NCBI GenBank assembly: GCA_015494155.1
Contig: WGBU01000011.1
Coordinates: 874 to 64,873 of the forward strand
DNA length: 64,000 nt
Reading direction: 5' to 3'
DNA from: Deltaproteobacteria bacterium
GTDB taxonomy: Bacteria; Desulfobacterota; Dissulfuribacteria; Dissulfuribacterales; Dissulfuribacteraceae
The notes below the pieces were generated by a model. It was not told the origin of the DNA and ran no database searches. It worked only from the letters and a program-made list of their open reading frames with translations. Shown one piece after another: positions 1 to 64,000 of this stretch (positions are counted from its first letter, which is position 1; each line of letters starts with the position of its first letter). The position numbers were made by a program, and so were the translations under genes.

Positions 1-359
1 TCGAGAATGTCGTCTAGCCTGGACTGGGCACCCCGTTCATCGCGAAGCCTCTGGAAGAATAGAAGTGGGTCCTTAATGCGCCACCTGGCATATGTGTCTA
101 CCCATATAAAGCGTTTGTCTTTGGTGGGCACTTGGCTGGGTTCACCATCCCAGGCGAGGAATCGCTTCTCAAAGTAGTTGGCCTGCTGGATAAATGGGAC
201 CTTCAAGTGTAGTCCAGGTTCAGTGATGGGGGCACCCACAGGCTTTCCAAACTGGGTGATGACCACTTGCTCAGTCTCGTTTACAGTGTAAAAGGGCCCA
301 CCAATGAGCGAGATCGCCCCTATGATCACTATCAACAGTAGGATACTGAAGGCCTTCAT
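1..359 (-). CDS. hflC: HflC-like SPFH/band-7 protein, 5' part only (gene runs off the window start)
   Basis: Not in the ORF track because there is no stop in the window. The reverse strand from ATG 359 gives MKAFSILLLIVIIGAISLIGGPFYTVNETEQVVITQFGKPVGAPITEPGLHLKVPFIQQANYFEKRFLAWDGEP..., a TM anchor plus the SPFH start. The ATG overlaps the TAA of upstream hflK (TAATG). Confidence 0.8.
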   Translation of the reverse strand, partial: MKAFSILLLIVIIGAISLIGGPFYTVNETEQVVITQFGKPVGAPITEPGLHLKVPFIQQANYFEKRFLAWDGEPSQVPTKDKRFIWVDTYARWRIKDPLLFFQRLRDERGAQSRLDDIL

Positions 360-1348
360 TACTTGCCCCCCTTTTCGTCGTCGAGATTCAATAGGGGGAG
401 TATCCCCTTTATCTCGTGGTCTACGATGTACTTTTTCTTTAGCTTTGGATAGATGGTATCCATTGTCTCTAGGTACAGCCTCGTTTTCGTGATTTCAGGG
501 GCCTTTTCATATGCCTTCAACAGTGCCTCAAACCACAGGGTATCTCCCTTTGCCCTGTTTATGCGTTCAATGGCATAGCCTTCTGCCTGCTGGATGGTCT
601 TTTGGGCCTCACCCTTGGCCCTGGGAATGATACGGTTGTATTCTGCCATGGCCTGGTTTATGAGCTTTTCCTTTTCCTGTTGGGCCTGGTTCACTTCGTT
701 GAACGATGGCTTTACAGGGTCGGGTGGAGTGACGTTCTGTAGCACAATCTGGTCTATGGCGATCCCGGTCTCGTACTGGTTACAGAGCCTCTGAAGCTTG
801 CTCTTCACCTCCTCTGCCACACCCTGACGGCCTGTGGTGAGCACCTCATTCACAGTCCTATTGCCCACTACTTGGCGCATAACCGCCTCGTTCATGTCGC
901 GGAACGTACTCCTCATGTCCCTCACTTTGAAGAGAAATTTGTAAGGGTCCTTGATGCGGTACTGGGTGCTCCACTCCACTACCACGACGTTTAGGTCTCC
1001 TGTCAACATGAGGGACTCTGCACTGTAGTCACGTGTCTTATAAATGGTGCGCACGCCTGGCTTCTGGGTCCTGAAACCAAACTCCTCTTTCAATTGTCTC
1101 TGAACAGGGACTTTGATTACGCTTTCAATGGGAAATGGGAGCTTGAAGTTAAGACCAGGGGGGGCCTCTCTTACAAATTTTCCGAATCGCAATACCACCC
1201 CCACCTCTTCAGGTTCCACAGTGAACCATGAGTTCCACAGGAGGCTAGCCACTATGATGGCGCCAAAAAACAGCAGAAGATTTCTCCCAGCATTTCGAGG
1301 TGGTGTCAGCCTGATTAGGTTGGATGGGTCTGGGATGTGTTCTGGCAT
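359..1348 (-). CDS. hflK: HflK-like SPFH/band-7 modulator of FtsH
   Basis: 329-aa ORF with an N-terminal TM and an SPFH core (VVLRFGKF, LTGDLNVVVVEW). It has a C-terminal helical QQEKEKLINQAMAEYNRIIPRAKGEA region and is followed directly by hflC. Confidence 0.85.
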   Translation of the reverse strand: MPEHIPDPSNLIRLTPPRNAGRNLLLFFGAIIVASLLWNSWFTVEPEEVGVVLRFGKFVREAPPGLNFKLPFPIESVIKVPVQRQLKEEFGFRTQKPGVRTIYKTRDYSAESLMLTGDLNVVVVEWSTQYRIKDPYKFLFKVRDMRSTFRDMNEAVMRQVVGNRTVNEVLTTGRQGVAEEVKSKLQRLCNQYETGIAIDQIVLQNVTPPDPVKPSFNEVNQAQQEKEKLINQAMAEYNRIIPRAKGEAQKTIQQAEGYAIERINRAKGDTLWFEALLKAYEKAPEITKTRLYLETMDTIYPKLKKKYIVDHEIKGILPLLNLDDEKGGK

Positions 1349-1398
1349 GGATCGCCTCCTCTAATTAGTGGCCCATAAGGATACATGAAGTGCGATCC

Positions 1399-2034
1399 TT
1401 ATACAAGGTGTCTCAGCCTGCCCCTAGCCTTTTTCTTTAAGACATCATGAAACCCCCATTTTATCAAGAGTTGCTCTTCTAAGGCCTTTGGTATCTGTTT
1501 CACCGAGTAAAGCCCCTTTTCTTTCCTCTGCCTCTCTGCCTCATAGAGTATGAGTGCCGTTGCCACAGAGACATTCAGGCTCTGGACCATTCCGTGCATG
1601 GGGATCTTGGCAATCACGTCTGCCTGGTCCATCACCTCTTGTGTAACGCCCTCTAGCTCGTTGCCCATGACAATGAGCACTTTGTCCGTATAGTCTATCG
1701 CTCTAAAATCTACAGATTCACTAGACAGTGCAGTTACTACAATTTTGTAGCCCAATCGCTTCATCTCCTTCAAAAAGGTGGATTTGTCCTGGACCCTCTC
1801 CAACATCACCCACTTGTGGGCACCGCACGTGATGGAGTCGTTTATGGGGAGTCTCCCCTCTGATGTATAATAGACGTATAGTACACCTGTGGCATCTGCA
1901 GTGCGTATAATCGCACTTATATTGTGATAATTCTTTATATCTTCAAGAAACAACCTTAGGTCCATCTGCCTCTTTGAAAGGCATTCTTTGAGTCTTGAGA
2001 GCCGCTTTTCCTGTATGAGGAGTGGATCTTTCAT
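1399..2034 (-). CDS. SpoU/TrmH-family RNA 2'-O-methyltransferase
   Basis: 211 aa with SPOUT motifs: VMGNELEGV and IPMHGMVQSLNVSVATALILYE. Confidence 0.8.
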   Translation of the reverse strand: MKDPLLIQEKRLSRLKECLSKRQMDLRLFLEDIKNYHNISAIIRTADATGVLYVYYTSEGRLPINDSITCGAHKWVMLERVQDKSTFLKEMKRLGYKIVVTALSSESVDFRAIDYTDKVLIVMGNELEGVTQEVMDQADVIAKIPMHGMVQSLNVSVATALILYEAERQRKEKGLYSVKQIPKALEEQLLIKWGFHDVLKKKARGRLRHLV

Positions 2035-2125
2035 GAAAATTTTTATTGTCCTAATGTATTTATGCCTAAATTCCGAATAAGCACTTTGAGGGCTTCTAAT
2101 TTAATAGAAAGTGGAGGGTTAGAAA

Positions 2126-4552
2126 ATGAATTTCTTTAGGCGATTTTACTCTTTTAAAATGGCCATCCCAGGGATAGTCGGTGTCATGTTTTTAGGTAAT
2201 CTCTTGGCAATAATCACTGGAATCTTTCTAGACCACCACTTGAACCGCCTTTTTGGCACAGAAAGGAGGCTCTTACGGGAACTAGACCTGGTAGAGAGGA
2301 CTCGCTCCATAATTTCATCGGACCCCATTGGTACGGGAGAGATAGAAGGGCTCAGAGGTCTTATTCGAGGTTTCGATGATGGAGATCTGCTTAAGGCCAA
2401 TGGTTCTGTAGAAATCGATCAATTTTTAAAGAAACGGGCCAGTTTCTTGGATAAACTACGGGGATTATTGATGCGCTTAGAAGCTACGCCAAGTGATGGG
2501 GTAGGGCATGTGCAAAATGGTGTCAGTGATTTTCTAAGACAAATCATCCCTACCTTTAAACGCTCTCTTGAAGGGGCTATCAAAAGGGTCGAACGTGATA
2601 TTGAGGGCACAAGGTCTTATTATAAGAAATTATGGGCAGTTCTTTTGGCTGGTGGGATACTATTTATCATCTTCGTGGTATTTTTTAATCAGCGCTATGT
2701 AATCCATCCCCTTTCGTCTGTTATGAGTGCATTGAATGACGCCTCTAAAGGGATCTTTAGAACGGTACTCATCCCCCACGGCCTTAAAGAGGTCAAGGGT
2801 ATCATGACCCTCTACAATATATTTTCAAGCATGATGATGAACATATTCACCACCCTTCGGTCCCAGGAGGATATGATAGATCATGTGAGAGATGCGATTT
2901 CACATTCAGTAAAAAATATAGAGGACTTTAATGAGAAACTGGGTGGGGTTGCCAGTGGCCTTAGTGAGACCTCAGGCCATTCAAGTTTGAGTATAGAGGC
3001 AGTGAACAAGGCCATGCAGGATCTCTCCATAGCTGCCTCGGAGATAGCACATAATGTTCAAAAGGCAGCCGAAAGCGCCAATGGTGCCATGGAGTTGGGA
3101 ACTATGGCCTCGTCTGCCATTGAACGTCTCAATCAGAGCTCTGAAAGGATAGGGGACGTGATAAAGGTGATCAGCACCATTGCAGAGCAGACAAATCTTT
3201 TGGCACTTAACGCCACCATTGAGGCAGCAAGGGCAGGGGAGGCAGGCAAGGGATTTGCCGTAGTAGCCAATGAAGTGAAGGAGCTTGCAAAACAGACTGC
3301 CCAGGCCACCGAGGAGATCACCCAGATGGTAAAGACCATCCAAGGAGATACCCAAGGGGCAGTGGAGTCTGTGAATCAGATGACCCAATCTGTAGAACAG
3401 GTCACAGACCTGGCCAATACCATAGCCAGTGCCACAGAAGAACAGACTGCCACTATATCGGAGATAACAGGAAACGTAGAGCAGGTGAGCAACCTAGTCG
3501 GTGGTCTTGAAACCCAGGCAACAGGCCTAAAAGAGGAGATGGAAAGGCTAGAAGATATGAACCGCGACCTAGTAGTATGTGCAAAGGGTATGGACATGGT
3601 CAAGGAAGAGGCATCTAATCTCAATGCACAGATCATGGTGGACTCAGGCCTCACTCATGAGCTTATGGCGTTGATACCAGAAGAGCAAAGGGTGAATACA
3701 GTCCTATTTCAACACCTCCAGTGGCGTGAGAAGGTGGTGGGTGCCATTATCTCAAGGGTGCCTCCAGAGGTCGAGACAGATCCAACGCGTTGTGGGCTAG
3801 GGAGATTTCTCAAGTCCTACTCTCCCACTGAACATACAATAAAACAGATATTGGATCGTCTGATACCAGTGCACGAGACAATGCACCGCAGGGTAGTGGA
3901 GATACAGGACATGACAGTGAGGGGTGAAAGGCGTCAGACCATATTGAACTATTTCATAGAGAATGTTGAACCCCACTTCAATGAGGTCATCCTCCTCTTA
4001 AACAAGTGGAGTTCATTCTTAAGGGGACAGGGTAGCGATCTTGGGCTGGAAAATCCCAATGATAAGGTGAGAATGGCCGGAAATGTGGTTACACCACAAC
4101 AAACTAGCGGGAGCCCTCGATTAAAAAACAATGAAATCGCCCAGAGGAATTTCATTAAATGGGGACCAAATTTTTCAGTGGGTATAAGAGAGATAGATGA
4201 ACAGCACGAAAAACTCGTCTCAATGGTTAATCAGCTCTACGCAGCTTATCAAATGGGAAAAGACAGAGATGTGGCCTCAAAGCTACTGGATGAACTCATA
4301 AATTATACCATCTATCACTTTAATACAGAAGAAAGATATTTTGATCAGTTTGGCTATCCAGAGGCAGATTCACACAAGCGGATCCACGAAGAGCTTGCAA
4401 AGAAGGTACTCCGATTTAAAGATCGACTCGATAGAGGCGAGACAGGGGTTGCAAGGGAACTCCTCAATTTTTTGAAGGATTGGCTGTCCAATCACATTTG
4501 TATTACAGACAGGCGGTACTCCAGTTTTTTCCACGAGAAAGGATTAAAATAA
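2126..4552 (+). CDS. Methyl-accepting chemotaxis protein with cytoplasmic CZB (zinc-binding) and C-terminal hemerythrin domains
   Basis: 808 aa. Two TM segments flank a ~135-aa periplasmic region. The MCP signalling hairpin reads [37 protein letters not shown], and [10 protein letters not shown] is a canonical methylation site. The CZB signature is HLQW-x22-CGLGRF-x21-HETMH. The hemerythrin ligand pattern is [43 protein letters not shown] lies upstream of the ATG. Confidence 0.85.
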
Positions 4553-4560
4553 AAATAGTA

Positions 4561-4588
4561 TTGACTTTTAACTAAAAAAGATTATCAT
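4561..4588 (+). promoter_or_regulatory. Sigma-70-like promoter for the rubredoxin gene
   Basis: TTGACT (4561-4566), a 16-nt spacer, then TATCAT (4583-4588), about 25 nt upstream of the ATG at 4613. Sequence-pattern call only. Confidence 0.35.
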
Positions 4589-4612
4589 TCACAAAAAAAG
4601 TGGAGGTTAGCC

Positions 4613-4771
4613 ATGCAGAAGATGGAATGCCCTTGTGGCTACATCTATGACCCAGAGGTAGGAGACCCAGACAATGGCATAGAGCCAGGCACACCTTTTG
4701 AAGACCTGCCAGACGATTGGGTGTGTCCAAAGTGCGGGGCAGAAAAAGAGCACTTTTACCCAGCGGATTAA
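4613..4771 (+). CDS. Rubredoxin (52 aa, below the ORF-track length cut-off)
   Basis: Manual translation gives [52 protein letters not shown]. The signature is rubredoxin along the whole length, SD GTGGAGG lies 6 nt upstream, and a terminator lies downstream. The first knuckle is CxC rather than CxxC (see findings). Confidence 0.85.
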
Positions 4772-4790
4772 AGACTAAAAAACAGCCAAC

Positions 4791-4816
4791 GGCCCAGTGA
4801 TTGCTGGGCCTTTTTT
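4791..4816 (+). terminator. Intrinsic terminator after rubredoxin
   Basis: GGCCCAG-tgattg-CTGGGCC hairpin (4791-4810) followed by TTTTTT (4811-4816). It sits between convergent genes. Confidence 0.6.
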
Positions 4817-6023
4817 ATTGGTCATAATCCTTTAATGCAGGTAGTGAAAAATAGAATATAGTGCCGTCCTTGCGATTAGGTAAAGGACTAATTAGGCCAA
4901 TATTGCCCCCATGTGCCTGGATGATCTCTTTACAAAAGGATAGACCAAGCCCCACCCCAAAGAAACAACTCTTTTCTCTGTCTTTGTCGCCTTTTACGAA
5001 TGGATCAAAGATCTGGTCTTTCACCTCTTCTGGGATGGGAACCCCTTTATTTTCCACTGCACATAAAATCTCGCCCCTTTTCACGTCCTTCACCTTTAGT
5101 GGAAGGTCTCTTTCCGGCCTCTGGTAAAAGGCGTGGACAGTTATATTGGAGTCCATGGGCGAGTGTTTAATTGCATTGTCCATGAGATTTGTGAGCACGC
5201 GTCCTATAAGCCTTCGATCTGCTTTAATAATAAGACCTTCTTCCAATAGCCCCTTTTTAATCTCGATACCCTTTCTAGAGGCGCTGCCCTCCTCCAAAAA
5301 AATGGTCTCTTGGACTTGTTCGCCCAGGTCAAAGGCCTCCAGTTCTAGGTGGAGTCGCTTTTCCCTGGCCGCAGTAAGTGCCAGCATGTCTTCAAGGAGC
5401 TCAGATTCCTTTTGAATGGCGTTTTGCACTCTCGATATGATCTCCCTGTGCCTGTCCGTTAGACTATCATCCATAGCGAGGAGTGACAAAAATCCCATGG
5501 CACTGGTTAGCGGTGTCCTGAGGTCGTGGATCAGCATCCTGGTATGCCATTCACGTATCTCAAGTGCCTTTCGCGTCTGACAGCTCTCATGCCTCCACTT
5601 GTCTGTGGCCTGTTTTCTCCCGAGGATGGTCTGGAGTTTACTCGCCAAAAGCGTAGGGGTAACAGGCCGGCTTATATAGTCGTCTGCACCATATTGTAGG
5701 CCTTCTATGGCATGTTCATCATCCATGAGCTGGGCTGTCATGAGGACTACAGGTATGTCACAGGTCTTTTCATTTCCTTTTATCTGTTTACACAGTTCGA
5801 AACCGGTCATACCAGGCATCATCACGTCTGACAGCACTAGGTCTATGTCTCCAAGTTGGCTCTCGAGGATCTTTAGGGCCTCAATGCCACTCGTAGTGGA
5901 AATGACCCTGTAGCCCTCTCTTTTGAGGATTTCAGAAAAGACAAAAAGATTGTCCTCGAGGTCATCCACTAACAAAATTGTTGCCCTAACGGATTTTTCT
6001 CTCTCTGGCGTTGGCCTATTCAT
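4815..6023 (-). CDS. Receiver-histidine kinase (REC-HisKA-HATPase)
   Basis: 402 aa. The N-terminal REC reads ILLVDDLEDN..LVLSDVMMPGMTG. The H-box is IHDLRTPLTS, with N/G boxes LMDNAIKHS and GVGLGLSFCKEI. Confidence 0.85.
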   Translation of the reverse strand: MNRPTPEREKSVRATILLVDDLEDNLFVFSEILKREGYRVISTTSGIEALKILESQLGDIDLVLSDVMMPGMTGFELCKQIKGNEKTCDIPVVLMTAQLMDDEHAIEGLQYGADDYISRPVTPTLLASKLQTILGRKQATDKWRHESCQTRKALEIREWHTRMLIHDLRTPLTSAMGFLSLLAMDDSLTDRHREIISRVQNAIQKESELLEDMLALTAAREKRLHLELEAFDLGEQVQETIFLEEGSASRKGIEIKKGLLEEGLIIKADRRLIGRVLTNLMDNAIKHSPMDSNITVHAFYQRPERDLPLKVKDVKRGEILCAVENKGVPIPEEVKDQIFDPFVKGDKDREKSCFFGVGLGLSFCKEIIQAHGGNIGLISPLPNRKDGTIFYFSLPALKDYDQ

Positions 6024-6053
6024 GGTCCTCTGTCCCCTATCTAGCCGTGTGTA

Positions 6054-8783
6054 TCAAAGCCATTTTTCGAGAATAGAGAATAAGTCATTAGTATCAAAAG
6101 GTTTAGAGATATAATCATCCAGACCTGAATTTAGAATGAACTCCCTGTCGCCCTTCATGGCCTTTGCAGTAAGGGCGATTATTGGTGGAGGGCTACTACT
6201 TTTTATTCTTATCTCTCGAGTTGCACTTATACCGTCCATCTCTGGCATCTGTATATCCATGAGTATGAGGTCAGGCCGCTCCTTTAATGCGAGTTCCACT
6301 GCCTCTTTTCCATTGGAAGCATGAATGATCTCGAAACCCCTGGGTCTCAACATCTCATTCAATAGAAAGAAGTTGTCTGGATTGTCTTCTGCCACCAATA
6401 TTTTGGGCCTCCTTTCTCCCTCATCCGTAGCATCTCCTTTTCCACCAGCCTCTCTTTTGGCCCTGTCCATGATCTCCTTGGGGAGTAGTAGGGCATTTAT
6501 CTGGTTTTTAAGGTCCTCTTGTCTGATGTTTCCCTTCTGTAAGATGGACTTCACATTGGGGGGAAAGAGTCGCTTTGTATCGCTGTCCACATCTAGGCTA
6601 CTCAATACCAAGACTGGGATGTCCCTGGTGGCGTCGTCTCTCGTCATCTCTCGTAAAAATGCAAAACCATCCATTACTGGCATCTTGAGGTCGAGCAACA
6701 CGATGTCGGGCAATTGCTCCCTGAGTACCTTGAGTCCTACCAATGGGTTGCTACAATAGAGTACCTCAAAACCGGCCTGTTTTAGTGCTGTGCTGACCTC
6801 TTTTCCAACCAGTAGGTCATCATCTACCAAAAGGACCCTCTTTGAACTCTGGCGGTCATCCACCTCCTTAGGGGCGTCTTCGCCTGGAGAGGCGCTTTCT
6901 TGTGGGTAGAGAAGTGTATTTTTTAGCCTCTTTTTCCATTCCTCATCGGGCATCCTGTATTTGCTCCTGCGGTCCACAGGGATCAGGACCTTGAATGTGG
7001 TCCCCTTGCCTACCTCACTCTCTACACTAATCTCCCCTCCCAAAAGGGTGGAGAGCTTCTTGCATATGCTTAGTCCAAGGCCAGTACCTCCATATTTTCG
7101 GGTATATGACCCATCAACCTGTCTAAAGGGCTCGAAGATGAACTCTAGGGCATCCTCTGGTATCCCAATACCCGTGTCTGAGACGGTAAACCTGATAAAG
7201 TCCCTATCCTTTCCCTCTACTCCGTCTACTTTCAGTAGGACCATCCCAGATTCAGTGAACTTTATGGCGTTCCCTAGGAGATTGACCAGGATTTGGCGCA
7301 CCTTTTTTGAGTCTGAATAGATGGTCTTTGGGGCATGGTCTATGTCGCACTTGAATTCGAGGCCCTTTGACTCTGCGAGGGGAAGCATCGCCTTACATAC
7401 ACCTGTGACAAAGTCTGGCACATATATAATGTCGTAGTGAAGCTCTTCCCGCCCAGATTCGATACGTGTGAGATCGAGTATGTCGTTTATGAGGTCCAGC
7501 AGATTTTGTCCGTTTCTCAATACTATGTCCAGATACTCCTGTTGCCTTGGTGAGAGTGGGTGCTCTTGGTCCTCTTTGAGTAGCCGTACGAGGCCCAGTA
7601 TGGAATTAAGTGGGGTGCGGAGTTCGTGGCTCATATTAGACAGGAATACAGACTTCATCCTGTTGGCCTCTTCAGCCTCGATACTCTTTTGTTCAAGGGC
7701 GTCCTTCTGCGCAGCTAGCTCCTCTGCCTGTGCCTGTATCTCCTCTGTCTGGGCCATTAATTCTTCGCTCTGTGCCTGGAGTTCCTCGTTTTGTGCCTGG
7801 AGCCTTTCATTCTTTTCCTGCAGTTCCTGTTGAAGTCCCTTGAGCCGCTCTATGAAAAATGCATTCTGGATGGCCACTGCCAGTTGTCCGCAAAGTCCCT
7901 TGAAGAAAGGGCCATAGGGTTTTAGCGATTGAAGAGAAGAGAGTTCCAACATGCCAAGGCGATTTTCCTTTATAGTAAAGGGGAGGAAAACGAGGTGGAG
8001 GCGTTTGGCTTCGAAGAGGCCTGATTTCAACTTCATATAGTCAGGTGGTACATCCTCCAAGAAATAGGCCTCTTTTCTCTTGAAGACCTCACCGAAGAGC
8101 CCTTCTTTGCACCCTATAGGGGGTGGCGTGTGTGTTAGACCAATACCGTGGACACCTACTAGGGTCTCTCCATCGTCATGGCTCACCACATAAAAGGCAC
8201 CAGAGAGAATTGGTAGAAACTCTACAAGGGCTTCCAGTACGCGTTGCGCCATGGCCTCGATCTCCACCTCTTCATTCAAGATCTTGGAGATCTCATATCC
8301 AAGTTCCAACTCCTTTAGACGATGCTCTAACTCCCTGTTTTTCTTCTCAAGGCTCTTGGAGAAGGCCATGAGGTCGCTCTGATCTGTAATGGCCTCGATG
8401 ATCCCAATAATCTCACCCTTTTCATTAAAAAAAGGTGTCGCCCTGCATGTGGCTGGAAACGAAGTACCGTTCCACAATATGCATTCAAAGTGCTGTACCA
8501 CCTCCCTTTCACCATTGAGGATGAGCCTTACAGGGCATTCGTCTGTATTGCAGAGGGTATCGCTCCTGGCGATCTCATAGCAGCGTTTACCAATGATCTG
8601 TGGATCCAACACCTGGCACAACGAATTCATGGCCGGGTTGTGGGCGAGGATTGAAAAGTCTGTACCTACAATCCTTATGGGAGTAAGACCCTGGTGGTAC
8701 AACTGATAAACCGCCTCGTAGGTCAATATCCCATCGTCATCATATATGGAAATCGTGGGATTTTTGCGAGGAATGGGTATCAT
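6054..8783 (-). CDS. Hybrid sensor histidine kinase (Cys-rich PAS, GAF, Gln/Glu-rich coiled coil, HisKA, HATPase, two REC domains)
   Basis: 909 aa. The H-box is MSHELRTPLNS, with ATPase boxes LLGNAIKFT, DTGIGIP and GGTGLGLSICKKL. REC1 reads VLLVDDDLL..LLDLKMPVMDG and REC2 reads ILVAEDNPDN..LMDIQMPEMDG. Confidence 0.85.
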   Translation of the reverse strand: MIPIPRKNPTISIYDDDGILTYEAVYQLYHQGLTPIRIVGTDFSILAHNPAMNSLCQVLDPQIIGKRCYEIARSDTLCNTDECPVRLILNGEREVVQHFECILWNGTSFPATCRATPFFNEKGEIIGIIEAITDQSDLMAFSKSLEKKNRELEHRLKELELGYEISKILNEEVEIEAMAQRVLEALVEFLPILSGAFYVVSHDDGETLVGVHGIGLTHTPPPIGCKEGLFGEVFKRKEAYFLEDVPPDYMKLKSGLFEAKRLHLVFLPFTIKENRLGMLELSSLQSLKPYGPFFKGLCGQLAVAIQNAFFIERLKGLQQELQEKNERLQAQNEELQAQSEELMAQTEEIQAQAEELAAQKDALEQKSIEAEEANRMKSVFLSNMSHELRTPLNSILGLVRLLKEDQEHPLSPRQQEYLDIVLRNGQNLLDLINDILDLTRIESGREELHYDIIYVPDFVTGVCKAMLPLAESKGLEFKCDIDHAPKTIYSDSKKVRQILVNLLGNAIKFTESGMVLLKVDGVEGKDRDFIRFTVSDTGIGIPEDALEFIFEPFRQVDGSYTRKYGGTGLGLSICKKLSTLLGGEISVESEVGKGTTFKVLIPVDRRSKYRMPDEEWKKRLKNTLLYPQESASPGEDAPKEVDDRQSSKRVLLVDDDLLVGKEVSTALKQAGFEVLYCSNPLVGLKVLREQLPDIVLLDLKMPVMDGFAFLREMTRDDATRDIPVLVLSSLDVDSDTKRLFPPNVKSILQKGNIRQEDLKNQINALLLPKEIMDRAKREAGGKGDATDEGERRPKILVAEDNPDNFFLLNEMLRPRGFEIIHASNGKEAVELALKERPDLILMDIQMPEMDGISATREIRIKSSSPPPIIALTAKAMKGDREFILNSGLDDYISKPFDTNDLFSILEKWL

Positions 8784-8788
8784 GGACT

Positions 8789-9655
8789 TTAAGTCTCCTT
8801 GACGTAAATCTTGTGTTCTCTACTAAAGAGGGTGAATTTTTCCCTCATATGTCCTGAAAGACCTTCTGCCTTACCTAGAACGAGAAAACCCTTTGGCCTC
8901 AAGGCCTGATAGACCTTGTGGAGCATGCGCGCCTTCATCTGGTCGTCATAGTATATGAGCACATTTCTGAGAAACACCATGTCGAACTCTGCAAATACAC
9001 CGCTAGGGGGCGAAGTGAATTCCTGTGTGGTGCAGTCAAACTGGAGGAAGAACACCATTTCTTTGAGGGATGGGGCCACTGCATAGAGTTCTTCTTCACT
9101 CGATTGTAGTCTAGTAAAATATGAGGGATATTCTACAAGGGCGCTGGCCACTGATTCTGGCGAATAAATGCCCCGCTGTGCCATCTTTATGGCCACAGGG
9201 TCCACATCTGAGCCAATGATCGTTGCCTCCACACCGTTTGCCCATGGTCTTTCCCTTTTGAATTCGAGAATGAGTATGCCTACGGAATATGCCTCTTCCC
9301 CAGTGGCACATGCGGCACACCAGACCCTCACAGGCCCCCTCTGTCTAAAAAGTTCTGGCAACACAGCATCCTTTATGGTGTGGAACACCTTGGGATCTCG
9401 AAAAAATTTACTCACCTTTATTGTGAGAGAATCAAACAGTCTTTGATATTCGGTTGGTTCTCGTTTGAGGAGCCTCAGATAGTCCTGTAAGGTATGGCAC
9501 CTGGTGAGAATGAGCCTCCTGTTTATACGGCGAAGGAGGGTCGTCTTCTTGAAGTGGGAAAAGGGGCACCCAGACCACTTCTCCATTAGGGAGACGATCT
9601 CATCGAGGGCATTCCTCTCATCATTGGCCATGGGTGAACAATATTCTCGGTACAT
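8789..9655 (-). CDS. cheR: CheR-type protein-glutamate O-methyltransferase
   Basis: 288 aa. A CheR N-terminal helical domain is followed by the SAM-binding motif VWCAACATGEEAYSVGILI. The alternative start M9 (9631) would shorten the overlap with the upstream gene. Confidence 0.85.
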   Translation of the reverse strand: MYREYCSPMANDERNALDEIVSLMEKWSGCPFSHFKKTTLLRRINRRLILTRCHTLQDYLRLLKREPTEYQRLFDSLTIKVSKFFRDPKVFHTIKDAVLPELFRQRGPVRVWCAACATGEEAYSVGILILEFKRERPWANGVEATIIGSDVDPVAIKMAQRGIYSPESVASALVEYPSYFTRLQSSEEELYAVAPSLKEMVFFLQFDCTTQEFTSPPSGVFAEFDMVFLRNVLIYYDDQMKARMLHKVYQALRPKGFLVLGKAEGLSGHMREKFTLFSREHKIYVKET

Positions 9656-10967
9656 ATTCTATGATCTCAGTTACTGTCCCCTCATCCATTTTCAAGAGGG
9701 CAAGTGTGTCTGTATCTAATATGTTGGACATGGTGTCGCACCCAAGACCAATACCTAGCATGTTACATATATAATTTGACACATGGACAATACCCACGAG
9801 TTCTTTTGAGTCATCTGTCTTGTGTGGTTCGTGATGGTATGAAATGGCCCTTACTAGGGCATTGGGTAGGCCCCATTCTTGGGCCACAAATTTCCCCAAT
9901 TCAGCATGGTCTGTTCCAAGGCACTCCTTTTCTGCCAAAAAGAAGGGGATCCTCTTTATTGATGCACTCATCTTAACAGTAATAAAGGTATTGGTAAAAT
10001 TTTGTTCTACCAAAATCTTGCCTATATCGTGCATCAAGGCAGCCAGATACGCCTCTTCTGGGTCTGCAATTGCCAGTCTGTCTGCCAAAAATTGGGACAG
10101 TTCAGCACAGGCTACTGCGTGGTGAAAGAAGGCCTGGTCATCGAGCTCGTAGCCTTTAAATGGCTTGCTGTATAGCCCTTTTATGCACGCCTGCATGACG
10201 ATCTTCTTAAACGTAGTAGTGCCCAGTAGGTTAATGGCATGGGATAGCTTGGTGATCTGGCGCTGTAGTCCATAGCGTGCAGAATTGACAATTCCGAGGA
10301 TGCGGCCACAGAGTACCTGGTCCTTTAATATGAGTTCTTCCAATTCCCTGAAGCATATATCGTCACCCCTTACCAGTTGAAGCGCCCTTATGGCCACATT
10401 GGAGTCTGGCTTAAGTTCACTCGCCATCTTTCTAAGGCTATTTTCATCCAGTCTTGGGGCCTTGGGGCGTGGTTCGTCTTTGTCCCCTATAAGACCTCCT
10501 TTTGCCCCCCTTGATCGTTTTATCTCCACCTCTCCTGTGGGAAGAGTCAACTTGAGTCTTCTTCCCACAGAGCCACCCACATCCATGGAAATAATTGGGA
10601 TCGCGTATGCATCTAGGATTTCCTTGGCCTTAATGGTGTTTCGTTTGCCGATATTGAGGTCTTGGATAGCCCCCTTTGTTACGATGTGGGCTCCGCCTGC
10701 CATGTGGGCGACAATCCCAGACATAGTGGCACCCTTTTCGAGCAGAGCATCAATGAGTGCTGGTATTGCACTTTGTGCATAGTAAAGAGGGGTCTCCTCC
10801 ATCTTGTGTGTGGGGCCAGAGGGGAGTAGCACATGTACTACTCCACCTGCCTGTGCATCCTGATCATAAAGGGCAAGCCCAATACAGGAGCCAAGCAGTG
10901 TCTCAAGCACTGCCTCCTCCCGGCAGGATACTACCATGTCTCCGGGTTCGATAAGTGTGTATTTCAT
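9621..10967 (-). CDS. CheD (chemoreceptor glutamine deamidase) fused to an HDOD domain
   Basis: The N-terminal ~155 aa show the CheD pattern (MKYTLIEPGDMVVS..LETLLGSCIGLALYD..GGVVHVLLP..MAGGAHIV..IGKRN..MDVGGSVGRRL). The C-terminal ~280 aa show the HDOD pattern (ILGIVNSARYGLQRQITKLSHAINLLG..HHAVACAEL..LMHDIGKIL). I start at ATG 10967; the track ORF begins at GTG 10991. Confidence 0.8.
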   Translation of the reverse strand: MKYTLIEPGDMVVSCREEAVLETLLGSCIGLALYDQDAQAGGVVHVLLPSGPTHKMEETPLYYAQSAIPALIDALLEKGATMSGIVAHMAGGAHIVTKGAIQDLNIGKRNTIKAKEILDAYAIPIISMDVGGSVGRRLKLTLPTGEVEIKRSRGAKGGLIGDKDEPRPKAPRLDENSLRKMASELKPDSNVAIRALQLVRGDDICFRELEELILKDQVLCGRILGIVNSARYGLQRQITKLSHAINLLGTTTFKKIVMQACIKGLYSKPFKGYELDDQAFFHHAVACAELSQFLADRLAIADPEEAYLAALMHDIGKILVEQNFTNTFITVKMSASIKRIPFFLAEKECLGTDHAELGKFVAQEWGLPNALVRAISYHHEPHKTDDSKELVGIVHVSNYICNMLGIGLGCDTMSNILDTDTLALLKMDEGTVTEIIEYVPRILFTHGQ

Positions 10968-11009
10968 TTTTTGATGGGTGCACGCACCCAACTACCGTGA
11001 ACGCCGTGG

Positions 11010-11213
11010 TCACCCACAAGACTCGAGGTGCGCCATCTTCTTTTTGTATTCCTCGTAAGAGATTTCACCATTTATATATCTTCTATGCACCTTCTTTTTC
11101 GGATCTTCAAGGAATTTTTTTAAAAAATTTTTTTCTTTTGTGAGGAACAGTACAAAGATGATGACAACGAGTCCAAAGAACACTAAGACGCTCTGTAGAT
11201 CACTCATGGCCAA
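11010..11213 (-). CDS. Small membrane protein with a SHOCT-like C-terminal motif
   Basis: 67 aa with one TM (VLVFFGLVVIIFVLFL). The tail RRYINGEISYEEYKKKMAHL resembles the RYARGEI-EEEY SHOCT motif. Confidence 0.5.
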   Translation of the reverse strand: MAMSDLQSVLVFFGLVVIIFVLFLTKEKNFLKKFLEDPKKKVHRRYINGEISYEEYKKKMAHLESCG

Positions 11214-11338
11214 GACTCCATGTGGGATGCAAAATGATTCGTTATTGTACCAACTTTTAGGAGGTGTGGCAAACTTGTCAAACTCCTCTCTCTGGTGCTA
11301 TAAAAATGGTTAATAAAAATTTTATTGGGGGCGCTGGT

Positions 11339-11785
11339 ATGGTTCTCTCTGCAGGGGTCATTGTAGTTAGAAGGGAGGATGGAAAGTGGTATTACCTCCT
11401 CCTTCGGGCATTTGGGTATTGGGATTTTCCAAAGGGAATTGTGGAAGAGGGTGAAGATCCCCTAGATGCAGCCATTCGCGAGGTGGAGGAAGAGACTGGG
11501 ATAAACGACCTAACCTTCCACTGGGGACCTGTCTATAAGGAGAGTGCCCCTTACCTTGGTGGGAGAAAGAAGGCTAGGTATTATGTGGCAGAGACCAAGA
11601 CCAAAGATGTGGAGCTCAGGGTGAATCCAGAACTAGGACATCCAGAACACGACGCCTATAGGTGGGTAGATTTTGATGAAGCTATGGCCATGCTTGCAGA
11701 ACGGGTAAAGCCATGTATCACATGGGCCCGTGATCTGATCGAATCCCAGCCCCCAGGAGGCCAAGATATGGATGAAGGCAGATAA
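11339..11785 (+). CDS. NUDIX hydrolase (Ap4A-hydrolase-like)
   Basis: The Nudix box is GYWDFPKGIVEEGEDPLDAAIREVEEETGI. I prefer ATG 11339, which has GGGGG 8 nt upstream and a TTGTCA-18-TATAAA promoter-like element at 11273-11302. The track ORF starts at 11264. Confidence 0.75.
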   Translation: MVLSAGVIVVRREDGKWYYLLLRAFGYWDFPKGIVEEGEDPLDAAIREVEEETGINDLTFHWGPVYKESAPYLGGRKKARYYVAETKTKDVELRVNPELGHPEHDAYRWVDFDEAMAMLAERVKPCITWARDLIESQPPGGQDMDEGR

Positions 11786-12659
11786 AGACTGGGACCTCCC
11801 TTAAGACCTTTTTCATGCGCCCCTTATCTTCAAAAAAGTCTCGAAATCCAAGGTCCAAAAAGGCCTCTTTGATCTTTGGGGCAATGCCTCCAGCAATGTA
11901 CACACCACCAAAGGCGAGAGTCTTTAGGGCGAGATTTGCTGCCTCCCTGGCATAGGCCCTTATAAAGAGCCTCACGCACTTAAGTGCAGTGTCTTCTCCC
12001 CTTACAAGCGCCCTTTCTACCACCTCTTTTGGGGTAATGACTTCCCCCTTAAAGTACTCATACGTATGTTGGATGCCAGGCCCAGAGACCACCCTCTCCA
12101 CACTCACATGGCCAAACCTCTTCTGGAGGAACTTATAAAGGCCCCATTCATCCTCATCCATTGGCGAAAAGTCTGTGTGGCCACCCTCTGTGGGGAGGAT
12201 GTGAAACCCCTTTGTCTCACAAGGGACGATGATGGCCTCGCCAAGTCCTGTCCCTGCCCCCAACACGCACCGTGTGCCCTCTCTGGGCCTTACACCGCCC
12301 AACTCAAAGAGTTCCTCTTTTTTTAGGGCAGTGACCCCCCACGCCGCTGCCTCAAAGTCGTTCAATAGATAGACCCTGGCGCCCATCTCCTCTTTAAGGG
12401 CCTTTGCATCTATGGTCCAGGGAAGGTTGACACCTCGTGCCACACCATCCTCCACTGTTCCTGCTACCCCAATGGAAAGACAATTTACCTCGTTGCTCTC
12501 AAGACCACGTTCTCTTATATAGGTCTTTAGGATCGCCTCAAAACTCTCGAACCCAGACGATGGCCAGACACGCACTGCCTCAAGTTCCCTATTGGCGTAT
12601 TGGGCGAGTCTTGAGTTAGTCCCCCCTATGTCTGCCACAATGGTCAAGGCCATCTTCAC
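11718..12659 (-). CDS. glk: Glucokinase
   Basis: 313 aa. The N-terminus is ADIGGTNSRLA, followed by GAGTGLGEA and a GGIAPKI..LLGAG tail typical of the Glk family. Confidence 0.8.
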   Translation of the reverse strand: MKMALTIVADIGGTNSRLAQYANRELEAVRVWPSSGFESFEAILKTYIRERGLESNEVNCLSIGVAGTVEDGVARGVNLPWTIDAKALKEEMGARVYLLNDFEAAAWGVTALKKEELFELGGVRPREGTRCVLGAGTGLGEAIIVPCETKGFHILPTEGGHTDFSPMDEDEWGLYKFLQKRFGHVSVERVVSGPGIQHTYEYFKGEVITPKEVVERALVRGEDTALKCVRLFIRAYAREAANLALKTLAFGGVYIAGGIAPKIKEAFLDLGFRDFFEDKGRMKKVLREVPVFICLHPYLGLLGAGIRSDHGPM

Positions 12660-13729
12660 ATTCTAATATGCTCTGAAAGCCCCTTGGTCAGGTCGAGAAC
12701 CCGTTCTGCCAACTCCTCACTCAGAAGCCCTGTCCCGCAACTTGGCGTAATAAGGCTTGAGCGGACGATCTCCTCCCTTGTAAGGCCAAGGGCCTTTTGG
12801 GCCTCAAAGAATCTATTGGCGAGATCCTCCACGCTCGCATCCACTATATCGTCTTCCCTCTGGGTGGGGACGAGTCCCCATGCAATTACTCCACCCCGCT
12901 CAAGAAAGCCCAGTATCTCATCCTTAAATATGAGGAATCGGTCGAGGTATCCAAATGCATCGAAGCTAATAATATCTAGCTCAAGTACTGGGTCCAAGAG
13001 GAGGGACCACTCTGTATTGGCGCACACATGGATTCCACAAAGTGCATCTGCCTGGTGCACCTCGTCGATTACGGACTTTAAGTCCTTTTGTACCTCTTCA
13101 CGCTTCATTCCCACCATGGTGGACGAGCCAAAGCCGGCAAGTGCTGGTTCATCCAAAAAGACAATGGCACGATCGGCCCTTTCCCTGAGCTTCTTGGCCT
13201 GAAATGCCGCCTTTAGCCCCACCCCTTGGACAATGGCCTCTTTGAGCTGTGGGTTGTAGTAGGTGAGCCTTCCATCCTTCTCTTTTAGACCAGTTAGGAG
13301 GGTAAAGGGCCCTGTGATCTGGCCCTTGAGGGCATATGGAGGTGGGTTGAGCCCCTCAACCTTTTTCAAAAAGATGAAAAGACCCGGGGCGCGTTCCTTA
13401 GAGATGGCGAATATGGAGTCCTCAATGGCCTTAGCACCCTCTTTTACTGCAAGGTATTCCTCAAAAAAGGCGAGAAAGTCCTGTTCAAATGTGGGTGAAT
13501 TCGTGTCGAAATAGATGGACCCACCTTCTTCGTCCTCTACGAGCCCTGGAAAGCCCTCTACAAATTGGGTGAGCAGACGCTCTTTGGGATACTTGGGGAG
13601 TTGGACCCATATGGGGCAATCCTCCATATACTTTAGCACAAGGTCTTGGGCGGTCTCATGGTCTCTGTGGGGGAGGCTCCCTATGAGGGTGGCCATCGCC
13701 CCTGGTCTAAAATTATCTAAAGGTGCCAT
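12656..13729 (-). CDS. MetE-C-terminal-like (core-MetE type) zinc methyltransferase-family protein
   Basis: 357 aa. FLDEPALAG matches the MetE IDEPAL motif, and HVC...SCGTG matches the MetE HxC/C zinc ligand pattern. The function is not established. Confidence 0.5.
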   Translation of the reverse strand: MAPLDNFRPGAMATLIGSLPHRDHETAQDLVLKYMEDCPIWVQLPKYPKERLLTQFVEGFPGLVEDEEGGSIYFDTNSPTFEQDFLAFFEEYLAVKEGAKAIEDSIFAISKERAPGLFIFLKKVEGLNPPPYALKGQITGPFTLLTGLKEKDGRLTYYNPQLKEAIVQGVGLKAAFQAKKLRERADRAIVFLDEPALAGFGSSTMVGMKREEVQKDLKSVIDEVHQADALCGIHVCANTEWSLLLDPVLELDIISFDAFGYLDRFLIFKDEILGFLERGGVIAWGLVPTQREDDIVDASVEDLANRFFEAQKALGLTREEIVRSSLITPSCGTGLLSEELAERVLDLTKGLSEHIRM

Positions 13730-13763
13730 GCCTATTGCTCCTTTCTCGATGATGGCCCATTTG

Positions 13764-15284
13764 CTAGGGCTTGTAGACGATCTCGTACTGTTCTACGTGT
13801 AGTTCTGGCCTTGATACTATGGTGATGGACTTTTTCAAGAAGTCCTCCAGATACTCCAGATGGTGTGCCTCATGATTGAGCACGAGGTCGCCCACCCTGG
13901 GGTGAACATGGATCTCGATCTCAGAACAGTTTGCCCACCTTGCCTCGCTTTTAACACGCCTAAAGATGTCGTAGGCCATAGTGCGTCGCGACCGCAATAT
14001 GCCCTCTCCTTCACAGTAGAAACATGGTTCACTCATGATGCGCGACAGGCTGTCGCGATTTCGCTTTCTCGTCATCTGGATGAGGCCTATCTCCGACATC
14101 TTGAGTATGTTGGTCTTACACTTGTCCTTGCTCACGGCCTTTGAAAGGGCCTTGAAGACCTCTTCCCTGTGGGTGGGATTTTCCATGTCAATAAAATCTA
14201 TTATGATGATCCCACCTATGTTCCTGAGCCTCAACTGGTAGGCGATCTCCTTCACTGCCTCGAGATTGGTCTTTAAGATGGTGTCTTCTAGGTGGCGTTT
14301 CCCTACATATTTACCAGTATTCACATCTATTGCAGTGAGGGCCTCTGTGCTCTCTATTACGATGTAGCCCCCAGATTTGAGCCACACCTTTTTCCCCAGG
14401 ACCTTTGTAAGCTCCATCTCTATGCCAAAGGCCTCGAAGATGGGCTGTGGATAGTCGTAATACTCTACCCTTGGCCTGAGTTCATGGCAGAAGTTGTCCA
14501 CAAACTCTACGATCCTGGCATAGGCGGTCTCAGAGTCCACCACTAGGCGCTTTACATCCCCTGTGAATAGGTCCCGTACTGCTCTAAGCGTTATGTCCAG
14601 GTCCTCATATATGAGCCCAGGTACCTGGATGGAGGAGGCCTTTTTCTGGATATTTTCCCAGAGCTTTATGAGGAATTCCATCTCGCTCTGTATGTCTATG
14701 GCACTTGTACCCTCACTTGCAGTCCTAGCAATGAACCCGAGCCCCTGTGGCCTCAGGGCCTCAATGAGGTCCCTTAACCGCTTTCTCTCCTTTTCGTCCT
14801 TGATCCGCCTGGATATGCCCACGTGGTTCATAGTGGGCATGAGTACGAGATACCTCCCTGGAAGCGATATGTGAGACGTGACCCTGGCGCCCTTGGTCCC
14901 CAAAGGGCCCTTGGAGACCTGTACCAGGATCTCTTGGCCATTGTGAAGGAGGTCTTCGATGCGAAATGGGGGGGCCTCGTAGTGGAGCGGATGCTCTTCC
15001 TCCTCTTCCAGAAATTCATAGTCTGCTCGACCTAGCATCATCTCGAACTCTGGCAGGTGGTCGTATATGTCGGTGACATATAGGAAGGCAGTGCGCTGGA
15101 GCCCTATCTCTACAAAGGCAGCCTGCATCCCAGGTAGTACCCGTACCACCTTACCCTTGTAGATATTCCCCACATAGCCCCGCTCTGCCTCGCGTTCCAC
15201 ATGGAATTCCACTACAGTCCCATTTTCCAGCAGTGCCACCCGTGTCTCCCAGGGCTCTACATTTATGATGAGTTCACTTGCCAT
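13764..15284 (-). CDS. rng: Ribonuclease G/E family endoribonuclease
   Basis: 506 aa. The S1 domain reads GNIYKGKVVRVLPGMQAAFVEIG and the catalytic core reads GGIIIIDFIDM. The ATG overlaps the ftsK stop (ATGA). Confidence 0.85.
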   Translation of the reverse strand: MASELIINVEPWETRVALLENGTVVEFHVEREAERGYVGNIYKGKVVRVLPGMQAAFVEIGLQRTAFLYVTDIYDHLPEFEMMLGRADYEFLEEEEEHPLHYEAPPFRIEDLLHNGQEILVQVSKGPLGTKGARVTSHISLPGRYLVLMPTMNHVGISRRIKDEKERKRLRDLIEALRPQGLGFIARTASEGTSAIDIQSEMEFLIKLWENIQKKASSIQVPGLIYEDLDITLRAVRDLFTGDVKRLVVDSETAYARIVEFVDNFCHELRPRVEYYDYPQPIFEAFGIEMELTKVLGKKVWLKSGGYIVIESTEALTAIDVNTGKYVGKRHLEDTILKTNLEAVKEIAYQLRLRNIGGIIIIDFIDMENPTHREEVFKALSKAVSKDKCKTNILKMSEIGLIQMTRKRNRDSLSRIMSEPCFYCEGEGILRSRRTMAYDIFRRVKSEARWANCSEIEIHVHPRVGDLVLNHEAHHLEYLEDFLKKSITIVSRPELHVEQYEIVYKP

Positions 15285-17497
15285 CAGATATCGCTGTATC
15301 CTTTCACCAGCACCTGTCTACGTCCCATGGAGTCTGCGGGACTGACGATCCCGTCCCGTTCCATCTGTTCTATCATGCGGGCAGCGCGATTATAGCCCAC
15401 CCTGAGCCTCCTTTGTATCATGGAAATGGACGCCTGACCAGACTGGGTGACGATATCGATGGCCTGGTCATAGAGAGCATCCTTGAAGTCTCCCTTGCCA
15501 CCAACATGGTCTGAATCGTCCTCTTCCTGGTCTTTGGGCTCGGTGACGCTGAGATCGTAATTGGGGCTCCCCTGGCCACGCCAGAAGTCTGTAACTGCCT
15601 TTATCTCTTCTTCTGAGCAGTAGGCGCCATGGATGCGCTCTAGGTTGGATGAGCCTGGTGGGAGAAAGAGCATGTCTCCAAGGCCTAGTAGCCTCTCTGC
15701 CCCTCCAGTGTCGAGGATCGTGCGCGAGTCCACCTTGGACGACACCTTGAAAGACAACCTTGCAGGGAAGTTTGCCTTTATGAGCCCTGTCAACACATCC
15801 ACACTGGGCCTCTGGGTAGCCACTATGAGGTGTATACCTGCGGCCCTGGCCATCTGGGCGAGCCTTGCTATGGCGCCCTCTACCTCCTTTGAAGAGACCA
15901 TCATGAGGTCTGCAAGCTCGTCTATTATTATCACAAGATAGGGAAGCTCTCTCCTTTCTTCCTCCTCTCCATTTTTCAGTGCCCCCTCTTTACGGATCTT
16001 CTTGTTGTATGTGTTTATGTTTCTTGAGCCAGTGGACTCGAGTAGCTCGTAGCGCCTCTCCATCTCTTGGACTGCCCAACGGAGTGCCTGGGTGGCCTCT
16101 TTGGGATTACTCACCACAGGGTGGAGCAGGTGGGGTATCCCATCGTAGAGGGAGAGTTCAATCCTCTTAGGATCTACCATGAGGAGCCTCAGATCTGTGG
16201 GGAGGTGCCTAAAAAGGAGGCTACAGATCATGGCATTTAGACCAACGCTCTTCCCAGTACCTGTGGCACCTGCAATGAGAAGGTGTGGCATCTTTGCGAG
16301 ATCCGTTATCACTGGTTCGCCTATCACGTCCTTTCCCAGTGCCAGGGGCAGCACCCACCTCTTCTCTCTGAATATGTCTGAACTGAGTATCTCCTTTAGA
16401 TAGACAATGTGCCTCTTTTGATTGGCAAGTTCGATCCCTATTACAGACTTTCCAGGTATTGGGGCGACTATGCGAACACTATGAGACTTTAGGGCCAGGG
16501 CAATGTCGTCCTGTAACGAGGCCACCTTGTTGATCTTTACACCTGGGGCAGGGCTGAATTCGTACATGGTGACCACAGGCCCTGGACATATCTCTACTAC
16601 CTTGCCTTTGACCCCGAAATCGAGGAGTTTTTGTTCGAGCACCCTGGCATTTTCATAAAATTGTTCCTCGTCAAGCTCCATCTCCACATCTGGAGGGTCT
16701 TTGAGTAGGTCTAGGTGGGGGAGCACAAAGCTACCCTCAACGGCCTGTGTCACTGGAAAGTGCTCTGATTTTTGGTCGGTATCTCCTCCCTGCTGTCCTC
16801 GGTTTGCCCTGGACGATGTCCACTTGGGGTCTGCTATCCTGGGAAGCGTTTGATCTTCAATCTGTTCATCTCTTTCTTCCATCTCGGTCTTCTTACCTCT
16901 GGGGCGGCCTTTTTTGGTATTGATCCTATCCTTCTTTATAGAGAGCTCTTCCTCTTCTCTCCTTGTAAAGAGTGAAATCAGGTGCTCAAATTCAAGGGTC
17001 GTCCCAATCATTATGCCAGAGACCATTGAGAATATAGAAAGTAGTACCACCCCCCCAACGCCTATCCATGTGACGAAAAAGTCCTTTAAATGTCGGCCTA
17101 AAAGCCCTCCAGGGGCCTCCCCTAAGAAGGTGTCATTGAAGAAGGCGAGACCCGTGGCAGCCCCAACCATGAAGAGCACAAGGCCTGCCCACAGATGGAG
17201 GTTAGAGGGTATGAAGGCCCTTGAGGCCTCAAAGAGGCCAAAGGCCGAGAGGAGGAGCGCCAACGGGAAGGCCCACGCCACTAGCCCAAAGAGGCTTATG
17301 AGAAAATCTGCCATGCTCGCTCCCACAGGCCCCATGAGATTTTCGCTGGGGCCAAGGGGATATGCAGTGAGCGAAGGGTCCTTTGGTGTATATGTGGCAA
17401 GGGACAGGGCCAGGAAGATGGCCCCAACCACTAGGAGTAGGCAACTGAATTCACGCTTAATGAAATGCGGATTTTTTACATCCTGGCTATTGGCCAT
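15284..17497 (-). CDS. ftsK: DNA translocase FtsK
   Basis: 737 aa with N-terminal TM helices. Walker A is GATGTGKS and Walker B is IIIDELADLM. The gamma winged helix reads ISMIQRRLRVGYNRAARMIEQME. Confidence 0.9.
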   Translation of the reverse strand: MANSQDVKNPHFIKREFSCLLLVVGAIFLALSLATYTPKDPSLTAYPLGPSENLMGPVGASMADFLISLFGLVAWAFPLALLLSAFGLFEASRAFIPSNLHLWAGLVLFMVGAATGLAFFNDTFLGEAPGGLLGRHLKDFFVTWIGVGGVVLLSIFSMVSGIMIGTTLEFEHLISLFTRREEEELSIKKDRINTKKGRPRGKKTEMEERDEQIEDQTLPRIADPKWTSSRANRGQQGGDTDQKSEHFPVTQAVEGSFVLPHLDLLKDPPDVEMELDEEQFYENARVLEQKLLDFGVKGKVVEICPGPVVTMYEFSPAPGVKINKVASLQDDIALALKSHSVRIVAPIPGKSVIGIELANQKRHIVYLKEILSSDIFREKRWVLPLALGKDVIGEPVITDLAKMPHLLIAGATGTGKSVGLNAMICSLLFRHLPTDLRLLMVDPKRIELSLYDGIPHLLHPVVSNPKEATQALRWAVQEMERRYELLESTGSRNINTYNKKIRKEGALKNGEEEERRELPYLVIIIDELADLMMVSSKEVEGAIARLAQMARAAGIHLIVATQRPSVDVLTGLIKANFPARLSFKVSSKVDSRTILDTGGAERLLGLGDMLFLPPGSSNLERIHGAYCSEEEIKAVTDFWRGQGSPNYDLSVTEPKDQEEDDSDHVGGKGDFKDALYDQAIDIVTQSGQASISMIQRRLRVGYNRAARMIEQMERDGIVSPADSMGRRQVLVKGYSDI

Positions 17498-18041
17498 TTA
17501 CCTTTTTCTCAAAGCAGTTCCAGTCAAATTTTTCTGCCATCTTTAAGACCTCGTCGGGTTTCATCTTGGTACCCACAAAATTGAGCATGGCGCCGTTGGG
17601 GTCCTTCTCTCCCCCAGGCTGTTTAAGTATTATGCTTACGGTGCTGGCGTCCTCCTGTTTATCGTGGGCTATTGTCACGGTCTTGCCCTTTATGGTCTTC
17701 ATCTTCACAGAACCCTCTGAGGTCTCCATCTCAAAATCGCCCTCTAGGTTTGGCTGAGTCATGCCAGGGAAGGCCCCAGAGGTGAAGCTCACCTGTAACT
17801 CCTTTTCCCCTTTTGTATATTGTGTGTTCGCAGATACCATGTTCATGCCAGCATAGTTCATGCTCATGCCCTCCACCTTGCCCTTTTGCCAACCAGGGAG
17901 GTCTACAAAACAGGTCTTATAGACCTCAAATCCCCCAGCAGACGAGAGGGAGGGCATGAGAATGGAGAATGCCAACAGGGTTAAGACGAGATTTGCGATC
18001 TTTTTCTCATACCACTTGAACTTCATGCCAAATTTAATCAT
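17487..18041 (-). CDS. Exported protein of unknown function
   Basis: 184 aa with a signal-anchor (ANLVLTLLAFSILMPSLSSAGG) and no recognisable family. Its 3' end overlaps the ftsK start by 11 nt. Confidence 0.5.
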   Translation of the reverse strand: MIKFGMKFKWYEKKIANLVLTLLAFSILMPSLSSAGGFEVYKTCFVDLPGWQKGKVEGMSMNYAGMNMVSANTQYTKGEKELQVSFTSGAFPGMTQPNLEGDFEMETSEGSVKMKTIKGKTVTIAHDKQEDASTVSIILKQPGGEKDPNGAMLNFVGTKMKPDEVLKMAEKFDWNCFEKKVNGQ

Positions 18042-18132
18042 ATTGAACCTCCATTTTCATTTTTTAATTGGGGTAACTTTAGGGTCAAAGGACCTGTTCG
18101 TAAAGAGGAACATTATAGGAGAGTGACAATTT

Positions 18133-18882
18133 ATGAAGATCGCCATTTCCGGAAAGGGAGGGGTGGGAAAGAGCACTATAAGCGCCATCTTTTGTGAGGC
18201 GCTTAGAGAGTTGGGGAAGAGGGTGCTCGCCATCGACTCAGACCCAAGCCCACACCTTGCCCGTCTCTTGGGGTTCCCAGAACCAGAAAAGATTGTCCCC
18301 ATTGCCCAGATGACTGAACTCTTGGAAGAGAGGAGCGGGCGCCAGGGCCCCTTCTACAATCTCAATCCCAAGGTGGATGACCTGCCAGAGCGGTTCCTGC
18401 TAGAGCGCGACAGGATTAAGCTCATGGTGGTGGGGGCAGTGCAAAAGGGTGGTGGCGGGTGCGCCTGTGCAGAGAATACTGTATTGAGGAACCTTGTGAA
18501 TGCACTCCTCCTCGAACCAGAAGATGCCATTGTCATGGACATGGAGGCAGGGGTAGAGCACCTGGGGAGGGGGACCATCCAGAGTGTCGACCACCTGTTG
18601 ATCGTGGTTGAACCATACAAGGGAAGCCTCGAGACCGCAAAAAAGATCGAGAGGCTTGCCAGGGACATCGGGCTTGAGAATACGAGGATAGTGGCAAACA
18701 AGGTCTCCACAGACGAAGACCGTGAATTTATAGAAGAGGGCTTAGGTGTAAAGGTATTCCTCTCTATACCGTACGACCCTGAGCTTAGGGCAGCAGAGAG
18801 GAGGGGAGGGCGTTTGTATGAGTACTGCCCTGTTGCCATAAAAGAGCTAGTAAAGGATGCCATAAAGAGACTTGAGGGATGA
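18133..18882 (+). CDS. CooC-type (MinD/ParA-class) metallochaperone ATPase
   Basis: 249 aa. The deviant Walker A is ISGKGGVGKST, and GGGGCACAEN carries the CxC motif characteristic of CooC/AcsF Ni-insertion ATPases. No CODH gene lies nearby. Confidence 0.7.
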   Translation: MKIAISGKGGVGKSTISAIFCEALRELGKRVLAIDSDPSPHLARLLGFPEPEKIVPIAQMTELLEERSGRQGPFYNLNPKVDDLPERFLLERDRIKLMVVGAVQKGGGGCACAENTVLRNLVNALLLEPEDAIVMDMEAGVEHLGRGTIQSVDHLLIVVEPYKGSLETAKKIERLARDIGLENTRIVANKVSTDEDREFIEEGLGVKVFLSIPYDPELRAAERRGGRLYEYCPVAIKELVKDAIKRLEG

Positions 18883-19673
18883 AAGGAAGATTCACAGGGC
18901 TAAAGGACGTCCAGAGCCTACCAGACCATAGGAATATCCCACTAAACCGAGTGGGAATCAAAAACATCCGCTATCCCATAACGGTCCTGGATAAGGCCAG
19001 GGGTATGCAGCATACAGTGGCCAATATAAACATGTACGTCAACCTGCCCCACCAGTTTAAGGGCACCCACATGAGTCGTTTTGTGGAGATCTTAAACGAG
19101 TACAGGGGAAACATAAGTGTCAAGACCTTTCAAAAGATCCTCCAAGAGATGAAGGATAGGCTTTCTAGCGACGAGGCCCACCTAGAGGTGGAGTTCCCCT
19201 ACTTTATAGAAAAAAAGGCCCCTGTGACTGGGACCCCTGGACTTATGGAGTACTGGTGTGGATTACATGGGACTCTTCGGGAGCAACTGGACATGGTGGC
19301 ACTGGCCAAGGTGCCCGTTACCACAGTGTGCCCCTGCTCAAAGGAGATCTCAGACTTTGGGGCCCACAACCAGAGGGGAGAAGTGAGGGTCTGGGTGAGG
19401 TTCAGGGAGTTCATCTGGCTGGAAGACCTAATAGAGTGTGTTGAGTGCGCTGCCTCATGCCAGGTCTTTTCCATATTAAAGCGACCAGACGAGAAGTATG
19501 TCACAGAACTCGCCTACAGTAATCCCATGTTCGTGGAAGACGTGGTGAGAAACGTCTTTCTGGGGCTCAAGAAGTTGAAGGGCATCTCATGGTTTTACGT
19601 AGAGGCAGAGAACTTCGAGTCCATCCACAACCACTCTGCCTATGCGTGCGTCGAGGCGAGCAATGGCAAGTAG
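18879..19673 (+). CDS. folE2: GTP cyclohydrolase I type 2 (FolE2/MptA family)
   Basis: 264 aa. The motifs are LPDHRNIPLNRVGIKNIRYPI, HQFKGTHMSRF and VCPCSKEISDFGAHNQRG. There is an ATGA overlap with the upstream ATPase gene. Confidence 0.85.
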   Translation: MKGRFTGLKDVQSLPDHRNIPLNRVGIKNIRYPITVLDKARGMQHTVANINMYVNLPHQFKGTHMSRFVEILNEYRGNISVKTFQKILQEMKDRLSSDEAHLEVEFPYFIEKKAPVTGTPGLMEYWCGLHGTLREQLDMVALAKVPVTTVCPCSKEISDFGAHNQRGEVRVWVRFREFIWLEDLIECVECAASCQVFSILKRPDEKYVTELAYSNPMFVEDVVRNVFLGLKKLKGISWFYVEAENFESIHNHSAYACVEASNGK

Positions 19674-19698
19674 GCAGGTTAAGATGGAGGAGGTGTGA

Positions 19699-20775
19699 CT
19701 ATCTCCTGCCCACCTCGCTGCCCACTGCCACATTTGCACCAGAAAAGGTGGCCATCTCGAGATAGATCTTAAGACCTGCGTCGATGATGGTCATGGCAAG
19801 TGCTGCACCAGTCCCTTCTCCCAGTCTTAGATCGAGGTCGAGTACTGGTCTTAGCCCCAGTGCCTCCATCTGTATCCTGTGCCCTTGTTCCACAGACATG
19901 TGCGAGGCAAACATGTAGTCAACGCTTAAGGGGGCCAGGCCCTTTGCAATGAGCGCCCCTGCCGTACTGATGAATCCATCCACCACAACAGGTATCCCAG
20001 ATGCGGCACATCCTAGGATGAGTCCGCAGATGGCTGCAATCTCGTGGCCCCCCACCTTGGAGAGGCAGTCTAGGGCATCCATTGGGTCAGGTCTGTTAGT
20101 CTCAATGGCCCTCTTGATCACATCTATCTTCCTTTTGAGAGCCGCATCGTCTATGCCAGTACCCCTGCCAGTGACCACTTCTGGAGATTCACCAGTGATT
20201 ACTGCAGTGATGGCACTGGCTGGTGTGGTATTACCGATACCCATCTCACCAGTGGCCAATATGCCATAGCCCCTTCTAACGGCGTCCTGGGCGAGTTCTG
20301 CACCATTCAAGATCCCCTCTATGGCCTCTTCTCTGGTCATGGCAGGGCCCTTTGTCATGTTTCTGGTGCCACGTGCCACCTTTTTCACTATAAGGCCGTC
20401 TGTCTCCTGGAATTCATAGTCCACCCCTGCATCCACAACAAATACGTCTGCACCTGCGTGTCGGGCAAGTACGTTTATGCCAGCTCCACCTCTCAAAAAG
20501 TTGAAGACCATCTGATAGGTGACCTCCTTGGGAAAGGCGCTTATGCCCTCCTCGGTCACTCCATGGTCGCCGGCAAATACGAAGACGGCCTTTTTGGGGA
20601 TTTTGGGTGACAGATCTTGTGTGATGAGTATGTATCTCTTGGCGAGTTCTTCCAGTCGGCCAAGGCTTCCTTTGGGTTTTGTGAGATCGTCCAGGTGTGA
20701 CTGGATATCGTCCTCAATGGAGTGGTCAATGGGCCGGATGGAGCCAATGAGTTCATCAAGGCTGTGCGTGGACAT
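19699..20775 (-). CDS. cobT: Nicotinate-nucleotide--dimethylbenzimidazole phosphoribosyltransferase
   Basis: 358 aa. The motifs are [24 protein letters not shown] and LRLGEGTGA. Confidence 0.9.
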
Positions 20776-21298
20776 TCATCCCTCCAATCTCTTTTATATT
20801 TGTAGCTATGCCTGCCAATACGAAATATACGTCACTGGCAGCCTGGGCCATGCTCTGGTTTAGACTGCCGAGTAGGTCTCTATAGCGTCTGGAATAACTG
20901 TCCTGTGGGACTATGCCAAGGCCAATTTCATTTGTGACTACTATGACGTTTTGGGGGGTGGTGGAAAACCACTCGACAAGGCGCTCCATGTGCGATTCCG
21001 TCTCTTTTGGGGCCTGTTCCACCACATTTAAGAGCCACATGGTGAGGCAGTCTAGGAGGAGTACCCCATAGGGCAGTCCCTTTTGATCCCAGATCTGAAT
21101 GGGTTCATCGAGGGTGTCCCAGAGGTGTGAGCGTTCTGCCTGGTGGAGCCTCACCTTCTCCCTCATCTCATCATCCAGGGGAAGACAGGTGGCTATGTAG
21201 AGGCCACGCTCCCCTGGTCCCAAGAGGGATTCACCGAGAGTGAGTGAAAAGCGCGTCTTTCCACTCTTAGCCCCACCTATGACGAGTACCCTCTTCAT
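20756..21298 (-). CDS. cobU: Adenosylcobinamide kinase / adenosylcobinamide-phosphate guanylyltransferase
   Basis: 180 aa with P-loop GGAKSGKT and a CobU/CobP length and pattern. It overlaps the cobT start by 20 nt. Confidence 0.85.
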
Positions 21299-21358
21299 GG
21301 CATGGCTTTTTACACCAAAATGGCCTGGTGTGCACTATCAAAGAGCGCCATGCCCCAC

Positions 21359-22375
21359 TCACTGGGTCTTTGATTGGTCTCTGCCATCTTTTAGGATACA
21401 CCTGTTTTCACAGAGGCTGGTCTCTATCTGTATGGTGGCGTGTTCGATGCCAAAGCGCCTGTGGAGTTCTCGCTGGATGTTGCACAAAAAGTCGTTGTCG
21501 ATCCTCTCGTTGTCCACAACCAGGTGCACAGTCAAGGCCACCTGTGTTGTACTGAGCGGCCATATGTGTAGGTCGTGGATCTGTCGTACCCCCTTTAGGC
21601 CAGATAGGTATTCTCTGATCCCTGCGATATCGATCCGTGCAGGCACAGCATCTATTATGTAGTTTAGAGATTCTTTGAAGAGATCCCATGTGCTGATGAA
21701 GATTACCCCAGCAATCACAAGGCTTACAGCGGAGTCGATCCAGTTCCAGCCCCAGGCCCAAATGGCCAGGCCAGCCACCACTACACCTAGAGATACTGCA
21801 GCATCGGCGGCCATGTGTAGAAAGGCGCCGCGGATGTTGAGGTCGTGCCTCTGGCCCTTTAAGAATAGGAGGGCAGTGGCAGTATTGATAAATACCCCTA
21901 TGGCTGCCACTATTATAATGGTCTTTCCATAGAGGGGGTGTGGATGAATCAGGCGCACAATGGCCTCCCACGATATGCCACCTGTGACTGCAAGCAAGAG
22001 GATCGCACTGAGGAGAGAGGCCAGCACAGTGGTCTTTCCATATCCATACGTATGGCGTTCCGTGGTGGATCGCGTAGCAAGGAGGCTTGCACCCCATGCA
22101 AGTAGGAGGCTTAGGATGTCTATAAAGTTGTGGCCTGCATCTGCGATGAGGGCCAAGGAGCCCACAAGTGCCCCATATCCTGCCTCTACCACTACAAAGA
22201 TCCCATTTAGGAAGACCCCTATGGCAAAGATTCGATTGTAGTCGGTGTATTCGTGGCGATGGTGGTGTCGTTGGTCCATTTCAATAAAACTATAGATCGC
22301 CAATGGGCGATACTCAACGATAAAGGTCTCAATGGGGTCGGGGTCAGCCCAAAGTGATTCATCTCGGCGAAACAT
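21359..22375 (-). CDS. Cation diffusion facilitator (Co/Zn/Cd efflux, CzcD/ZitB-like)
   Basis: There are six TM segments with HxxxD-type motifs (IADAGHNFID, HMAADAAVS). The N-terminus is His-rich (MDQRHHHRHE) and a C-terminal cytoplasmic domain is present. The true start may be ATG 22279 rather than 22375. Confidence 0.8.
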   Translation of the reverse strand: MFRRDESLWADPDPIETFIVEYRPLAIYSFIEMDQRHHHRHEYTDYNRIFAIGVFLNGIFVVVEAGYGALVGSLALIADAGHNFIDILSLLLAWGASLLATRSTTERHTYGYGKTTVLASLLSAILLLAVTGGISWEAIVRLIHPHPLYGKTIIIVAAIGVFINTATALLFLKGQRHDLNIRGAFLHMAADAAVSLGVVVAGLAIWAWGWNWIDSAVSLVIAGVIFISTWDLFKESLNYIIDAVPARIDIAGIREYLSGLKGVRQIHDLHIWPLSTTQVALTVHLVVDNERIDNDFLCNIQRELHRRFGIEHATIQIETSLCENRCILKDGRDQSKTQ

Positions 22376-22447
22376 CCTATGGCCTTTGTCATACTTGACA
22401 TGGTCTTATAAACTTGTTAAGAGATTGATCTCCTAAAAGGTGCTAGT

Positions 22448-22522
22448 AGGCGCGTAGCTCAGGGGGAGAGCGCTACCTTGACGCGGTAGAAGTCGGCGGT
22501 TCGATCCCGCCCGCGCCTACCA
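22448..22522 (+). tRNA. tRNA-Val (anticodon GAC)
   Basis: A manual cloverleaf works. The acceptor is AGGCGCG/CGCGCCT, the D-arm is GCTC..GAGC, and the anticodon stem CTACC/GGTAG carries loop TTGACGC. The T-arm is GGCGG-TTCGATC-CCGCC, CCA is encoded, and TTTTTTTT follows. Confidence 0.9.
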
Positions 22523-22622
22523 ATTTTTTTTGTATTTAGGACGTAGAGCAAATGCGATTTTCCAATATCAGACATCACCTATTAACATCGTACGGAGAGA
22601 CTCCTCTCTTATAGAACCCTCC

Positions 22623-24584
22623 ATGGAAGAACAACTCATCTCAATCAAGGTACACTCTGGGGAAGAAAAGGATGTAGCTGTCCCCAAAGGGACAAGCGCC
22701 TTTAACTGTCTGGTGCAGGCCCTAGGTAAATCCAAGGCCAAAAAGGCCATCTTTGTTGCAATAAATGGTGACCTTAAGGATGTTTCAACACCCTTAGAGG
22801 GGGAGTGTGATCTAGAACCCATATTCCCAGGGGATGAGAGGGCGCTTTCGGCCTACAGGCACTCATGTGCACATCTCATGGCCCAGGCCGTAAAGGAGTT
22901 GTTCCCAGCGGCAAAACTCGCCATTGGCCCCTCCACAGATGCGGGTTTTTACTACGACTTTGATGTGGACCATGGCTTTGATCCAGATGACCTAAAGGAG
23001 ATCGAAAAGCGCATGAAGGCCCTTTCAAAGCGGGCCATACCCATAAGGCGCAGGGTCATGGAGATCGATGAGGCGATAGAATTCTTTAGGGAAAAGGGTG
23101 AGCAGTACAAGGTCGAACTCCTTGAAGAGTTGAAGGGACAGGGGGAAAGAGAGGTCTCCATCTATGAACAAGATGGTTTTTCCGATCTCTGCCGCGGCCC
23201 CCATGTACCCCATACGGGCCACTTAAAGGTATTCAAGCTCACCTCCCTTGCAGGTGCCTACTGGCGTGGAGATGAGAAGAACCCAATGCTCCAGAGGGTC
23301 TACGGCACTGCCTTTTTTACAAAAGACGAGTTGAAAGAGTATCTGGAGAGGCTAGAAGAGGCCAGGCGCAGGGACCACAGGCGGCTTGGAAAAGAGCTCG
23401 AACTCTTCTCCATCTCTGAAGATATTGGACCAGGGCTCATCTTGTGGCACCCAAAGGGTGCGCTCATAAGGAAGATGATCGAAGACTTCTGGCGCGATGA
23501 ACACCTCAAGAGGGGCTATGAGATGCTCATAACCCCGCACATTGCCAAGCGGGACCTCTGGAAGACCAGCGGTCACCTGGACTTCTATGCGGAGAATATG
23601 TATTCCCCCATGGAGATAGACGAGGTAAGCTACCAGATCAAGCCCATGAACTGTCCATTTCACATCGCCATCTATAACAGCAGACGAAGGAGCTACAGGG
23701 AGTTTCCCATCAGGTGGTGTGAGCTTGGGACAGTTTATAGATATGAGCGTACGGGCACACTCCACGGGCTCATGCGCGTTAGGGGCTTTACCCAGGACGA
23801 TGCCCACCTGTTCATACGGCCAGACCAACTGGACGAGGAGATAAAGGGCGTCCTGGACATGACACTCTATATGTTGAGGGTATTTGGCTTTGACAGATAC
23901 GACATCTACCTCTCCACCAGGCCAGAGAAGTTTGTAGGTACAGAGGAGAATTGGGAGAGGGCCACTGCGGCCCTTGAGAATGCCTTGAAGGGCATGGGGC
24001 TACCCTATGAAGAAGACCCTGGAGAGGGGGTCTTCTATGGCCCAAAGATAGACATCAAGATAAGGGACTGTCTGGATCGCTCTTGGCAGTGTTCCACCAT
24101 ACAGGTGGATTTTAATCTTCCAGAGCGATTTGATGTGAAGTATATTGGTGAAGATGGTGAACCACACACACCCATCATGGTCCACAGGGCACTTTTGGGT
24201 TCCCTCGAGCGTTTTTTCGGGGTCTTGATCGAGCACTACGGAGGGGCATTCCCAGTGTGGCTCGCCCCAGTACAGGCAATAGTGCTCACAGTGACAGATA
24301 GGCACAATGAGTGGGCCAAAGAGGTGAAAGAGGTCATGCGGGGCCATGGCATTAGGGCAGAGGCAGACCTGAGGAACGAGAAGCTTGGAAAGAAGATAAG
24401 AGAGGCCCAACTCAAGAAGATCCCCTATATGCTCATTGTTGGGGACAAGGAGGTAGAGTCTAGGACTGTGAGCCCCAGGACCAGGGATGGCGTGGAGCAC
24501 AGCGCCTTGGACATAGAGTCTATGGTGCGTCTCATTAAAGAGGAGGAAAAGAGGCCCTTTGAGGATGCCAGAGAGAGGGCCTAA
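22623..24584 (+). CDS. thrS: Threonyl-tRNA synthetase (bacterial type with TGS and N2 editing domain)
   Basis: The editing motifs HSCAHLM and CRGPH are present along with the class II core and an anticodon-binding domain. I prefer ATG 22623 (MEEQLISIKV); the track ORF extends to 22530. Confidence 0.95.
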   Translation: MEEQLISIKVHSGEEKDVAVPKGTSAFNCLVQALGKSKAKKAIFVAINGDLKDVSTPLEGECDLEPIFPGDERALSAYRHSCAHLMAQAVKELFPAAKLAIGPSTDAGFYYDFDVDHGFDPDDLKEIEKRMKALSKRAIPIRRRVMEIDEAIEFFREKGEQYKVELLEELKGQGEREVSIYEQDGFSDLCRGPHVPHTGHLKVFKLTSLAGAYWRGDEKNPMLQRVYGTAFFTKDELKEYLERLEEARRRDHRRLGKELELFSISEDIGPGLILWHPKGALIRKMIEDFWRDEHLKRGYEMLITPHIAKRDLWKTSGHLDFYAENMYSPMEIDEVSYQIKPMNCPFHIAIYNSRRRSYREFPIRWCELGTVYRYERTGTLHGLMRVRGFTQDDAHLFIRPDQLDEEIKGVLDMTLYMLRVFGFDRYDIYLSTRPEKFVGTEENWERATAALENALKGMGLPYEEDPGEGVFYGPKIDIKIRDCLDRSWQCSTIQVDFNLPERFDVKYIGEDGEPHTPIMVHRALLGSLERFFGVLIEHYGGAFPVWLAPVQAIVLTVTDRHNEWAKEVKEVMRGHGIRAEADLRNEKLGKKIREAQLKKIPYMLIVGDKEVESRTVSPRTRDGVEHSALDIESMVRLIKEEEKRPFEDARERA

Positions 24585-24613
24585 GGCTCTGTTTAGGGAT
24601 TGGGAGGTGTAGC

Positions 24614-25135
24614 ATCGCTAAACAACAGAGTGTAAACGTCAACGATGCCATTAGGGCAAGTGAAGTAAGGCTTATTGACGAGAATGGCAAGCAGGTGGGG
24701 GTCATGCCCTTGAGGGAGGCACTCGAAAGGGCCCAGGACGTGGGGCTCGACCTCGTGGAGGTGGCACCCCAGGCAAAACCACCAGTTTGCCGCATTATGG
24801 ACTATGGAAAGTACAAGTACGAGCAGAGTAAAAAGGCCCAGGAGGCGAGGAAAAAGCAGTCTTATATCCAGGTAAAAGAGGTCAAGATGAGGCCAAGGAC
24901 AGATGTCCACGACCTGGAGGTGAAGAAGAAGCAGATACGAAAGTTCATTGGAGAGGGCAATAAGGTGAAGGTGACTGTGAGATTTAGGGGCCGTGAGATC
25001 GTCCATGCAGATATGGGAGTTGATCTATTGAAGCGGGTGGCAGACGAGATGAGCGAGATCGCAGTGGTGGAGCAGATGTCAAAGTTTGAAGGCCGTACTG
25101 TAACTATGGTACTTGCACCTAAGAAGGAAAAATAG
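24614..25135 (+). CDS. infC: Translation initiation factor IF-3, probable non-canonical (ATC/ATT) start
   Basis: The conserved N-terminal sequence IRASEVRLIDENGKQ lies upstream of the first GTG/ATG of the frame (24695/24704). ATC 24614 sits 6 nt after GGAGG (24603-24607), and ATT 24599 is an alternative. Confidence 0.8.
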   Translation: MAKQQSVNVNDAIRASEVRLIDENGKQVGVMPLREALERAQDVGLDLVEVAPQAKPPVCRIMDYGKYKYEQSKKAQEARKKQSYIQVKEVKMRPRTDVHDLEVKKKQIRKFIGEGNKVKVTVRFRGREIVHADMGVDLLKRVADEMSEIAVVEQMSKFEGRTVTMVLAPKKEK

Positions 25136-25177
25136 TGATAAAAACTTCGCACTCTTAAGAGAGGAGAATAGAAGACC

Positions 25178-25372
25178 ATGCCAAAGATCAAGACAAAGAG
25201 GGCAGCAGCCAAGAGGTTCAAGAGGACAGGTACTGGGAAGTTTGTACACTTTAAGCCATGTAAAAGCCACCTTCTCACCCACAAGTCGAGAAAGAGGAAG
25301 AGAAATCTGAGAAAGGACAAGGTGGCAAGCGAGGCAATGACACCCCAGATAAAGCGGATGTTACCATATTAA
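25178..25372 (+). CDS. rpmI: 50S ribosomal protein L35
   Basis: 64 aa beginning [22 protein letters not shown]..., with SD GAGGAG upstream. Confidence 0.95.
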
Positions 25373-25405
25373 GATCAGCAGTAGATTACACGGAGGATTT
25401 CAATC

Positions 25406-25756
25406 ATGCCAAGGGTAAAAAGAGGATTCAAGGCGAGGCGCCGTAGAAAGAAGATACTGAAGTTGGCAAAAGGGTATTTTGGGGCACGTTCAAGGTGTTA
25501 CAAGCAGGCAAGGGCTGCTGTTGAAAAGGGCCTTACCTATGCATATCGCGACAGGAAGGTCAAAAAACGCCTATACAGAAGGCTCTGGATACAGAGGATC
25601 AATGCCGCATGCAGGATGCATGGCCTTTCCTATAGCAGGTTCGTGAATGGGCTGAAAAAGGCTGGGATAGCCTTAAATCGCAAGGTGCTCGCAGACCTTG
25701 CTGTAACAGAGCCCAAGGCATTCTCTGCCATTGTGGAGCGCGTCAAGGGCGCATAG
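25406..25756 (+). CDS. rplT: 50S ribosomal protein L20
   Basis: 116 aa beginning [29 protein letters not shown]... Confidence 0.95.
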
Positions 25757-26782
25757 GTGGGCCATGGCCTTATGAAAGAACGCCTTCACCAAATAAGACG
25801 AGAGGCCACAACCCTTATAGAAGAGGCAGAAGACGAGGAGTCCCTAGAGTCTTTACGCATAAAATATCTGGGTAGAAAAGGGGAACTCACTACCATCCTA
25901 AAGGGGGTGGGCACCCTTCCCCCAGAAGAGCGTCCACAGGTTGGTAAGCTTGCCAACCAGTTCAAGAAAGAGATAGAGGAGGCCATCAAGGCCAAGAAAA
26001 AGGCGCTCCTCGGCACGAGGCCTTTGAGGAAGGAGGGGTGGGTAGACCTCACTCTCCCTGGCCGTAATCTTCCTCTTGGAAGGCTTCACCCCATCACACA
26101 GGTGATGCGGGAGATCATCGAGTGTTTCACCAAGATGGGCTTCTCTGTTGCCACAGGCCCTGAGATTGAACTCGATTTTTTCAATTTCGAGGCGCTCAAT
26201 ATCCCGCCGGAGCACCCGGCCCGCGATATGCAAGACACCTTTTACATCTCCAAAGAGACACTCCTAAGGACCCACACGTCCCCTATCCAGATCCGAACCA
26301 TGACTGGTGCAAGGCCGCCCTTGAGGATCATAGCCCCTGGCAAGGTATATAGGTGCGACTCAGATGTGACCCACACACCCATGTTTCACCAGGTAGAAGG
26401 GCTCTTAGTGGATAGAGGTGTCTCATTTGCGCAACTCAAGGGTATCCTCACTGCCTTTGCCCAGGCAATCTTTCACAGGGATACGAGACTCAGGTTCAGG
26501 CCCAGTTTCTTTCCATTTACAGAACCTAGCGCTGAGGTGGACATAGAATGTGTCATTTGTAAGGGCGCGGGTTGTAGGGTCTGTTCAGACACTGGTTGGA
26601 TCGAGGTCTTGGGCTGTGGGCTCGTACACCCACAGGTGTTTAGAAACGTGGGGTATGACACAGAGGAATTTTCGGGTTTTGCATTTGGACTTGGGGTGGA
26701 GAGGATCACCATGTTGAAGTATGGAATTAATGATCTCAGGTTGTTTTTTGAGAACGACATCCGTTTCTTAGGGCAGTTTTAG
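25757..26782 (+). CDS. pheS: Phenylalanyl-tRNA synthetase alpha subunit
   Basis: Class II motifs are present ([38 protein letters not shown]). The start is either GTG 25757 or ATG 25772. Confidence 0.95.
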
Positions 26783-26784
26783 GT

Positions 26785-29229
26785 ATGTTGGTCCTAGGTT
26801 CTTGGCTAAGAGAGTTTGTACCCTTTAAGGAGAGCTATGAAGAGGTGGCGCATGCCCTCACCATGGCAGGCCTGGAGGTGGAGGGCCTTTATGAGGCGTT
26901 TAAGGATTTGAAGCAGGGCGTGGTCTCTGTGGTGGTGGAGTCTGTTGAGCCCATACCTGGAAGCTCAAAGCTCAAAAAGGTGGTCTGCTTCGACGGTGAG
27001 ACGAGGCGCACTGTAGTATGTGGTGCGCCCAATGTGAGGGAGGGGATGCTCTGCCCACTAGTCGTACCAGGTACTCCCCTTCCAGGTGGTGTCGTAGTGG
27101 AAGAAAAGGAGATCATGGGTGTTGCTTCGAGCGGGATGCTCGCATCTCAGCAAGAGATTTTGACAGGCGAGGATGGCTCTGGCATCTGGGACCTGGGCGC
27201 AATCGGCGTGGATGGTCCTGGCAAGCGGCTTGAAGAGTTTTTCCCCTTAGACGATTGGGTATTCGAGATTGGTATCACCCCTAACAGGGCAGACTGCCTT
27301 AGTGTATTGGGGGTTAGCCGTGAGGTCTCTGCCATATACAAGATCTCCATAGAACATACCATCTATCAGGATGGGGCCAGGGCTGGAAAGGGCAGAGAAA
27401 CAGAGTTCCCAGTAACTATAGAAGCCCCCCAATTCTGTATGCGCTACATGGCATCCATCATAAAGGGGGTGAGTGTAGGGGAGTCCCCTGTATGGCTGAA
27501 AAAGAGGCTTTTGGCCATGGGGGTGAGGCCAATCAACAATGTAGTGGACTGTACCAATTACTGTCTATTGGAACTTGGTCAGCCACTCCATGCCTTTGAC
27601 TTGGCCCTTCTTAAAGGGCCTGCCATCAGGGTGAGAACCGCCTTGGATGGCGAACGGCTAGTGACGTTGGACGGAAAAGAGCGTGAGCTTACCAAAGAGA
27701 TGCTCGTGATCGCAGACAGTGAGAGACCTGTGGCGGTTGCAGGTGTCATGGGAGGGGCAAACTCAGAGGTATCCCAGGAGACCAGAGACATACTCCTTGA
27801 AAGTGCCTGGTTTGAACCCAATCAGATAAGGCGCACAAGGAGGGCCTTAAAGCTCAATACAGAGGCCAGCTACAGGTTCGAGAGAGGTGTCGATCCTGTA
27901 ATGGTGGAGGTGGCACTCAGGCGATGTGCCCACATGATATGTGAACTCTGTGGAGGCACCATAGAGGGCGAGGTGGATATATACCCAAGGCCATATGAAC
28001 CAAGGAGTGTCGCATTTAGACCAGATCGGGTGAGTAGCCTCATTGGTCTGGATATACCAGGGCATGAACAGGTAGATATCCTGGGGGGCCTAGGACTCAG
28101 GGCAAAAGAGAATTCTCCTGTAGCCCAAGGTGATTACATCGAGGTAGAGGTACCTAGCTTCAGGCACGACATACGGGAAGAGATAGATATCGTAGAAGAG
28201 GTTGCCCGCTTGAAGGGTTTCTCCAAGATCCCCACCCTTTCACCCAGGGGAGAACTCATCCACTCCTTTACCCAGAATGAGGCAATAGATTTTATTAAAG
28301 GTCTCAAAGACATATTTTCTAGCCAGGGTGTTTTTGAGATCATATCTTATAGTTTTTGTTCAAAAAGAGAACTGGATGCCCTTGGATATCCAGCAGACCA
28401 CCCTACCCGGGACCCAGTGGAGATACTAAACCCCCTCACAGAAGACCAGGCTGTGATGCGGACGAACCTACTCCCCTCTCTCCTACAGGCAGTGAAGCGG
28501 AATTTTTCGCGCATGAACATGAACCTCAGGCTCTTTGAGATTGGGCGCCGCTTTTTGAAGGACAATGCCTCGCCCACGGGTGTCAGGGAAGAGGATTGGC
28601 TTGGCTGTGCAGTGACGGGCAAGAGGTTCGATGAACATTGGGCGTGGCAGGACCATGAGGTAGATGTGTTTGATGTAAAGGGGCTTGCTGAAAATTGCCT
28701 GAGACTCCTCAGGGTGGATGGCTGGAGATTCGTACAGGATACTGCCTTGCTGCCACCATATTTCCAGGAGCAAGTGGCATCTGTCTGCGTGGACAAGACT
28801 GGACGGACCCTCGGTGCCATTGGCGAGCTCAAGGGAGAGGTGTTGGATGCATGGGAGATCGAGAGACCCGTCTTTTACCTCGAGTTTGACGTGGCAGCGC
28901 TTATGGCCTCCCCTAAGAGGCCAAAGGAGATGGAGGGGCTTCCAAGGTATCCTGCCTCCTATAGGGACGTGGCAATGATATTGGATGAGTCTATTTCCTA
29001 TGGCGAGATAGCCCAATTTATAGCCTCTCGTAAAGAGGCACTCCTTGAAGACTTTTTCATATTCGATGTATATAGAGGTAAGCCAGTGCCCAAGGGGAAG
29101 AAGAGTATTGCACTCAGATTCATATATAGGGCAAAGGACCACACCCTTACAGACGAGGAGGTGGCTGAGGTTCACGAGAGGTTGGTTGGGTCTCTATTGG
29201 AACACTTTAAGGGAGAATTGAGGAGTTAA
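26785..29229 (+). CDS. pheT: Phenylalanyl-tRNA synthetase beta subunit
   Basis: 814 aa. The tRNA-binding, B3/4, B5 and FDX-ACB domain order is recognisable, and the gene follows pheS by 2 nt. Confidence 0.95.
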   Translation: MLVLGSWLREFVPFKESYEEVAHALTMAGLEVEGLYEAFKDLKQGVVSVVVESVEPIPGSSKLKKVVCFDGETRRTVVCGAPNVREGMLCPLVVPGTPLPGGVVVEEKEIMGVASSGMLASQQEILTGEDGSGIWDLGAIGVDGPGKRLEEFFPLDDWVFEIGITPNRADCLSVLGVSREVSAIYKISIEHTIYQDGARAGKGRETEFPVTIEAPQFCMRYMASIIKGVSVGESPVWLKKRLLAMGVRPINNVVDCTNYCLLELGQPLHAFDLALLKGPAIRVRTALDGERLVTLDGKERELTKEMLVIADSERPVAVAGVMGGANSEVSQETRDILLESAWFEPNQIRRTRRALKLNTEASYRFERGVDPVMVEVALRRCAHMICELCGGTIEGEVDIYPRPYEPRSVAFRPDRVSSLIGLDIPGHEQVDILGGLGLRAKENSPVAQGDYIEVEVPSFRHDIREEIDIVEEVARLKGFSKIPTLSPRGELIHSFTQNEAIDFIKGLKDIFSSQGVFEIISYSFCSKRELDALGYPADHPTRDPVEILNPLTEDQAVMRTNLLPSLLQAVKRNFSRMNMNLRLFEIGRRFLKDNASPTGVREEDWLGCAVTGKRFDEHWAWQDHEVDVFDVKGLAENCLRLLRVDGWRFVQDTALLPPYFQEQVASVCVDKTGRTLGAIGELKGEVLDAWEIERPVFYLEFDVAALMASPKRPKEMEGLPRYPASYRDVAMILDESISYGEIAQFIASRKEALLEDFFIFDVYRGKPVPKGKKSIALRFIYRAKDHTLTDEEVAEVHERLVGSLLEHFKGELRS

Positions 29230-29237
29230 AACACCAA

Positions 29238-29513
29238 GTGCCTACCCTCACCAAGAAAGACATTGCGGTCCAGATCAGTAATGAGATGGGGTTTTCGGTA
29301 AGGGAGAGCAAGAGGATAGTGGACTCTTTCTTCAATGCAGTAAAGGGGCTACTCCAAGAGGGGCAAGAGGTGAAGCTCGTCCGGTTTGGTACGTTCATGC
29401 CCACCACTCGTGCCTATAGGTTTAAGGCGGGGACCAAGACCACTGTGGCGTTTCATCCCAGCCGGTGGCTCAAGGGGCGCCTAAATGGCGGAGAAAAAGT
29501 ACTACAAGATTAG
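29238..29513 (+). CDS. ihfA: IHF/HU-family DNA-binding protein at the ihfA position, with a shortened beta-arm
   Basis: 91 aa with a GTG start. The helical N-terminus is TKKDIAVQISNEMGFSVRESKRIVDSFFNAV, followed by VKLVRFGTF. It sits directly after pheT as in E. coli. The arm lacks the GRNPxTG motif (see findings). Confidence 0.65.
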   Translation: MPTLTKKDIAVQISNEMGFSVRESKRIVDSFFNAVKGLLQEGQEVKLVRFGTFMPTTRAYRFKAGTKTTVAFHPSRWLKGRLNGGEKVLQD

Positions 29514-29802
29514 CGAGGTAAGCCGGATCACAGGAGTAGAACCCCACGTACTTCGCTATTGGGAACGGGAATTTGGTCAGATCAGGCCCCGCAGGGTCAG
29601 GGGCCAGAGACTTTACACAAAGAGACATTTAGATATCATCCTTGAGATCAAGCGACTCCTCTATGAGGAGGGCTTTACCATCTCTGGTGCGAGGAAGCGC
29701 CTTGAGGAATCGCCTGAAAAGAGGGGCATTACCCTCTCTGAGATTAGGCAGGAACTCTTAGAGCTATACACCATTTTAACAGACGGGAATCAAGATTCAT
29801 GA
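29485..29802 (+). CDS. MerR-family transcriptional regulator
   Basis: 105 aa. The HTH reads YKISEVSRITGVEPHVLRYWEREFG. It overlaps the ihfA-like 3' end by 29 nt. Confidence 0.8.
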   Translation: MAEKKYYKISEVSRITGVEPHVLRYWEREFGQIRPRRVRGQRLYTKRHLDIILEIKRLLYEEGFTISGARKRLEESPEKRGITLSEIRQELLELYTILTDGNQDS

Positions 29803-30887
29803 AGGATAAGGATGTAAAGAGGCTCATCGAACTCAGGGAAAAGATCGATGCTTTAGACAAGGAGATCGTAGGACTCCTTCAAAAGCGGCTCGAAGTAGCC
29901 AAGGAGATTGGTAAAGAGAAGAGGAAATTTTCACCAGACGCCCTGGATGTTACGCGGGAACGCGAGGTCCTCCACCACATCCTCGACATTAATAAGGGCC
30001 TCTTCCCAGAGGACGGCCTCAAGGTCATATACTCAGAGATCATCTCTGCCTGTAGAAATGCCCAGAGGCCCGCACGCATAGGATACCTCGGACCTGAGAC
30101 CACCTTTACCCACATGGCTGCCTGTAAATTCTTTGGTCACAGTCCAGACTTTATACCATTGCGTAACATAACAGAGGTATTCGAGGAGGTAGAAAGGCGG
30201 CGTACAGACTATGGAGTGGTGCCGTTGGAAAATTCAGTAGAGGGCACTGTGGCACTGACCCTAGATGGGCTACACGATTTTAAGGTGAAGGTGGTGGGCG
30301 AGGTCTATCTCCCCATATCGCACGATCTTATGAATCAGAGTGGTAGGATGGACAAGATAAAGCGCATCCTGTCTCATCCACACGCCCTGGCCCAGTGTAA
30401 GGGGTGGTTACAGAGAAATCTCCCTGCCGTACCCACAGAAGAGGTGGTGAGCACTGCACAGGCAGCAAGATGGGCGGCAGTGGACCCAGAGGTGGCAGCC
30501 ATTGCAAGCCCACTGGCTGCTCAGACATATGAGCTACAGGTGGTGGCCAAGAGTATAGAAGACTTTGCAGGTAACACCACCCGTTTTCTCGTGCTGGGCC
30601 ACTATTGTCCAAGGCCCAGTGGGAAAGACAAGACCAGTCTGTTGTTGAGCCTTGAGGATAGGCCTGGGTCCCTATTTAGGCTCTTGGAGCCTTTAGCAGA
30701 AAAAGGGATAAACCTCACTAAGATACAGTCACGACCAGTAAAAGACGAGCCGTGGCGCTACCTCTTTTACGTGGACATCCAGGGTCATATCGAAGACCCT
30801 GTTGTAAAGGAGGGGGTGGATGCCATCAGAAAAGGGTGCACATTCTTGGTGTGGCTGGGGAGCTATCCCATGGGGCTGCCCATTTAA
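29799..30887 (+). CDS. pheA: Bifunctional chorismate mutase / prephenate dehydratase (P-protein)
   Basis: 362 aa. An N-terminal CM helix bundle (LREKIDALDKEIVGLLQKRLEVAKEIG) is followed by a PDT domain (IGYLGPETTFTH, NTTRFLVLG) and a C-terminal ACT domain. Confidence 0.9.
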   Translation: MKDKDVKRLIELREKIDALDKEIVGLLQKRLEVAKEIGKEKRKFSPDALDVTREREVLHHILDINKGLFPEDGLKVIYSEIISACRNAQRPARIGYLGPETTFTHMAACKFFGHSPDFIPLRNITEVFEEVERRRTDYGVVPLENSVEGTVALTLDGLHDFKVKVVGEVYLPISHDLMNQSGRMDKIKRILSHPHALAQCKGWLQRNLPAVPTEEVVSTAQAARWAAVDPEVAAIASPLAAQTYELQVVAKSIEDFAGNTTRFLVLGHYCPRPSGKDKTSLLLSLEDRPGSLFRLLEPLAEKGINLTKIQSRPVKDEPWRYLFYVDIQGHIEDPVVKEGVDAIRKGCTFLVWLGSYPMGLPI

Positions 30888-30906
30888 AAAATGGGCGCAG
30901 GTGCCC

Positions 30907-31605
30907 CTAATCCTTTTTCTTTTCAGCCCTCTTTAGCTCTAGGATCTCAAATTTGACAAAGTCTAGCTCCCCTGAAGATGGGTCTTCGCTTAGGACCTTA
31001 TTGTAGGCCTCTAGGGCAACATCTGCCTTGCCAGCCCCTTTTGCCACCCTAGCCTTGTCGAGGAGAGCGATCTTTTCAAGCCCCTTTGATACCTTGATTG
31101 CATCATCAAATTTTTTTAATGCCTCTCCTAGGTCTCCCTTTTCTTCGAGGCAATATCCCCAGCCAAGGAGTGCACTCTGTTTGACCACAGTGTGATCCGG
31201 TGCCTTTTGGGCCGCCTTTTTGAAATATTCGAGTGCCTTTTCCTGTGCCCCCTGGTCATAGTAAGCCCTTGCAATGATGTTGAGGGCAAGGCGAGCAGCG
31301 TCTGTAGAGCCGTGGTCTCGTATCACCTCTTCTAATACAGAGATGCGTTTTTCTGGCGATTTTTCGTAGAGGGCCTGCCCCATGAGGGTGGCTGCCTGGC
31401 TCTCCTGGCTCTCTTTGTAGTGGGAGTATCCAGAGATCAAAATAATACCCAGTACTAGTGCCAATGCGCCGGCCAAGATCTCTCTTGAATAACGCTTAAC
31501 ATAATCCCTAGCCTTTGGTGGCAGTAGGGAGAGGAGTTGGTTTAAAAATTCCTTAAAGTCCTCTTGTGGTGCCTCTATAGGTTGTCTCTTAGCCTCTTCT
31601 GTCAT
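30907..31605 (-). CDS. Membrane-anchored TPR-repeat protein (YfgM-like)
   Basis: 232 aa. One TM (ILAGALALVLGIILISGY) is followed by TPR-like A/Y/G-spaced repeats. Confidence 0.55.
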   Translation of the reverse strand: MTEEAKRQPIEAPQEDFKEFLNQLLSLLPPKARDYVKRYSREILAGALALVLGIILISGYSHYKESQESQAATLMGQALYEKSPEKRISVLEEVIRDHGSTDAARLALNIIARAYYDQGAQEKALEYFKKAAQKAPDHTVVKQSALLGWGYCLEEKGDLGEALKKFDDAIKVSKGLEKIALLDKARVAKGAGKADVALEAYNKVLSEDPSSGELDFVKFEILELKRAEKKKD

Positions 31606-31630
31606 CTTGTGCTCCCCAAACTAATATATC

Positions 31631-32098
31631 TTAGTGTCCTCCAAAGAAATCGTCCCACCTGAATATAAGCGGTTGAGCCTCGGTGTCCAGTTCTTTTCCG
31701 TCTAGGATGGAGCCTATGAAAAGGGTGTGATCACCCACTTCAAAGTCATTTTCCACCTTACACTCGAGATATGCGTATGCATCTTTTAAGACTGGCGAGC
31801 CATTCTTGGCATATGTATGGGGTACATTCTCAAACTTATCCACCTTTCTACCAGACTTAAAACCAAAGTGCTTTGCCAGTTCCATTGCACCTTCTGGCAG
31901 TGCATTGATGCAAAATATGCCAGAATTCTTGATGAGTGAATAGGTGTAACGTTGAGGGGCTATGGCCACCCCCACAAGTGCAGGTCTGAATGATATCTGT
32001 GTTACCCAGGCGGCCGTCATACCATTGATCTTATCACCAGATTTTGCAGTTATAACATAGACGCCTGTAGGAGTTGCCCTGGATATTAAGGTCTGCAT
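31631..32098 (-). CDS. Flavin reductase-like (FMN-binding split-barrel) protein
   Basis: 155 aa. GVYVITAKSGDKINGMTAAWVTQISFRPALVGVAI is the typical Flavin_Reduct pattern. Confidence 0.75.
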   Translation of the reverse strand: MQTLISRATPTGVYVITAKSGDKINGMTAAWVTQISFRPALVGVAIAPQRYTYSLIKNSGIFCINALPEGAMELAKHFGFKSGRKVDKFENVPHTYAKNGSPVLKDAYAYLECKVENDFEVGDHTLFIGSILDGKELDTEAQPLIFRWDDFFGGH

Positions 32099-32479
32099 AG
32101 TCCCCTCCTTTCGCTATTCACTATAGTGATTTCTTTATACTATAGAGCTTGTCCCATGCCAAGAATTTGGAGTGCAAAGATCTCTTTCCGTAATTCACAA
32201 AAAGGCGATGGATGGCCCATGTAGAGTGATGATCAAATGGAACAATTTTAAACAAGTTTATGACTGATGGGTAAAATCAACGCTTCATTCTAATGTCTTG
32301 TTTTTTTTTAAAATTAGATTATACGTAAATTATTTAATCAAGCATTTTTGTATAGCCTCATAAAGGGGGACTACTAGGTCTAGATAAGACATCTAGGTCT
32401 AAGTTTACACAGACATGGAAGTATATTTCTTCCGAGATGAACCAATACTGACTAGAAAATAGGTGAAGGAGGACTAGTA

Positions 32480-33307
32480 GTGGAAAGAGGCATTATACGA
32501 CTGGTATTTTTGTTTACCATTGTTGCGTTGTCATCTTTTATTTCTATTTCGGCTTCGGCAGAGGATTGTACATTTGGTTACAGTTACTATGAGCCTAGTG
32601 ATAACAAGGTGATTTTGCCATGTATCGATGTGGACTCCCACTGTTATTATGCAGAGATCAGAATCACTCCAGACAACGAACTCGTCCTGGAAGAATTGAC
32701 AGATACACAACTTGAAGTCCCCCTCACAAATGAATCGAACATTGTGGCTACATATATTCAGGAGTTAAATACGCTGGAAATCCCTGAACTGAGAATAGGT
32801 GGTCCATCTGGGGCCCTTGCAGGCCCATTTAAGGTCTCGCTCATCCCATATCTCGAGGACCACACAGTGAAGTTTAAAGTAGAAGAAATCAGCCCTACGC
32901 CCATGAGCAATATCTGTGAACTCTATAATACTAAACAAATGAAAGCGGTCATGGAAATTTTCACACCGCCTGGTGAAATAGAACGTGTTATAGGCTGCGT
33001 TGAATTCACTGGACCAAAGGAGTTTGTTGATGGGTGGATTAATATATTTAAAGCGAGTGAAGCCAATACAGGCGGATATGTGGCGTTCCAATACCTCAAC
33101 TCATGCCCAAAAGCAGTGGCCGGTTGCCTTGCACACGAGGAGGAAAATGATCCAGAAAAGGGCCAGGTCTATATATACCATTACGAAGCTTCTACAGTGG
33201 ATCAATTCAATCAATTTTGTAATGGACTGGCCAAAAGTGAATTTGGGTGGGGCTCCCTATTCTTTGGTACATATGGTCTCGATGTAGTGTATGGGACAAC
33301 AAACTAA
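32480..33307 (+). CDS. Secreted protein of unknown function (AT-rich gene)
   Basis: 275 aa with a GTG start after AGGAGG. The signal peptide is LVFLFTIVALSSFISISASA and there are 8 Cys. The gene is visibly more AT-rich than its neighbours, and I recognise no family. Confidence 0.5.
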   Translation: MERGIIRLVFLFTIVALSSFISISASAEDCTFGYSYYEPSDNKVILPCIDVDSHCYYAEIRITPDNELVLEELTDTQLEVPLTNESNIVATYIQELNTLEIPELRIGGPSGALAGPFKVSLIPYLEDHTVKFKVEEISPTPMSNICELYNTKQMKAVMEIFTPPGEIERVIGCVEFTGPKEFVDGWINIFKASEANTGGYVAFQYLNSCPKAVAGCLAHEEENDPEKGQVYIYHYEASTVDQFNQFCNGLAKSEFGWGSLFFGTYGLDVVYGTTN

Positions 33308-33376
33308 GATCGCCAAACTAGTGCTAACAAAGACCAGTCTTGTCCCTTTAGGCTGAAATGGTATTCAGAACCCCGA

Positions 33377-33406
33377 GTAAAAAAGCATATCTTGTAAGAT
33401 ATGCTT
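33377..33406 (-). terminator. Weak intrinsic terminator downstream of tRNA-Leu (minus strand)
   Basis: The minus strand reads AAGCATATC-ttacaa-GATATGCTT followed by TTTTAC. The stem is AT-rich, so function is uncertain. Confidence 0.4.
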
Positions 33407-33485
33407 ATCTTAAAGGGATCTTTAAGGGTATCAAAAAGACGAATTTAGCTATGAGGCGTCTATGAGGTGTCCAACTGAAATTGTG

Positions 33486-33572
33486 TGGTGCCGGAGGCGA
33501 GAGTCGAACTCGCACGGCCCGAAGGCCACTGGATTTTGAGTCCAGCGCGTCTACCAGTTCCACCACTCCGGC
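33486..33572 (-). tRNA. tRNA-Leu (anticodon CAA), class II with long variable arm
   Basis: The reverse complement is GCCGGAGTGGTGGAACTGGTAGACGCGCTGGACTCAAAATCCAGTGGCCTTCGGGCCGTGCGAGTTCGACTCTCGCCTCCGGCACCA. The anticodon stem CTGGA/TCCAG carries loop CTCAAAA, and CCA is encoded. Confidence 0.9.
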
Positions 33573-33606
33573 ACTGGCAATGAAATACCAAATGAGGCCG
33601 AAAAAG

Positions 33607-34845
33607 TCAATTTAAAACCTCAGCCACCTTGTGGAGTATCCTTAGTGCCACATCCGCCTTATGCATGATGGGGAGTTCTTCTATCTCCTTGGTCTTTCCC
33701 ATTATCAATGTAACTTTATTGGTATCCACATCGAATCCGGCCCCTGGCTCTGTGACATTATTGGCCACCATGATGTCCACAGGCTTTTTCTCTATCTTTT
33801 TTAGGGCATTTTTAACAAGGTCTCCAGTCTCTGCAGAGAAGCCTACTATACACTGTTTGGTAGATCTATTTTTAAGGATATAGTCCAAGATGTCGGTAGT
33901 TTCTTGGAGGGAGAGGGCGAGCCCCATACCCCCTACGGCGTCTTTTTTTAATTTTTTTGCCAACCTTTCTCTAGGGGTGAAGTCTGCCACTGCTGCTGCC
34001 ATGATAATACAGTCCATGCGATCTTTATGCATTTTAACTGCATTAAGCATCTCCTCTGCCGTTTCAACACTTACAAATTCGTCGACCTTTGGAGGGCTTA
34101 GGCAGGTAGGGCCAGAGACCAACACCACTGAGGCGCCGAGAGATTTGGCCGCCCACGCCAACTCAAAACCCATCTTACCGGATGAACGATTAGAGATGTA
34201 GCGTACGGGGTCAATGGGCTCACGGGTCGGTCCTGCGGTTATGAGTACCTTTTTTTGCTTCAAGGGCTTTGGTAGCAAGGCAGATTGAATGGCATGGATA
34301 AAGGCATCGAACGAGACCAGCCGCCCTCTTCCCTCTTCTCCGCAGGCCATAGGGCCACTTTCTGGCTCTACCACTGTATGACCAAGGGAGGTGAGGGTCT
34401 CAATATTGCGTTTGACCGCTGGGTTCTCATACATGGCCCCATTCATGGCAGGAAAAAATATTGCCCCTCCTCTGTAGGCTAGGAGCATGGTGCTTAGGAG
34501 GTCATCTGCTATGCCAGCCGCTGCCTTTCCAATGAAATTTGCAGTGGCAGGACATATGACAAATAGGTCGGCCCACCTGGGGAGATCTATGTGGTGAAAG
34601 GGGTTCCCTGGGTCAAATGCATCTGCTCCTGTTGTGGCATGTACACCAGATAGGGCTGAAAATGTGAGCTCTGTCACAAAGCGTCTGGCGTTTTCCGTGA
34701 GAACTGGAGAGACCTCGGCCCCAAATCCCTTAAGACCACGGCAATAATAAGCGGCCTTATAGGATGCAATCCCCCCTGTTACCCCAAAGAGGATCTTTTT
34801 TCCGGCAATCCCTATTCCGTTGCCCCAAGGGGTTCGCTCAACCAT
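33607..34845 (-). CDS. coaBC: Bifunctional phosphopantothenoylcysteine decarboxylase / phosphopantothenate-cysteine ligase
   Basis: The motifs are KKILFGVTGGIASYKA, PAMNGAMYENP and ITAGPTREPIDPVRYISNRSSGKMG. I prefer ATG 34845 (MVERTPW...); the track ORF extends to 34962. Confidence 0.9.
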   Translation of the reverse strand: MVERTPWGNGIGIAGKKILFGVTGGIASYKAAYYCRGLKGFGAEVSPVLTENARRFVTELTFSALSGVHATTGADAFDPGNPFHHIDLPRWADLFVICPATANFIGKAAAGIADDLLSTMLLAYRGGAIFFPAMNGAMYENPAVKRNIETLTSLGHTVVEPESGPMACGEEGRGRLVSFDAFIHAIQSALLPKPLKQKKVLITAGPTREPIDPVRYISNRSSGKMGFELAWAAKSLGASVVLVSGPTCLSPPKVDEFVSVETAEEMLNAVKMHKDRMDCIIMAAAVADFTPRERLAKKLKKDAVGGMGLALSLQETTDILDYILKNRSTKQCIVGFSAETGDLVKNALKKIEKKPVDIMVANNVTEPGAGFDVDTNKVTLIMGKTKEIEELPIMHKADVALRILHKVAEVLN

Positions 34846-35285
34846 ATCTCTACCTTGGTGGTAAAGGGGGACTCTTTGATCTTGATGAGGCACTGTGCCC
34901 CAATGTCCTTTGAAAAGGCCAAGAATATACCCTTGCCTGTGAGGGAGCCCTGGAGGTTCCAACCATGCTTTGGCAGGTTCTCTAGAAAGAATTGTTCTAG
35001 GCTTGATGAGGTCACGCGCCCCTTATATGTGATGATCCCACCCTGATAGTTAGGGGTCCTTATGAGGGTGGATTCATCCAGTACCAAGTTCAATTCCACA
35101 GGTACAGGGAGGTCGGGGAACTGGTACTGAGTAGTCTGGGCCTGGGGGTTGGATATAGGGTTTTCATCTGAAATATTCGCCTCACTGGGGGTGCCTTCAT
35201 ATCTTGCACAACCACTAAATGCAAATATCGAACAGAGCATGATCAGCATTATTGCCCAATAACCGACAAATTTTTCAAACTGCAT
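34812..35285 (-). CDS. Lipoprotein of unknown function
   Basis: 157 aa. The signal peptide ends in the lipobox FAFSGC. Confidence 0.55.
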   Translation of the reverse strand: MQFEKFVGYWAIMLIMLCSIFAFSGCARYEGTPSEANISDENPISNPQAQTTQYQFPDLPVPVELNLVLDESTLIRTPNYQGGIITYKGRVTSSSLEQFFLENLPKHGWNLQGSLTGKGIFLAFSKDIGAQCLIKIKESPFTTKVEIWLSEPLGATE

Positions 35286-35299
35286 CTTCTCTCCCTCCT

Positions 35300-35806
35300 T
35301 TATTGTTTGAATACGATTAGGTCCTCAAGGGGAAGCCTCCTGGATTTTTGGTCCCTGTTTTTGGGCCATCCGAGGGCAATTACAGCCATGAGCTCAAGGT
35401 CCTCTGGGAGCCCTAGGAGTTCCCTGATCTCCTTTCCACTTTTTAGGATCTCCCCAAGCCATACTGCTCCAAGTCCAAGGGCATAGGCACTCAAAAGCAT
35501 GTTTTGTAAGCAGGCCCCAATGGCCTGGTGATCTTTTACCTCGTGGTACATTCTTTCCTTAGAAATGAATACCGGTATCAAACAGTTGGCAGACTTTATG
35601 ATCCTAGAATACCTTGTCAGCGGTTCAAATCTTTCCTTCAATTGAGGGTCCTTGACCACTGCAAAGCGCCATGGCTGGTTGTTTAGTCCAGATGGAGCCC
35701 ATGATCCTGACTTGAGGATCTCCATAATGAGTTCGTCTGGCACAGGTTCATCTGTGTACTCGCGCACACTCCTTCGTTCGTATATTGCCTTTAACACCTC
35801 GTTCAT
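35300..35806 (-). CDS. Nitroreductase-family protein
   Basis: 168 aa. The motifs are RRSVREYTDEPVP, APSGLNNQPWRF and LGLGAVWLG. Confidence 0.8.
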   Translation of the reverse strand: MNEVLKAIYERRSVREYTDEPVPDELIMEILKSGSWAPSGLNNQPWRFAVVKDPQLKERFEPLTRYSRIIKSANCLIPVFISKERMYHEVKDHQAIGACLQNMLLSAYALGLGAVWLGEILKSGKEIRELLGLPEDLELMAVIALGWPKNRDQKSRRLPLEDLIVFKQ

Positions 35807-35862
35807 TTGGTGCTTTTCACCCTCCTTTGATAGCGAATGGTCCTTGACAGACCCGTCATATA

Positions 35863-36351
35863 ATGGGAAACATATCTTATATGCGCTGCCTTTTCATAGT
35901 AGCTACTATTTTGCTTTTTGCAAAGCCCGCCTTCGCAGTCCAGGTCCATGGCCCACCCGAAGGACTTTATGTCCATATTATAGCCCACATCTTCTTTTCC
36001 TCGGCCATAATCTTCTTGCTCTTTCTTTTTAAGAGACACCCACCTGGAAGGGGTACACCATGGCGCTATCTCAGATGGAGCCTGTTCATGTTCCTACTCT
36101 GGAACATAGATACCCTGATAGTCCATATCCTCTCCATAGGCATACCTGAGGCCGCACTTCACATGCCAGAGGATATCTTTCAACACGCACTCCTCCCCCC
36201 TATTACTGCCAAGGAGATATTGTTTTATGTATTGAGAAACGACCATCTCCTGTGTGTACCTGCAATGCTATTCCTGGTGTTGAGCCTCCGCTCATTTTTG
36301 AGGGAGCCAGGTGGGGAAAACGATACATTCTATCCTGAGGGAAAAGGGTGA
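35863..36351 (+). CDS. Integral membrane protein translationally coupled to the sensor kinase
   Basis: 162 aa with about 4 TM helices. An alternative start at ATG 35881 gives the signal-like MRCLFIVATILLFAKPAFA. The stop TGA overlaps the kinase GTG start (GTGA). Confidence 0.5.
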   Translation: MGNISYMRCLFIVATILLFAKPAFAVQVHGPPEGLYVHIIAHIFFSSAIIFLLFLFKRHPPGRGTPWRYLRWSLFMFLLWNIDTLIVHILSIGIPEAALHMPEDIFQHALLPPITAKEILFYVLRNDHLLCVPAMLFLVLSLRSFLREPGGENDTFYPEGKG

Positions 36352-37916
36352 ATAGGCCACTACCACTCTTTCCAATATATCTAGTGGACTTCCTTGGTGC
36401 CATATTGATGGTGGTCCTCTCTATAATGGCACTGCGCTATGCTAAGCAGTTGAAAGACAGGCATCCTAAGAGTGTTCTCTTCTCATATCTCTTCTGGCTC
36501 TCCTTATCCTTTGTGGCCCTATCTATCTCCAGGAGCTTTGGCCATGCAGTGAGATTCATACTGGTATTCCTGGGAGAACCAGAACTCTGGCGAGTGATCA
36601 GGCCCTTGAGTGGTGGGCTCAATACCATGACATTTGTCTCTGTTGGGATTTTGACATTCTATTACCCCAATATAAGAGGGGTGATGAAACTTGTAAGGGA
36701 CGAGGCCCAGGCGGTAAAGCGTGCCAAAGAGGAGCTTGAGAAGGCACACAAGGAGCTTCGTGAATTAAACCGGACCCTTGAAGATAGGGTGCGCGAGCGC
36801 ACCCAAGAACTCATGCTCTCGCAGCAAAAGTTTAAACGCCTCTTTGAAAATTCAAAGGACGCCATCTTCTTTTGCGATGACATGGGGTGTATTTCAGACA
36901 TGAACAGGAGTGGTATAGAACTCTTGGGATATGAGAGAAAGGAAGATGTCCTGGGCCGGCCGATGAAGGCATTCTTTAGAGACCAGAATGACTGGAGGAA
37001 ATACTATACCAGTATTTGTAGGAACGGGTTCATCAAGGACTTCGAGACCGAGATCCTGAAAAAGGATGGCTCTACGATCAATGTGATAATCAGTGCTGCT
37101 GCAATTATAAATGAACATGGAGAGACCACTGGCTGCGAGGGGATCGCCAAGGATATCACATCGTTCAAGAAGATGACCGAAAAGCTTGTCTATTCTGAGA
37201 AGATGGCGGCCATAGGACAGCTCGCTGCTGGCGTGGCCCATGAGATAAACACACCACTTGGAATCATCTTGGGTTACACCCAGCTCCTAAAGGAGGACTT
37301 CGAAAAGGACCCCAATGTGCTCCAAGACCTGGAGATAATGGAAAAGCAGGCAAAGAACTGTAAACGCATTGTCTCTGACCTCTTGAGTTTTGCGAGGTCT
37401 ACGTCCAGTGGTACCAGTGAGGAGGTGGATGTGAATGAGTGTCTCATACAGACCACGGCGCTCATACGCCATTCCCTAGAGATGGATCAGATCGAGTTGG
37501 AGCTGAGGTTGGCCGAGTCTGTGCCAAGGATCGTTGGGGACAAAGACAGGATCAGCCAGGTGTTCCTAAACATATTGACAAATGCACACCAGGCCATTGG
37601 TGAAAAAGGACACGTTTTGATCGAGACCTACTATGACGATTCGGCCAAGTCTGTAATAGTGAGGATAGCAGATTCAGGACCAGGCGTCCCAGACGAGATT
37701 AAGCACAAGATGTTCGATCCATTCTTTACTACAAAGCCTGTGGGTAAGGGTACTGGACTGGGGCTTAGCGTGTCTTATGGTATAATTCAGGAATTAAAGG
37801 GGACTATTGAGGTCATATCACCTCCAAAGGACCCAGAGTATCTCAAGATGGGGTTGAATACCGAGTTTAGGATTCAACTCCCAGTGAGTGGGCTCACCAA
37901 GGGAAAGGAGGTGTGA
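36348..37916 (+). CDS. Membrane sensor histidine kinase (TM bundle, coiled coil, PAS, HisKA, HATPase)
   Basis: 522 aa. The H-box is [11 protein letters not shown], with N/G boxes [14 protein letters not shown] and [14 protein letters not shown]. Confidence 0.85.
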
Positions 37917-37919
37917 GCA

Positions 37920-38123
37920 ATGGCAGAAAAGAAGGTCACCAAACGCCCGTGGCGGAAGCATAAAGAATTTAAGTGCCATGTGTGTAATCGGGAGCTTCCC
38001 TTCTGCTGGAATTGCCCCTGTGGATTTCAGATATGCGATGATTGCCTAAAAGAGAATCTATGGGGTATGAGTAATGGCCCCACTTGGATCTGTCCAGACT
38101 GTGGTCGTGTAAGGATGTTTTAG
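37920..38123 (+). CDS. Cys-rich zinc-ribbon-like micro-protein inside the two-component operon
   Basis: 67 aa with 9 Cys arranged CxxC-x6-CxxCxC-x4-CxxC-x15-CxxC. It starts 3 nt after the kinase stop and is directly abutted by the regulator gene. Confidence 0.55.
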   Translation: MAEKKVTKRPWRKHKEFKCHVCNRELPFCWNCPCGFQICDDCLKENLWGMSNGPTWICPDCGRVRMF

Positions 38124-38129
38124 TTGGCC

Positions 38130-39542
38130 ATGAGCAAAGAGGCAAAGATACTCATTGTGGACGACGAAGAGGATCTCTGCACCATGTTGAAGCGGCTCTT
38201 TGAGAGAAAAGGGCCATATTCTGTGATCACATCCAATTCACCTTTTGAGGCACTTAAGATAGTCAAGGAATGGCGTCCTGATGTGGTGGTGACTGATGTA
38301 AAGATGGATGGGATGGACGGGATAGAACTCCTTAGGAGGATTCAAGACGTTGATTCTTATTGTTCCACCATTGTGATAAGTGGTTTTGGTACAGTGGAGA
38401 TGGCAGTGGACGCCATAAAGCTTGGGGCCTACGACTTTCTCGAAAAGCCCTTTGACAACACAAAGGTGCTCCATACTGTCAAACGTGCTGTGGAGCGCAC
38501 CAGGCTCCTCAGGGAGAATGCCAGGCTATCTCAGGCAGTGCGTACCGAGTATGACTTTTATGGTATTGTGGGGTCGTCGCCTGCCATCCAGGAGGTGAAG
38601 CGGCTCATCGAGCAAGTGGCAGCCTCTGATGAGACAGTGCTTATACAAGGTGAGAGCGGTACCGGAAAAGAGCTTGCAGCACGGGCCATACACGCCCTAA
38701 GCCCTCGCAGAAAAAAGAGGATGATCACCGTAAATTGTGCTGCCCTTCCAGAAAATATCTTGGAGAGTGAGCTCTTCGGCTATGAAAAGGGGGCATTTAC
38801 TGGGGCGCTTCAGAGGAAGAAGGGGCTTTTTTTTGAGGCACAGGGATCTACCATCCTCTTGGACGAAATAGGCGATATGCCCGTATCACTCCAGACAAAG
38901 CTCTTGAGGGTATTGCAGGAGAAGGAGATAAGGCCCCTTGGCTCTACACGCGACATCCCCATTGATGTCAGGGTCATCGCCTCCACAAATCAGGACCTAG
39001 AGGAGGGGATAAATAGGGGTACCTTCAGGGCAGACCTCTATTATCGGCTAAATGTTGTCACTATCACCATGCCCCCACTACGGGAGATGAGGGGGGACAT
39101 CCCCATACTCGCAAACCACTTCCTCAAGAAATTTTCAGTACAGTTCCAAAAAGAGGGCCTAAATTTTTCAGAAGATGCACTGGTCTGTCTCTCTGAGAGG
39201 GCGTGGCGCGGCAATGTCAGAGAGCTTGAAAACGCCATAAAGCGCGCGGTGTTACTCAACGAATCTGGTCTCATTGAGGCAAGGGACATAGTGGGTACAG
39301 GGGGCAACAATGGTGCCATCCCGTGTGGCGAGGGCTTTATGGATTTTCTCGTCAACAGACCCTATGGGGTTGCAAAAAAGGAGCTCGTAACAAGATTTTC
39401 CATTAGTTACTTGAAGCACGTGTTAAATAAGACTGGCGGAAACGTCTCTGAGGCAGCCAGGGTAAGCGGCATGGAGCGCCAGGCCCTACAACGTCTTATG
39501 AGGCAATATGGCATCCGGTCTGCCGATTTTAAATCCCATTAG
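38130..39542 (+). CDS. Sigma-54-dependent response regulator (NtrC/AtoC family)
   Basis: The REC reads ILIVDDEED..VVTDVKMDGMDG. The AAA+ domain has Walker A GESGTGKE and the GAFTGA loop (EKGAFTGAL), and a C-terminal Fis-type HTH is present. I use ATG 38130; the track starts at TTG 38124. Confidence 0.9.
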   Translation: MSKEAKILIVDDEEDLCTMLKRLFERKGPYSVITSNSPFEALKIVKEWRPDVVVTDVKMDGMDGIELLRRIQDVDSYCSTIVISGFGTVEMAVDAIKLGAYDFLEKPFDNTKVLHTVKRAVERTRLLRENARLSQAVRTEYDFYGIVGSSPAIQEVKRLIEQVAASDETVLIQGESGTGKELAARAIHALSPRRKKRMITVNCAALPENILESELFGYEKGAFTGALQRKKGLFFEAQGSTILLDEIGDMPVSLQTKLLRVLQEKEIRPLGSTRDIPIDVRVIASTNQDLEEGINRGTFRADLYYRLNVVTITMPPLREMRGDIPILANHFLKKFSVQFQKEGLNFSEDALVCLSERAWRGNVRELENAIKRAVLLNESGLIEARDIVGTGGNNGAIPCGEGFMDFLVNRPYGVAKKELVTRFSISYLKHVLNKTGGNVSEAARVSGMERQALQRLMRQYGIRSADFKSH

Positions 39543-39544
39543 AT

Positions 39545-39581
39545 TGCAATAATAATGTAGCACTGCAACATATATGTTGCA
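39545..39581. promoter_or_regulatory. Tandem 18-bp dyads, candidate enhancer (UAS) for the NtrC-type regulator
   Basis: TGCAATAATAATGTAGCA (39545-39562) and the perfect palindrome TGCAACATATATGTTGCA (39564-39581). They lie about 100-130 bp upstream of the sigma-54 promoter. Confidence 0.45.
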
Positions 39582-39676
39582 CTTTTCTTGTCTATCCCCC
39601 ATGTTTTGTTAGGTCTCTAATTATATAACACTCTGTTTTTACACAAGAATATCTTTTTGTGACTTTTCCCTCAATC

Positions 39677-39692
39677 TGGCACTCCATTTGCG
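39677..39692 (+). promoter_or_regulatory. Sigma-54 (-24/-12) promoter
   Basis: TGGCACtccatTTGCg matches the TGGCAC-N5-TTGCW consensus exactly. It is intergenic, 78 nt upstream of the rex ATG and directly downstream of a sigma-54 activator gene. Confidence 0.7.
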
Positions 39693-39769
39693 TAATCTCT
39701 AACAAAGCGCGCTTTTTTGGGGTTTTTATTCGTGCCCTGGGGCATCACATCACAAAGGGGGAACATTTT

Positions 39770-40480
39770 ATGGAAAAAGGCAAAAAGATCCCTGCTGCCA
39801 CCATCTTCCGGTTGTCTGTCTATAGGCAACACCTCTTGGAGATGAGGAAGCAGGGGAGGAGAACGGTGTCGTCGCTTGAGTTGGCATCGGCTGCACGGGT
39901 GAACCCTGCACAGCTCCGAAAGGATCTGTCCTATTTTGGTCGTTTTGGGGTGCGTGGGGTTGGATACAGTGTGGACGGGCTATTACAGGAGATTTCCACT
40001 ATCCTCGGGTTGAGGAGGCCATGGAATCTGTGCGTACTGGGTGGCGGCAAGGTGGGACGGGCCATAATTGTAAGTGGTCACCTGGAACAGAGGGGCTACT
40101 TCGTTGAGGCAGTCTTTGACTCAAGGCCAGAGATCATCGGACACTCTATTGGGCCAGGGCTTGTGGTGGAAGACATTAGAGGTGCAGGTATGAGCCTACC
40201 TCAAAAAGAGGTATTCCTCTGTATGATCACAGAGGAGGTGCCAGACTTAAACGGCTGTGTGCATAGGCTGCTCGATGCGGGCATAAGGGGATTTTTGAGC
40301 CTTGTACCTGTGAGTGCATCTATTCCTCCCACAATACCTGTCCAATACATGGACTTTACTACGCTCCTCGACACCTTGGCCTATACCCTGACGCACGGTG
40401 TTAACAGGGGAGGCCCAGATTTTTTGGAAGGTGAACCAGTCACAACGGAAAAACCGCCCATGGGGGCATGTCTTGTTTAA
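39770..40480 (+). CDS. rex: Redox-sensing transcriptional repressor Rex (with a ~30-aa C-terminal extension)
   Basis: The N-terminus is MEKGKKIPAATIFRLSVYRQHLLEM..VSSLELA..QLRKDLSYFGRFGVRGVGY, and the Rossmann motif is VLGGGKVGRA. I start at ATG 39770 because the track extension back to 39659 contains the sigma-54 promoter. Confidence 0.8.
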   Translation: MEKGKKIPAATIFRLSVYRQHLLEMRKQGRRTVSSLELASAARVNPAQLRKDLSYFGRFGVRGVGYSVDGLLQEISTILGLRRPWNLCVLGGGKVGRAIIVSGHLEQRGYFVEAVFDSRPEIIGHSIGPGLVVEDIRGAGMSLPQKEVFLCMITEEVPDLNGCVHRLLDAGIRGFLSLVPVSASIPPTIPVQYMDFTTLLDTLAYTLTHGVNRGGPDFLEGEPVTTEKPPMGACLV

Positions 40481-40501
40481 ATAGAGAAAGGAGGCCATTA
40501 A

Positions 40502-42193
40502 ATGTATAGGGCGTTTATGAAAAAGTTAATTTTCCTGGTCTTGGTTACAGTCTTTGGGCTCTTTTGGGGTAGCACACAGGGTTGGTCTGCTGCAGAAGTC
40601 ACCTTGGACAAGACTGAATATGGGGCAGGACAACCTATTACCATCAAGGGGAAGATAGATCCAGGTCAAGACCTCTTCCTAGTCTTGTGTACTGACAAGA
40701 TGTTCAGACCACAGGACTCCCCAGGAGAGAAGGAACGGGAAAAGCTCACCAAGAAATTTGGTGATACAGCGATTCCTCCCATTTACTATCTCATCACTAC
40801 AAAGCCAGACTATTTTGCCACACCTAAAGGGGTTGCCAAGGGACAGACCAAGGGTATCTTTGCCTTCCCACCCTTTAAGTTTATCGTGCGAGTAAACAAG
40901 CTTAAAAAGTGGGACGAAATACCATCTGAGGTGAAGGGTCTGCTTGGGCCAATTAACTCCAAGGCCCAGTGGGACTTTCTGATTTATACCCATGAAAAGA
41001 AGTTTGGTATAAACACCATTACCAAAGAGCGGCCCATTGGCGGCGGTAATGCCCGCATGGTATTGACAGACTACAACGTCCAGAAAGAGGCATGGAACAA
41101 GGGTGTGTCCATCGACCTCGACAGGAATACTGGTCGTTTCACAGTGGTAGTCACACCATATAAGAATATAGCCCCAGGGACCAAGATGGCCATCTGGGTA
41201 AATGGCCAAAAGAATGCAACCTATGTGGTTAAGCCCGCAGGTTATTTCTTTAAGACCGCCAATACATACATGAATCCCCTGGTGGTGCTCATCGGTGCAT
41301 TCATCATTGGTGTCTTATTCGTGATCATGGGAGCTGCAGGCGGGCTCTTTACTGCCGCATTCCAGATCACAGTCCTGGGCACCAAGGGGCCCATTGGTAT
41401 CAATGCTGCAAACACTGTGAAGCCTACAAACCTCTTTCTCACCCTATGTTCACCCATCACAGGGTTAATCAGCTATTTTAAAGACAAGCGCTTTGCCTGG
41501 CCAGTGGCCATATTCTTTGCCATCGGTATCTTTATCGGCGCATTCTTCCTTGGACCTACATTCTCGGCCAAGTATCTGCCCATGAAGGCATATAAGTTCT
41601 ATCTGGGTGTGATCTGTTTCTTCATTGGCCTCAAGTTGTTCCACGAGAGTCTACCCAGCACCATCGAAAAGAAGAAGGCCCTTAAGGCCATTGTCCAGAA
41701 GTTCAACCAGGCGGTCAAAGAGGCCAAAAAGACTGGAAAGGCGGCAGAGCTTGGGAAAGTGGAGTTCGACAAGTTCAACATTGTCAAATTTGACATGCGT
41801 TTCTGGGGCGAGACCTTTGTAGCAAGGCCGCTGGCAATGCTCATTGGCGGTATTCTCATGGGTATGATCGCTGCCTCCTTTGGTGTAGGCGGTGGATTTA
41901 TGTTCATGCCATTCATGACCTCCATTATGGGCTATCCCATGTACCTTGCTGTGCCCATTGCACTTTCAGGCACATTTGCCACTAGTGTTGGTGGTATTGG
42001 TAAGTACATACTCTTGGGTTATTCCCCTGACTGGCTCATGGCAGTATTGATCGCGGCAGGCGCAATTGGCGGTGGTATGGTCGGGCCCAAGATCCAGAAG
42101 AGACTACCAGAGATCTTCCTCAAGAGACTCCTGGCCCTGGCACTCATCATTGTGTTCATGAAGTACACAAAGCTCTTGTGGTTCATGAGGTAA
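40502..42193 (+). CDS. TSUP/TauE-SafE-like anion transporter with a ~250-aa N-terminal extracytoplasmic domain
   Basis: 563 aa. A signal peptide and soluble domain are followed by two TM halves carrying TauE-type Gly-rich motifs (MGAAGGLFTAAF, SFGVGGGFMFMPF). A charged loop separates the two halves. Confidence 0.65.
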   Translation: MYRAFMKKLIFLVLVTVFGLFWGSTQGWSAAEVTLDKTEYGAGQPITIKGKIDPGQDLFLVLCTDKMFRPQDSPGEKEREKLTKKFGDTAIPPIYYLITTKPDYFATPKGVAKGQTKGIFAFPPFKFIVRVNKLKKWDEIPSEVKGLLGPINSKAQWDFLIYTHEKKFGINTITKERPIGGGNARMVLTDYNVQKEAWNKGVSIDLDRNTGRFTVVVTPYKNIAPGTKMAIWVNGQKNATYVVKPAGYFFKTANTYMNPLVVLIGAFIIGVLFVIMGAAGGLFTAAFQITVLGTKGPIGINAANTVKPTNLFLTLCSPITGLISYFKDKRFAWPVAIFFAIGIFIGAFFLGPTFSAKYLPMKAYKFYLGVICFFIGLKLFHESLPSTIEKKKALKAIVQKFNQAVKEAKKTGKAAELGKVEFDKFNIVKFDMRFWGETFVARPLAMLIGGILMGMIAASFGVGGGFMFMPFMTSIMGYPMYLAVPIALSGTFATSVGGIGKYILLGYSPDWLMAVLIAAGAIGGGMVGPKIQKRLPEIFLKRLLALALIIVFMKYTKLLWFMR

Positions 42194-42199
42194 AAAGAG

Positions 42200-42883
42200 A
42201 TGTTGGATGTCACAAGCCGCATTTTAGACTGGCTCTGGCTGGGACTGGTGGTCCCAGCCGCGGCCACTGTGGGGGATCTAGTTGCCCGGGTTACCCTAGG
42301 CCCTATGAACGCCCTTTGTGTTCCACCTGTGATTCAGGTTGCCGTCATAGGGGCACTGACTGCTCTTTTGTCTATGGGGATTAAGAGGTTGCTACACATA
42401 GATGAAAAAGAGGCAGAGTTCCTTGGGGAAATAGAGGCAAGAAAAGAGGCCCGCGACCTTTTGAGGGACGTCTCCGATTGGAAGGTAAAAGAGGTGCTAC
42501 AAAATGCCACGGACAGCGATATCGATGAGGTGTACAATACCTACATATCGCATAAATTCGCCTGGTTTGGGATCTCATACCTCCTGCCAATATTCCTCAC
42601 ACTCTTTTGGCTGGATACCAGGGTGGAATTCGCTGGGGTGCGATTCGTGCTGGAATTTCCTCAGCGACCCTTTGGGATACCCGGGCTATCTGTGCCCATG
42701 ACATTTTTTATTGGGTATCTTGCCACCCTCTTTAGCTTACGGAAGGCCCTTGGGAAAAGGGACCTAGAGGGACGGCTGGTGGCACCCAATGGTGGCCTCA
42801 ACCAAAGTGCTGGACCAGGCAGTGGCAGGGGCCATCTAGGGGACGACCATAGGCAAAGGGCCGTTACCCCCACTACCATGTAA
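42200..42883 (+). CDS. Membrane protein of unknown function
   Basis: 227 aa. About 2 N-terminal TM helices are followed by a charged helix (EKEAEFLGEIEARKEARDLLRD), 2 more TM helices, and a Gly/Arg-rich tail. Confidence 0.45.
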   Translation: MLDVTSRILDWLWLGLVVPAAATVGDLVARVTLGPMNALCVPPVIQVAVIGALTALLSMGIKRLLHIDEKEAEFLGEIEARKEARDLLRDVSDWKVKEVLQNATDSDIDEVYNTYISHKFAWFGISYLLPIFLTLFWLDTRVEFAGVRFVLEFPQRPFGIPGLSVPMTFFIGYLATLFSLRKALGKRDLEGRLVAPNGGLNQSAGPGSGRGHLGDDHRQRAVTPTTM

Positions 42884-42905
42884 AATCGTTTTAAAAGGAG
42901 GCACT

Positions 42906-45020
42906 ATGGCAAAGACCGTTTGGAGTATGTGTGGAATGTGTTCTGTCCGATGCCCGATACGGGTAGAGGTAGATGATGGAGAGATAACCTGGATCGAGGG
43001 TAATCCCCATATCCTAAAGCATTCATTGTGTGCCAAGGGATCGGCAGGGATCGCCCTATATAAAGATAGTGAACGCCCCCAGACCCCCCTCATAAGGCGC
43101 GGGGGGCGCGGTGCTGGGCAATGGGACCCAGTGAGCTGGGAGACAGCCATAGACTATGTGGGGGAGAAGCTTGAAAAGATCATATCGAAGTATGGGGGCC
43201 GTTCTATCATGTTGAGTTGTAGAGGCGGGCCATTTATGGACCTTTTTAAGGCCTTTATACATGCGCTAGGCTCTCCCAATTTCACCAATCACGACAGCGC
43301 GTGTGGAAGAAACGTGCACCATGCAAGCCTCTCTCTCTATGGGGTTGGCCGCAAGGGGTTTGTATATGACATAAAGAATGCAAACCACCTCATCCTGTTC
43401 GGGCGTAATATCTTGTCGTCTCTTAGGGTTGCAGAGGTCCAACAGGTGATGGACATGCTGGACAAGGGTGGGAGCCTTACATACGTAGATGTGAGGCAGA
43501 CACTTACTGGTGTAAAGGCCACTAGATTTTTCCAGGTACGTCCAGGCACAGACTATGCCCTGGCACTGGGCATGATAAACGAGGTGCTCAAACAGGGTGC
43601 ATATGACCAGTCGTTCATAGATCGCTATACTACTGGGTTCGATGAACTAGTAAAATTCGTAGAACCCTATACTGCTGAATGGGCCGCCAAGGAGTGTGGT
43701 GTCAAGGCGAATAAGATAAAGGACTTTGTCAAAGAGATCAAAGATCAGATGCCCAGGGTGATCTTCCACCCAGGATGGATGCTCTCTAGATACAAGGATT
43801 CCTTCTATGCAAGCCGTGCACTACACATCTTGAATGTATTGATGGGGAATATTGAAGTTGAAGGGGGACAGATATTCCCCAAGGGACCAGGGGATTGTGG
43901 CGTCAAGGGCTTAAGGAGTCTGGACGCACAGGTCCCAAAGCCCGAAGAGAAGCGCGCCGATGGAGTGGGGTGGCGCTATAAGCACTTTGACAAGGGACCA
44001 GGCCTCTTCCACCTATTCTATGATGCCATGGTCACAGAAGACCCCTATCCCATAAAGGCCCTCATCTGCTATAGGCACGATCCTTTTAACTGCTTCCCAG
44101 ACCCGCAGGCGCAAAAAGAGGCCCTGGAAAATTGCGATCTACTCATATCCATAGATACCCACTACAGCGAGTTTGGGTGGTTTAGCGATGTGATCCTCCC
44201 AGAGTCCATGTATCTCGAAAGAGAATCCATCATTGCCACCCAGAAGGGGCCAAAGCCCAGGTTCATTGTGAGACAAAAGGCAGTGGAGCCGCGATTCAAC
44301 ACCAAGGCGGCATGGGAGATATTCAAACTCCTGGCAGATCGCATGGGAGTGGGCCAATACTTCCCCTATGAGACCATTGAGGACCTGTGGAAGTGGCAAT
44401 TGGAGCCCACCGGATTCAAGATAGAGGACTTTAATGCCAAGGGCTTTATCCCGCTCACAGACAAGCCCATCATGTATAACAGGGACGAACTGGAAGGGAA
44501 ATTTAAGACCCCCTCTGGTAAGATAGAGTTCGTGAGTCAAAAGCTCGAAGAGGTGGGCATTCCATCCCTCAAGCCCTATGAGTCCCCGCTCCATCCACCC
44601 AAGGGTAAATTTAGGCTGGTGTTTGGACGTTCACCAGTCCACGCCCATGGTCACACTATAAACAATCCAATGCTCCACGAATTGATGCCAGAAAACACCC
44701 TCTGGATCAACAGGCGTGCAGCAGACAAGCTGGGTATTAAGGATGGGGACCTCGTGGACGTAGTCTCAGACACACAAAAAGGTGTGGTGAGGGCACACGT
44801 CACCGAGTTCATCCATCCTGAGGCCGTTTATACGGTCCATGGTTTTGGCAGACAGATACCGCTACAGTCAAGGGCATATCATGCTGGCATGAGCGATCAG
44901 AAGCTCATGGAAGGACTGTTGCAGAGTATGGATCCAGCAGGGGGAGGGCTGTGTCTCTGTGAGAAATTCGTGACTGTACGAAGGAGCCCCAGAAATCCAA
45001 AAAGGAGGATCGAGCTATGA
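42906..45020 (+). CDS. Molybdopterin (bis-PGD) oxidoreductase catalytic subunit, no Tat signal (Psr/Phs/Ttr-like clade by motif)
   Basis: 704 aa. The 4Fe-4S motif C9-x2-C12-x3-C16-x25-C42 begins at residue 9, so no signal peptide is possible. HDSACGRN supplies a probable Cys Mo ligand. SD AGGAGG lies upstream. Confidence 0.85.
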   Translation: MAKTVWSMCGMCSVRCPIRVEVDDGEITWIEGNPHILKHSLCAKGSAGIALYKDSERPQTPLIRRGGRGAGQWDPVSWETAIDYVGEKLEKIISKYGGRSIMLSCRGGPFMDLFKAFIHALGSPNFTNHDSACGRNVHHASLSLYGVGRKGFVYDIKNANHLILFGRNILSSLRVAEVQQVMDMLDKGGSLTYVDVRQTLTGVKATRFFQVRPGTDYALALGMINEVLKQGAYDQSFIDRYTTGFDELVKFVEPYTAEWAAKECGVKANKIKDFVKEIKDQMPRVIFHPGWMLSRYKDSFYASRALHILNVLMGNIEVEGGQIFPKGPGDCGVKGLRSLDAQVPKPEEKRADGVGWRYKHFDKGPGLFHLFYDAMVTEDPYPIKALICYRHDPFNCFPDPQAQKEALENCDLLISIDTHYSEFGWFSDVILPESMYLERESIIATQKGPKPRFIVRQKAVEPRFNTKAAWEIFKLLADRMGVGQYFPYETIEDLWKWQLEPTGFKIEDFNAKGFIPLTDKPIMYNRDELEGKFKTPSGKIEFVSQKLEEVGIPSLKPYESPLHPPKGKFRLVFGRSPVHAHGHTINNPMLHELMPENTLWINRRAADKLGIKDGDLVDVVSDTQKGVVRAHVTEFIHPEAVYTVHGFGRQIPLQSRAYHAGMSDQKLMEGLLQSMDPAGGGLCLCEKFVTVRRSPRNPKRRIEL

Positions 45021-45469
45021 ATCGCTATCTCCTATATCTGAATTCCAAGAGGTGCATTGGATGTCATGGGTGTGAAGTACACTGTAAGACCAATAAACAT
45101 CTGCCAGTAGGACCACTTCTCTGTGAAATATCACATGAGCCCTTAAAGAACGTACGTGGGGTCCCCAAGACAGAGTACCACTTTAGGTCATGCTACCACT
45201 GTGAAGAGCCTTTCTGCGTACCCATCTGTCCCACTGGTGCCATGCAAAAGCGGGAAGATGGCATCGTGTTTGTGGACCAGGAAAAGTGTATTGGGTGCAT
45301 GGCCTGTCAAGGGGCATGTCCATGGCATATCCCCCAGTTTAATCCAGAGACTGGCAAGGCAATAAAGTGTGACTACTGTATGGATAGGATAGATGCAGGG
45401 TTAAAGCCCGCATGTGTAACAAAGTGTACTACACATGCCTTGAGGTTCGTTGAGCTAAAGGAGATCTAG
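45017..45469 (+). CDS. 4Fe-4S ferredoxin-type electron-transfer subunit (DmsB/PsrB-like)
   Basis: 150 aa. The motifs are CIGCHGCEVHC, CYHCEEPFCVPICP, CIGCMACQGACP and CDYC..C..C. There is an ATGA overlap with the catalytic subunit gene. Confidence 0.85.
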   Translation: MNRYLLYLNSKRCIGCHGCEVHCKTNKHLPVGPLLCEISHEPLKNVRGVPKTEYHFRSCYHCEEPFCVPICPTGAMQKREDGIVFVDQEKCIGCMACQGACPWHIPQFNPETGKAIKCDYCMDRIDAGLKPACVTKCTTHALRFVELKEI

Positions 45470-45509
45470 GCCAAGAGTATATAAAGGTCGGGTCCTAGGT
45501 ATTAACCGT

Positions 45510-45545
45510 GGCGCCTGGCCCCTTGAGGGGGCAGGCGCCTTTTTT
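45510..45545 (+). terminator. Strong intrinsic terminator after the oxidoreductase operon
   Basis: GGCGCCTGGCCCC-ttga-GGGGGCAGGCGCC (12 of 13 bp paired) followed by TTTTTT. The T-tract overlaps the stop of convergent pepF. Confidence 0.7.
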
Positions 45546-47313
45546 ATACGGCGATATTGTCCACCATTTCTTCTATCTTTTTGAGCCCCTGTTCCCAGAA
45601 CTTGGGTGAATCTAGGTCTATCCCAAAGGGCGAAAGGAGGGTATAGGGGTCTTCTTTTCCGCCTGACGAGAGGAGTTTGATGTATTTTTGGACAAAGTCT
45701 TTTCCTCCAGAATCTTCATACATGGCATAGAGTGCCAGGACCAGTAGCTCGCCAAAGGCGTATGCATATACATAGCCAGGGGCATGAATGAAGTGACTAA
45801 TGTATGACCACCAGTGTCTGTATTCTTGGGTGAGTTCAACAGAATCTTTGAACATTTCCCGTTGAGTCTTTATCCACAACTCTCCAAAGGCATCGGGCGG
45901 CAATTCGCCTTGTGTGCGCCTTGCTGTATGAATCGCATCTTCAAAGCGATTCATGGCTATCTGTCTGAATATAGTGGCAAAGATACTTTCCACCTTTTCA
46001 CAAATTAGCGCCCTTCTGGCCTCCTCGTCTTTGAGCCGCTTTAAAAGGGCCTTAAAGACCAGCATCTCCCCAAATACCGATGCTGTCTCTGCCAGGGGAA
46101 GTGGTGTGTGGGAGTTGAAATATCCCACCTCACGTGACAGGTATTGGTGTATGCCATGGCCCAGCTCGTGTGCCACTGTCTCCACGTCCCTGATCCGTCC
46201 AGTATAGTTTACCAAGAGATATGGGTGGCATGAGGGCACTGTGGGGTGTGCAAAGGCCCCACTAGTCTTGCCTGGGAGGACTGGGGCATGGATCCAGCCC
46301 TCGTCGAAGAATTTTTTACCAATGGTCCCAAAGGTATCTGAAAATTCAAAGTAGGCCTGAAGTACAATCTCCTTGCACTCGTCCCAATGGATCACCTCTT
46401 CAGAGCCTCCTGGGACAGGGGCGTAGCGATCGTAGTCGAAGAGGGTGTCAAGGCCCAAGAGCCGCGACTTTTTCTTGTAGTACTTCGCCACTATTTCGTA
46501 GTGGTCTGTTACTGTGTCCACTAGCACCTGGACCGTGTCGTCGCGCAGTTCGTTCGAGAGGTTCATGGAGCTGATCCAACTGGAATAGTGTCTGAGCCTA
46601 TCCTCGATGGCCTTTTCCATGAGCACTGTGTTAAAACAGTGGGTGAGTACGTGTTCTTCCTGCTTGAGCCCCTCGGTGAAGTCTTTGTGGGCCTTCTTTC
46701 TCACGTTGCGGTCTGGACTGTAGAGGTCTGATAGGACCTCCTCTTGGGTCCTCTCTTCCGCGCCAAAACGCAGGTGCGCCATGACTTTTTCAAAGAGAGT
46801 GATCCAACTCGACCTACCCACTGGGCTAAGATCTATGAGGAGTTTTTCTTGCTCTTCGCTCAGGGTATGTGGTGCAAGACGCCTTAAAAACGCGAGATAG
46901 TGTCTATAGTGTTCTATCGTCTTGTCTTTCAAGATGGTAGAGGCCAGATCTTCTGGGACCTTTTGCCACTCGAGATCGAAGAACACCAGATGTCTTTGGA
47001 TCTCTGCGCCTTCTTCCCTTATGCGCTGGAGAAAGGCACCCTTTTGGGGATCTGTGCAGTTGGTAGAAAAATCTAACTGTGCATAGGCAGCAATCCTGGC
47101 AAAGCGTTCATTAAGTGCCTCTAGTTCCCTTACGAGGTCGTGCAGCCCTTGGGGAGTGAGGTCTTTGACATGCCCCTTGTGGGTCTCTTCGATCTCCTTT
47201 GCCCGGGCCTTTACCTCGCCCAGGTCCTTTTCTATCTGTGGATCATCTGGCCCTTTGTAGAGATGTGAAAGGTCCCATATGACGCCTTCTGCACCAAGTG
47301 TCTTTTCCTGCAT
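45544..47313 (-). CDS. pepF: Oligoendopeptidase F (M3B metallopeptidase)
   Basis: 589 aa. The zinc motif is HELGHGIH, and the overall length and pattern match PepF. Confidence 0.9.
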   Translation of the reverse strand: MQEKTLGAEGVIWDLSHLYKGPDDPQIEKDLGEVKARAKEIEETHKGHVKDLTPQGLHDLVRELEALNERFARIAAYAQLDFSTNCTDPQKGAFLQRIREEGAEIQRHLVFFDLEWQKVPEDLASTILKDKTIEHYRHYLAFLRRLAPHTLSEEQEKLLIDLSPVGRSSWITLFEKVMAHLRFGAEERTQEEVLSDLYSPDRNVRKKAHKDFTEGLKQEEHVLTHCFNTVLMEKAIEDRLRHYSSWISSMNLSNELRDDTVQVLVDTVTDHYEIVAKYYKKKSRLLGLDTLFDYDRYAPVPGGSEEVIHWDECKEIVLQAYFEFSDTFGTIGKKFFDEGWIHAPVLPGKTSGAFAHPTVPSCHPYLLVNYTGRIRDVETVAHELGHGIHQYLSREVGYFNSHTPLPLAETASVFGEMLVFKALLKRLKDEEARRALICEKVESIFATIFRQIAMNRFEDAIHTARRTQGELPPDAFGELWIKTQREMFKDSVELTQEYRHWWSYISHFIHAPGYVYAYAFGELLVLALYAMYEDSGGKDFVQKYIKLLSSGGKEDPYTLLSPFGIDLDSPKFWEQGLKKIEEMVDNIAV

Positions 47314-47317
47314 CTTT

Positions 47318-47731
47318 TTAAAGCTCCTTAAATACCTTTGCCAAGGACTCGCCCCTTACATGGATGGACCACTCATTGAGATACCCATAAGGCGTCTCTG
47401 ATGTCAAGTAGCCACTACGCTCTAGGCGTTCACGAATCTCTTTTATCTTTGGAGGGGCGAATTCAGGTGGTGCCTTACTCGAGGAGAGGTGGTTGAACGA
47501 ATGAAAAACTACCTGTTTTGTGCCAAACTTTCCACAGATCCACTTGATGTTTTTTATGACCTTTCTGATTAGTTCAGGGCCCTTTGTCTGGTCCTCTTCC
47601 TCGAACTGAAAAAAGACCACAACTGAATCATTAAATGAGCTCCCCTCTTCATCCTGATGAGGGGCCTGGTCCAATACCTTCTTGAAGGGCCTGTAGGAGA
47701 AGTTTTCTGCAAAGAAGAGGAGGAGTTTCAA
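47318..47731 (-). CDS. Stand-alone homologue of the archaeal ThrRS N-terminal editing domain (DTD-like fold)
   Basis: 137 aa. MKLLLFFAENFSYRPF, VVVFFQFEEEDQ, VVFHSFNHLSSSKAPPEFA and PYGYLNEWSIHVRGESLAKV line up with the Pyrococcus ThrRS editing domain as I remember it. This is unverified without a search. Confidence 0.55.
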   Translation of the reverse strand: MKLLLFFAENFSYRPFKKVLDQAPHQDEEGSSFNDSVVVFFQFEEEDQTKGPELIRKVIKNIKWICGKFGTKQVVFHSFNHLSSSKAPPEFAPPKIKEIRERLERSGYLTSETPYGYLNEWSIHVRGESLAKVFKEL

Positions 47732-47737
47732 CGCTGT

Positions 47738-48043
47738 TCAGAGCGAAGGGCTTCCAGTCTGTGACGATCTCAGGGCAAATTCCAGGGCATTTCCATTTTC
47801 AATGGCAATCCAGTTACCATCCTTCAAAAACAGCCAATGGCCATGTTCAAACTTTGCCACTACTGCCCCATGATACTTCATCATGGTCTCCACCTGTTCA
47901 ACTGTATAGGGGGATTCTTTTCCCTCCATTATGCGTATCTCGCCACTTCTCTCCACATAAAAAACACCCAGGTAAATGGCAGATACCAGGCACAGGATAA
48001 GTGTGGTAGTGATTAAAATTTTTTTAAAATCTCTCTCTTTCAT
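47738..48043 (-). CDS. Small membrane-anchored protein of unknown function
   Basis: 101 aa with one N-terminal TM (ILITTTLILCLVSAIYLGVFY). It lies 6 nt upstream of the next gene. Confidence 0.4.
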   Translation of the reverse strand: MKERDFKKILITTTLILCLVSAIYLGVFYVERSGEIRIMEGKESPYTVEQVETMMKYHGAVVAKFEHGHWLFLKDGNWIAIENGNALEFALRSSQTGSPSL

Positions 48044-48113
48044 AAATTTATTTTATATCAGAGCAGGGTGAAGTAGTCAAGATTTTTTCGGCTCAAAGAT
48101 AAAGGCGACAGGT

Positions 48114-48719
48114 CTAACTGTATATTTTTACAGGGAAATTGGTGTCCTCAAGATATCTTATTGCCTCTATGAAGTCTCTCCTAGAGAGGACCTTTATTGG
48201 GAGTTCTGTCTTTACTCTACCCAACTCCTTTATGTTGTGGGCGTCGCTCCCACCTACGAGAGCGGTGCCATAGCGTGGTAGCCTCGTGAGTGCCACCTGG
48301 TTTTCATCTGAGTTATTTCTCCCATTCATTCCCTCGGCCACCTTTACGAATCTGGTCCTGAAGAGGTCTTCTCGAATAGAGCGGCCTCGTCTGAAGGGAT
48401 GGGCACCAATGGCAACACCCCCTGTAGCCCTTATATAGGCTAGGAGGTCCAAGGCATCCAGGCCCTTTGGGAGGTGTTGGTATGGACCAAAGATGAGAAA
48501 GTCCCCTTGGGTAGTAGAATACTCCATGCCAAAAATAACGCACACGCCATTTGACTGTGGCCCCTCTTTTACCTTTTCCATGCCGGCCATGGAATGATGG
48601 TCTGTGATGCAGATCCCGTCCAGCCCACACTCTTTGGCATGGAGGATTGCATCTTCTAGGGACATTTTACTACAGGGAGAGATATCAGTGTGGACATGAA
48701 GATCAAACAGCATGGCCAA
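48114..48719 (-). CDS. PHP-domain metal-dependent phosphoesterase
   Basis: 201 aa. The motifs are FDLHVHTDISPCS, ICITDHH, GAHPFR and GGSDAH. Confidence 0.75.
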   Translation of the reverse strand: MAMLFDLHVHTDISPCSKMSLEDAILHAKECGLDGICITDHHSMAGMEKVKEGPQSNGVCVIFGMEYSTTQGDFLIFGPYQHLPKGLDALDLLAYIRATGGVAIGAHPFRRGRSIREDLFRTRFVKVAEGMNGRNNSDENQVALTRLPRYGTALVGGSDAHNIKELGRVKTELPIKVLSRRDFIEAIRYLEDTNFPVKIYS

Positions 48720-48851
48720 AAATTAAGGTTAAACGCAATATTGGTCAAATTAGTATTTCTTATGGAATTATAAAAATAGATAGGTTTCGCCTATGATTGC
48801 CTTTAGGTTTTTGGTTTTCACCCCAAGTGGCATGGATTAATATGTCCTTTT

Positions 48852-50951
48852 ATGAGTTACCTCAAGAAGAAAGCACCTCAGAAGGTGTGTACCACCAGTG
48901 GCCCAAAGAGGCTGGGCCCAGGATTCCTCCTGTGGTCAATATGGGGTTGGGCCATATTCATCACCGCCATGGTCGTGGCTGGTTATGTGGGATACATCCT
49001 ACTTGATCTCCCTGAGGTCTCTAGCATCAACTCATACAGGCCCAAGCAGGTGACCGAGGTACTGGACAGGGATGGAAACCGACTGGCCTATTGGTACAAA
49101 GAGAAGCGGTGGGTAGTGCCCCTTAGTGTCATGCCAGAATATCTCAAAGACGCATTCTTGGCAGCAGAGGATGCGAGGTTTTACGAACACCCTGGCATCG
49201 ACTTTCTTGGCATCATTAGGGCCATGATAAAGAATATTGAGGCAGGGACCATAATCCAGGGGGCGAGTACCATCACACAGCAGGTAACTCGCGCCCTTTT
49301 GCTCTCTCCAGAGAGGAGTTGGAAGAGGAAGTTGAAAGAGGCCATCCTGGCCTGGCGCATAGACCACCTGCTCACAAAGGATGAGATACTAGAGATCTAC
49401 CTCAATCAGATCTATTTGGGGGAGGGGGCATATGGTGTAGAGGCAGCGGCACGTACATACTTCGACAAAAATGTATGGGACTTGACACTGGAAGAGGCAG
49501 CCATCCTTGCAGGTCTCACCCAGGCACCGAGCAAATACAACCCAAAGCGCCACCTAAAAAGGGCAAAGAGGCGACAGGCCTATGTGTTAAGGCGCATGGC
49601 CGAAGAGGGCTTTATCACAGAAGAAGAGGCAAAAAGGGCATTGAATGCACCCATTGTCATAAAGAGCTATAGTCTCAACCCCCCTCCAGGCGCTGAGTAT
49701 TTCCTAGAAGAGGTGAGAAAAGACCTTCTCCGGCGTTATGGCCCTGACGTACTATATACCAAGGGGTTGATCATAAAGACCACCCTCGACTCAAGGCTCC
49801 AGGAAAAGGCCTACAAGGAGGTAAAGCAGGGCATCGAGGCCATTCAGGCGAGGCATCCAGGGGATGAGGCACTCAAGAAGAATATAAGGGCGGCCCTCTT
49901 TGCCATGGATGCCACCACAGGCGAGGTATTGGCCGTTGTGGGTGGCATGGACTACAAAGAGAATAAATTCAATCTGGCAACCCAGGCGTTGATCCAGCCT
50001 GGATCGTCTTTTAAGCCCATAGTCTATTCCACTGCCATGGAAAGGGGGCTCATACTCCCCAATACACTCCTTGTGGACGAGCCAATCTCACTACCAGGTC
50101 AAGAACCCGGAATCCCATGGCGTCCCCAAAACTTCGACAAGACATACATGGGCCCCATAACTGTGAGGACTGCCCTCGAGTATTCCAGGAACGTAATAGC
50201 AGTAAAGATCGCTCGAATGGTAGGGGTGGATGCCATAAGATACGTGGCAAGGCGCATGGGGATTACCACACCAATTCCAAACAATCTATCCATAGCCCTT
50301 GGTTCGCAGGGTGTGAGACTCATGGAATTGGTGAGGGCATACAGTACCTTCCCCAATCTAGGAGAGAGCGTGCGCCCACAGTGGATAAAAGAGATAGAAG
50401 ATAGAGATGGGAATATTATCGAAAGAGAACAGGTGGAGCGCGTGAGAGCGCTCTCTAAGGTAACCGCCTATGAGATGCTTCACCTCTTGGAGGGGGTGGT
50501 GCAACATGGCACAGGCAGACGCGCACGTGTCCTTGGTGTGCCCGTTGGTGGGAAAACTGGGACTACAGACAATTACAGGGATGCCCTCTTTTTAGGATTC
50601 ACAAAACACGTAGTTTGTGGGGTCTGGATAGGCAGGGATGATAGATTGAGCCTTGGAAGGCTTGAGACAGGTGGCCGTGCTGCTTGCCCTGTCTGGACGG
50701 GGTTTATGAAAAATACCCTGGTGGGGAACAATAAAGAAGATATGGAATTCGAAGTACCCAAGGGCGTACTTATAGTACCTGTAGATAGAAAGACAGGAGA
50801 GATAATTGGCCGTGCTGCTGATCTGGCCAAGAAGGATGTGGTCTGGGAGGCACTACCAGAAGAGGTAGTGCCAGAACCTAAGGTACACCAGTGGCACATT
50901 GGGGTGCCTGGCTGGCTCAAAAAGATCGGCGGTTTTGTGCCGCACTTCTAA
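48852..50951 (+). CDS. mrcA: Class A penicillin-binding protein (PBP1A, transglycosylase/transpeptidase)
   Basis: 699 aa. The GT51 motifs are EDARFYEHPGIDF and RKLKEA. The transpeptidase motifs are SSFKP, SRN and KTGTT. Confidence 0.9.
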   Translation: MSYLKKKAPQKVCTTSGPKRLGPGFLLWSIWGWAIFITAMVVAGYVGYILLDLPEVSSINSYRPKQVTEVLDRDGNRLAYWYKEKRWVVPLSVMPEYLKDAFLAAEDARFYEHPGIDFLGIIRAMIKNIEAGTIIQGASTITQQVTRALLLSPERSWKRKLKEAILAWRIDHLLTKDEILEIYLNQIYLGEGAYGVEAAARTYFDKNVWDLTLEEAAILAGLTQAPSKYNPKRHLKRAKRRQAYVLRRMAEEGFITEEEAKRALNAPIVIKSYSLNPPPGAEYFLEEVRKDLLRRYGPDVLYTKGLIIKTTLDSRLQEKAYKEVKQGIEAIQARHPGDEALKKNIRAALFAMDATTGEVLAVVGGMDYKENKFNLATQALIQPGSSFKPIVYSTAMERGLILPNTLLVDEPISLPGQEPGIPWRPQNFDKTYMGPITVRTALEYSRNVIAVKIARMVGVDAIRYVARRMGITTPIPNNLSIALGSQGVRLMELVRAYSTFPNLGESVRPQWIKEIEDRDGNIIEREQVERVRALSKVTAYEMLHLLEGVVQHGTGRRARVLGVPVGGKTGTTDNYRDALFLGFTKHVVCGVWIGRDDRLSLGRLETGGRAACPVWTGFMKNTLVGNNKEDMEFEVPKGVLIVPVDRKTGEIIGRAADLAKKDVVWEALPEEVVPEPKVHQWHIGVPGWLKKIGGFVPHF

Positions 50952-51634
50952 TCTTTAGACCTAGTGGGCAGTGAAGAGAGATCCTCTTTTATCACATAGA
51001 GGAGCTTGTATGTCTTCCCCAGGGTCTCCTTTAGAGAGGCGAGGTCCTTTTCATCCATATCCTGTATCCTGATGTAGACCTCTCTGTATCCTGGCGGCAC
51101 ATTGTCCTTGGACGTGAGGACACTTACGATCCTTGCGCCACTTTCACGGATGGATGTGAGGAGTTCGTGGAGGGCACCACTCTTGTCCTCCAATTCCACA
51201 GCCAACTGAATGGGGCTGTGGTAGATGCCAGATATGCTTATCATAACCTTTAATATATCCGTCTGGGTGATGACACCCACTACCTCTCCCCTGTCATTGA
51301 TTACGGGCAGGCCAGAGATCTTGTTCTCCAGCATGATCACCGCCGCCCGCTCCACTGAGTCTGTCTCGACCAAGACCAGAGGGTTCGGTGTCATAATGTC
51401 CTTTACCTTGATCTCAGACAGGAGGTAGTAGAGTTCATGTACATCGAGGCTTGTGGCCTTTGAGGGTGCTGCCTCTTTTATATCCCTATCGCTCACTATT
51501 CCCACCAGCTTCCCATCTTTAACAACAGGGACACGTCGAATCCTGTGTTCCTTCATGAGCTGGGTGGCCTTCATTATGGAGGTATTTTCATCTACGACGA
51601 CGGGGTCTTTTGCCATCCATTCTTTGACAAGCAT
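50948..51634 (-). CDS. CBS-pair plus ACT domain protein (AcuB-like)
   Basis: 228 aa. Two CBS repeats (IRRVPVVKDGKLVGIVSDRDI, ISGLPVINDRGEVVGVITQTDI) are followed by a C-terminal ACT-like segment. Confidence 0.8.
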   Translation of the reverse strand: MLVKEWMAKDPVVVDENTSIMKATQLMKEHRIRRVPVVKDGKLVGIVSDRDIKEAAPSKATSLDVHELYYLLSEIKVKDIMTPNPLVLVETDSVERAAVIMLENKISGLPVINDRGEVVGVITQTDILKVMISISGIYHSPIQLAVELEDKSGALHELLTSIRESGARIVSVLTSKDNVPPGYREVYIRIQDMDEKDLASLKETLGKTYKLLYVIKEDLSSLPTRSKD

Positions 51635-51659
51635 ATTGCCTCCTTGATTGTGTGGTCAA

Positions 51660-52685
51660 ATGGAATACACTGAGTTTGAGTCATCTACTAAGCATATCGA
51701 GACGTGTCAAGATATTGTGAAGAAAAAAGCAAAAATTATAATAATAGGTCCTGGGGCTATAGGGTGTCTTCTCACCTCATATCTCTTTTTGTCTGGCGCA
51801 GATCCTATTCTAGTGGACTACGATCCTGGTCGTGTAACTCATATCTCTAAAAAAGGACTCTGGTTAGAAAGGGGCGGGTCGAATAGGGTCTGCATACGGC
51901 CTAGGATGATGACATTGGCGGAGCTCCCAGACGATGGATATGACTTTGTGGTCCTTTGCGTCAAGACCTACTCCCTAGAGTCGCTCATGCCAAGACTTGA
52001 AAGGATCGTTGGGCACGGGTGTGCCCTTGTAACCATTCAAAATGGTATTGGGTACTGGGAGACCATCAAGGGACACTTTAAAGATACCCCCCTTGTACTC
52101 TGTACAACCTCTCAGGGTGCTACGAAGAGTGGAGTGAATCGGGTATTTCATGCTGGCGAGGGTCCCACCTTTGTTGGGCCTTATGGGGCAGGTGACCTAA
52201 GAGAAGTGGAGGCAGCCCACCATCTCGTGGAGATACTCAATGAGACCTCTATTGAGGCAGCGTACAAGGAGGATATCTATCCACTCCTCTGGAGAAAGCT
52301 CTTGGTGAACTGCGCCATAAACCCTATTACTGCCCTCACTCGGCTCAAGAATGGGGAAATAGTAAGGGATCAAGGCCTCTTGGCCCTTCAGCGGAAGGTC
52401 ATCTATGAGGTACTCGCCCTTTCAAGAGAGGTGGGGGTGAACCTCGATCTCACAAGGGATGAGGCAGAAGGCCTTGTTTTGGATGTATGCAAGAAGACCA
52501 GGGATAACACCTCTTCCATGTTACAAGACGTTCTAAAGGGCTCCCAGACAGAGATAGACTATATAAATGGAGCAGTGGTGGAAATGGGCAAGAGATATGG
52601 TGTGGATGTGGAGACCAATCAGATCCTTACCTCTCTTGTAAAGGCACTTTCAAAAAAACATATTGACAAAACCCAGTCGTTATGA
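51660..52685 (+). CDS. panE: 2-dehydropantoate 2-reductase (ApbA/PanE family)
   Basis: The motifs are IIIIGPGAIGCLL, VLCVKTYSL and KLLVNCAINPITAL. The start is uncertain among TTG 51648, ATG 51660 and GTG 51717. Confidence 0.8.
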   Translation: MEYTEFESSTKHIETCQDIVKKKAKIIIIGPGAIGCLLTSYLFLSGADPILVDYDPGRVTHISKKGLWLERGGSNRVCIRPRMMTLAELPDDGYDFVVLCVKTYSLESLMPRLERIVGHGCALVTIQNGIGYWETIKGHFKDTPLVLCTTSQGATKSGVNRVFHAGEGPTFVGPYGAGDLREVEAAHHLVEILNETSIEAAYKEDIYPLLWRKLLVNCAINPITALTRLKNGEIVRDQGLLALQRKVIYEVLALSREVGVNLDLTRDEAEGLVLDVCKKTRDNTSSMLQDVLKGSQTEIDYINGAVVEMGKRYGVDVETNQILTSLVKALSKKHIDKTQSL

Positions 52686-52821
52686 CTAATTTGTACGCGT
52701 CTTCTCTGGTAGATTCAAAAGTCATCTAACTCCAGAGAATCAAACAAAAACCCATCGGCGGAAAGACCCATATTATTCTTATAGATTCCAGATTCGCACT
52801 AACATTAACGGAGTAAACAAT

Positions 52822-54141
52822 ATGGCCCAAGAGCTTGAAACTAACACTACCCAAAGAGAAACTGAAACTATACCCCTTAATGATCAGCCTTCATTAAACC
52901 TGTCTGATCTCAAACGAAAAAATGTAACAGAGCTGTACAACTTGGTTCAGGAGTTGGAGATAGACGTCCCTCCAGGGCTGAGGAAGCAGGAGTTGATCTT
53001 TGCCATCCTCAAGGAATTTACAAAGAAGGAGGGACAAGTCTTTGGTGAAGGCGTGCTGGAGGTGCTTCAAGATGGATTTGGTTTTCTGAGAAGCCCCTAC
53101 TACAACTATCTGCCAGGTCCTGATGACATCTATGTCTCCCCCTCACAGATCAGGAGATTCAACCTGAGGACTGGCGATACCATCTCAGGGCAGATCAGGC
53201 CGCCCAAAGATTCAGAGCGCTATTTCGCCCTTTTAAAGGTGGAGAGCATCAATTTCGAGCCGCCAGAAAAGAGCCAGAAAAAGATCTACTTCGACAACCT
53301 CACTCCACTCTACCCCATGGAGCAGATAAGGCTGGAGACAGATCCAGACAATTATTCTGCACGGATCATGGACCTCCTAACCCCCATCGGAAAGGGGCAG
53401 AGGGGACTCATTGTGGCACCACCAAGGACTGGAAAGACCATGTTGCTCCAAAACATAGCAAACAGCATAACACGCAATCACCCAGAGATATTCCTGATCG
53501 TGCTCTTGATCGACGAGCGGCCCGAGGAAGTTACCGACATGGAGCGAAATGTCCAGGCAGAGGTGGTTAGTTCTACCTTTGATGAGCCAGCCCAACGCCA
53601 TGTCCAGGTGGCAGAGATGGTGATCGAAAAGGCAAAGCGTCTGGTAGAACACAAGCGCGATGTGGTAATCCTGCTCGACAGTATCACCAGGCTTGCCAGG
53701 GCATACAACACAGTGGTGCCTCCCAGTGGTAAAATACTCTCTGGAGGTGTGGACTCCAATGCCCTCCATAGGCCAAAGCGGTTCTTTGGGGCTGCCAGGA
53801 ACATAGAAGAGGGAGGAAGCCTCACCATCATAGCCACTGCCCTTATAGATACTGGTAGTCGAATGGATGAGGTGATCTTCGAGGAGTTCAAGGGTACTGG
53901 GAACATGGAGATCCACCTAGACAGGAAGCTCACAGAAAAGCGCATATTCCCATCCATTGACATCAATAAGTCTGGGACCAGAAAGGAAGAACTGCTCCTT
54001 CCAAAAGAGGTCTTGAATCGTGTCTGGATCTTGAGAAAGCTCCTGTCTCCGCTCAATCCAATAGACAGTATGGAGTTTCTCCTTGACAAGATGCAAGGGA
54101 CGGAAAACAATGCCGAGTTCCTGGCAAGTATGAACAGGTAA
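52822..54141 (+). CDS. rho: Transcription termination factor Rho
   Basis: 439 aa. The Rho N-terminal and CSD-like RNA-binding domain reads [14 protein letters not shown]. Walker A is APPRTGKT, with the R- and Q-loop region following. Confidence 0.95.
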
Positions 54142-54169
54142 CCTTTAGACAAGGAGGATTAGATATATC

Positions 54170-54391
54170 ATGAAAGACAAGATACATCCGAAATACTATC
54201 AGGCAAAGGCGAGGTGTGCCTGTGGCAATGAGTTTGAGGTGGGGAGCACCAGAAAAGAGATCAAGGTAGAGATCTGTTCTGCGTGTCACCCATTCTTTAC
54301 TGGCAAGCAGAAGCTCGTGGACACGGCTGGTAGGGTGGAAAAGTTTGTGAAGAAATATGGCTGGGATGCCAATGCCCAAAACAAGGGTTAG
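54170..54391 (+). CDS. rpmE: 50S ribosomal protein L31 (Zn-binding type A)
   Basis: 73 aa beginning [10 protein letters not shown], with CACG...[10 protein letters not shown]. Confidence 0.95.
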
Positions 54392-54442
54392 GTCCGCGTC
54401 TCCACCAGATACTATTGTTCAATCTGTCTTGTGTGATCATAT

Positions 54443-55510
54443 ATGTTTGAAAGATTAGAGGAGATTGAAGAGCGATTTAATACCCTTGAAAGAGAACTTG
54501 GAGACCCAGAGGTCTTAAAGGACCAAAAGCACTATCAGGCCCTTGCCAAGGAACACGCAGAGCTCAACCCCATCGTAGAGACCTACCGTGAACTAAAAAA
54601 GGTGAGGGAAGAGATAGAAGAGAACAGGGCACTCCTCCAAGACCCTGACCCTGAAATCTCTGCCCTGGCAAAACAGGAGATTCAGGACCTCCAAAGGCGA
54701 GAGGAAGAACTCACATCCCAGCTCAAGCTCCTGCTCATACCAAAAGACCCAAATGATGAAAAGAATGTCCTGTTGGAGATAAGGGCAGGGACTGGTGGCG
54801 AAGAGGCAGCCCTATTTGCCGCAGATCTCTTCAGGATGTATTCGAGATATGCAGAACGAAATGGCTGGAAGATCGAGGTTCTGAGTTCTCATCCCACTGG
54901 AATAGGTGGATTTAAAGAGATCATAGCCCTCATCTCTGGGAAAGGGGTCTATAGCAGGCTAAAATATGAGAGCGGCACCCACAGGGTGCAGAGGGTCCCA
55001 GAGACAGAGGCACAGGGTAGGATTCATACCTCTGCATGTACAGTGGCAGTACTTCCAGAGGCAGACGAGGTAGACGTCCACATAGACCCATCTGAACTAC
55101 GGATCGATGTCTACAGGGCCAGTGGTGCTGGAGGGCAGCACGTAAACAAGACAGAGTCTGCCGTCCGTATCACCCACATCCCCACAGGTCTCGTGGTCCA
55201 GTGCCAAGACGAGAGGAGCCAACACAAGAACAAGGCCAAGGCCATGAAGGTGCTGTACGCACGTCTGCAGGAACTCAAGCAGAGGGAACAACAGGAAAAG
55301 ATTAGTGAAGAACGCCGCGCCCAGGTGGGTACAGGGGATAGGAGCCAGCGGATCAGGACCTATAATTTTCCACAGGGACGTGTCACAGACCACAGGATAG
55401 GCCTTACTCTATATCAGTTGGACCAGGTACTGGATGGTGAACTGGACCAGGTGATCGATCCACTCATTACACACTTTCAGGCAGAGGCGCTAAAGGGCAT
55501 GGAGGGGTAA
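54443..55510 (+). CDS. prfA: Peptide chain release factor 1
   Basis: 355 aa. The PET-type tripeptide region ([13 protein letters not shown]) and the GGQ motif ([11 protein letters not shown]) are present. Confidence 0.95.
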
Positions 55511-56379
55511 TCAGATCTCTCGTAAGAGAAGGGGTAGAACTCCTCTCCACAAGGCTTTCGATAGACGAGGCCCGTCTCGACTCAGAGTTACTGCTCGCCT
55601 ACACCCTTGGGGTGGATCGTTTTCACCTCTACACCCACGACCTTAATGAGCGTGTAGGTGCCAAGGAAGAGGAACGCTTTAGGGGATTTCTCAAAAGGCG
55701 CCTGGCTGGAGAACCCTTGGCCTACATAGTGGGCGAAAAGGAATTCTGGTCAAGGCCATTTAAGGTGGGAAGTGGCTGTCTCATACCAAGGCCAGAGACA
55801 GAGCTTGTGGTAGAGGAGGCATTGAACTTCCTCAGGGATTATCCCCGCAAAAGACCTCGGATATTGGATCTAGGTACTGGTAGTGGTTGTATAGCTATAA
55901 CCATAGCCCTAGAGCTCTCTGGCTGGGGGCGGGATATTGCGCCCCTTGTCCTTGCTTCGGACATCTCCTGGAAGGCACTGGCCTACGCCAAGGAAAATAC
56001 CCTACTTTTGGGGGCAGGTAGCTGGGTCACACCCATATTGTGCAACTGGATGGAGTGTTTCAGCAAAGACTCTTTGGACATCATCGTATCCAACCCACCA
56101 TATATTGGAGAAGGCGAAAGGGCCACTCTCCAAGAGGAGCTCGGATTCGAGCCCCAGGATGCGCTCTTTTCAGGAGATGACGGCCTATTTCATATAAAAA
56201 AGACCGTAAAAGAGGCCCATTCTCGTCTGGTCAAAGGCGGCATACTCGTTTTAGAGCTTGGTATTGGCCAGGCCAGGAGACTAATGGAGGAAGAACGCCT
56301 CCTCCTCGAGAGGTACCAGGGCTACTGGACGGCAAAGGACCTTTTGGGGATAGAAAGGGTAATTGTCCTACAAAAGTAA
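55510..56379 (+). CDS. prmC: Release-factor glutamine N5-methyltransferase PrmC/HemK (start codon unresolved)
   Basis: The motifs are NPPY (IVSNPPYI) and SAM-binding ILDLGTGSGCIA. HemK-like N-terminal coding (LDSELLLAYTLG) lies upstream of the first canonical start, GTG 55612. 55510 (ATC) is a tentative 5' limit. Confidence 0.8.
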   Translation: MRSLVREGVELLSTRLSIDEARLDSELLLAYTLGVDRFHLYTHDLNERVGAKEEERFRGFLKRRLAGEPLAYIVGEKEFWSRPFKVGSGCLIPRPETELVVEEALNFLRDYPRKRPRILDLGTGSGCIAITIALELSGWGRDIAPLVLASDISWKALAYAKENTLLLGAGSWVTPILCNWMECFSKDSLDIIVSNPPYIGEGERATLQEELGFEPQDALFSGDDGLFHIKKTVKEAHSRLVKGGILVLELGIGQARRLMEEERLLLERYQGYWTAKDLLGIERVIVLQK

Positions 56380-56538
56380 AATATTCATTCCCATAAAGTG
56401 GGTTTCTAGCAGTTTGATAAACCCTCCTTTACATTTAACCGTAAATTTGATAGATAGTTTTATATTAATATACAAATAAAATTGTAGAAAAAATTATATT
56501 CAACACTTCTCTTTTTATTGCTTTTGGAGACGATATAG

Positions 56539-57732
56539 GTGGGCGAAAGCGGGCCATTATCTCCTACAATCTTGACAATAGGTAGCCTCAAGGGAGGCAT
56601 AGGGAAGTCCACACTTGCCCTAAATCTGGCCCAGGGCCTCTCCCGTTTGGGGAAGAAGGTGCTCCTTATAGACCTCAACCCATCTAGCAGACACACCTTG
56701 GATCGTAGCGATAAGGGAGGTTCTCCCCAAGGTATGGTGCAGTTGTTGAAGGGCATGGCCACGCCCTCGTCTATTCTATGCCATGTGACCTTAGATGATG
56801 AATATGGATTTCACATGGTCTCCACCCGGGTATCCACACCAAATGAGGCGCTCTTTTTTGAGAAGCAAGCTATGGATCACAAGGTGCCTCCTCTCGTTGA
56901 ACAGCTTTCAAGGGGATTTGAAGTGGTGTTACTGGATGCGCCATCAGGGCTTGGTAGTGTGGCCAAGGCCGCTTTGGAATCGAGCCACTGGGCATTTGCA
57001 GTCTCTACGTGTGAGGCAGAGACCTTGAGGGCCCTGCCCTTGTATACCACCCTGATTTCATGGATCAGGGTGCACAGAAATAGGTTGCTCAACTTTGGCG
57101 GTGTCCTGATCCAGAAGTTCGATAATCATTCAAAGATACAAGACACCATTTGCACATCACTTACCAAGAGGTTGGGGACCATATTTTTGAACACCAAGGT
57201 CCCCTTGGATCAACGTTTCGAGGTGGCAGCACTCCGATCTATTCCTTTATGGAGATTGCCAAGGGCGGAGGACCTAGTCGGTGTATTTGAAGAACTGGCC
57301 CAGGAGATCCTGGACATCCTCTTCAATAAGGAGGCCCGTGATGCCCTATCGCAACAGATTGACCATATCTCAGGGCATACCCAATGGCTAGAATCGCAAT
57401 TGGGCGCCATATGCAGGGAGTATGGTCTGGAGTGCGCCATAGTGTCAGATGGTCTGGGGTTTCCCATTGTCCATTACAATATAGGAGAGGGTGCAGAGCT
57501 ATTTGCTGCCTTTGGTCCCTTGGCAGGAGATACCATGGGGAGGGCAGTAGACATGCTAGACCTCGGCCAGGTAGACCAGATGGTATTGGGAATAGGTGAT
57601 CTAAAGGTGCTCCTCGTAAAGAGGCTAGAGTCAGAGAAAGAAAACTATTATTTCTTGGCCCTATTGCCCAAGGGGTTTGAGTGGCGTCAAGGCTTAAGTG
57701 CGTCTATATCCCGTTTAGTGGACGGACTCTAG
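56539..57732 (+). CDS. ParA/MinD-class ATPase fused to a C-terminal Roadblock/LC7-like domain
   Basis: 397 aa with a GTG start. The deviant Walker A is GSLKGGIGKST and Walker B is VVLLDAPSG. The C-terminal ~110 aa (ECAIVSDGLGFPIV..GDLKVLLVKR..YYFLALLP) have a Roadblock-like pattern. Confidence 0.65.
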   Translation: MGESGPLSPTILTIGSLKGGIGKSTLALNLAQGLSRLGKKVLLIDLNPSSRHTLDRSDKGGSPQGMVQLLKGMATPSSILCHVTLDDEYGFHMVSTRVSTPNEALFFEKQAMDHKVPPLVEQLSRGFEVVLLDAPSGLGSVAKAALESSHWAFAVSTCEAETLRALPLYTTLISWIRVHRNRLLNFGGVLIQKFDNHSKIQDTICTSLTKRLGTIFLNTKVPLDQRFEVAALRSIPLWRLPRAEDLVGVFEELAQEILDILFNKEARDALSQQIDHISGHTQWLESQLGAICREYGLECAIVSDGLGFPIVHYNIGEGAELFAAFGPLAGDTMGRAVDMLDLGQVDQMVLGIGDLKVLLVKRLESEKENYYFLALLPKGFEWRQGLSASISRLVDGL

Positions 57733-57739
57733 GGGTGAA

Positions 57740-58375
57740 TCAGGCATTAAAGCCAGGGTGTTCAATGAGATAGCAACACATGTGAGTCTCAAGGATATCC
57801 ATGACAATGCCCTGGTCAACGCCTGCCTCCTCGATCCATCTTATTGCAAGGCCCAGTCGGCCATCACTCGACTTACAGCCCAACTGGTAGATCTTTAGGG
57901 GTCTGCCTGCAATCTCTATCTTTTTGCCAAGGGCACTCCGTATGGACTGGTGTACAGCACAAAATGGGCTCACCCCTGCACCTTCGCCAATCCTCAGCTT
58001 GTTGGATATGAGGGTGGGCTTGTTGAATTCTGATGTAATCTGCTGGAAACCCTCGGGTAGCCTGTTGAACACCTCAAGATAATCTTTGATGGAAGGTGCA
58101 AAGGGACAGCTCTTTAGTCCAAAGATCCCATCCTTCACGTGGAAAGAGACCCCTTCTACCCTGGCTATGGGATTTGACATCTCAGGGATTGACGCCAGAT
58201 ATTCCTCCACTGTGTCAAAATGGGTGCTTGCCACCATGTTCGCTGCATTAAGTGCATTTCTGATGAGTACACCCTTTGCGCTGGCAGCACCGTTTTGTCC
58301 AAGTATCACGTTTATCATGTCGAGAAAACTGATGTGTGCTATGTCCAAGATCTTCTGTGCCATGTTCTCCTCCAT
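57740..58375 (-). CDS. Cys-containing protein of unknown function (faint V4R-like flavour)
   Basis: 211 aa with Cys in KSCPF, SPFCAVH, LGCKS and HMCCYL. It lies 18 nt downstream of the DUF4388-Roadblock gene on the same strand. Confidence 0.45.
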   Translation of the reverse strand: MEENMAQKILDIAHISFLDMINVILGQNGAASAKGVLIRNALNAANMVASTHFDTVEEYLASIPEMSNPIARVEGVSFHVKDGIFGLKSCPFAPSIKDYLEVFNRLPEGFQQITSEFNKPTLISNKLRIGEGAGVSPFCAVHQSIRSALGKKIEIAGRPLKIYQLGCKSSDGRLGLAIRWIEEAGVDQGIVMDILETHMCCYLIEHPGFNA

Positions 58376-58393
58376 GTAGATGTTTTGATTTGG

Positions 58394-59203
58394 CTAAATG
58401 GCCGCTACTTCCTGGATCTCTTTTGCGTGTTTCCTGATCTTCAACCTGATAAGCCCCAGGTTGGAATCTGGGTCAGCCACAATCACCAGAAATGCCTCGT
58501 CTCCCACTGGGGCGAGCATGACAGGTCCCTTCTCATACTCGATCATGCTCAATGACATGGGGCCCTTGCCCAGTTGTTGACCCATGCTTTCCGAGGCGCC
58601 AAACCCACTCGATGCAATGGCGCCTATCATCTCCACGTCCAGGCCACTGGTGGCAATGCTCTCTACCAAAAATCCATCCCTGCCAACGAGACATGCGGTG
58701 TTGACCCCTGGGATCTCTGTAAAGTGGTTAAGTAGTTTCCTGATCTCAGACATGCCTTCGTCCTCCTTTTTATTATGGTTTGAGTCCCAATTAGGGACCA
58801 TCTCGCGCGGCGTGCACTCCTTGGGGCGTGTTTCCTTTAGGTTGAATTCGATCTTTTCGATGTCCATTAAGAGCTCTTCTGCGGGACGACTCTCTTCGTC
58901 CCGCCTCCTGGCCGCCTCTATCAAGATGGCAGACACATTGGTCTTTATGGTGTGTGGCACAGATTGGGGGAGTCCAACATTTTTCACCTTTCCATCTTTA
59001 AATTTGAGGATTTCATACATGGCCTCTTCACCTTGAAGACCTTCGAATTCTGCATGTATTACCTCTCCCCCTAAAAAGTAGATGGTCCCTTGCCTGCCTT
59101 CGGAACTCACCTCCAAGGCACAGTTGGCCAGAGAAAGTGTCTGTAGCTGAATGAGGTCGATAAGGTCTATGCCAGATATTAAGCCATCAAATTTTTTTGT
59201 CAT
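58394..59203 (-). CDS. DUF4388 (PATAN-like) domain fused to an MglB-type Roadblock/LC7 domain
   Basis: 269 aa. The N-terminus is GIDLIDLIQLQTLSLANCALEV..GTIYFLGGEVIHAEFEGLQGEEAMYEILKF. The C-terminus is ACLVGRDGFLVES..LVIVADPDSNLGLIRLKIRKHAKEI, close to the MglB tail SLGLVRLRIKKASDEL (from memory). Confidence 0.7.
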   Translation of the reverse strand: MTKKFDGLISGIDLIDLIQLQTLSLANCALEVSSEGRQGTIYFLGGEVIHAEFEGLQGEEAMYEILKFKDGKVKNVGLPQSVPHTIKTNVSAILIEAARRRDEESRPAEELLMDIEKIEFNLKETRPKECTPREMVPNWDSNHNKKEDEGMSEIRKLLNHFTEIPGVNTACLVGRDGFLVESIATSGLDVEMIGAIASSGFGASESMGQQLGKGPMSLSMIEYEKGPVMLAPVGDEAFLVIVADPDSNLGLIRLKIRKHAKEIQEVAAI

Positions 59204-59445
59204 TTTTTATGTGCTTGCCGCTAAGACCTATTGCCAACTAAAAGCGGTAGTCAAAACGCAATATCTGTCTTTATTCATCGGTAATGAATCAAGATTACTT
59301 TAATAGATAATGGATTGTACCAGTTAAGATTTGTTAATAATTATTTTTTATCTAAGTAATGAGTAGGTCAAAAAATGGATCTTTTGGATGAGGTGGAAGG
59401 TATTTACTGAGATGTTGGGGTTTTTTAGGGGCATATAGTAGGCAA

Positions 59446-59469
59446 TAAAAAAAGGGGGCTAAGCCCCCC
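59446..59469 (-). terminator. Intrinsic terminator after rpsU
   Basis: The minus strand reads GGGGGGC-tta-GCCCCC followed by TTTTTTT, 8 nt after the rpsU stop. Confidence 0.7.
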
Positions 59470-59476
59470 TTTTGTC

Positions 59477-59671
59477 TTAACCTCTTCTACGTCTGGCCTT
59501 GCGACGCCTTCTTTCAGCCTCTTGCATCTTGCGACGACGCTTTACGCTGGGCTTTTCATAAAAGCGTCTCATCTTTAGCTCTTTCTGCAGGCCATCAAGC
59601 TGCATCTTCTTCTTGAGGGCCTTAAGAGCCTTTTCCAGGTTGTCATCCTGGACCTCTACGACGATAGCCAA
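59477..59671 (-). CDS. rpsU: 30S ribosomal protein S21
   Basis: 64 aa with a TTG start. The middle is [24 protein letters not shown], followed by a very basic C-terminus. Confidence 0.9.
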
Positions 59672-59704
59672 GGGAATCCCCCCCTTCTTTGTTGGATTTT
59701 CTTG

Positions 59705-59734
59705 ACTATACTTTTATTTTCAGTGAAATGTCAA
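59705..59734 (-). promoter_or_regulatory. Sigma-70-like promoter for rpsU
   Basis: The minus strand reads TTGACA (59734-59729), an 18-nt spacer, then TATAGT (59710-59705), about 35 nt upstream of the start codon. Confidence 0.4.
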
Positions 59735-59849
59735 TAAAAAATTGGATATAATACTGTGTGTCCATATCCTACCACGTGGACCCAAAAAAAGAGACCTATG
59801 AGGCGATCTAAGCGGCCCTCTTCCATATTCCATCTCGGTAATTATGCGC

Positions 59850-60362
59850 CTAGAAGTATTCGGCGCTAAGAATGGTGTTTAACAATTCGTCCATGGACAT
59901 TGTTTCAGAACCCGAGCTCCTACAAATAAACTGAGAAGAGTGTTGTGCGTTAACTTGTCCATTAATGACAGTACCAGTAACACTTAAAGTGCCAGAGCAT
60001 GTGACCGAACGGGTGTTGGCCTCCCCTTCAGAATAAGTTACTGAGAGGCCGCTAGTGATGATAGAGAGGTTCAGTGTCCCATTGGTAAGGGGTAAGGCGC
60101 CACTCAGATCAGTTGTACCAGAAATGGTCTTGGTTTCATCAGAATCGATGTAGCTACAATTTTCAAACGAAATGGCTGCATCTATTGCAGAGCTAAGTGT
60201 CTCATAGGTCCCCTTGATAGCCAACTGCCCTCCACCAGGGCATGGAATGGTAAAATCCAATGGAATTGTGCCTGGGGTTGACTGGGCCATGGTCGAGTCT
60301 TGCCAGGACATAAGTCCAAAAAATACGAGTGCAAAGATCGTTATTAGCTGCTTCATCTCCAC
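59850..60362 (-). CDS. Secreted Thr/Ser/Gly-rich protein of unknown function
   Basis: 170 aa. The signal peptide is LITIFALVFFGLMSWQDSTMA, and the mature part looks beta-rich with 5 Cys. I recognise no family. Confidence 0.5.
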   Translation of the reverse strand: MEMKQLITIFALVFFGLMSWQDSTMAQSTPGTIPLDFTIPCPGGGQLAIKGTYETLSSAIDAAISFENCSYIDSDETKTISGTTDLSGALPLTNGTLNLSIITSGLSVTYSEGEANTRSVTCSGTLSVTGTVINGQVNAQHSSQFICRSSGSETMSMDELLNTILSAEYF

Positions 60363-60555
60363 ACCTCCTTCCAGGGGTTATCTTTAGAAGGGCCGCTAAA
60401 ATCAGTATAGGATTTGGACCGTCTCCAGTCAAATGGTTAACAATGTGCCAATTCCATTCCAATGATGGCCGTTTATGCCCCTTGACGCCTTTAAACGGCC
60501 CTAATATGTTGAACCCTTGACAAAATCAACTCATTGGGAAGGGAGAGTAGATGCC

Positions 60556-62634
60556 ATGGACTGCACCAAGGTAAGAAACATCGCCATTGTATCACAAAAC
60601 GGTAGCGGTAAGACTTCACTGGCAGAGGCCATGCTGTTTACAGCCAAGGCCACCAAGAGGTTGGGCAGGGTGGATGACAAGACCTCTTGTCTCGACTTTG
60701 AGCCAGAGGAGCAGAAGAGGGGGCTCACCATCTCCACGGCCTTTCACGATCTAAAGTGGCAGAAGAACCATGTCTTTCTCATGGACACCCCAGGCGAAGA
60801 CAACTTCATTGCCGAGGCCAAGATTGCACTCAGGGTGGCAGACAATGTGGTATTTGTGGTGGATGCAGTGGACCCAGTCAAGCCCCAGACGCTCAAGGTA
60901 TGGTCCATGATCAAGGAGGCTGGTATCCCTGTGATGTTTTTTGTCAACAAGATGGACAAGGAGAGGGCAGACTTTAAGAAGTCACTCGATGCAATACAGG
61001 AGGCCCTTGGGGTCCGCACCGTGCCCCTTGCGCTGCCCATTGGCAAGGAGGCCTCGTTTAAGGGTGTTGTGGACCTCGTAAAGATGAAGGCCTTTGAGTT
61101 CAAGGACGAATCAGGGAATCCACAGCCCATAGACATCCCGTCTGATGTGGCTGATGAGGCAGAGGAGTTGAGGAACAACCTCATAGAGTTTGCCGCTGAG
61201 TCAGAGGATGAATTGCTGGAGAAATTCCTCGAGGGAGGTGAACTCACCCAGGAAGAGATACTGAGCGGTCTAAAGAGCGGTGTAAACGAGGTGCGTTTTG
61301 TCCCAGTGGCCGTGGGCTCTGCCCTTAAAAATATGGGGGTCTCCACACTCTTAGACCTCATAGTAGGGCTTTTGCCATCGCCTGTAGAGCGTGGTGCAGT
61401 CACAGGAAAGAATCCCAAGACAAATGAGGAGGAGACCAGGGAGCCATCGCCAGATGCACCCTTCTCAGGCCTGGTCTTCAAGACCATGATAGACCCTTAT
61501 GCAGGGAGGTTGTCCATCCTCAGGGTCTATTCTGGTACGCTCACACCAGATGGTACCATCTACTGTCCCAACAAGGATTCTCAAGAGCGATATTCTCAGA
61601 TATTCATCCTAGAGGGCAAGGAACAAAAGCCTGTGGAAGAGGCGGGTCCAGGCATGATCGTTGCCATCCAGAAGCTAAAGGAGGTCTCTACTGGAGACAC
61701 CCTCTGCTCACCCCAGGAGCCCATTGTCTATGATTTTGTGGAACTCCCCACACCAGTGCTCACCTATGCCCTCAAACCCAAGTCCAGGGGTGATGAGGAG
61801 AAGATCAATCAGGCACTTTCAAGGTTACAGGAGGAAGACCCCACCCTGGTGGTCTCAAGGGATCAGCAGACCAACGAGCTGCTCATCTCTGGGAATGGTC
61901 AGATCCACATAGATGCCACAGTGTCCAAGATGAAGGAGAAGTTTGGTGTAAATGTGGACCTCACACTCCCCAAGATCCCCTACAGAGAGACCATAAAGGG
62001 GGTAAAGAAGGCCGTGATCTACAGACACAAGAAGCAGACCGGTGGGGCAGGCCAGTTTGCAGAAGTCCACTTCGACATCTCACCACTTAAGCGCGGAGAG
62101 GGCTTTGAGTTCGAAGAGGCCCTCGTAGGAATGAACGTACCCAGAAACTTCGTGCCAGCAGTAGAGAAGGGTATCCAGGAGGCCATGCAATCAGGGCCTT
62201 TGGCAGGTTTTCCAGTGGTGGACGTGAAGGTGCGTTTCTATGACGGTAAGAGCCACGAGGTGGATTCCTCTGAAATGGCCTTTAAGATTGCGGCGATCCA
62301 GTGTTTCAAGAAGGGGGTATTGGAGGCCAAGCCCACCCTGCTTGAACCCATCTATAAGCTCACCATATATGTTCCAGACGAAAACGTAGGTGATGTGATC
62401 GGTGACCTCAACTCCAGGAGGGGCAAGGTCATGGGCATGGAACCAGCAGGTGCTGGGATGCAGGTTGTACAGGCACTAGTACCGCTGGCCGAAGTACAGC
62501 GATATGTACTTGACCTAAACTCCATGACCCAGGGACGCGGTACCTTCCAGATGGAGTTCTCACACTACGATGAGGTCCCGCCCAACATAGCGGAAAAGAT
62601 CATTCAGCAGGCAAAGGAAGGGGATGAGGAATAG
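60556..62634 (+). CDS. Elongation factor G paralogue with a divergent G domain
   Basis: All five EF-G domains are recognisable (RNIAIV..GSGKTS, RGLTIS, DTPGEDNF, VNKMDK, domain IV/V motifs). I use ATG 60556 (MDCTKVRNIAIV); the track starts at 60517. Confidence 0.85.
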   Translation: MDCTKVRNIAIVSQNGSGKTSLAEAMLFTAKATKRLGRVDDKTSCLDFEPEEQKRGLTISTAFHDLKWQKNHVFLMDTPGEDNFIAEAKIALRVADNVVFVVDAVDPVKPQTLKVWSMIKEAGIPVMFFVNKMDKERADFKKSLDAIQEALGVRTVPLALPIGKEASFKGVVDLVKMKAFEFKDESGNPQPIDIPSDVADEAEELRNNLIEFAAESEDELLEKFLEGGELTQEEILSGLKSGVNEVRFVPVAVGSALKNMGVSTLLDLIVGLLPSPVERGAVTGKNPKTNEEETREPSPDAPFSGLVFKTMIDPYAGRLSILRVYSGTLTPDGTIYCPNKDSQERYSQIFILEGKEQKPVEEAGPGMIVAIQKLKEVSTGDTLCSPQEPIVYDFVELPTPVLTYALKPKSRGDEEKINQALSRLQEEDPTLVVSRDQQTNELLISGNGQIHIDATVSKMKEKFGVNVDLTLPKIPYRETIKGVKKAVIYRHKKQTGGAGQFAEVHFDISPLKRGEGFEFEEALVGMNVPRNFVPAVEKGIQEAMQSGPLAGFPVVDVKVRFYDGKSHEVDSSEMAFKIAAIQCFKKGVLEAKPTLLEPIYKLTIYVPDENVGDVIGDLNSRRGKVMGMEPAGAGMQVVQALVPLAEVQRYVLDLNSMTQGRGTFQMEFSHYDEVPPNIAEKIIQQAKEGDEE

Positions 62635-62672
62635 CACACAGGGCCAAGGGCCCTTTGAGAAGAGGCTTTAAG

Positions 62673-63173
62673 GCCATGGGCTTTCGCGTGGGGATCGTTA
62701 CACTCAGTGATTCTGCATATCGTGGTGAACGCGAAGATAAAAGTGGCCCTGAGATAGAGGCCATCCTGGGGGAGGCAGGCGACTTTGAGATCGTAGAGAA
62801 GAGAATACTGCCAGACGATCTCGGCATGATAAGTGCGGCCCTAAAGGAAATGGCAGACAGCCACAGGTTCCACCTCATACTCACCACTGGTGGTACAGGC
62901 CTCTATCCCAGGGACGTGACACCAGAGGCCACAAGAGAGGTGATCCAGAGGGAGGTCCCAGGCCTACCAGAACTCATGCGTATGGAGGGTGGAAAGAGTA
63001 CACCAAAGGCCTACCTCTCCAGGGCTGTTGCCGGTATAAGGGGGGAGACGCTCATAGTCAATCTGCCAGGAAGTAAACGGGCTGTCAGAGAGTCCCTCGG
63101 TGCCATATTGCCTATCCTTAGCCATGCACTGGAAAAGGTCATGGGCGATAGCACCCCTTGTGGCGGTGGATGA
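62673..63173 (+). CDS. mog: Molybdopterin adenylyltransferase MogA/MoaB family
   Basis: The motifs are VGIVTLSDSAYRGEREDKSGP, ILTTGGTGLYPRDVTPEAT and VNLPGSKRAV. I use ATG 62673; the track starts at 62655. Confidence 0.8.
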   Translation, partial: AMGFRVGIVTLSDSAYRGEREDKSGPEIEAILGEAGDFEIVEKRILPDDLGMISAALKEMADSHRFHLILTTGGTGLYPRDVTPEATREVIQREVPGLPELMRMEGGKSTPKAYLSRAVAGIRGETLIVNLPGSKRAVRESLGAILPILSHALEKVMGDSTPCGGG

Positions 63174-63238
63174 TGGTTACGGATCTCACGTGAAGATTGG
63201 GATTATGAGATAGATATAGATCATAGTGGGGTGAAGAG

Positions 63239-64000
63239 ATGAAGATCGGGATAGTGGGACTCCCATCCAGTGGTAAGACCACGATATTTAACTGTCTTAC
63301 TGGTGTAGGCGCTGAACTTGATGCTCAAAGGTCTCATGGCAAGGGCCAAGAGGCGAATCTTAGGCAGGTACCTGTACCAGATAGGCGCCTAGATGTATTG
63401 ACCAAGATGTATGAACCCAGGAAGACCACCCATGCTCAGGTCCAATATGTGGACGTGGCAGGCGAACTCAAGGCAAGGGATGGTGAAAGCAAGGGGCTAG
63501 ACGAGCTCTTGAGGCACCTTCGACCAGTGGATGCGCTGCTCCATGTGGTGAGGGCCTTTGAGTGGGCCGGTACTCCACCAACCCCCAGGGAAGACTATGA
63601 GAGACTGGAGGAGGAGATCGTCTTTGCAGACCTCATGATCGTGGAAAGGCGTCTTGAGCGCATGGAACAGGAACACAAAAAGGGAAGGAAGTATGACCCA
63701 GAAGAGCACGATCTCCTCAAAAGGGCCCAGGCGCTTCTTGAGGCAGGAAGGCCCCTCAGGGTGGACCCAGAGCTCAGGGAGGCGCAGAAGCTTCGGGGAT
63801 ATGCCTTTTTGTCTGCCAAGCCTGAGATCGTCTGTCTCAACCTGGGAGAGGGTATGGAGGAGGGGGAGATTGACCTCGAGTTGGAGCAAGGCATCCCTCT
63901 CGTTGGAATAAAAGGGGCTGTGGAACAGGAGATTCTAGAACTCTCCCCAGAGGAGCAAGAGGCCTTTAGAGAGGAGATGGGTATTGAAGAACCTGCAATG
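63239..64000 (+). CDS. ychF: YchF/OLA1-like P-loop NTPase, 5' part (runs off the window end)
   Basis: Not in the ORF track because there is no stop in the window. The ATG at 63239 gives MKIGIVGLPSSGKTTIFNCLTG...VQYVDVAGE...LLHVVRAF..., which is the YchF G1/G3 pattern with the helical insertion. Confidence 0.7.
   Translation, partial: MKIGIVGLPSSGKTTIFNCLTGVGAELDAQRSHGKGQEANLRQVPVPDRRLDVLTKMYEPRKTTHAQVQYVDVAGELKARDGESKGLDELLRHLRPVDALLHVVRAFEWAGTPPTPREDYERLEEEIVFADLMIVERRLERMEQEHKKGRKYDPEEHDLLKRAQALLEAGRPLRVDPELREAQKLRGYAFLSAKPEIVCLNLGEGMEEGEIDLELEQGIPLVGIKGAVEQEILELSPEEQEAFREEMGIEEPAM

Follow-up and report, generated by a model that had tools for sequence, protein, structure and literature searches.

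A ParA/MinD-type ATPase joined to a Roadblock domain in a conserved bacterial gene neighborhood

Three genes lie between prmC (upstream) and rpsU (downstream) in the stretch of DNA analyzed here (64 kb at its full length, hereafter the window); no small GTPase was found in the window. Our analysis indicates that the three make up a conserved bacterial module, so far undescribed, whose Roadblock domain is fused to an ATPase of the ParA/MinD type where a small GTPase would be usual; in the literature searched we found neither a description of a ParA-Roadblock link nor a report of the Roadblock fold as a ParA/MinD partner. The first-pass annotation, made from the sequence alone, was largely right on this architecture, while the mechanism is one that we infer. 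The features of the locus are as follows.

56380..56538, forward strand: AT-rich intergenic region 5' of the ParA-Roadblock gene, presumed promoter/ribosome-binding region (GC 0.335-0.34)
56539..57732, forward strand: 397-aa ParA/MinD-type ATPase with a C-terminal Roadblock fusion (ORF, Pfam, synteny)
56566..57267, forward strand: ParA/MinD ATPase domain, aa 10-243 (Foldseek, motifs)
57268..57369, forward strand: helical linker from ATPase to Roadblock, aa 244-277 (model helices H244-262 and H264-295)
57370..57729, forward strand: predicted divergent 'tail-type' Roadblock/LC7 domain, aa 278-397 (model, hhalign, PDB profile match, conservation)
57733..57739, no strand: 7-nt spacer between convergent stop codons (sequence read, terminator scan)
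57740..58375, reverse strand: conserved ~205-aa Cys/His protein of a new family (homologs, alignments, AlphaFold2, neighborhood)
58394..59203, reverse strand: 269-aa PATAN(DUF4388)-Roadblock protein (Pfam DUF4388 E 2.2e-15, Robl_LC7 E 5.7e-15)
58475..58738, reverse strand: canonical Roadblock/LC7 domain, aa 156-243 (PF03259, 55.3 bits vs cut-off 23)
58892..59185, reverse strand: PATAN/DUF4388 (PatA_N) domain, aa 7-104 (PF14332, 57.2 bits vs cut-off 25)
59204..59449, reverse strand: AT-rich intergenic region 5' of the PATAN-Roadblock/205-aa operon (GC 0.315-0.355, promoter scan)
59450..59473, no strand: GC-rich bidirectional hairpin terminator, closing rpsU and shielding the module (terminator scan, both strands)

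All three ORFs and both flanking genes were confirmed, and a protein 96% identical to the 397-aa ParA-Roadblock protein was found with the same synteny. The non-coding flanks are AT-rich, as previously noted (GC 0.32-0.36 vs about 0.50 in genes). A GGAG stands ~9 nt before the GTG start of the ParA-Roadblock gene, and no strong sigma70-like match was reported by the promoter scan of 56380..56538; 5' of the PATAN-Roadblock gene, the scan gave a sigma70-like match, TTGACC-17-AAAAAT, at 59371-59343. The ParA-Roadblock gene ends with a TAG at 57732 and the reverse-strand stop starts at 57740, with no hairpin found by the terminator scan in between, which bears out the earlier claim of convergent stops 7 nt apart without a terminator. 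In the window, the ATPase gene is convergent to the other two and is not co-transcribed with them.

An ATPase with a divergent Roadblock tail

The assignment of the 397-aa protein to the ParA/MinD class was confirmed by matches above threshold to Pfam AAA_31 (55 bits) and CbiA (51 bits), as well as by a deviant Walker A motif (SLKGGIGKST, with the signature Lys18) and a Walker B motif (VVLLDAPSG). In a Foldseek search, the ATPase domain came closest to Soj (1wcv; E 7e-15, TM on target 0.85), ParA, MinD, McdA and BcsQ; the protein matched no NCBIfam equivalog for MinD, ParA partition or BcsQ. Both motifs are intact in 23/23 fusion genes among the scanned loci (the window's own included) and, as judged by them, the ATPase of the fusion is catalytically intact. 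The linker that follows is gapped in the alignment and varies in length among homologs.

The ~120-aa C-terminal tail, which has no match in Pfam, is predicted to be a divergent Roadblock domain of distant homology, because three independent lines point to it. The AlphaFold2 model of the protein (pLDDT 84.9; tail blocks 84-93) gives the tail a Roadblock topology, alpha-beta-beta-alpha-beta-beta-beta-alpha. The tail profile aligns in register over 95 columns with the profile of the neighboring protein's Roadblock domain (hhalign E 3.1e-5, probability 73%, vs E 0.03-0.8 for unrelated, reversed and shuffled controls). Finally, the top PDB match of the tail profile is 7f8f, a 'Robl_LC7 domain-containing protein' (E 0.0015), followed by Rv3364c and dynein roadblock light chains (7/9 among the matches listed). 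Relatives have weak Pfam matches to Robl_LC7 and LAMTOR5, and within the tail type C292 and D304 are invariant and G307 is near-invariant. The Roadblock-like pattern first noticed in the tail held up.

The PATAN-Roadblock protein and its five-cysteine neighbor

The protein encoded at 58394-59203(-) has the DUF4388 N-terminus claimed for it, together with a C-terminal Robl_LC7 domain. This C-terminus was also said to echo MglB closely, which holds at the level of the Roadblock family but not for MglB itself, as the protein scores 23 bits on the NCBIfam MglB equivalog (cut-off 200). Its orthologs carry a REC domain in 46/59 loci; the window's protein has none.

The remaining gene had been described as an orphan with six cysteines, including a CC pair. 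The pair is present (C200, C201), but the 211-aa ORF has five cysteines (the others being C90, C139 and C167), and its product belongs to a family with at least 363 homologs, 0 of which have a Pfam domain. Translation probably starts at Met5 (58363), giving 207 aa. Alignments of the family show C90, C139, H142, C167, C200 and C201 to be invariant, along with a GEGAGVSP loop. The 211-aa protein has no sequence match in Pfam, NCBIfam or PDB, and a V4R match was absent from Pfam searches of 35 members up to E 10; the only fold matches of its AlphaFold2 model (pLDDT 88.8) are weak and V4R/BcsD-like, namely PoxR, DmpR, MopR and BcsD/AxCeSD (Foldseek best E 0.45, TM 0.37-0.41). In 52/59 loci the 205-aa gene has a Roadblock-encoding gene immediately upstream and, where PATAN-Roadblock is absent (L038, L052), it comes after a stand-alone Robl_LC7 gene. 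The 205-aa protein is the component most tightly linked to Roadblock, a point overlooked in the first-pass annotation.

Also overlooked was the regulatory context. Related loci have a histidine kinase upstream (39/51), a sigma54-type response regulator (34/51) and an upstream sigma54 promoter (27/59 at a scan score >= 9/11, vs ~4% of background windows). The window's copy is without REC, histidine kinase, sigma54 regulator and sigma54 promoter (scan score 5/11 5' of the PATAN-Roadblock gene). We conclude that the window has a pared-down form of a two-component/sigma54-linked module.

Conservation of the module and its possible mechanism

The neighborhood recurs in Desulfobulbales/Thermodesulfobacteriota, Nitrospirota and Myxococcota, and because it recurs across phyla we consider the three genes functionally linked. 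The ParA-Roadblock fusion is found <= 10 kb from the 205-aa/Roadblock pair, mostly adjacent to it and in both orientations, in 21/49 loci. It is absent from the Nitrospirota loci, where the pair occurs with histidine kinase, sigma54 response regulator and sigma54 promoter, and over half of the loci overall lack it; the ATPase is therefore not obligatory for the pair. Four loci have a stand-alone Roadblock-like gene in its position. Type IV pilus (T4P), flagellar and chemotaxis genes do not recur in the scanned neighborhoods.

Elsewhere PATAN, canonical Roadblock, ParA and tail-type Roadblock recur as separate or differently fused genes. In 6/6 sampled split loci the order is REC-PATAN, ParA (~268 aa), tail-type Roadblock and then usually Robl_LC7 (~121 aa), and the stand-alone tail-type Roadblock gene overlaps the ParA gene that it follows. 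These loci bring PATAN and ParA together with both types of Roadblock and have no 205-aa gene, which argues that PATAN, ParA and Roadblock belong together. The split ParAs score 233-263 bits on the profile of the fused family, vs 26 bits for another ParA-like gene of the window, and are specific relatives of the fused ParA domain. In their stand-alone partner, a conserved N-terminal peptide (DSSELxEA..L) is combined with a disordered, Pro/Ala-rich linker and a dimerization-type domain. Being fused here and split elsewhere, in a Rosetta-stone pattern, argues for a physical partnership of ParA and Roadblock.

We therefore propose, at a probability of about 0.45, that the three genes form one conserved signaling/positioning module built on Roadblock-Roadblock pairing, with the ParA/MinD-type ATPase as its nucleotide switch, an ATPase that may functionally stand in for the Ras-like GTPase. 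Roadblock domains form side-by-side dimers that serve as platforms for an NTPase (PMC3747258), and we accordingly suggest that the ATPase's tail-type Roadblock and the PATAN protein's canonical Roadblock pair or stack, forming a heterodimer or two homodimers laid out like Rag-Ragulator. By forming ATP-dependent sandwich dimers and hydrolyzing ATP, the ParA domains would switch how the PATAN adaptor assembles or where it is located, and the Roadblock platform may tether or activate the ATPase, as ParB/MinE/McdB do for ParA/MinD or MglB for MglA. The 205-aa protein could be a sensor subunit that binds a metal or ligand and attaches to the canonical Roadblock platform. REC on PATAN-Roadblock would provide input in most lineages, as would sigma54-dependent transcription governed by the upstream histidine kinase/NtrC-type pair; in the window's lineage these inputs appear lost and the module is probably expressed constitutively. 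By analogy with cyanobacterial PATAN regulators, the target may be a polar machine such as the type IV pilus.

A different reading is ordinary ParA-partner cargo positioning of the McdA/McdB, ParA/ParB or PomXYZ type, in which the Roadblock tail would be a cognate adaptor that tethers cargo and stimulates the ATPase on nucleoid or membrane, without GTPase-like switch logic, and the cargo or a landmark would be provided by PATAN-Roadblock and the 205-aa protein. The split form does resemble a classical parA-parB-like pair, its partner has the layout typical of ParA partners, and Soj, ParA and McdA are among the structures nearest to the ATPase domain. However, the fusion lacks the N-terminal peptide, a covalent partner is unusual for diffusion-ratchet systems and genes for a cargo (carboxysome, chemoreceptor array, plasmid etc.) do not recur nearby, so that we find this reading rather doubtful. 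It differs from ours mainly in emphasis, because a hydrolysis-stimulating ParA partner is a functional GAP analogue. It is improbable that ParA-Roadblock is instead an independent, lineage-specific neighbor of a two-gene core, a Roadblock/205-aa sensor-adaptor that is itself the output of a sigma54/two-component pathway (e.g., for redox or metal sensing). Such a core would fit the greater constancy of the pair than of ParA adjacency (52/59 vs 21/49 loci), the ParA-less Nitrospirota loci, the invariant Cys/His pattern, which suggests a metal or redox cofactor, and the convergent orientation of the window's ParA gene; yet many genomes have ParA-Roadblock adjoining the pair, in either orientation, a Roadblock-like gene takes its place in the four loci mentioned above, and independent split systems reunite the other components without the 205-aa gene.

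The Roadblock proteins could also have as their target a canonical GTPase of the MglA type, encoded elsewhere in the genome, with PATAN-Roadblock as an orphan MglB/MglC-like accessory in an ordinary polarity module and the ParA fusion as a separate add-on. The lack of a Ras-like GTPase beside the module, which the first-pass annotation had pointed out, was upheld in the whole window and, within 10 kb, in 65/66 sources (65 related loci plus the window). As an oddity it carries less weight, because 328/749 (44%) of MglB homologs had already been listed as orphans uncoupled to MglA; PATAN proteins are frequent gene neighbors of MglB homologs (PMC4316618 for both). MglC is a GTPase-less Roadblock paralog active in the MglA module. 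Moreover, the single source with an MglA-like ORF <= 10 kb away (L016, a related genome) has a PATAN-MglB-MglA-PATAN cluster 7 kb from a 205-aa gene, which makes a distant GTPase partner conceivable. Against this, the conserved neighbors are ParA and the 205-aa protein and no GTPase, the PATAN-Roadblock C-terminus falls far below the MglB cut-off, and the recurrent Roadblock-ParA fusion and operon coupling would be left unexplained. We regard such a distant MglA partner as unlikely.

Relation to known systems

In the MglA/MglB module (Myxococcus, Thermus) the gene order is mglB-mglA, which is mirrored here by a Roadblock gene followed by a partner gene, and both combine a nucleotide switch with a Roadblock/LC7 protein. 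In both, PATAN proteins are recurrent neighbors (PMC4316618). Our module differs in that it has no Ras-like GTPase or MglB equivalog, its SIMIBI-class ParA/MinD ATPase carries its own Roadblock, and the Roadblock gene is followed by one for a Cys-rich protein that has no P-loop. With ParA-ParB, MinD-MinE, McdA-McdB, FlhG-FlhF, BcsQ-BcsR and PomZ-PomXY it shares the deviant Walker A motif, the Soj-like fold and, where it is split, a small partner gene right after the ATPase gene; unlike in these systems, the partner domain has a predicted Roadblock fold and is covalently fused in the window, and the ATPase matches none of the equivalogs searched.

The cyanobacterial PATAN-REC regulators (PatA, PixG, PixE, TaxP) share PATAN/DUF4388 and, with most orthologs of the window's protein, REC. 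PATAN regulators bind the T4P motor, and PATAN has been implicated in the spatial control of machines via protein-protein contacts (bioRxiv 10.1101/2021.06.11.447907). PatA-type regulators lack a C-terminal Roadblock, whereas the order in our module is REC-PATAN-Roadblock, shortened to PATAN-Roadblock in the window. The weak fold matches of the 205-aa model recall the V4R/TRAPPC3 (Bet3) fold of PoxR, MopR and DmpR sensor domains and of Thor-TRAPPC3. Structural neighbors of this fold, which has a Cys-ligated Zn site, include cellulose synthase subunit D and V4R domains of the PoxR type (PMC10933270), and TRAPP has a Bet3-fold subunit that works on a platform of the longin/Roadblock kind (PMC3747258). 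The Cys spacing of the 205-aa protein is different, Foldseek E values are 0.45 or above, and the family is a tentative candidate member of this fold.

Finally, Rag/Gtr with Ragulator/EGO in eukaryotes, and the Rag-like GTPase-Roadblock fusions of Asgard archaea, contain a TRAFAC small GTPase in place of a dimerization-dependent Walker-type ParA/MinD ATPase, and our module is bacterial and tied to a two-component system and sigma54; homology between them is implied for the Roadblock fold only. The likeness is one of layout: Rag GTPases have a C-terminal Roadblock domain (PMC3747258), so that in both cases an NTPase is followed by a C-terminal Roadblock, and both have additional stand-alone or fused Roadblock proteins for stacked platforms (PMC3747258; PMC10933270).

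A three-gene module between prmC and rpsU

The first-pass annotation had placed three genes between prmC and rpsU, and the ORF listing returns the three at exactly the positions it gave; with their surroundings they are:

55612-56379, prmC, flanking the module on the side opposite rpsU
56539-57732 (+), ParA-Roadblock fusion gene, ORF of 397 aa
57740-58375 (-), gene of the 205-aa family (the "orphan"), ORF of 211 aa
58394-59203 (-), PATAN-Roadblock gene (PATAN being DUF4388/PatA_N), ORF of 269 aa
59450-59473, bidirectional GC-rich terminator that closes rpsU and insulates the module (terminator scan and sequence)
59477-59671, rpsU, the other flank

Both flanking non-coding stretches are AT-rich, as had been noted (GC 0.32-0.36 versus ~0.50 in genes), and the convergent stop codons do lie 7 nt apart, with no hairpin between them by either reading of the sequence or terminator scan. 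The same synteny is found on a sister contig that is 96% identical, and elsewhere the window carries chromosomal housekeeping genes (FtsK, RNase G, ThrRS, PheT, rho, prfA, a second EF-G and MogA). For the module proteins PADLOC found no defence-system match, its output being a spurious match to Cmr5 (E 0.0018) and others at P-loop level only (PDC-M28B, aa 13-46), and the idea of a defence island was therefore dropped.

Between rpsU and the second EF-G gene lies a 170-aa ORF (59850-60362, -) whose N-terminus is hydrophobic, like a signal peptide, and which matches no Pfam family. The EF-G-type GTPase paralog itself (60517-62634, +) is full length, with five EF-G domains by Pfam and a TTG start; it adjoins the module, and is a translation factor rather than a Ras-like switch.

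Domain composition of the three proteins

Residues 10-243 of the fusion form a ParA/MinD-type ATPase, with AAA_31 (55.2 bits, cut-off 27) and CbiA (51.3 bits, cut-off 25.4) above the Pfam thresholds. The window protein carries both the deviant Walker A motif SLKGGIGKST (K18, K23; signature lysine) and the Walker B motif VVLLDAPSG (D133), and neither motif is broken in any of the 23 fusions from the loci surveyed below (22 loci and the window). The AlphaFold2 model of the whole fusion (pLDDT 84.9, pTM 0.82) is best superposed by Foldseek on Soj, ParA, MinD, McdA and BcsQ (Soj 1wcv, E 7e-15, TM on target 0.85). By motifs, family HMM and Soj/MinD-like fold, the ATPase belongs to the ParA/MinD (deviant Walker A, SIMIBI) class. 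Among the NCBIfam equivalogs for named subfamilies (MinD, partition ParA, BcsQ, FlhG and others) none assigns it, the best scores being 47 bits for BcsQ (cut-off 158), 46 for MinD (cut-off 213) and 43 for ParA_partition (cut-off 180).

Two fusion homologs from the exhaustive tail search described below, P0127 and P0129, have degenerate Walker A motifs that lack KGG (SQQDGIGKT and SRKPGIGKTG), and, judging by these motifs, may be pseudo-ATPase variants of the family. The window also encodes a second ParA/MinD-like protein of 249 aa (18133-18882, +), with a CooC-like GGGGCACAEN (CxC) motif; its gene shows translational coupling to one for a folE2-type GTP cyclohydrolase (18879-19673). On the ParA profile of the fusion family it reaches 26 bits, and given this score and the CxC motif it was rejected as a member of the module, to which it is unrelated.

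The least certain of the earlier claims was that the tail of the ATPase (aa 278-397, the C-terminal ~120 aa) adopts a Roadblock fold. Pfam gives no Robl_LC7 match on the tail at E up to 1, BLASTP finds no similarity between it and the Roadblock domain of the neighbouring protein (E > 3), and single-sequence phmmer against the PDB returns spurious haemoglobin matches only. In the Foldseek search with the whole fusion the top 50 matches are all ParA, Soj or MinD, a list dominated by the ParA domain. A word-indexed homolog search, the prefilter of which is too coarse for this family, recovered one full-length relative with the full fusion and four proteins with the tail profile. Exhaustive HMMER searching, with just the tail as query, recovered 42 cluster representatives, about seven of them fusions of ~400 aa and the others stand-alone proteins of 125-260 aa with the domain at the C-terminus. 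Several of the latter have sub-threshold Robl_LC7 or LAMTOR5 matches; on Pfam Robl_LC7, tail relatives score 14-18.5 bits versus a cut-off of 23. All tail relatives found share the motif MC.RGGF.GAV[VI]AD..GLPLA, with the Cys and the Asp invariant.

Three lines of evidence independently identify the tail as a divergent Roadblock domain, and the claim thus holds. In the AlphaFold2 model the topology is alpha-beta-beta-alpha-beta-beta-beta-alpha at pLDDT 84-93 (H264-295, E299-304, E309-313, H319-340, E347-352, E356-364, E369-377, H383-396). The tail profile aligns by hhalign, in register over 95 columns, with 72 Roadblock domains of PATAN-Roadblock proteins at E 3.1e-5, while unrelated, reversed and ten column-shuffled control profiles give E 0.03-0.8. 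Finally, a PDB search with the tail profile places the Robl_LC7 structure 7f8f first (E 0.0015), followed by Rv3364c and dynein roadblock light chains, with Roadblock proteins accounting for seven of the nine matches listed.

The 269-aa protein is more readily classified. Its proposed N-terminal DUF4388 signature is borne out by Pfam PF14332 over aa 7-104 (57.2 bits versus a cut-off of 25). Its C-terminus had been likened to Myxococcus MglB; it does belong to the Roadblock family (Robl_LC7, aa 156-243, 55.3 bits versus a cut-off of 23), but it is not an MglB equivalog (23 bits versus 200 on NCBIfam NF052242), and the coupling to mglA expected of that equivalog is absent, there being no MglA-like ORF in the window.

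The 211-aa protein had been described as a six-Cys orphan. It contains five Cys and has at least 363 relatives, none of which carries a Pfam domain or a name in its source. Its family (~205 aa, 47-61% identical) occurs in Desulfobulbales/Thermodesulfobacteriota, Nitrospirota/Thermodesulfovibrionales, Anaeromyxobacter and Polyangia, and matches nothing in Pfam (35 members, E up to 10), NCBIfam or a PDB profile search. Conservation is high (mean column identity 69%): across 65 sequences C90, H142, C167, C200 and C201 do not vary and conservation of C139 is 98%, and a GEGAGVSP loop is invariant in a 35-member alignment. A Foldseek search of the PDB with the AlphaFold2 model (pLDDT 88.8) gave nothing significant; the best weak matches are PoxR, DmpR and MopR (V4R-type phenol-sensor domains) and BcsD/AxCeSD (E 0.45-10, TM 0.31-0.41). 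According to PMC10933270, the TRAPPC3/V4R fold, which contains a Zn(Cys) site, has PoxR-type V4R domains and cellulose synthase subunit D as structural neighbours; in the 205-aa family the conserved Cys and H142 are candidate ligands for a Cys-ligated Zn site. None of the 35 family members matches the V4R profile (PF02830) at E up to 10, and the V4R/TRAPPC3 likeness suggested by the model is a lead, not a classification.

Recurrence of the module and its split forms

We surveyed 61 loci around members of the 205-aa family together with four contigs, using custom HMMs and an MglA probe. The probe is validated by its match at L016, a locus whose matching protein Pfam confirms as Arf/Ras.

Features around 205-aa family genes (denominators are loci with enough flank for each feature)
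PATAN-Roadblock gene immediately preceding the 205-aa gene: 52/59
REC (receiver domain) on that PATAN-Roadblock protein: 46/59
Histidine kinase further upstream: 39/51
NtrC-type sigma54 regulator further upstream: 34/51
ParA-Roadblock fusion within 10 kb, usually adjacent: 21/49

Of 59 loci, 27 have a sigma54 promoter, TGGCA[CT]-N5-TTGC[AT], ahead of the PATAN-Roadblock gene, versus ~4% of random windows, and near-consensus promoters (TGGCAC-N5-TTGCA) lie beside a histidine kinase and an NtrC-type regulator, for example in L053, L060, L062 and L004. No such promoter was found upstream of the PATAN-Roadblock gene in the window (best score 5/11). The window version, like L001, L002 and L005, has lost the REC, the histidine kinase, the sigma54 regulator and the sigma54 promoter.

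The order "Roadblock gene, then 205-aa gene" can be considered an invariant rule, because in the loci where the PATAN-Roadblock gene is absent (L038, L052) a stand-alone canonical Robl_LC7 gene takes its place before the 205-aa gene. The ParA-Roadblock fusion may be co-directional or convergent and is limited to Desulfobulbales-type lineages. In four Desulfocapsa-type loci its place is taken by a gene for a stand-alone Roadblock-like protein (132-135 aa) that runs convergent to the 205-aa gene and has an hhalign E of 1e-3 against the tail profile and no Pfam match:

L037, 6416-6814 (-), stand-alone Roadblock-like gene
L045, 10690-11088 (-), stand-alone Roadblock-like gene
L048, 10642-11040 (-), stand-alone Roadblock-like gene
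L056, 10667-11074 (-), stand-alone Roadblock-like gene

No other recurrent family near the module was found in more than six loci.

Several loci have arrangements of their own. In Nitrospirota, L043 (8611-12650) contains a tandem duplication of the pair of REC-PATAN-Roadblock and 205-aa genes, and in L060, L062 and L063 the 205-aa gene is immediately followed by a second REC-PATAN-Roadblock gene. L016 (1116-5532) encodes a canonical PATAN - MglB (164 aa) - MglA (193 aa, Arf/Ras by Pfam) - PATAN cluster and a stand-alone Robl_LC7 gene. This cluster is separate, 4-9 kb upstream of the 205-aa gene, in the only locus with a small GTPase; the 205-aa gene there is itself unusual in having no PATAN-Roadblock gene directly upstream.

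The ATPase and its tail also occur as separate proteins. In all six contigs examined, a stand-alone tail-type Roadblock gene lies directly downstream of a separate ParA gene (267-278 aa) with an overlap of ~25 nt, and where flanks suffice the order is an optional histidine kinase, REC-PATAN, ParA, tail-Roadblock and then usually a canonical Robl_LC7 gene (~121 aa). These split ParAs are 30-35% identical to the fused ATPase domain and score 233-263 bits on the family profile; measured against the 26 bits of the other ParA-like ORF of the window, they are, at the level of sequence, specific relatives of the fused domain. The set of PATAN, canonical Roadblock, ParA and tail-type Roadblock is thus met again in three or more states of fusion, which is the classical (Rosetta stone) signature of physically interacting partners.

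Within the split systems (L066-L073, e.g. L066:4296-7750 and L071:3490-8522), the stand-alone tail-type partners share an N-terminal DSSELxEA..L peptide followed by a Pro/Ala-rich linker, and the ParAs have an acidic C-terminal tail ending in GLF. Frequent companions in these loci are genes for an ODP (Lactamase_B+ODP) protein, for PAS proteins and for another REC(-PATAN-TPR) protein.

A proposed mechanism and its relation to known systems

ATP-dependent dimerisation is the switch of ParA/MinD ATPases, and their hydrolysis has to be stimulated by a partner. We propose that the Roadblock domain of the ATPase pairs or stacks with that of the PATAN protein, and that this pairing would couple the ATP cycle to the PATAN adaptor. 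The 205-aa Cys/His protein would sit on the canonical Roadblock platform as a subunit that binds a metal or ligand, and the inputs in most lineages would be REC phosphorylation and sigma54 control. As a whole, this four-part mechanism is the most economical reading, and we give it a probability of about 45%. Side-by-side dimers of Roadblock/longin domains are NTPase platforms, and Rag GTPases have a C-terminal Roadblock domain of their own (PMC3747258); in cyanobacteria PATAN binds the type IV pilus motor (bioRxiv 10.1101/2021.06.11.447907).

A conventional ParA-partner system for cargo positioning differs from our preferred explanation mostly in emphasis; we consider it unlikely, though the most probable of the rivals. 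Action through a distant MglA we regard as improbable. As had been claimed, no small GTPase lies beside the module: an MglA-like ORF was found within 10 kb in one of the 66 sources scanned (65 loci and the window), namely L016. Equally improbable, in our assessment, is a sensor core of two genes with the ParA as an unrelated neighbour: in its favour, the fusion lies near the 205-aa gene in fewer than half of the loci scored; against it, the recurrent fusion states of the four domains point to a physical association.

An extension of this model, which we think unlikely though worth stating, is that the module is a bacterial counterpart of the Ragulator-Rag/TRAPP design with a different nucleotide switch. 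The NTPase would be the ParA/MinD ATPase, which like the Rag GTPases ends in a Roadblock domain of its own; it would dock on the PATAN-Roadblock adaptor through Roadblock-Roadblock pairing, and a Zn- or ligand-binding subunit of V4R/Bet3 fold, the 205-aa family, would bind the same adaptor. If so, SIMIBI ATPases would be under Roadblock-platform control besides small GTPases, and a class of "orphan" MglB-like proteins would gain a partner.

No link between Roadblock proteins and ParA/MinD ATPases appeared in the literature searched, of which Makarova 2006 (PATAN) and Koonin & Aravind 2000 (Roadblock) were not part, and a survey of archaeal type IV pili gives FleN/MinD ATPases and Roadblock proteins merely as separate accessory genes. 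The surprise is tempered because PATAN-MglB neighbourhoods were previously noted by Makarova 2006, as cited in PMC4316618, and because 328 of 749 MglB homologs are already on record as "orphans" without an adjacent mglA (PMC4316618).

Roadblock/longin domains are regarded as the platform on which small GTPases universally work, be it with MglB, Ragulator, TRAPP or the SRP receptor. The conserved genetic link between a Roadblock subfamily and a ParA/MinD ATPase, in fused and split form, makes that ATPase a candidate partner, specific and testable, for one class of the orphan Roadblock proteins. Roadblock regulation would then reach SIMIBI ATPases as well as TRAFAC GTPases, and the field of ParA/MinD positioning would gain a new class of partner protein. 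The analysis also defines two families that lack annotation and could enter Pfam, one being the ~205-aa five-Cys protein and the other the tail-type Roadblock domain, and PATAN adaptors are tied to a sigma54 and two-component circuit in sulfate-reducing and Nitrospirota lineages.

Among known systems, PatA-type response regulators combine PATAN with a REC, which the window protein lacks; at 46 of the 59 loci the ortholog does have one, but with its domains arranged REC-PATAN-Roadblock. The module falls outside the MglAB module, having no GTPase and no MglB equivalog, and its ATPase falls outside the named ParA/MinD subfamilies. It resembles MglB-MglA and Rag-Ragulator as a pairing of Roadblock and NTPase, and it resembles ParA-partner pairs as well. 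We conclude that the finding is real and adds a variant to the known Roadblock-NTPase and ParA-partner kinds.
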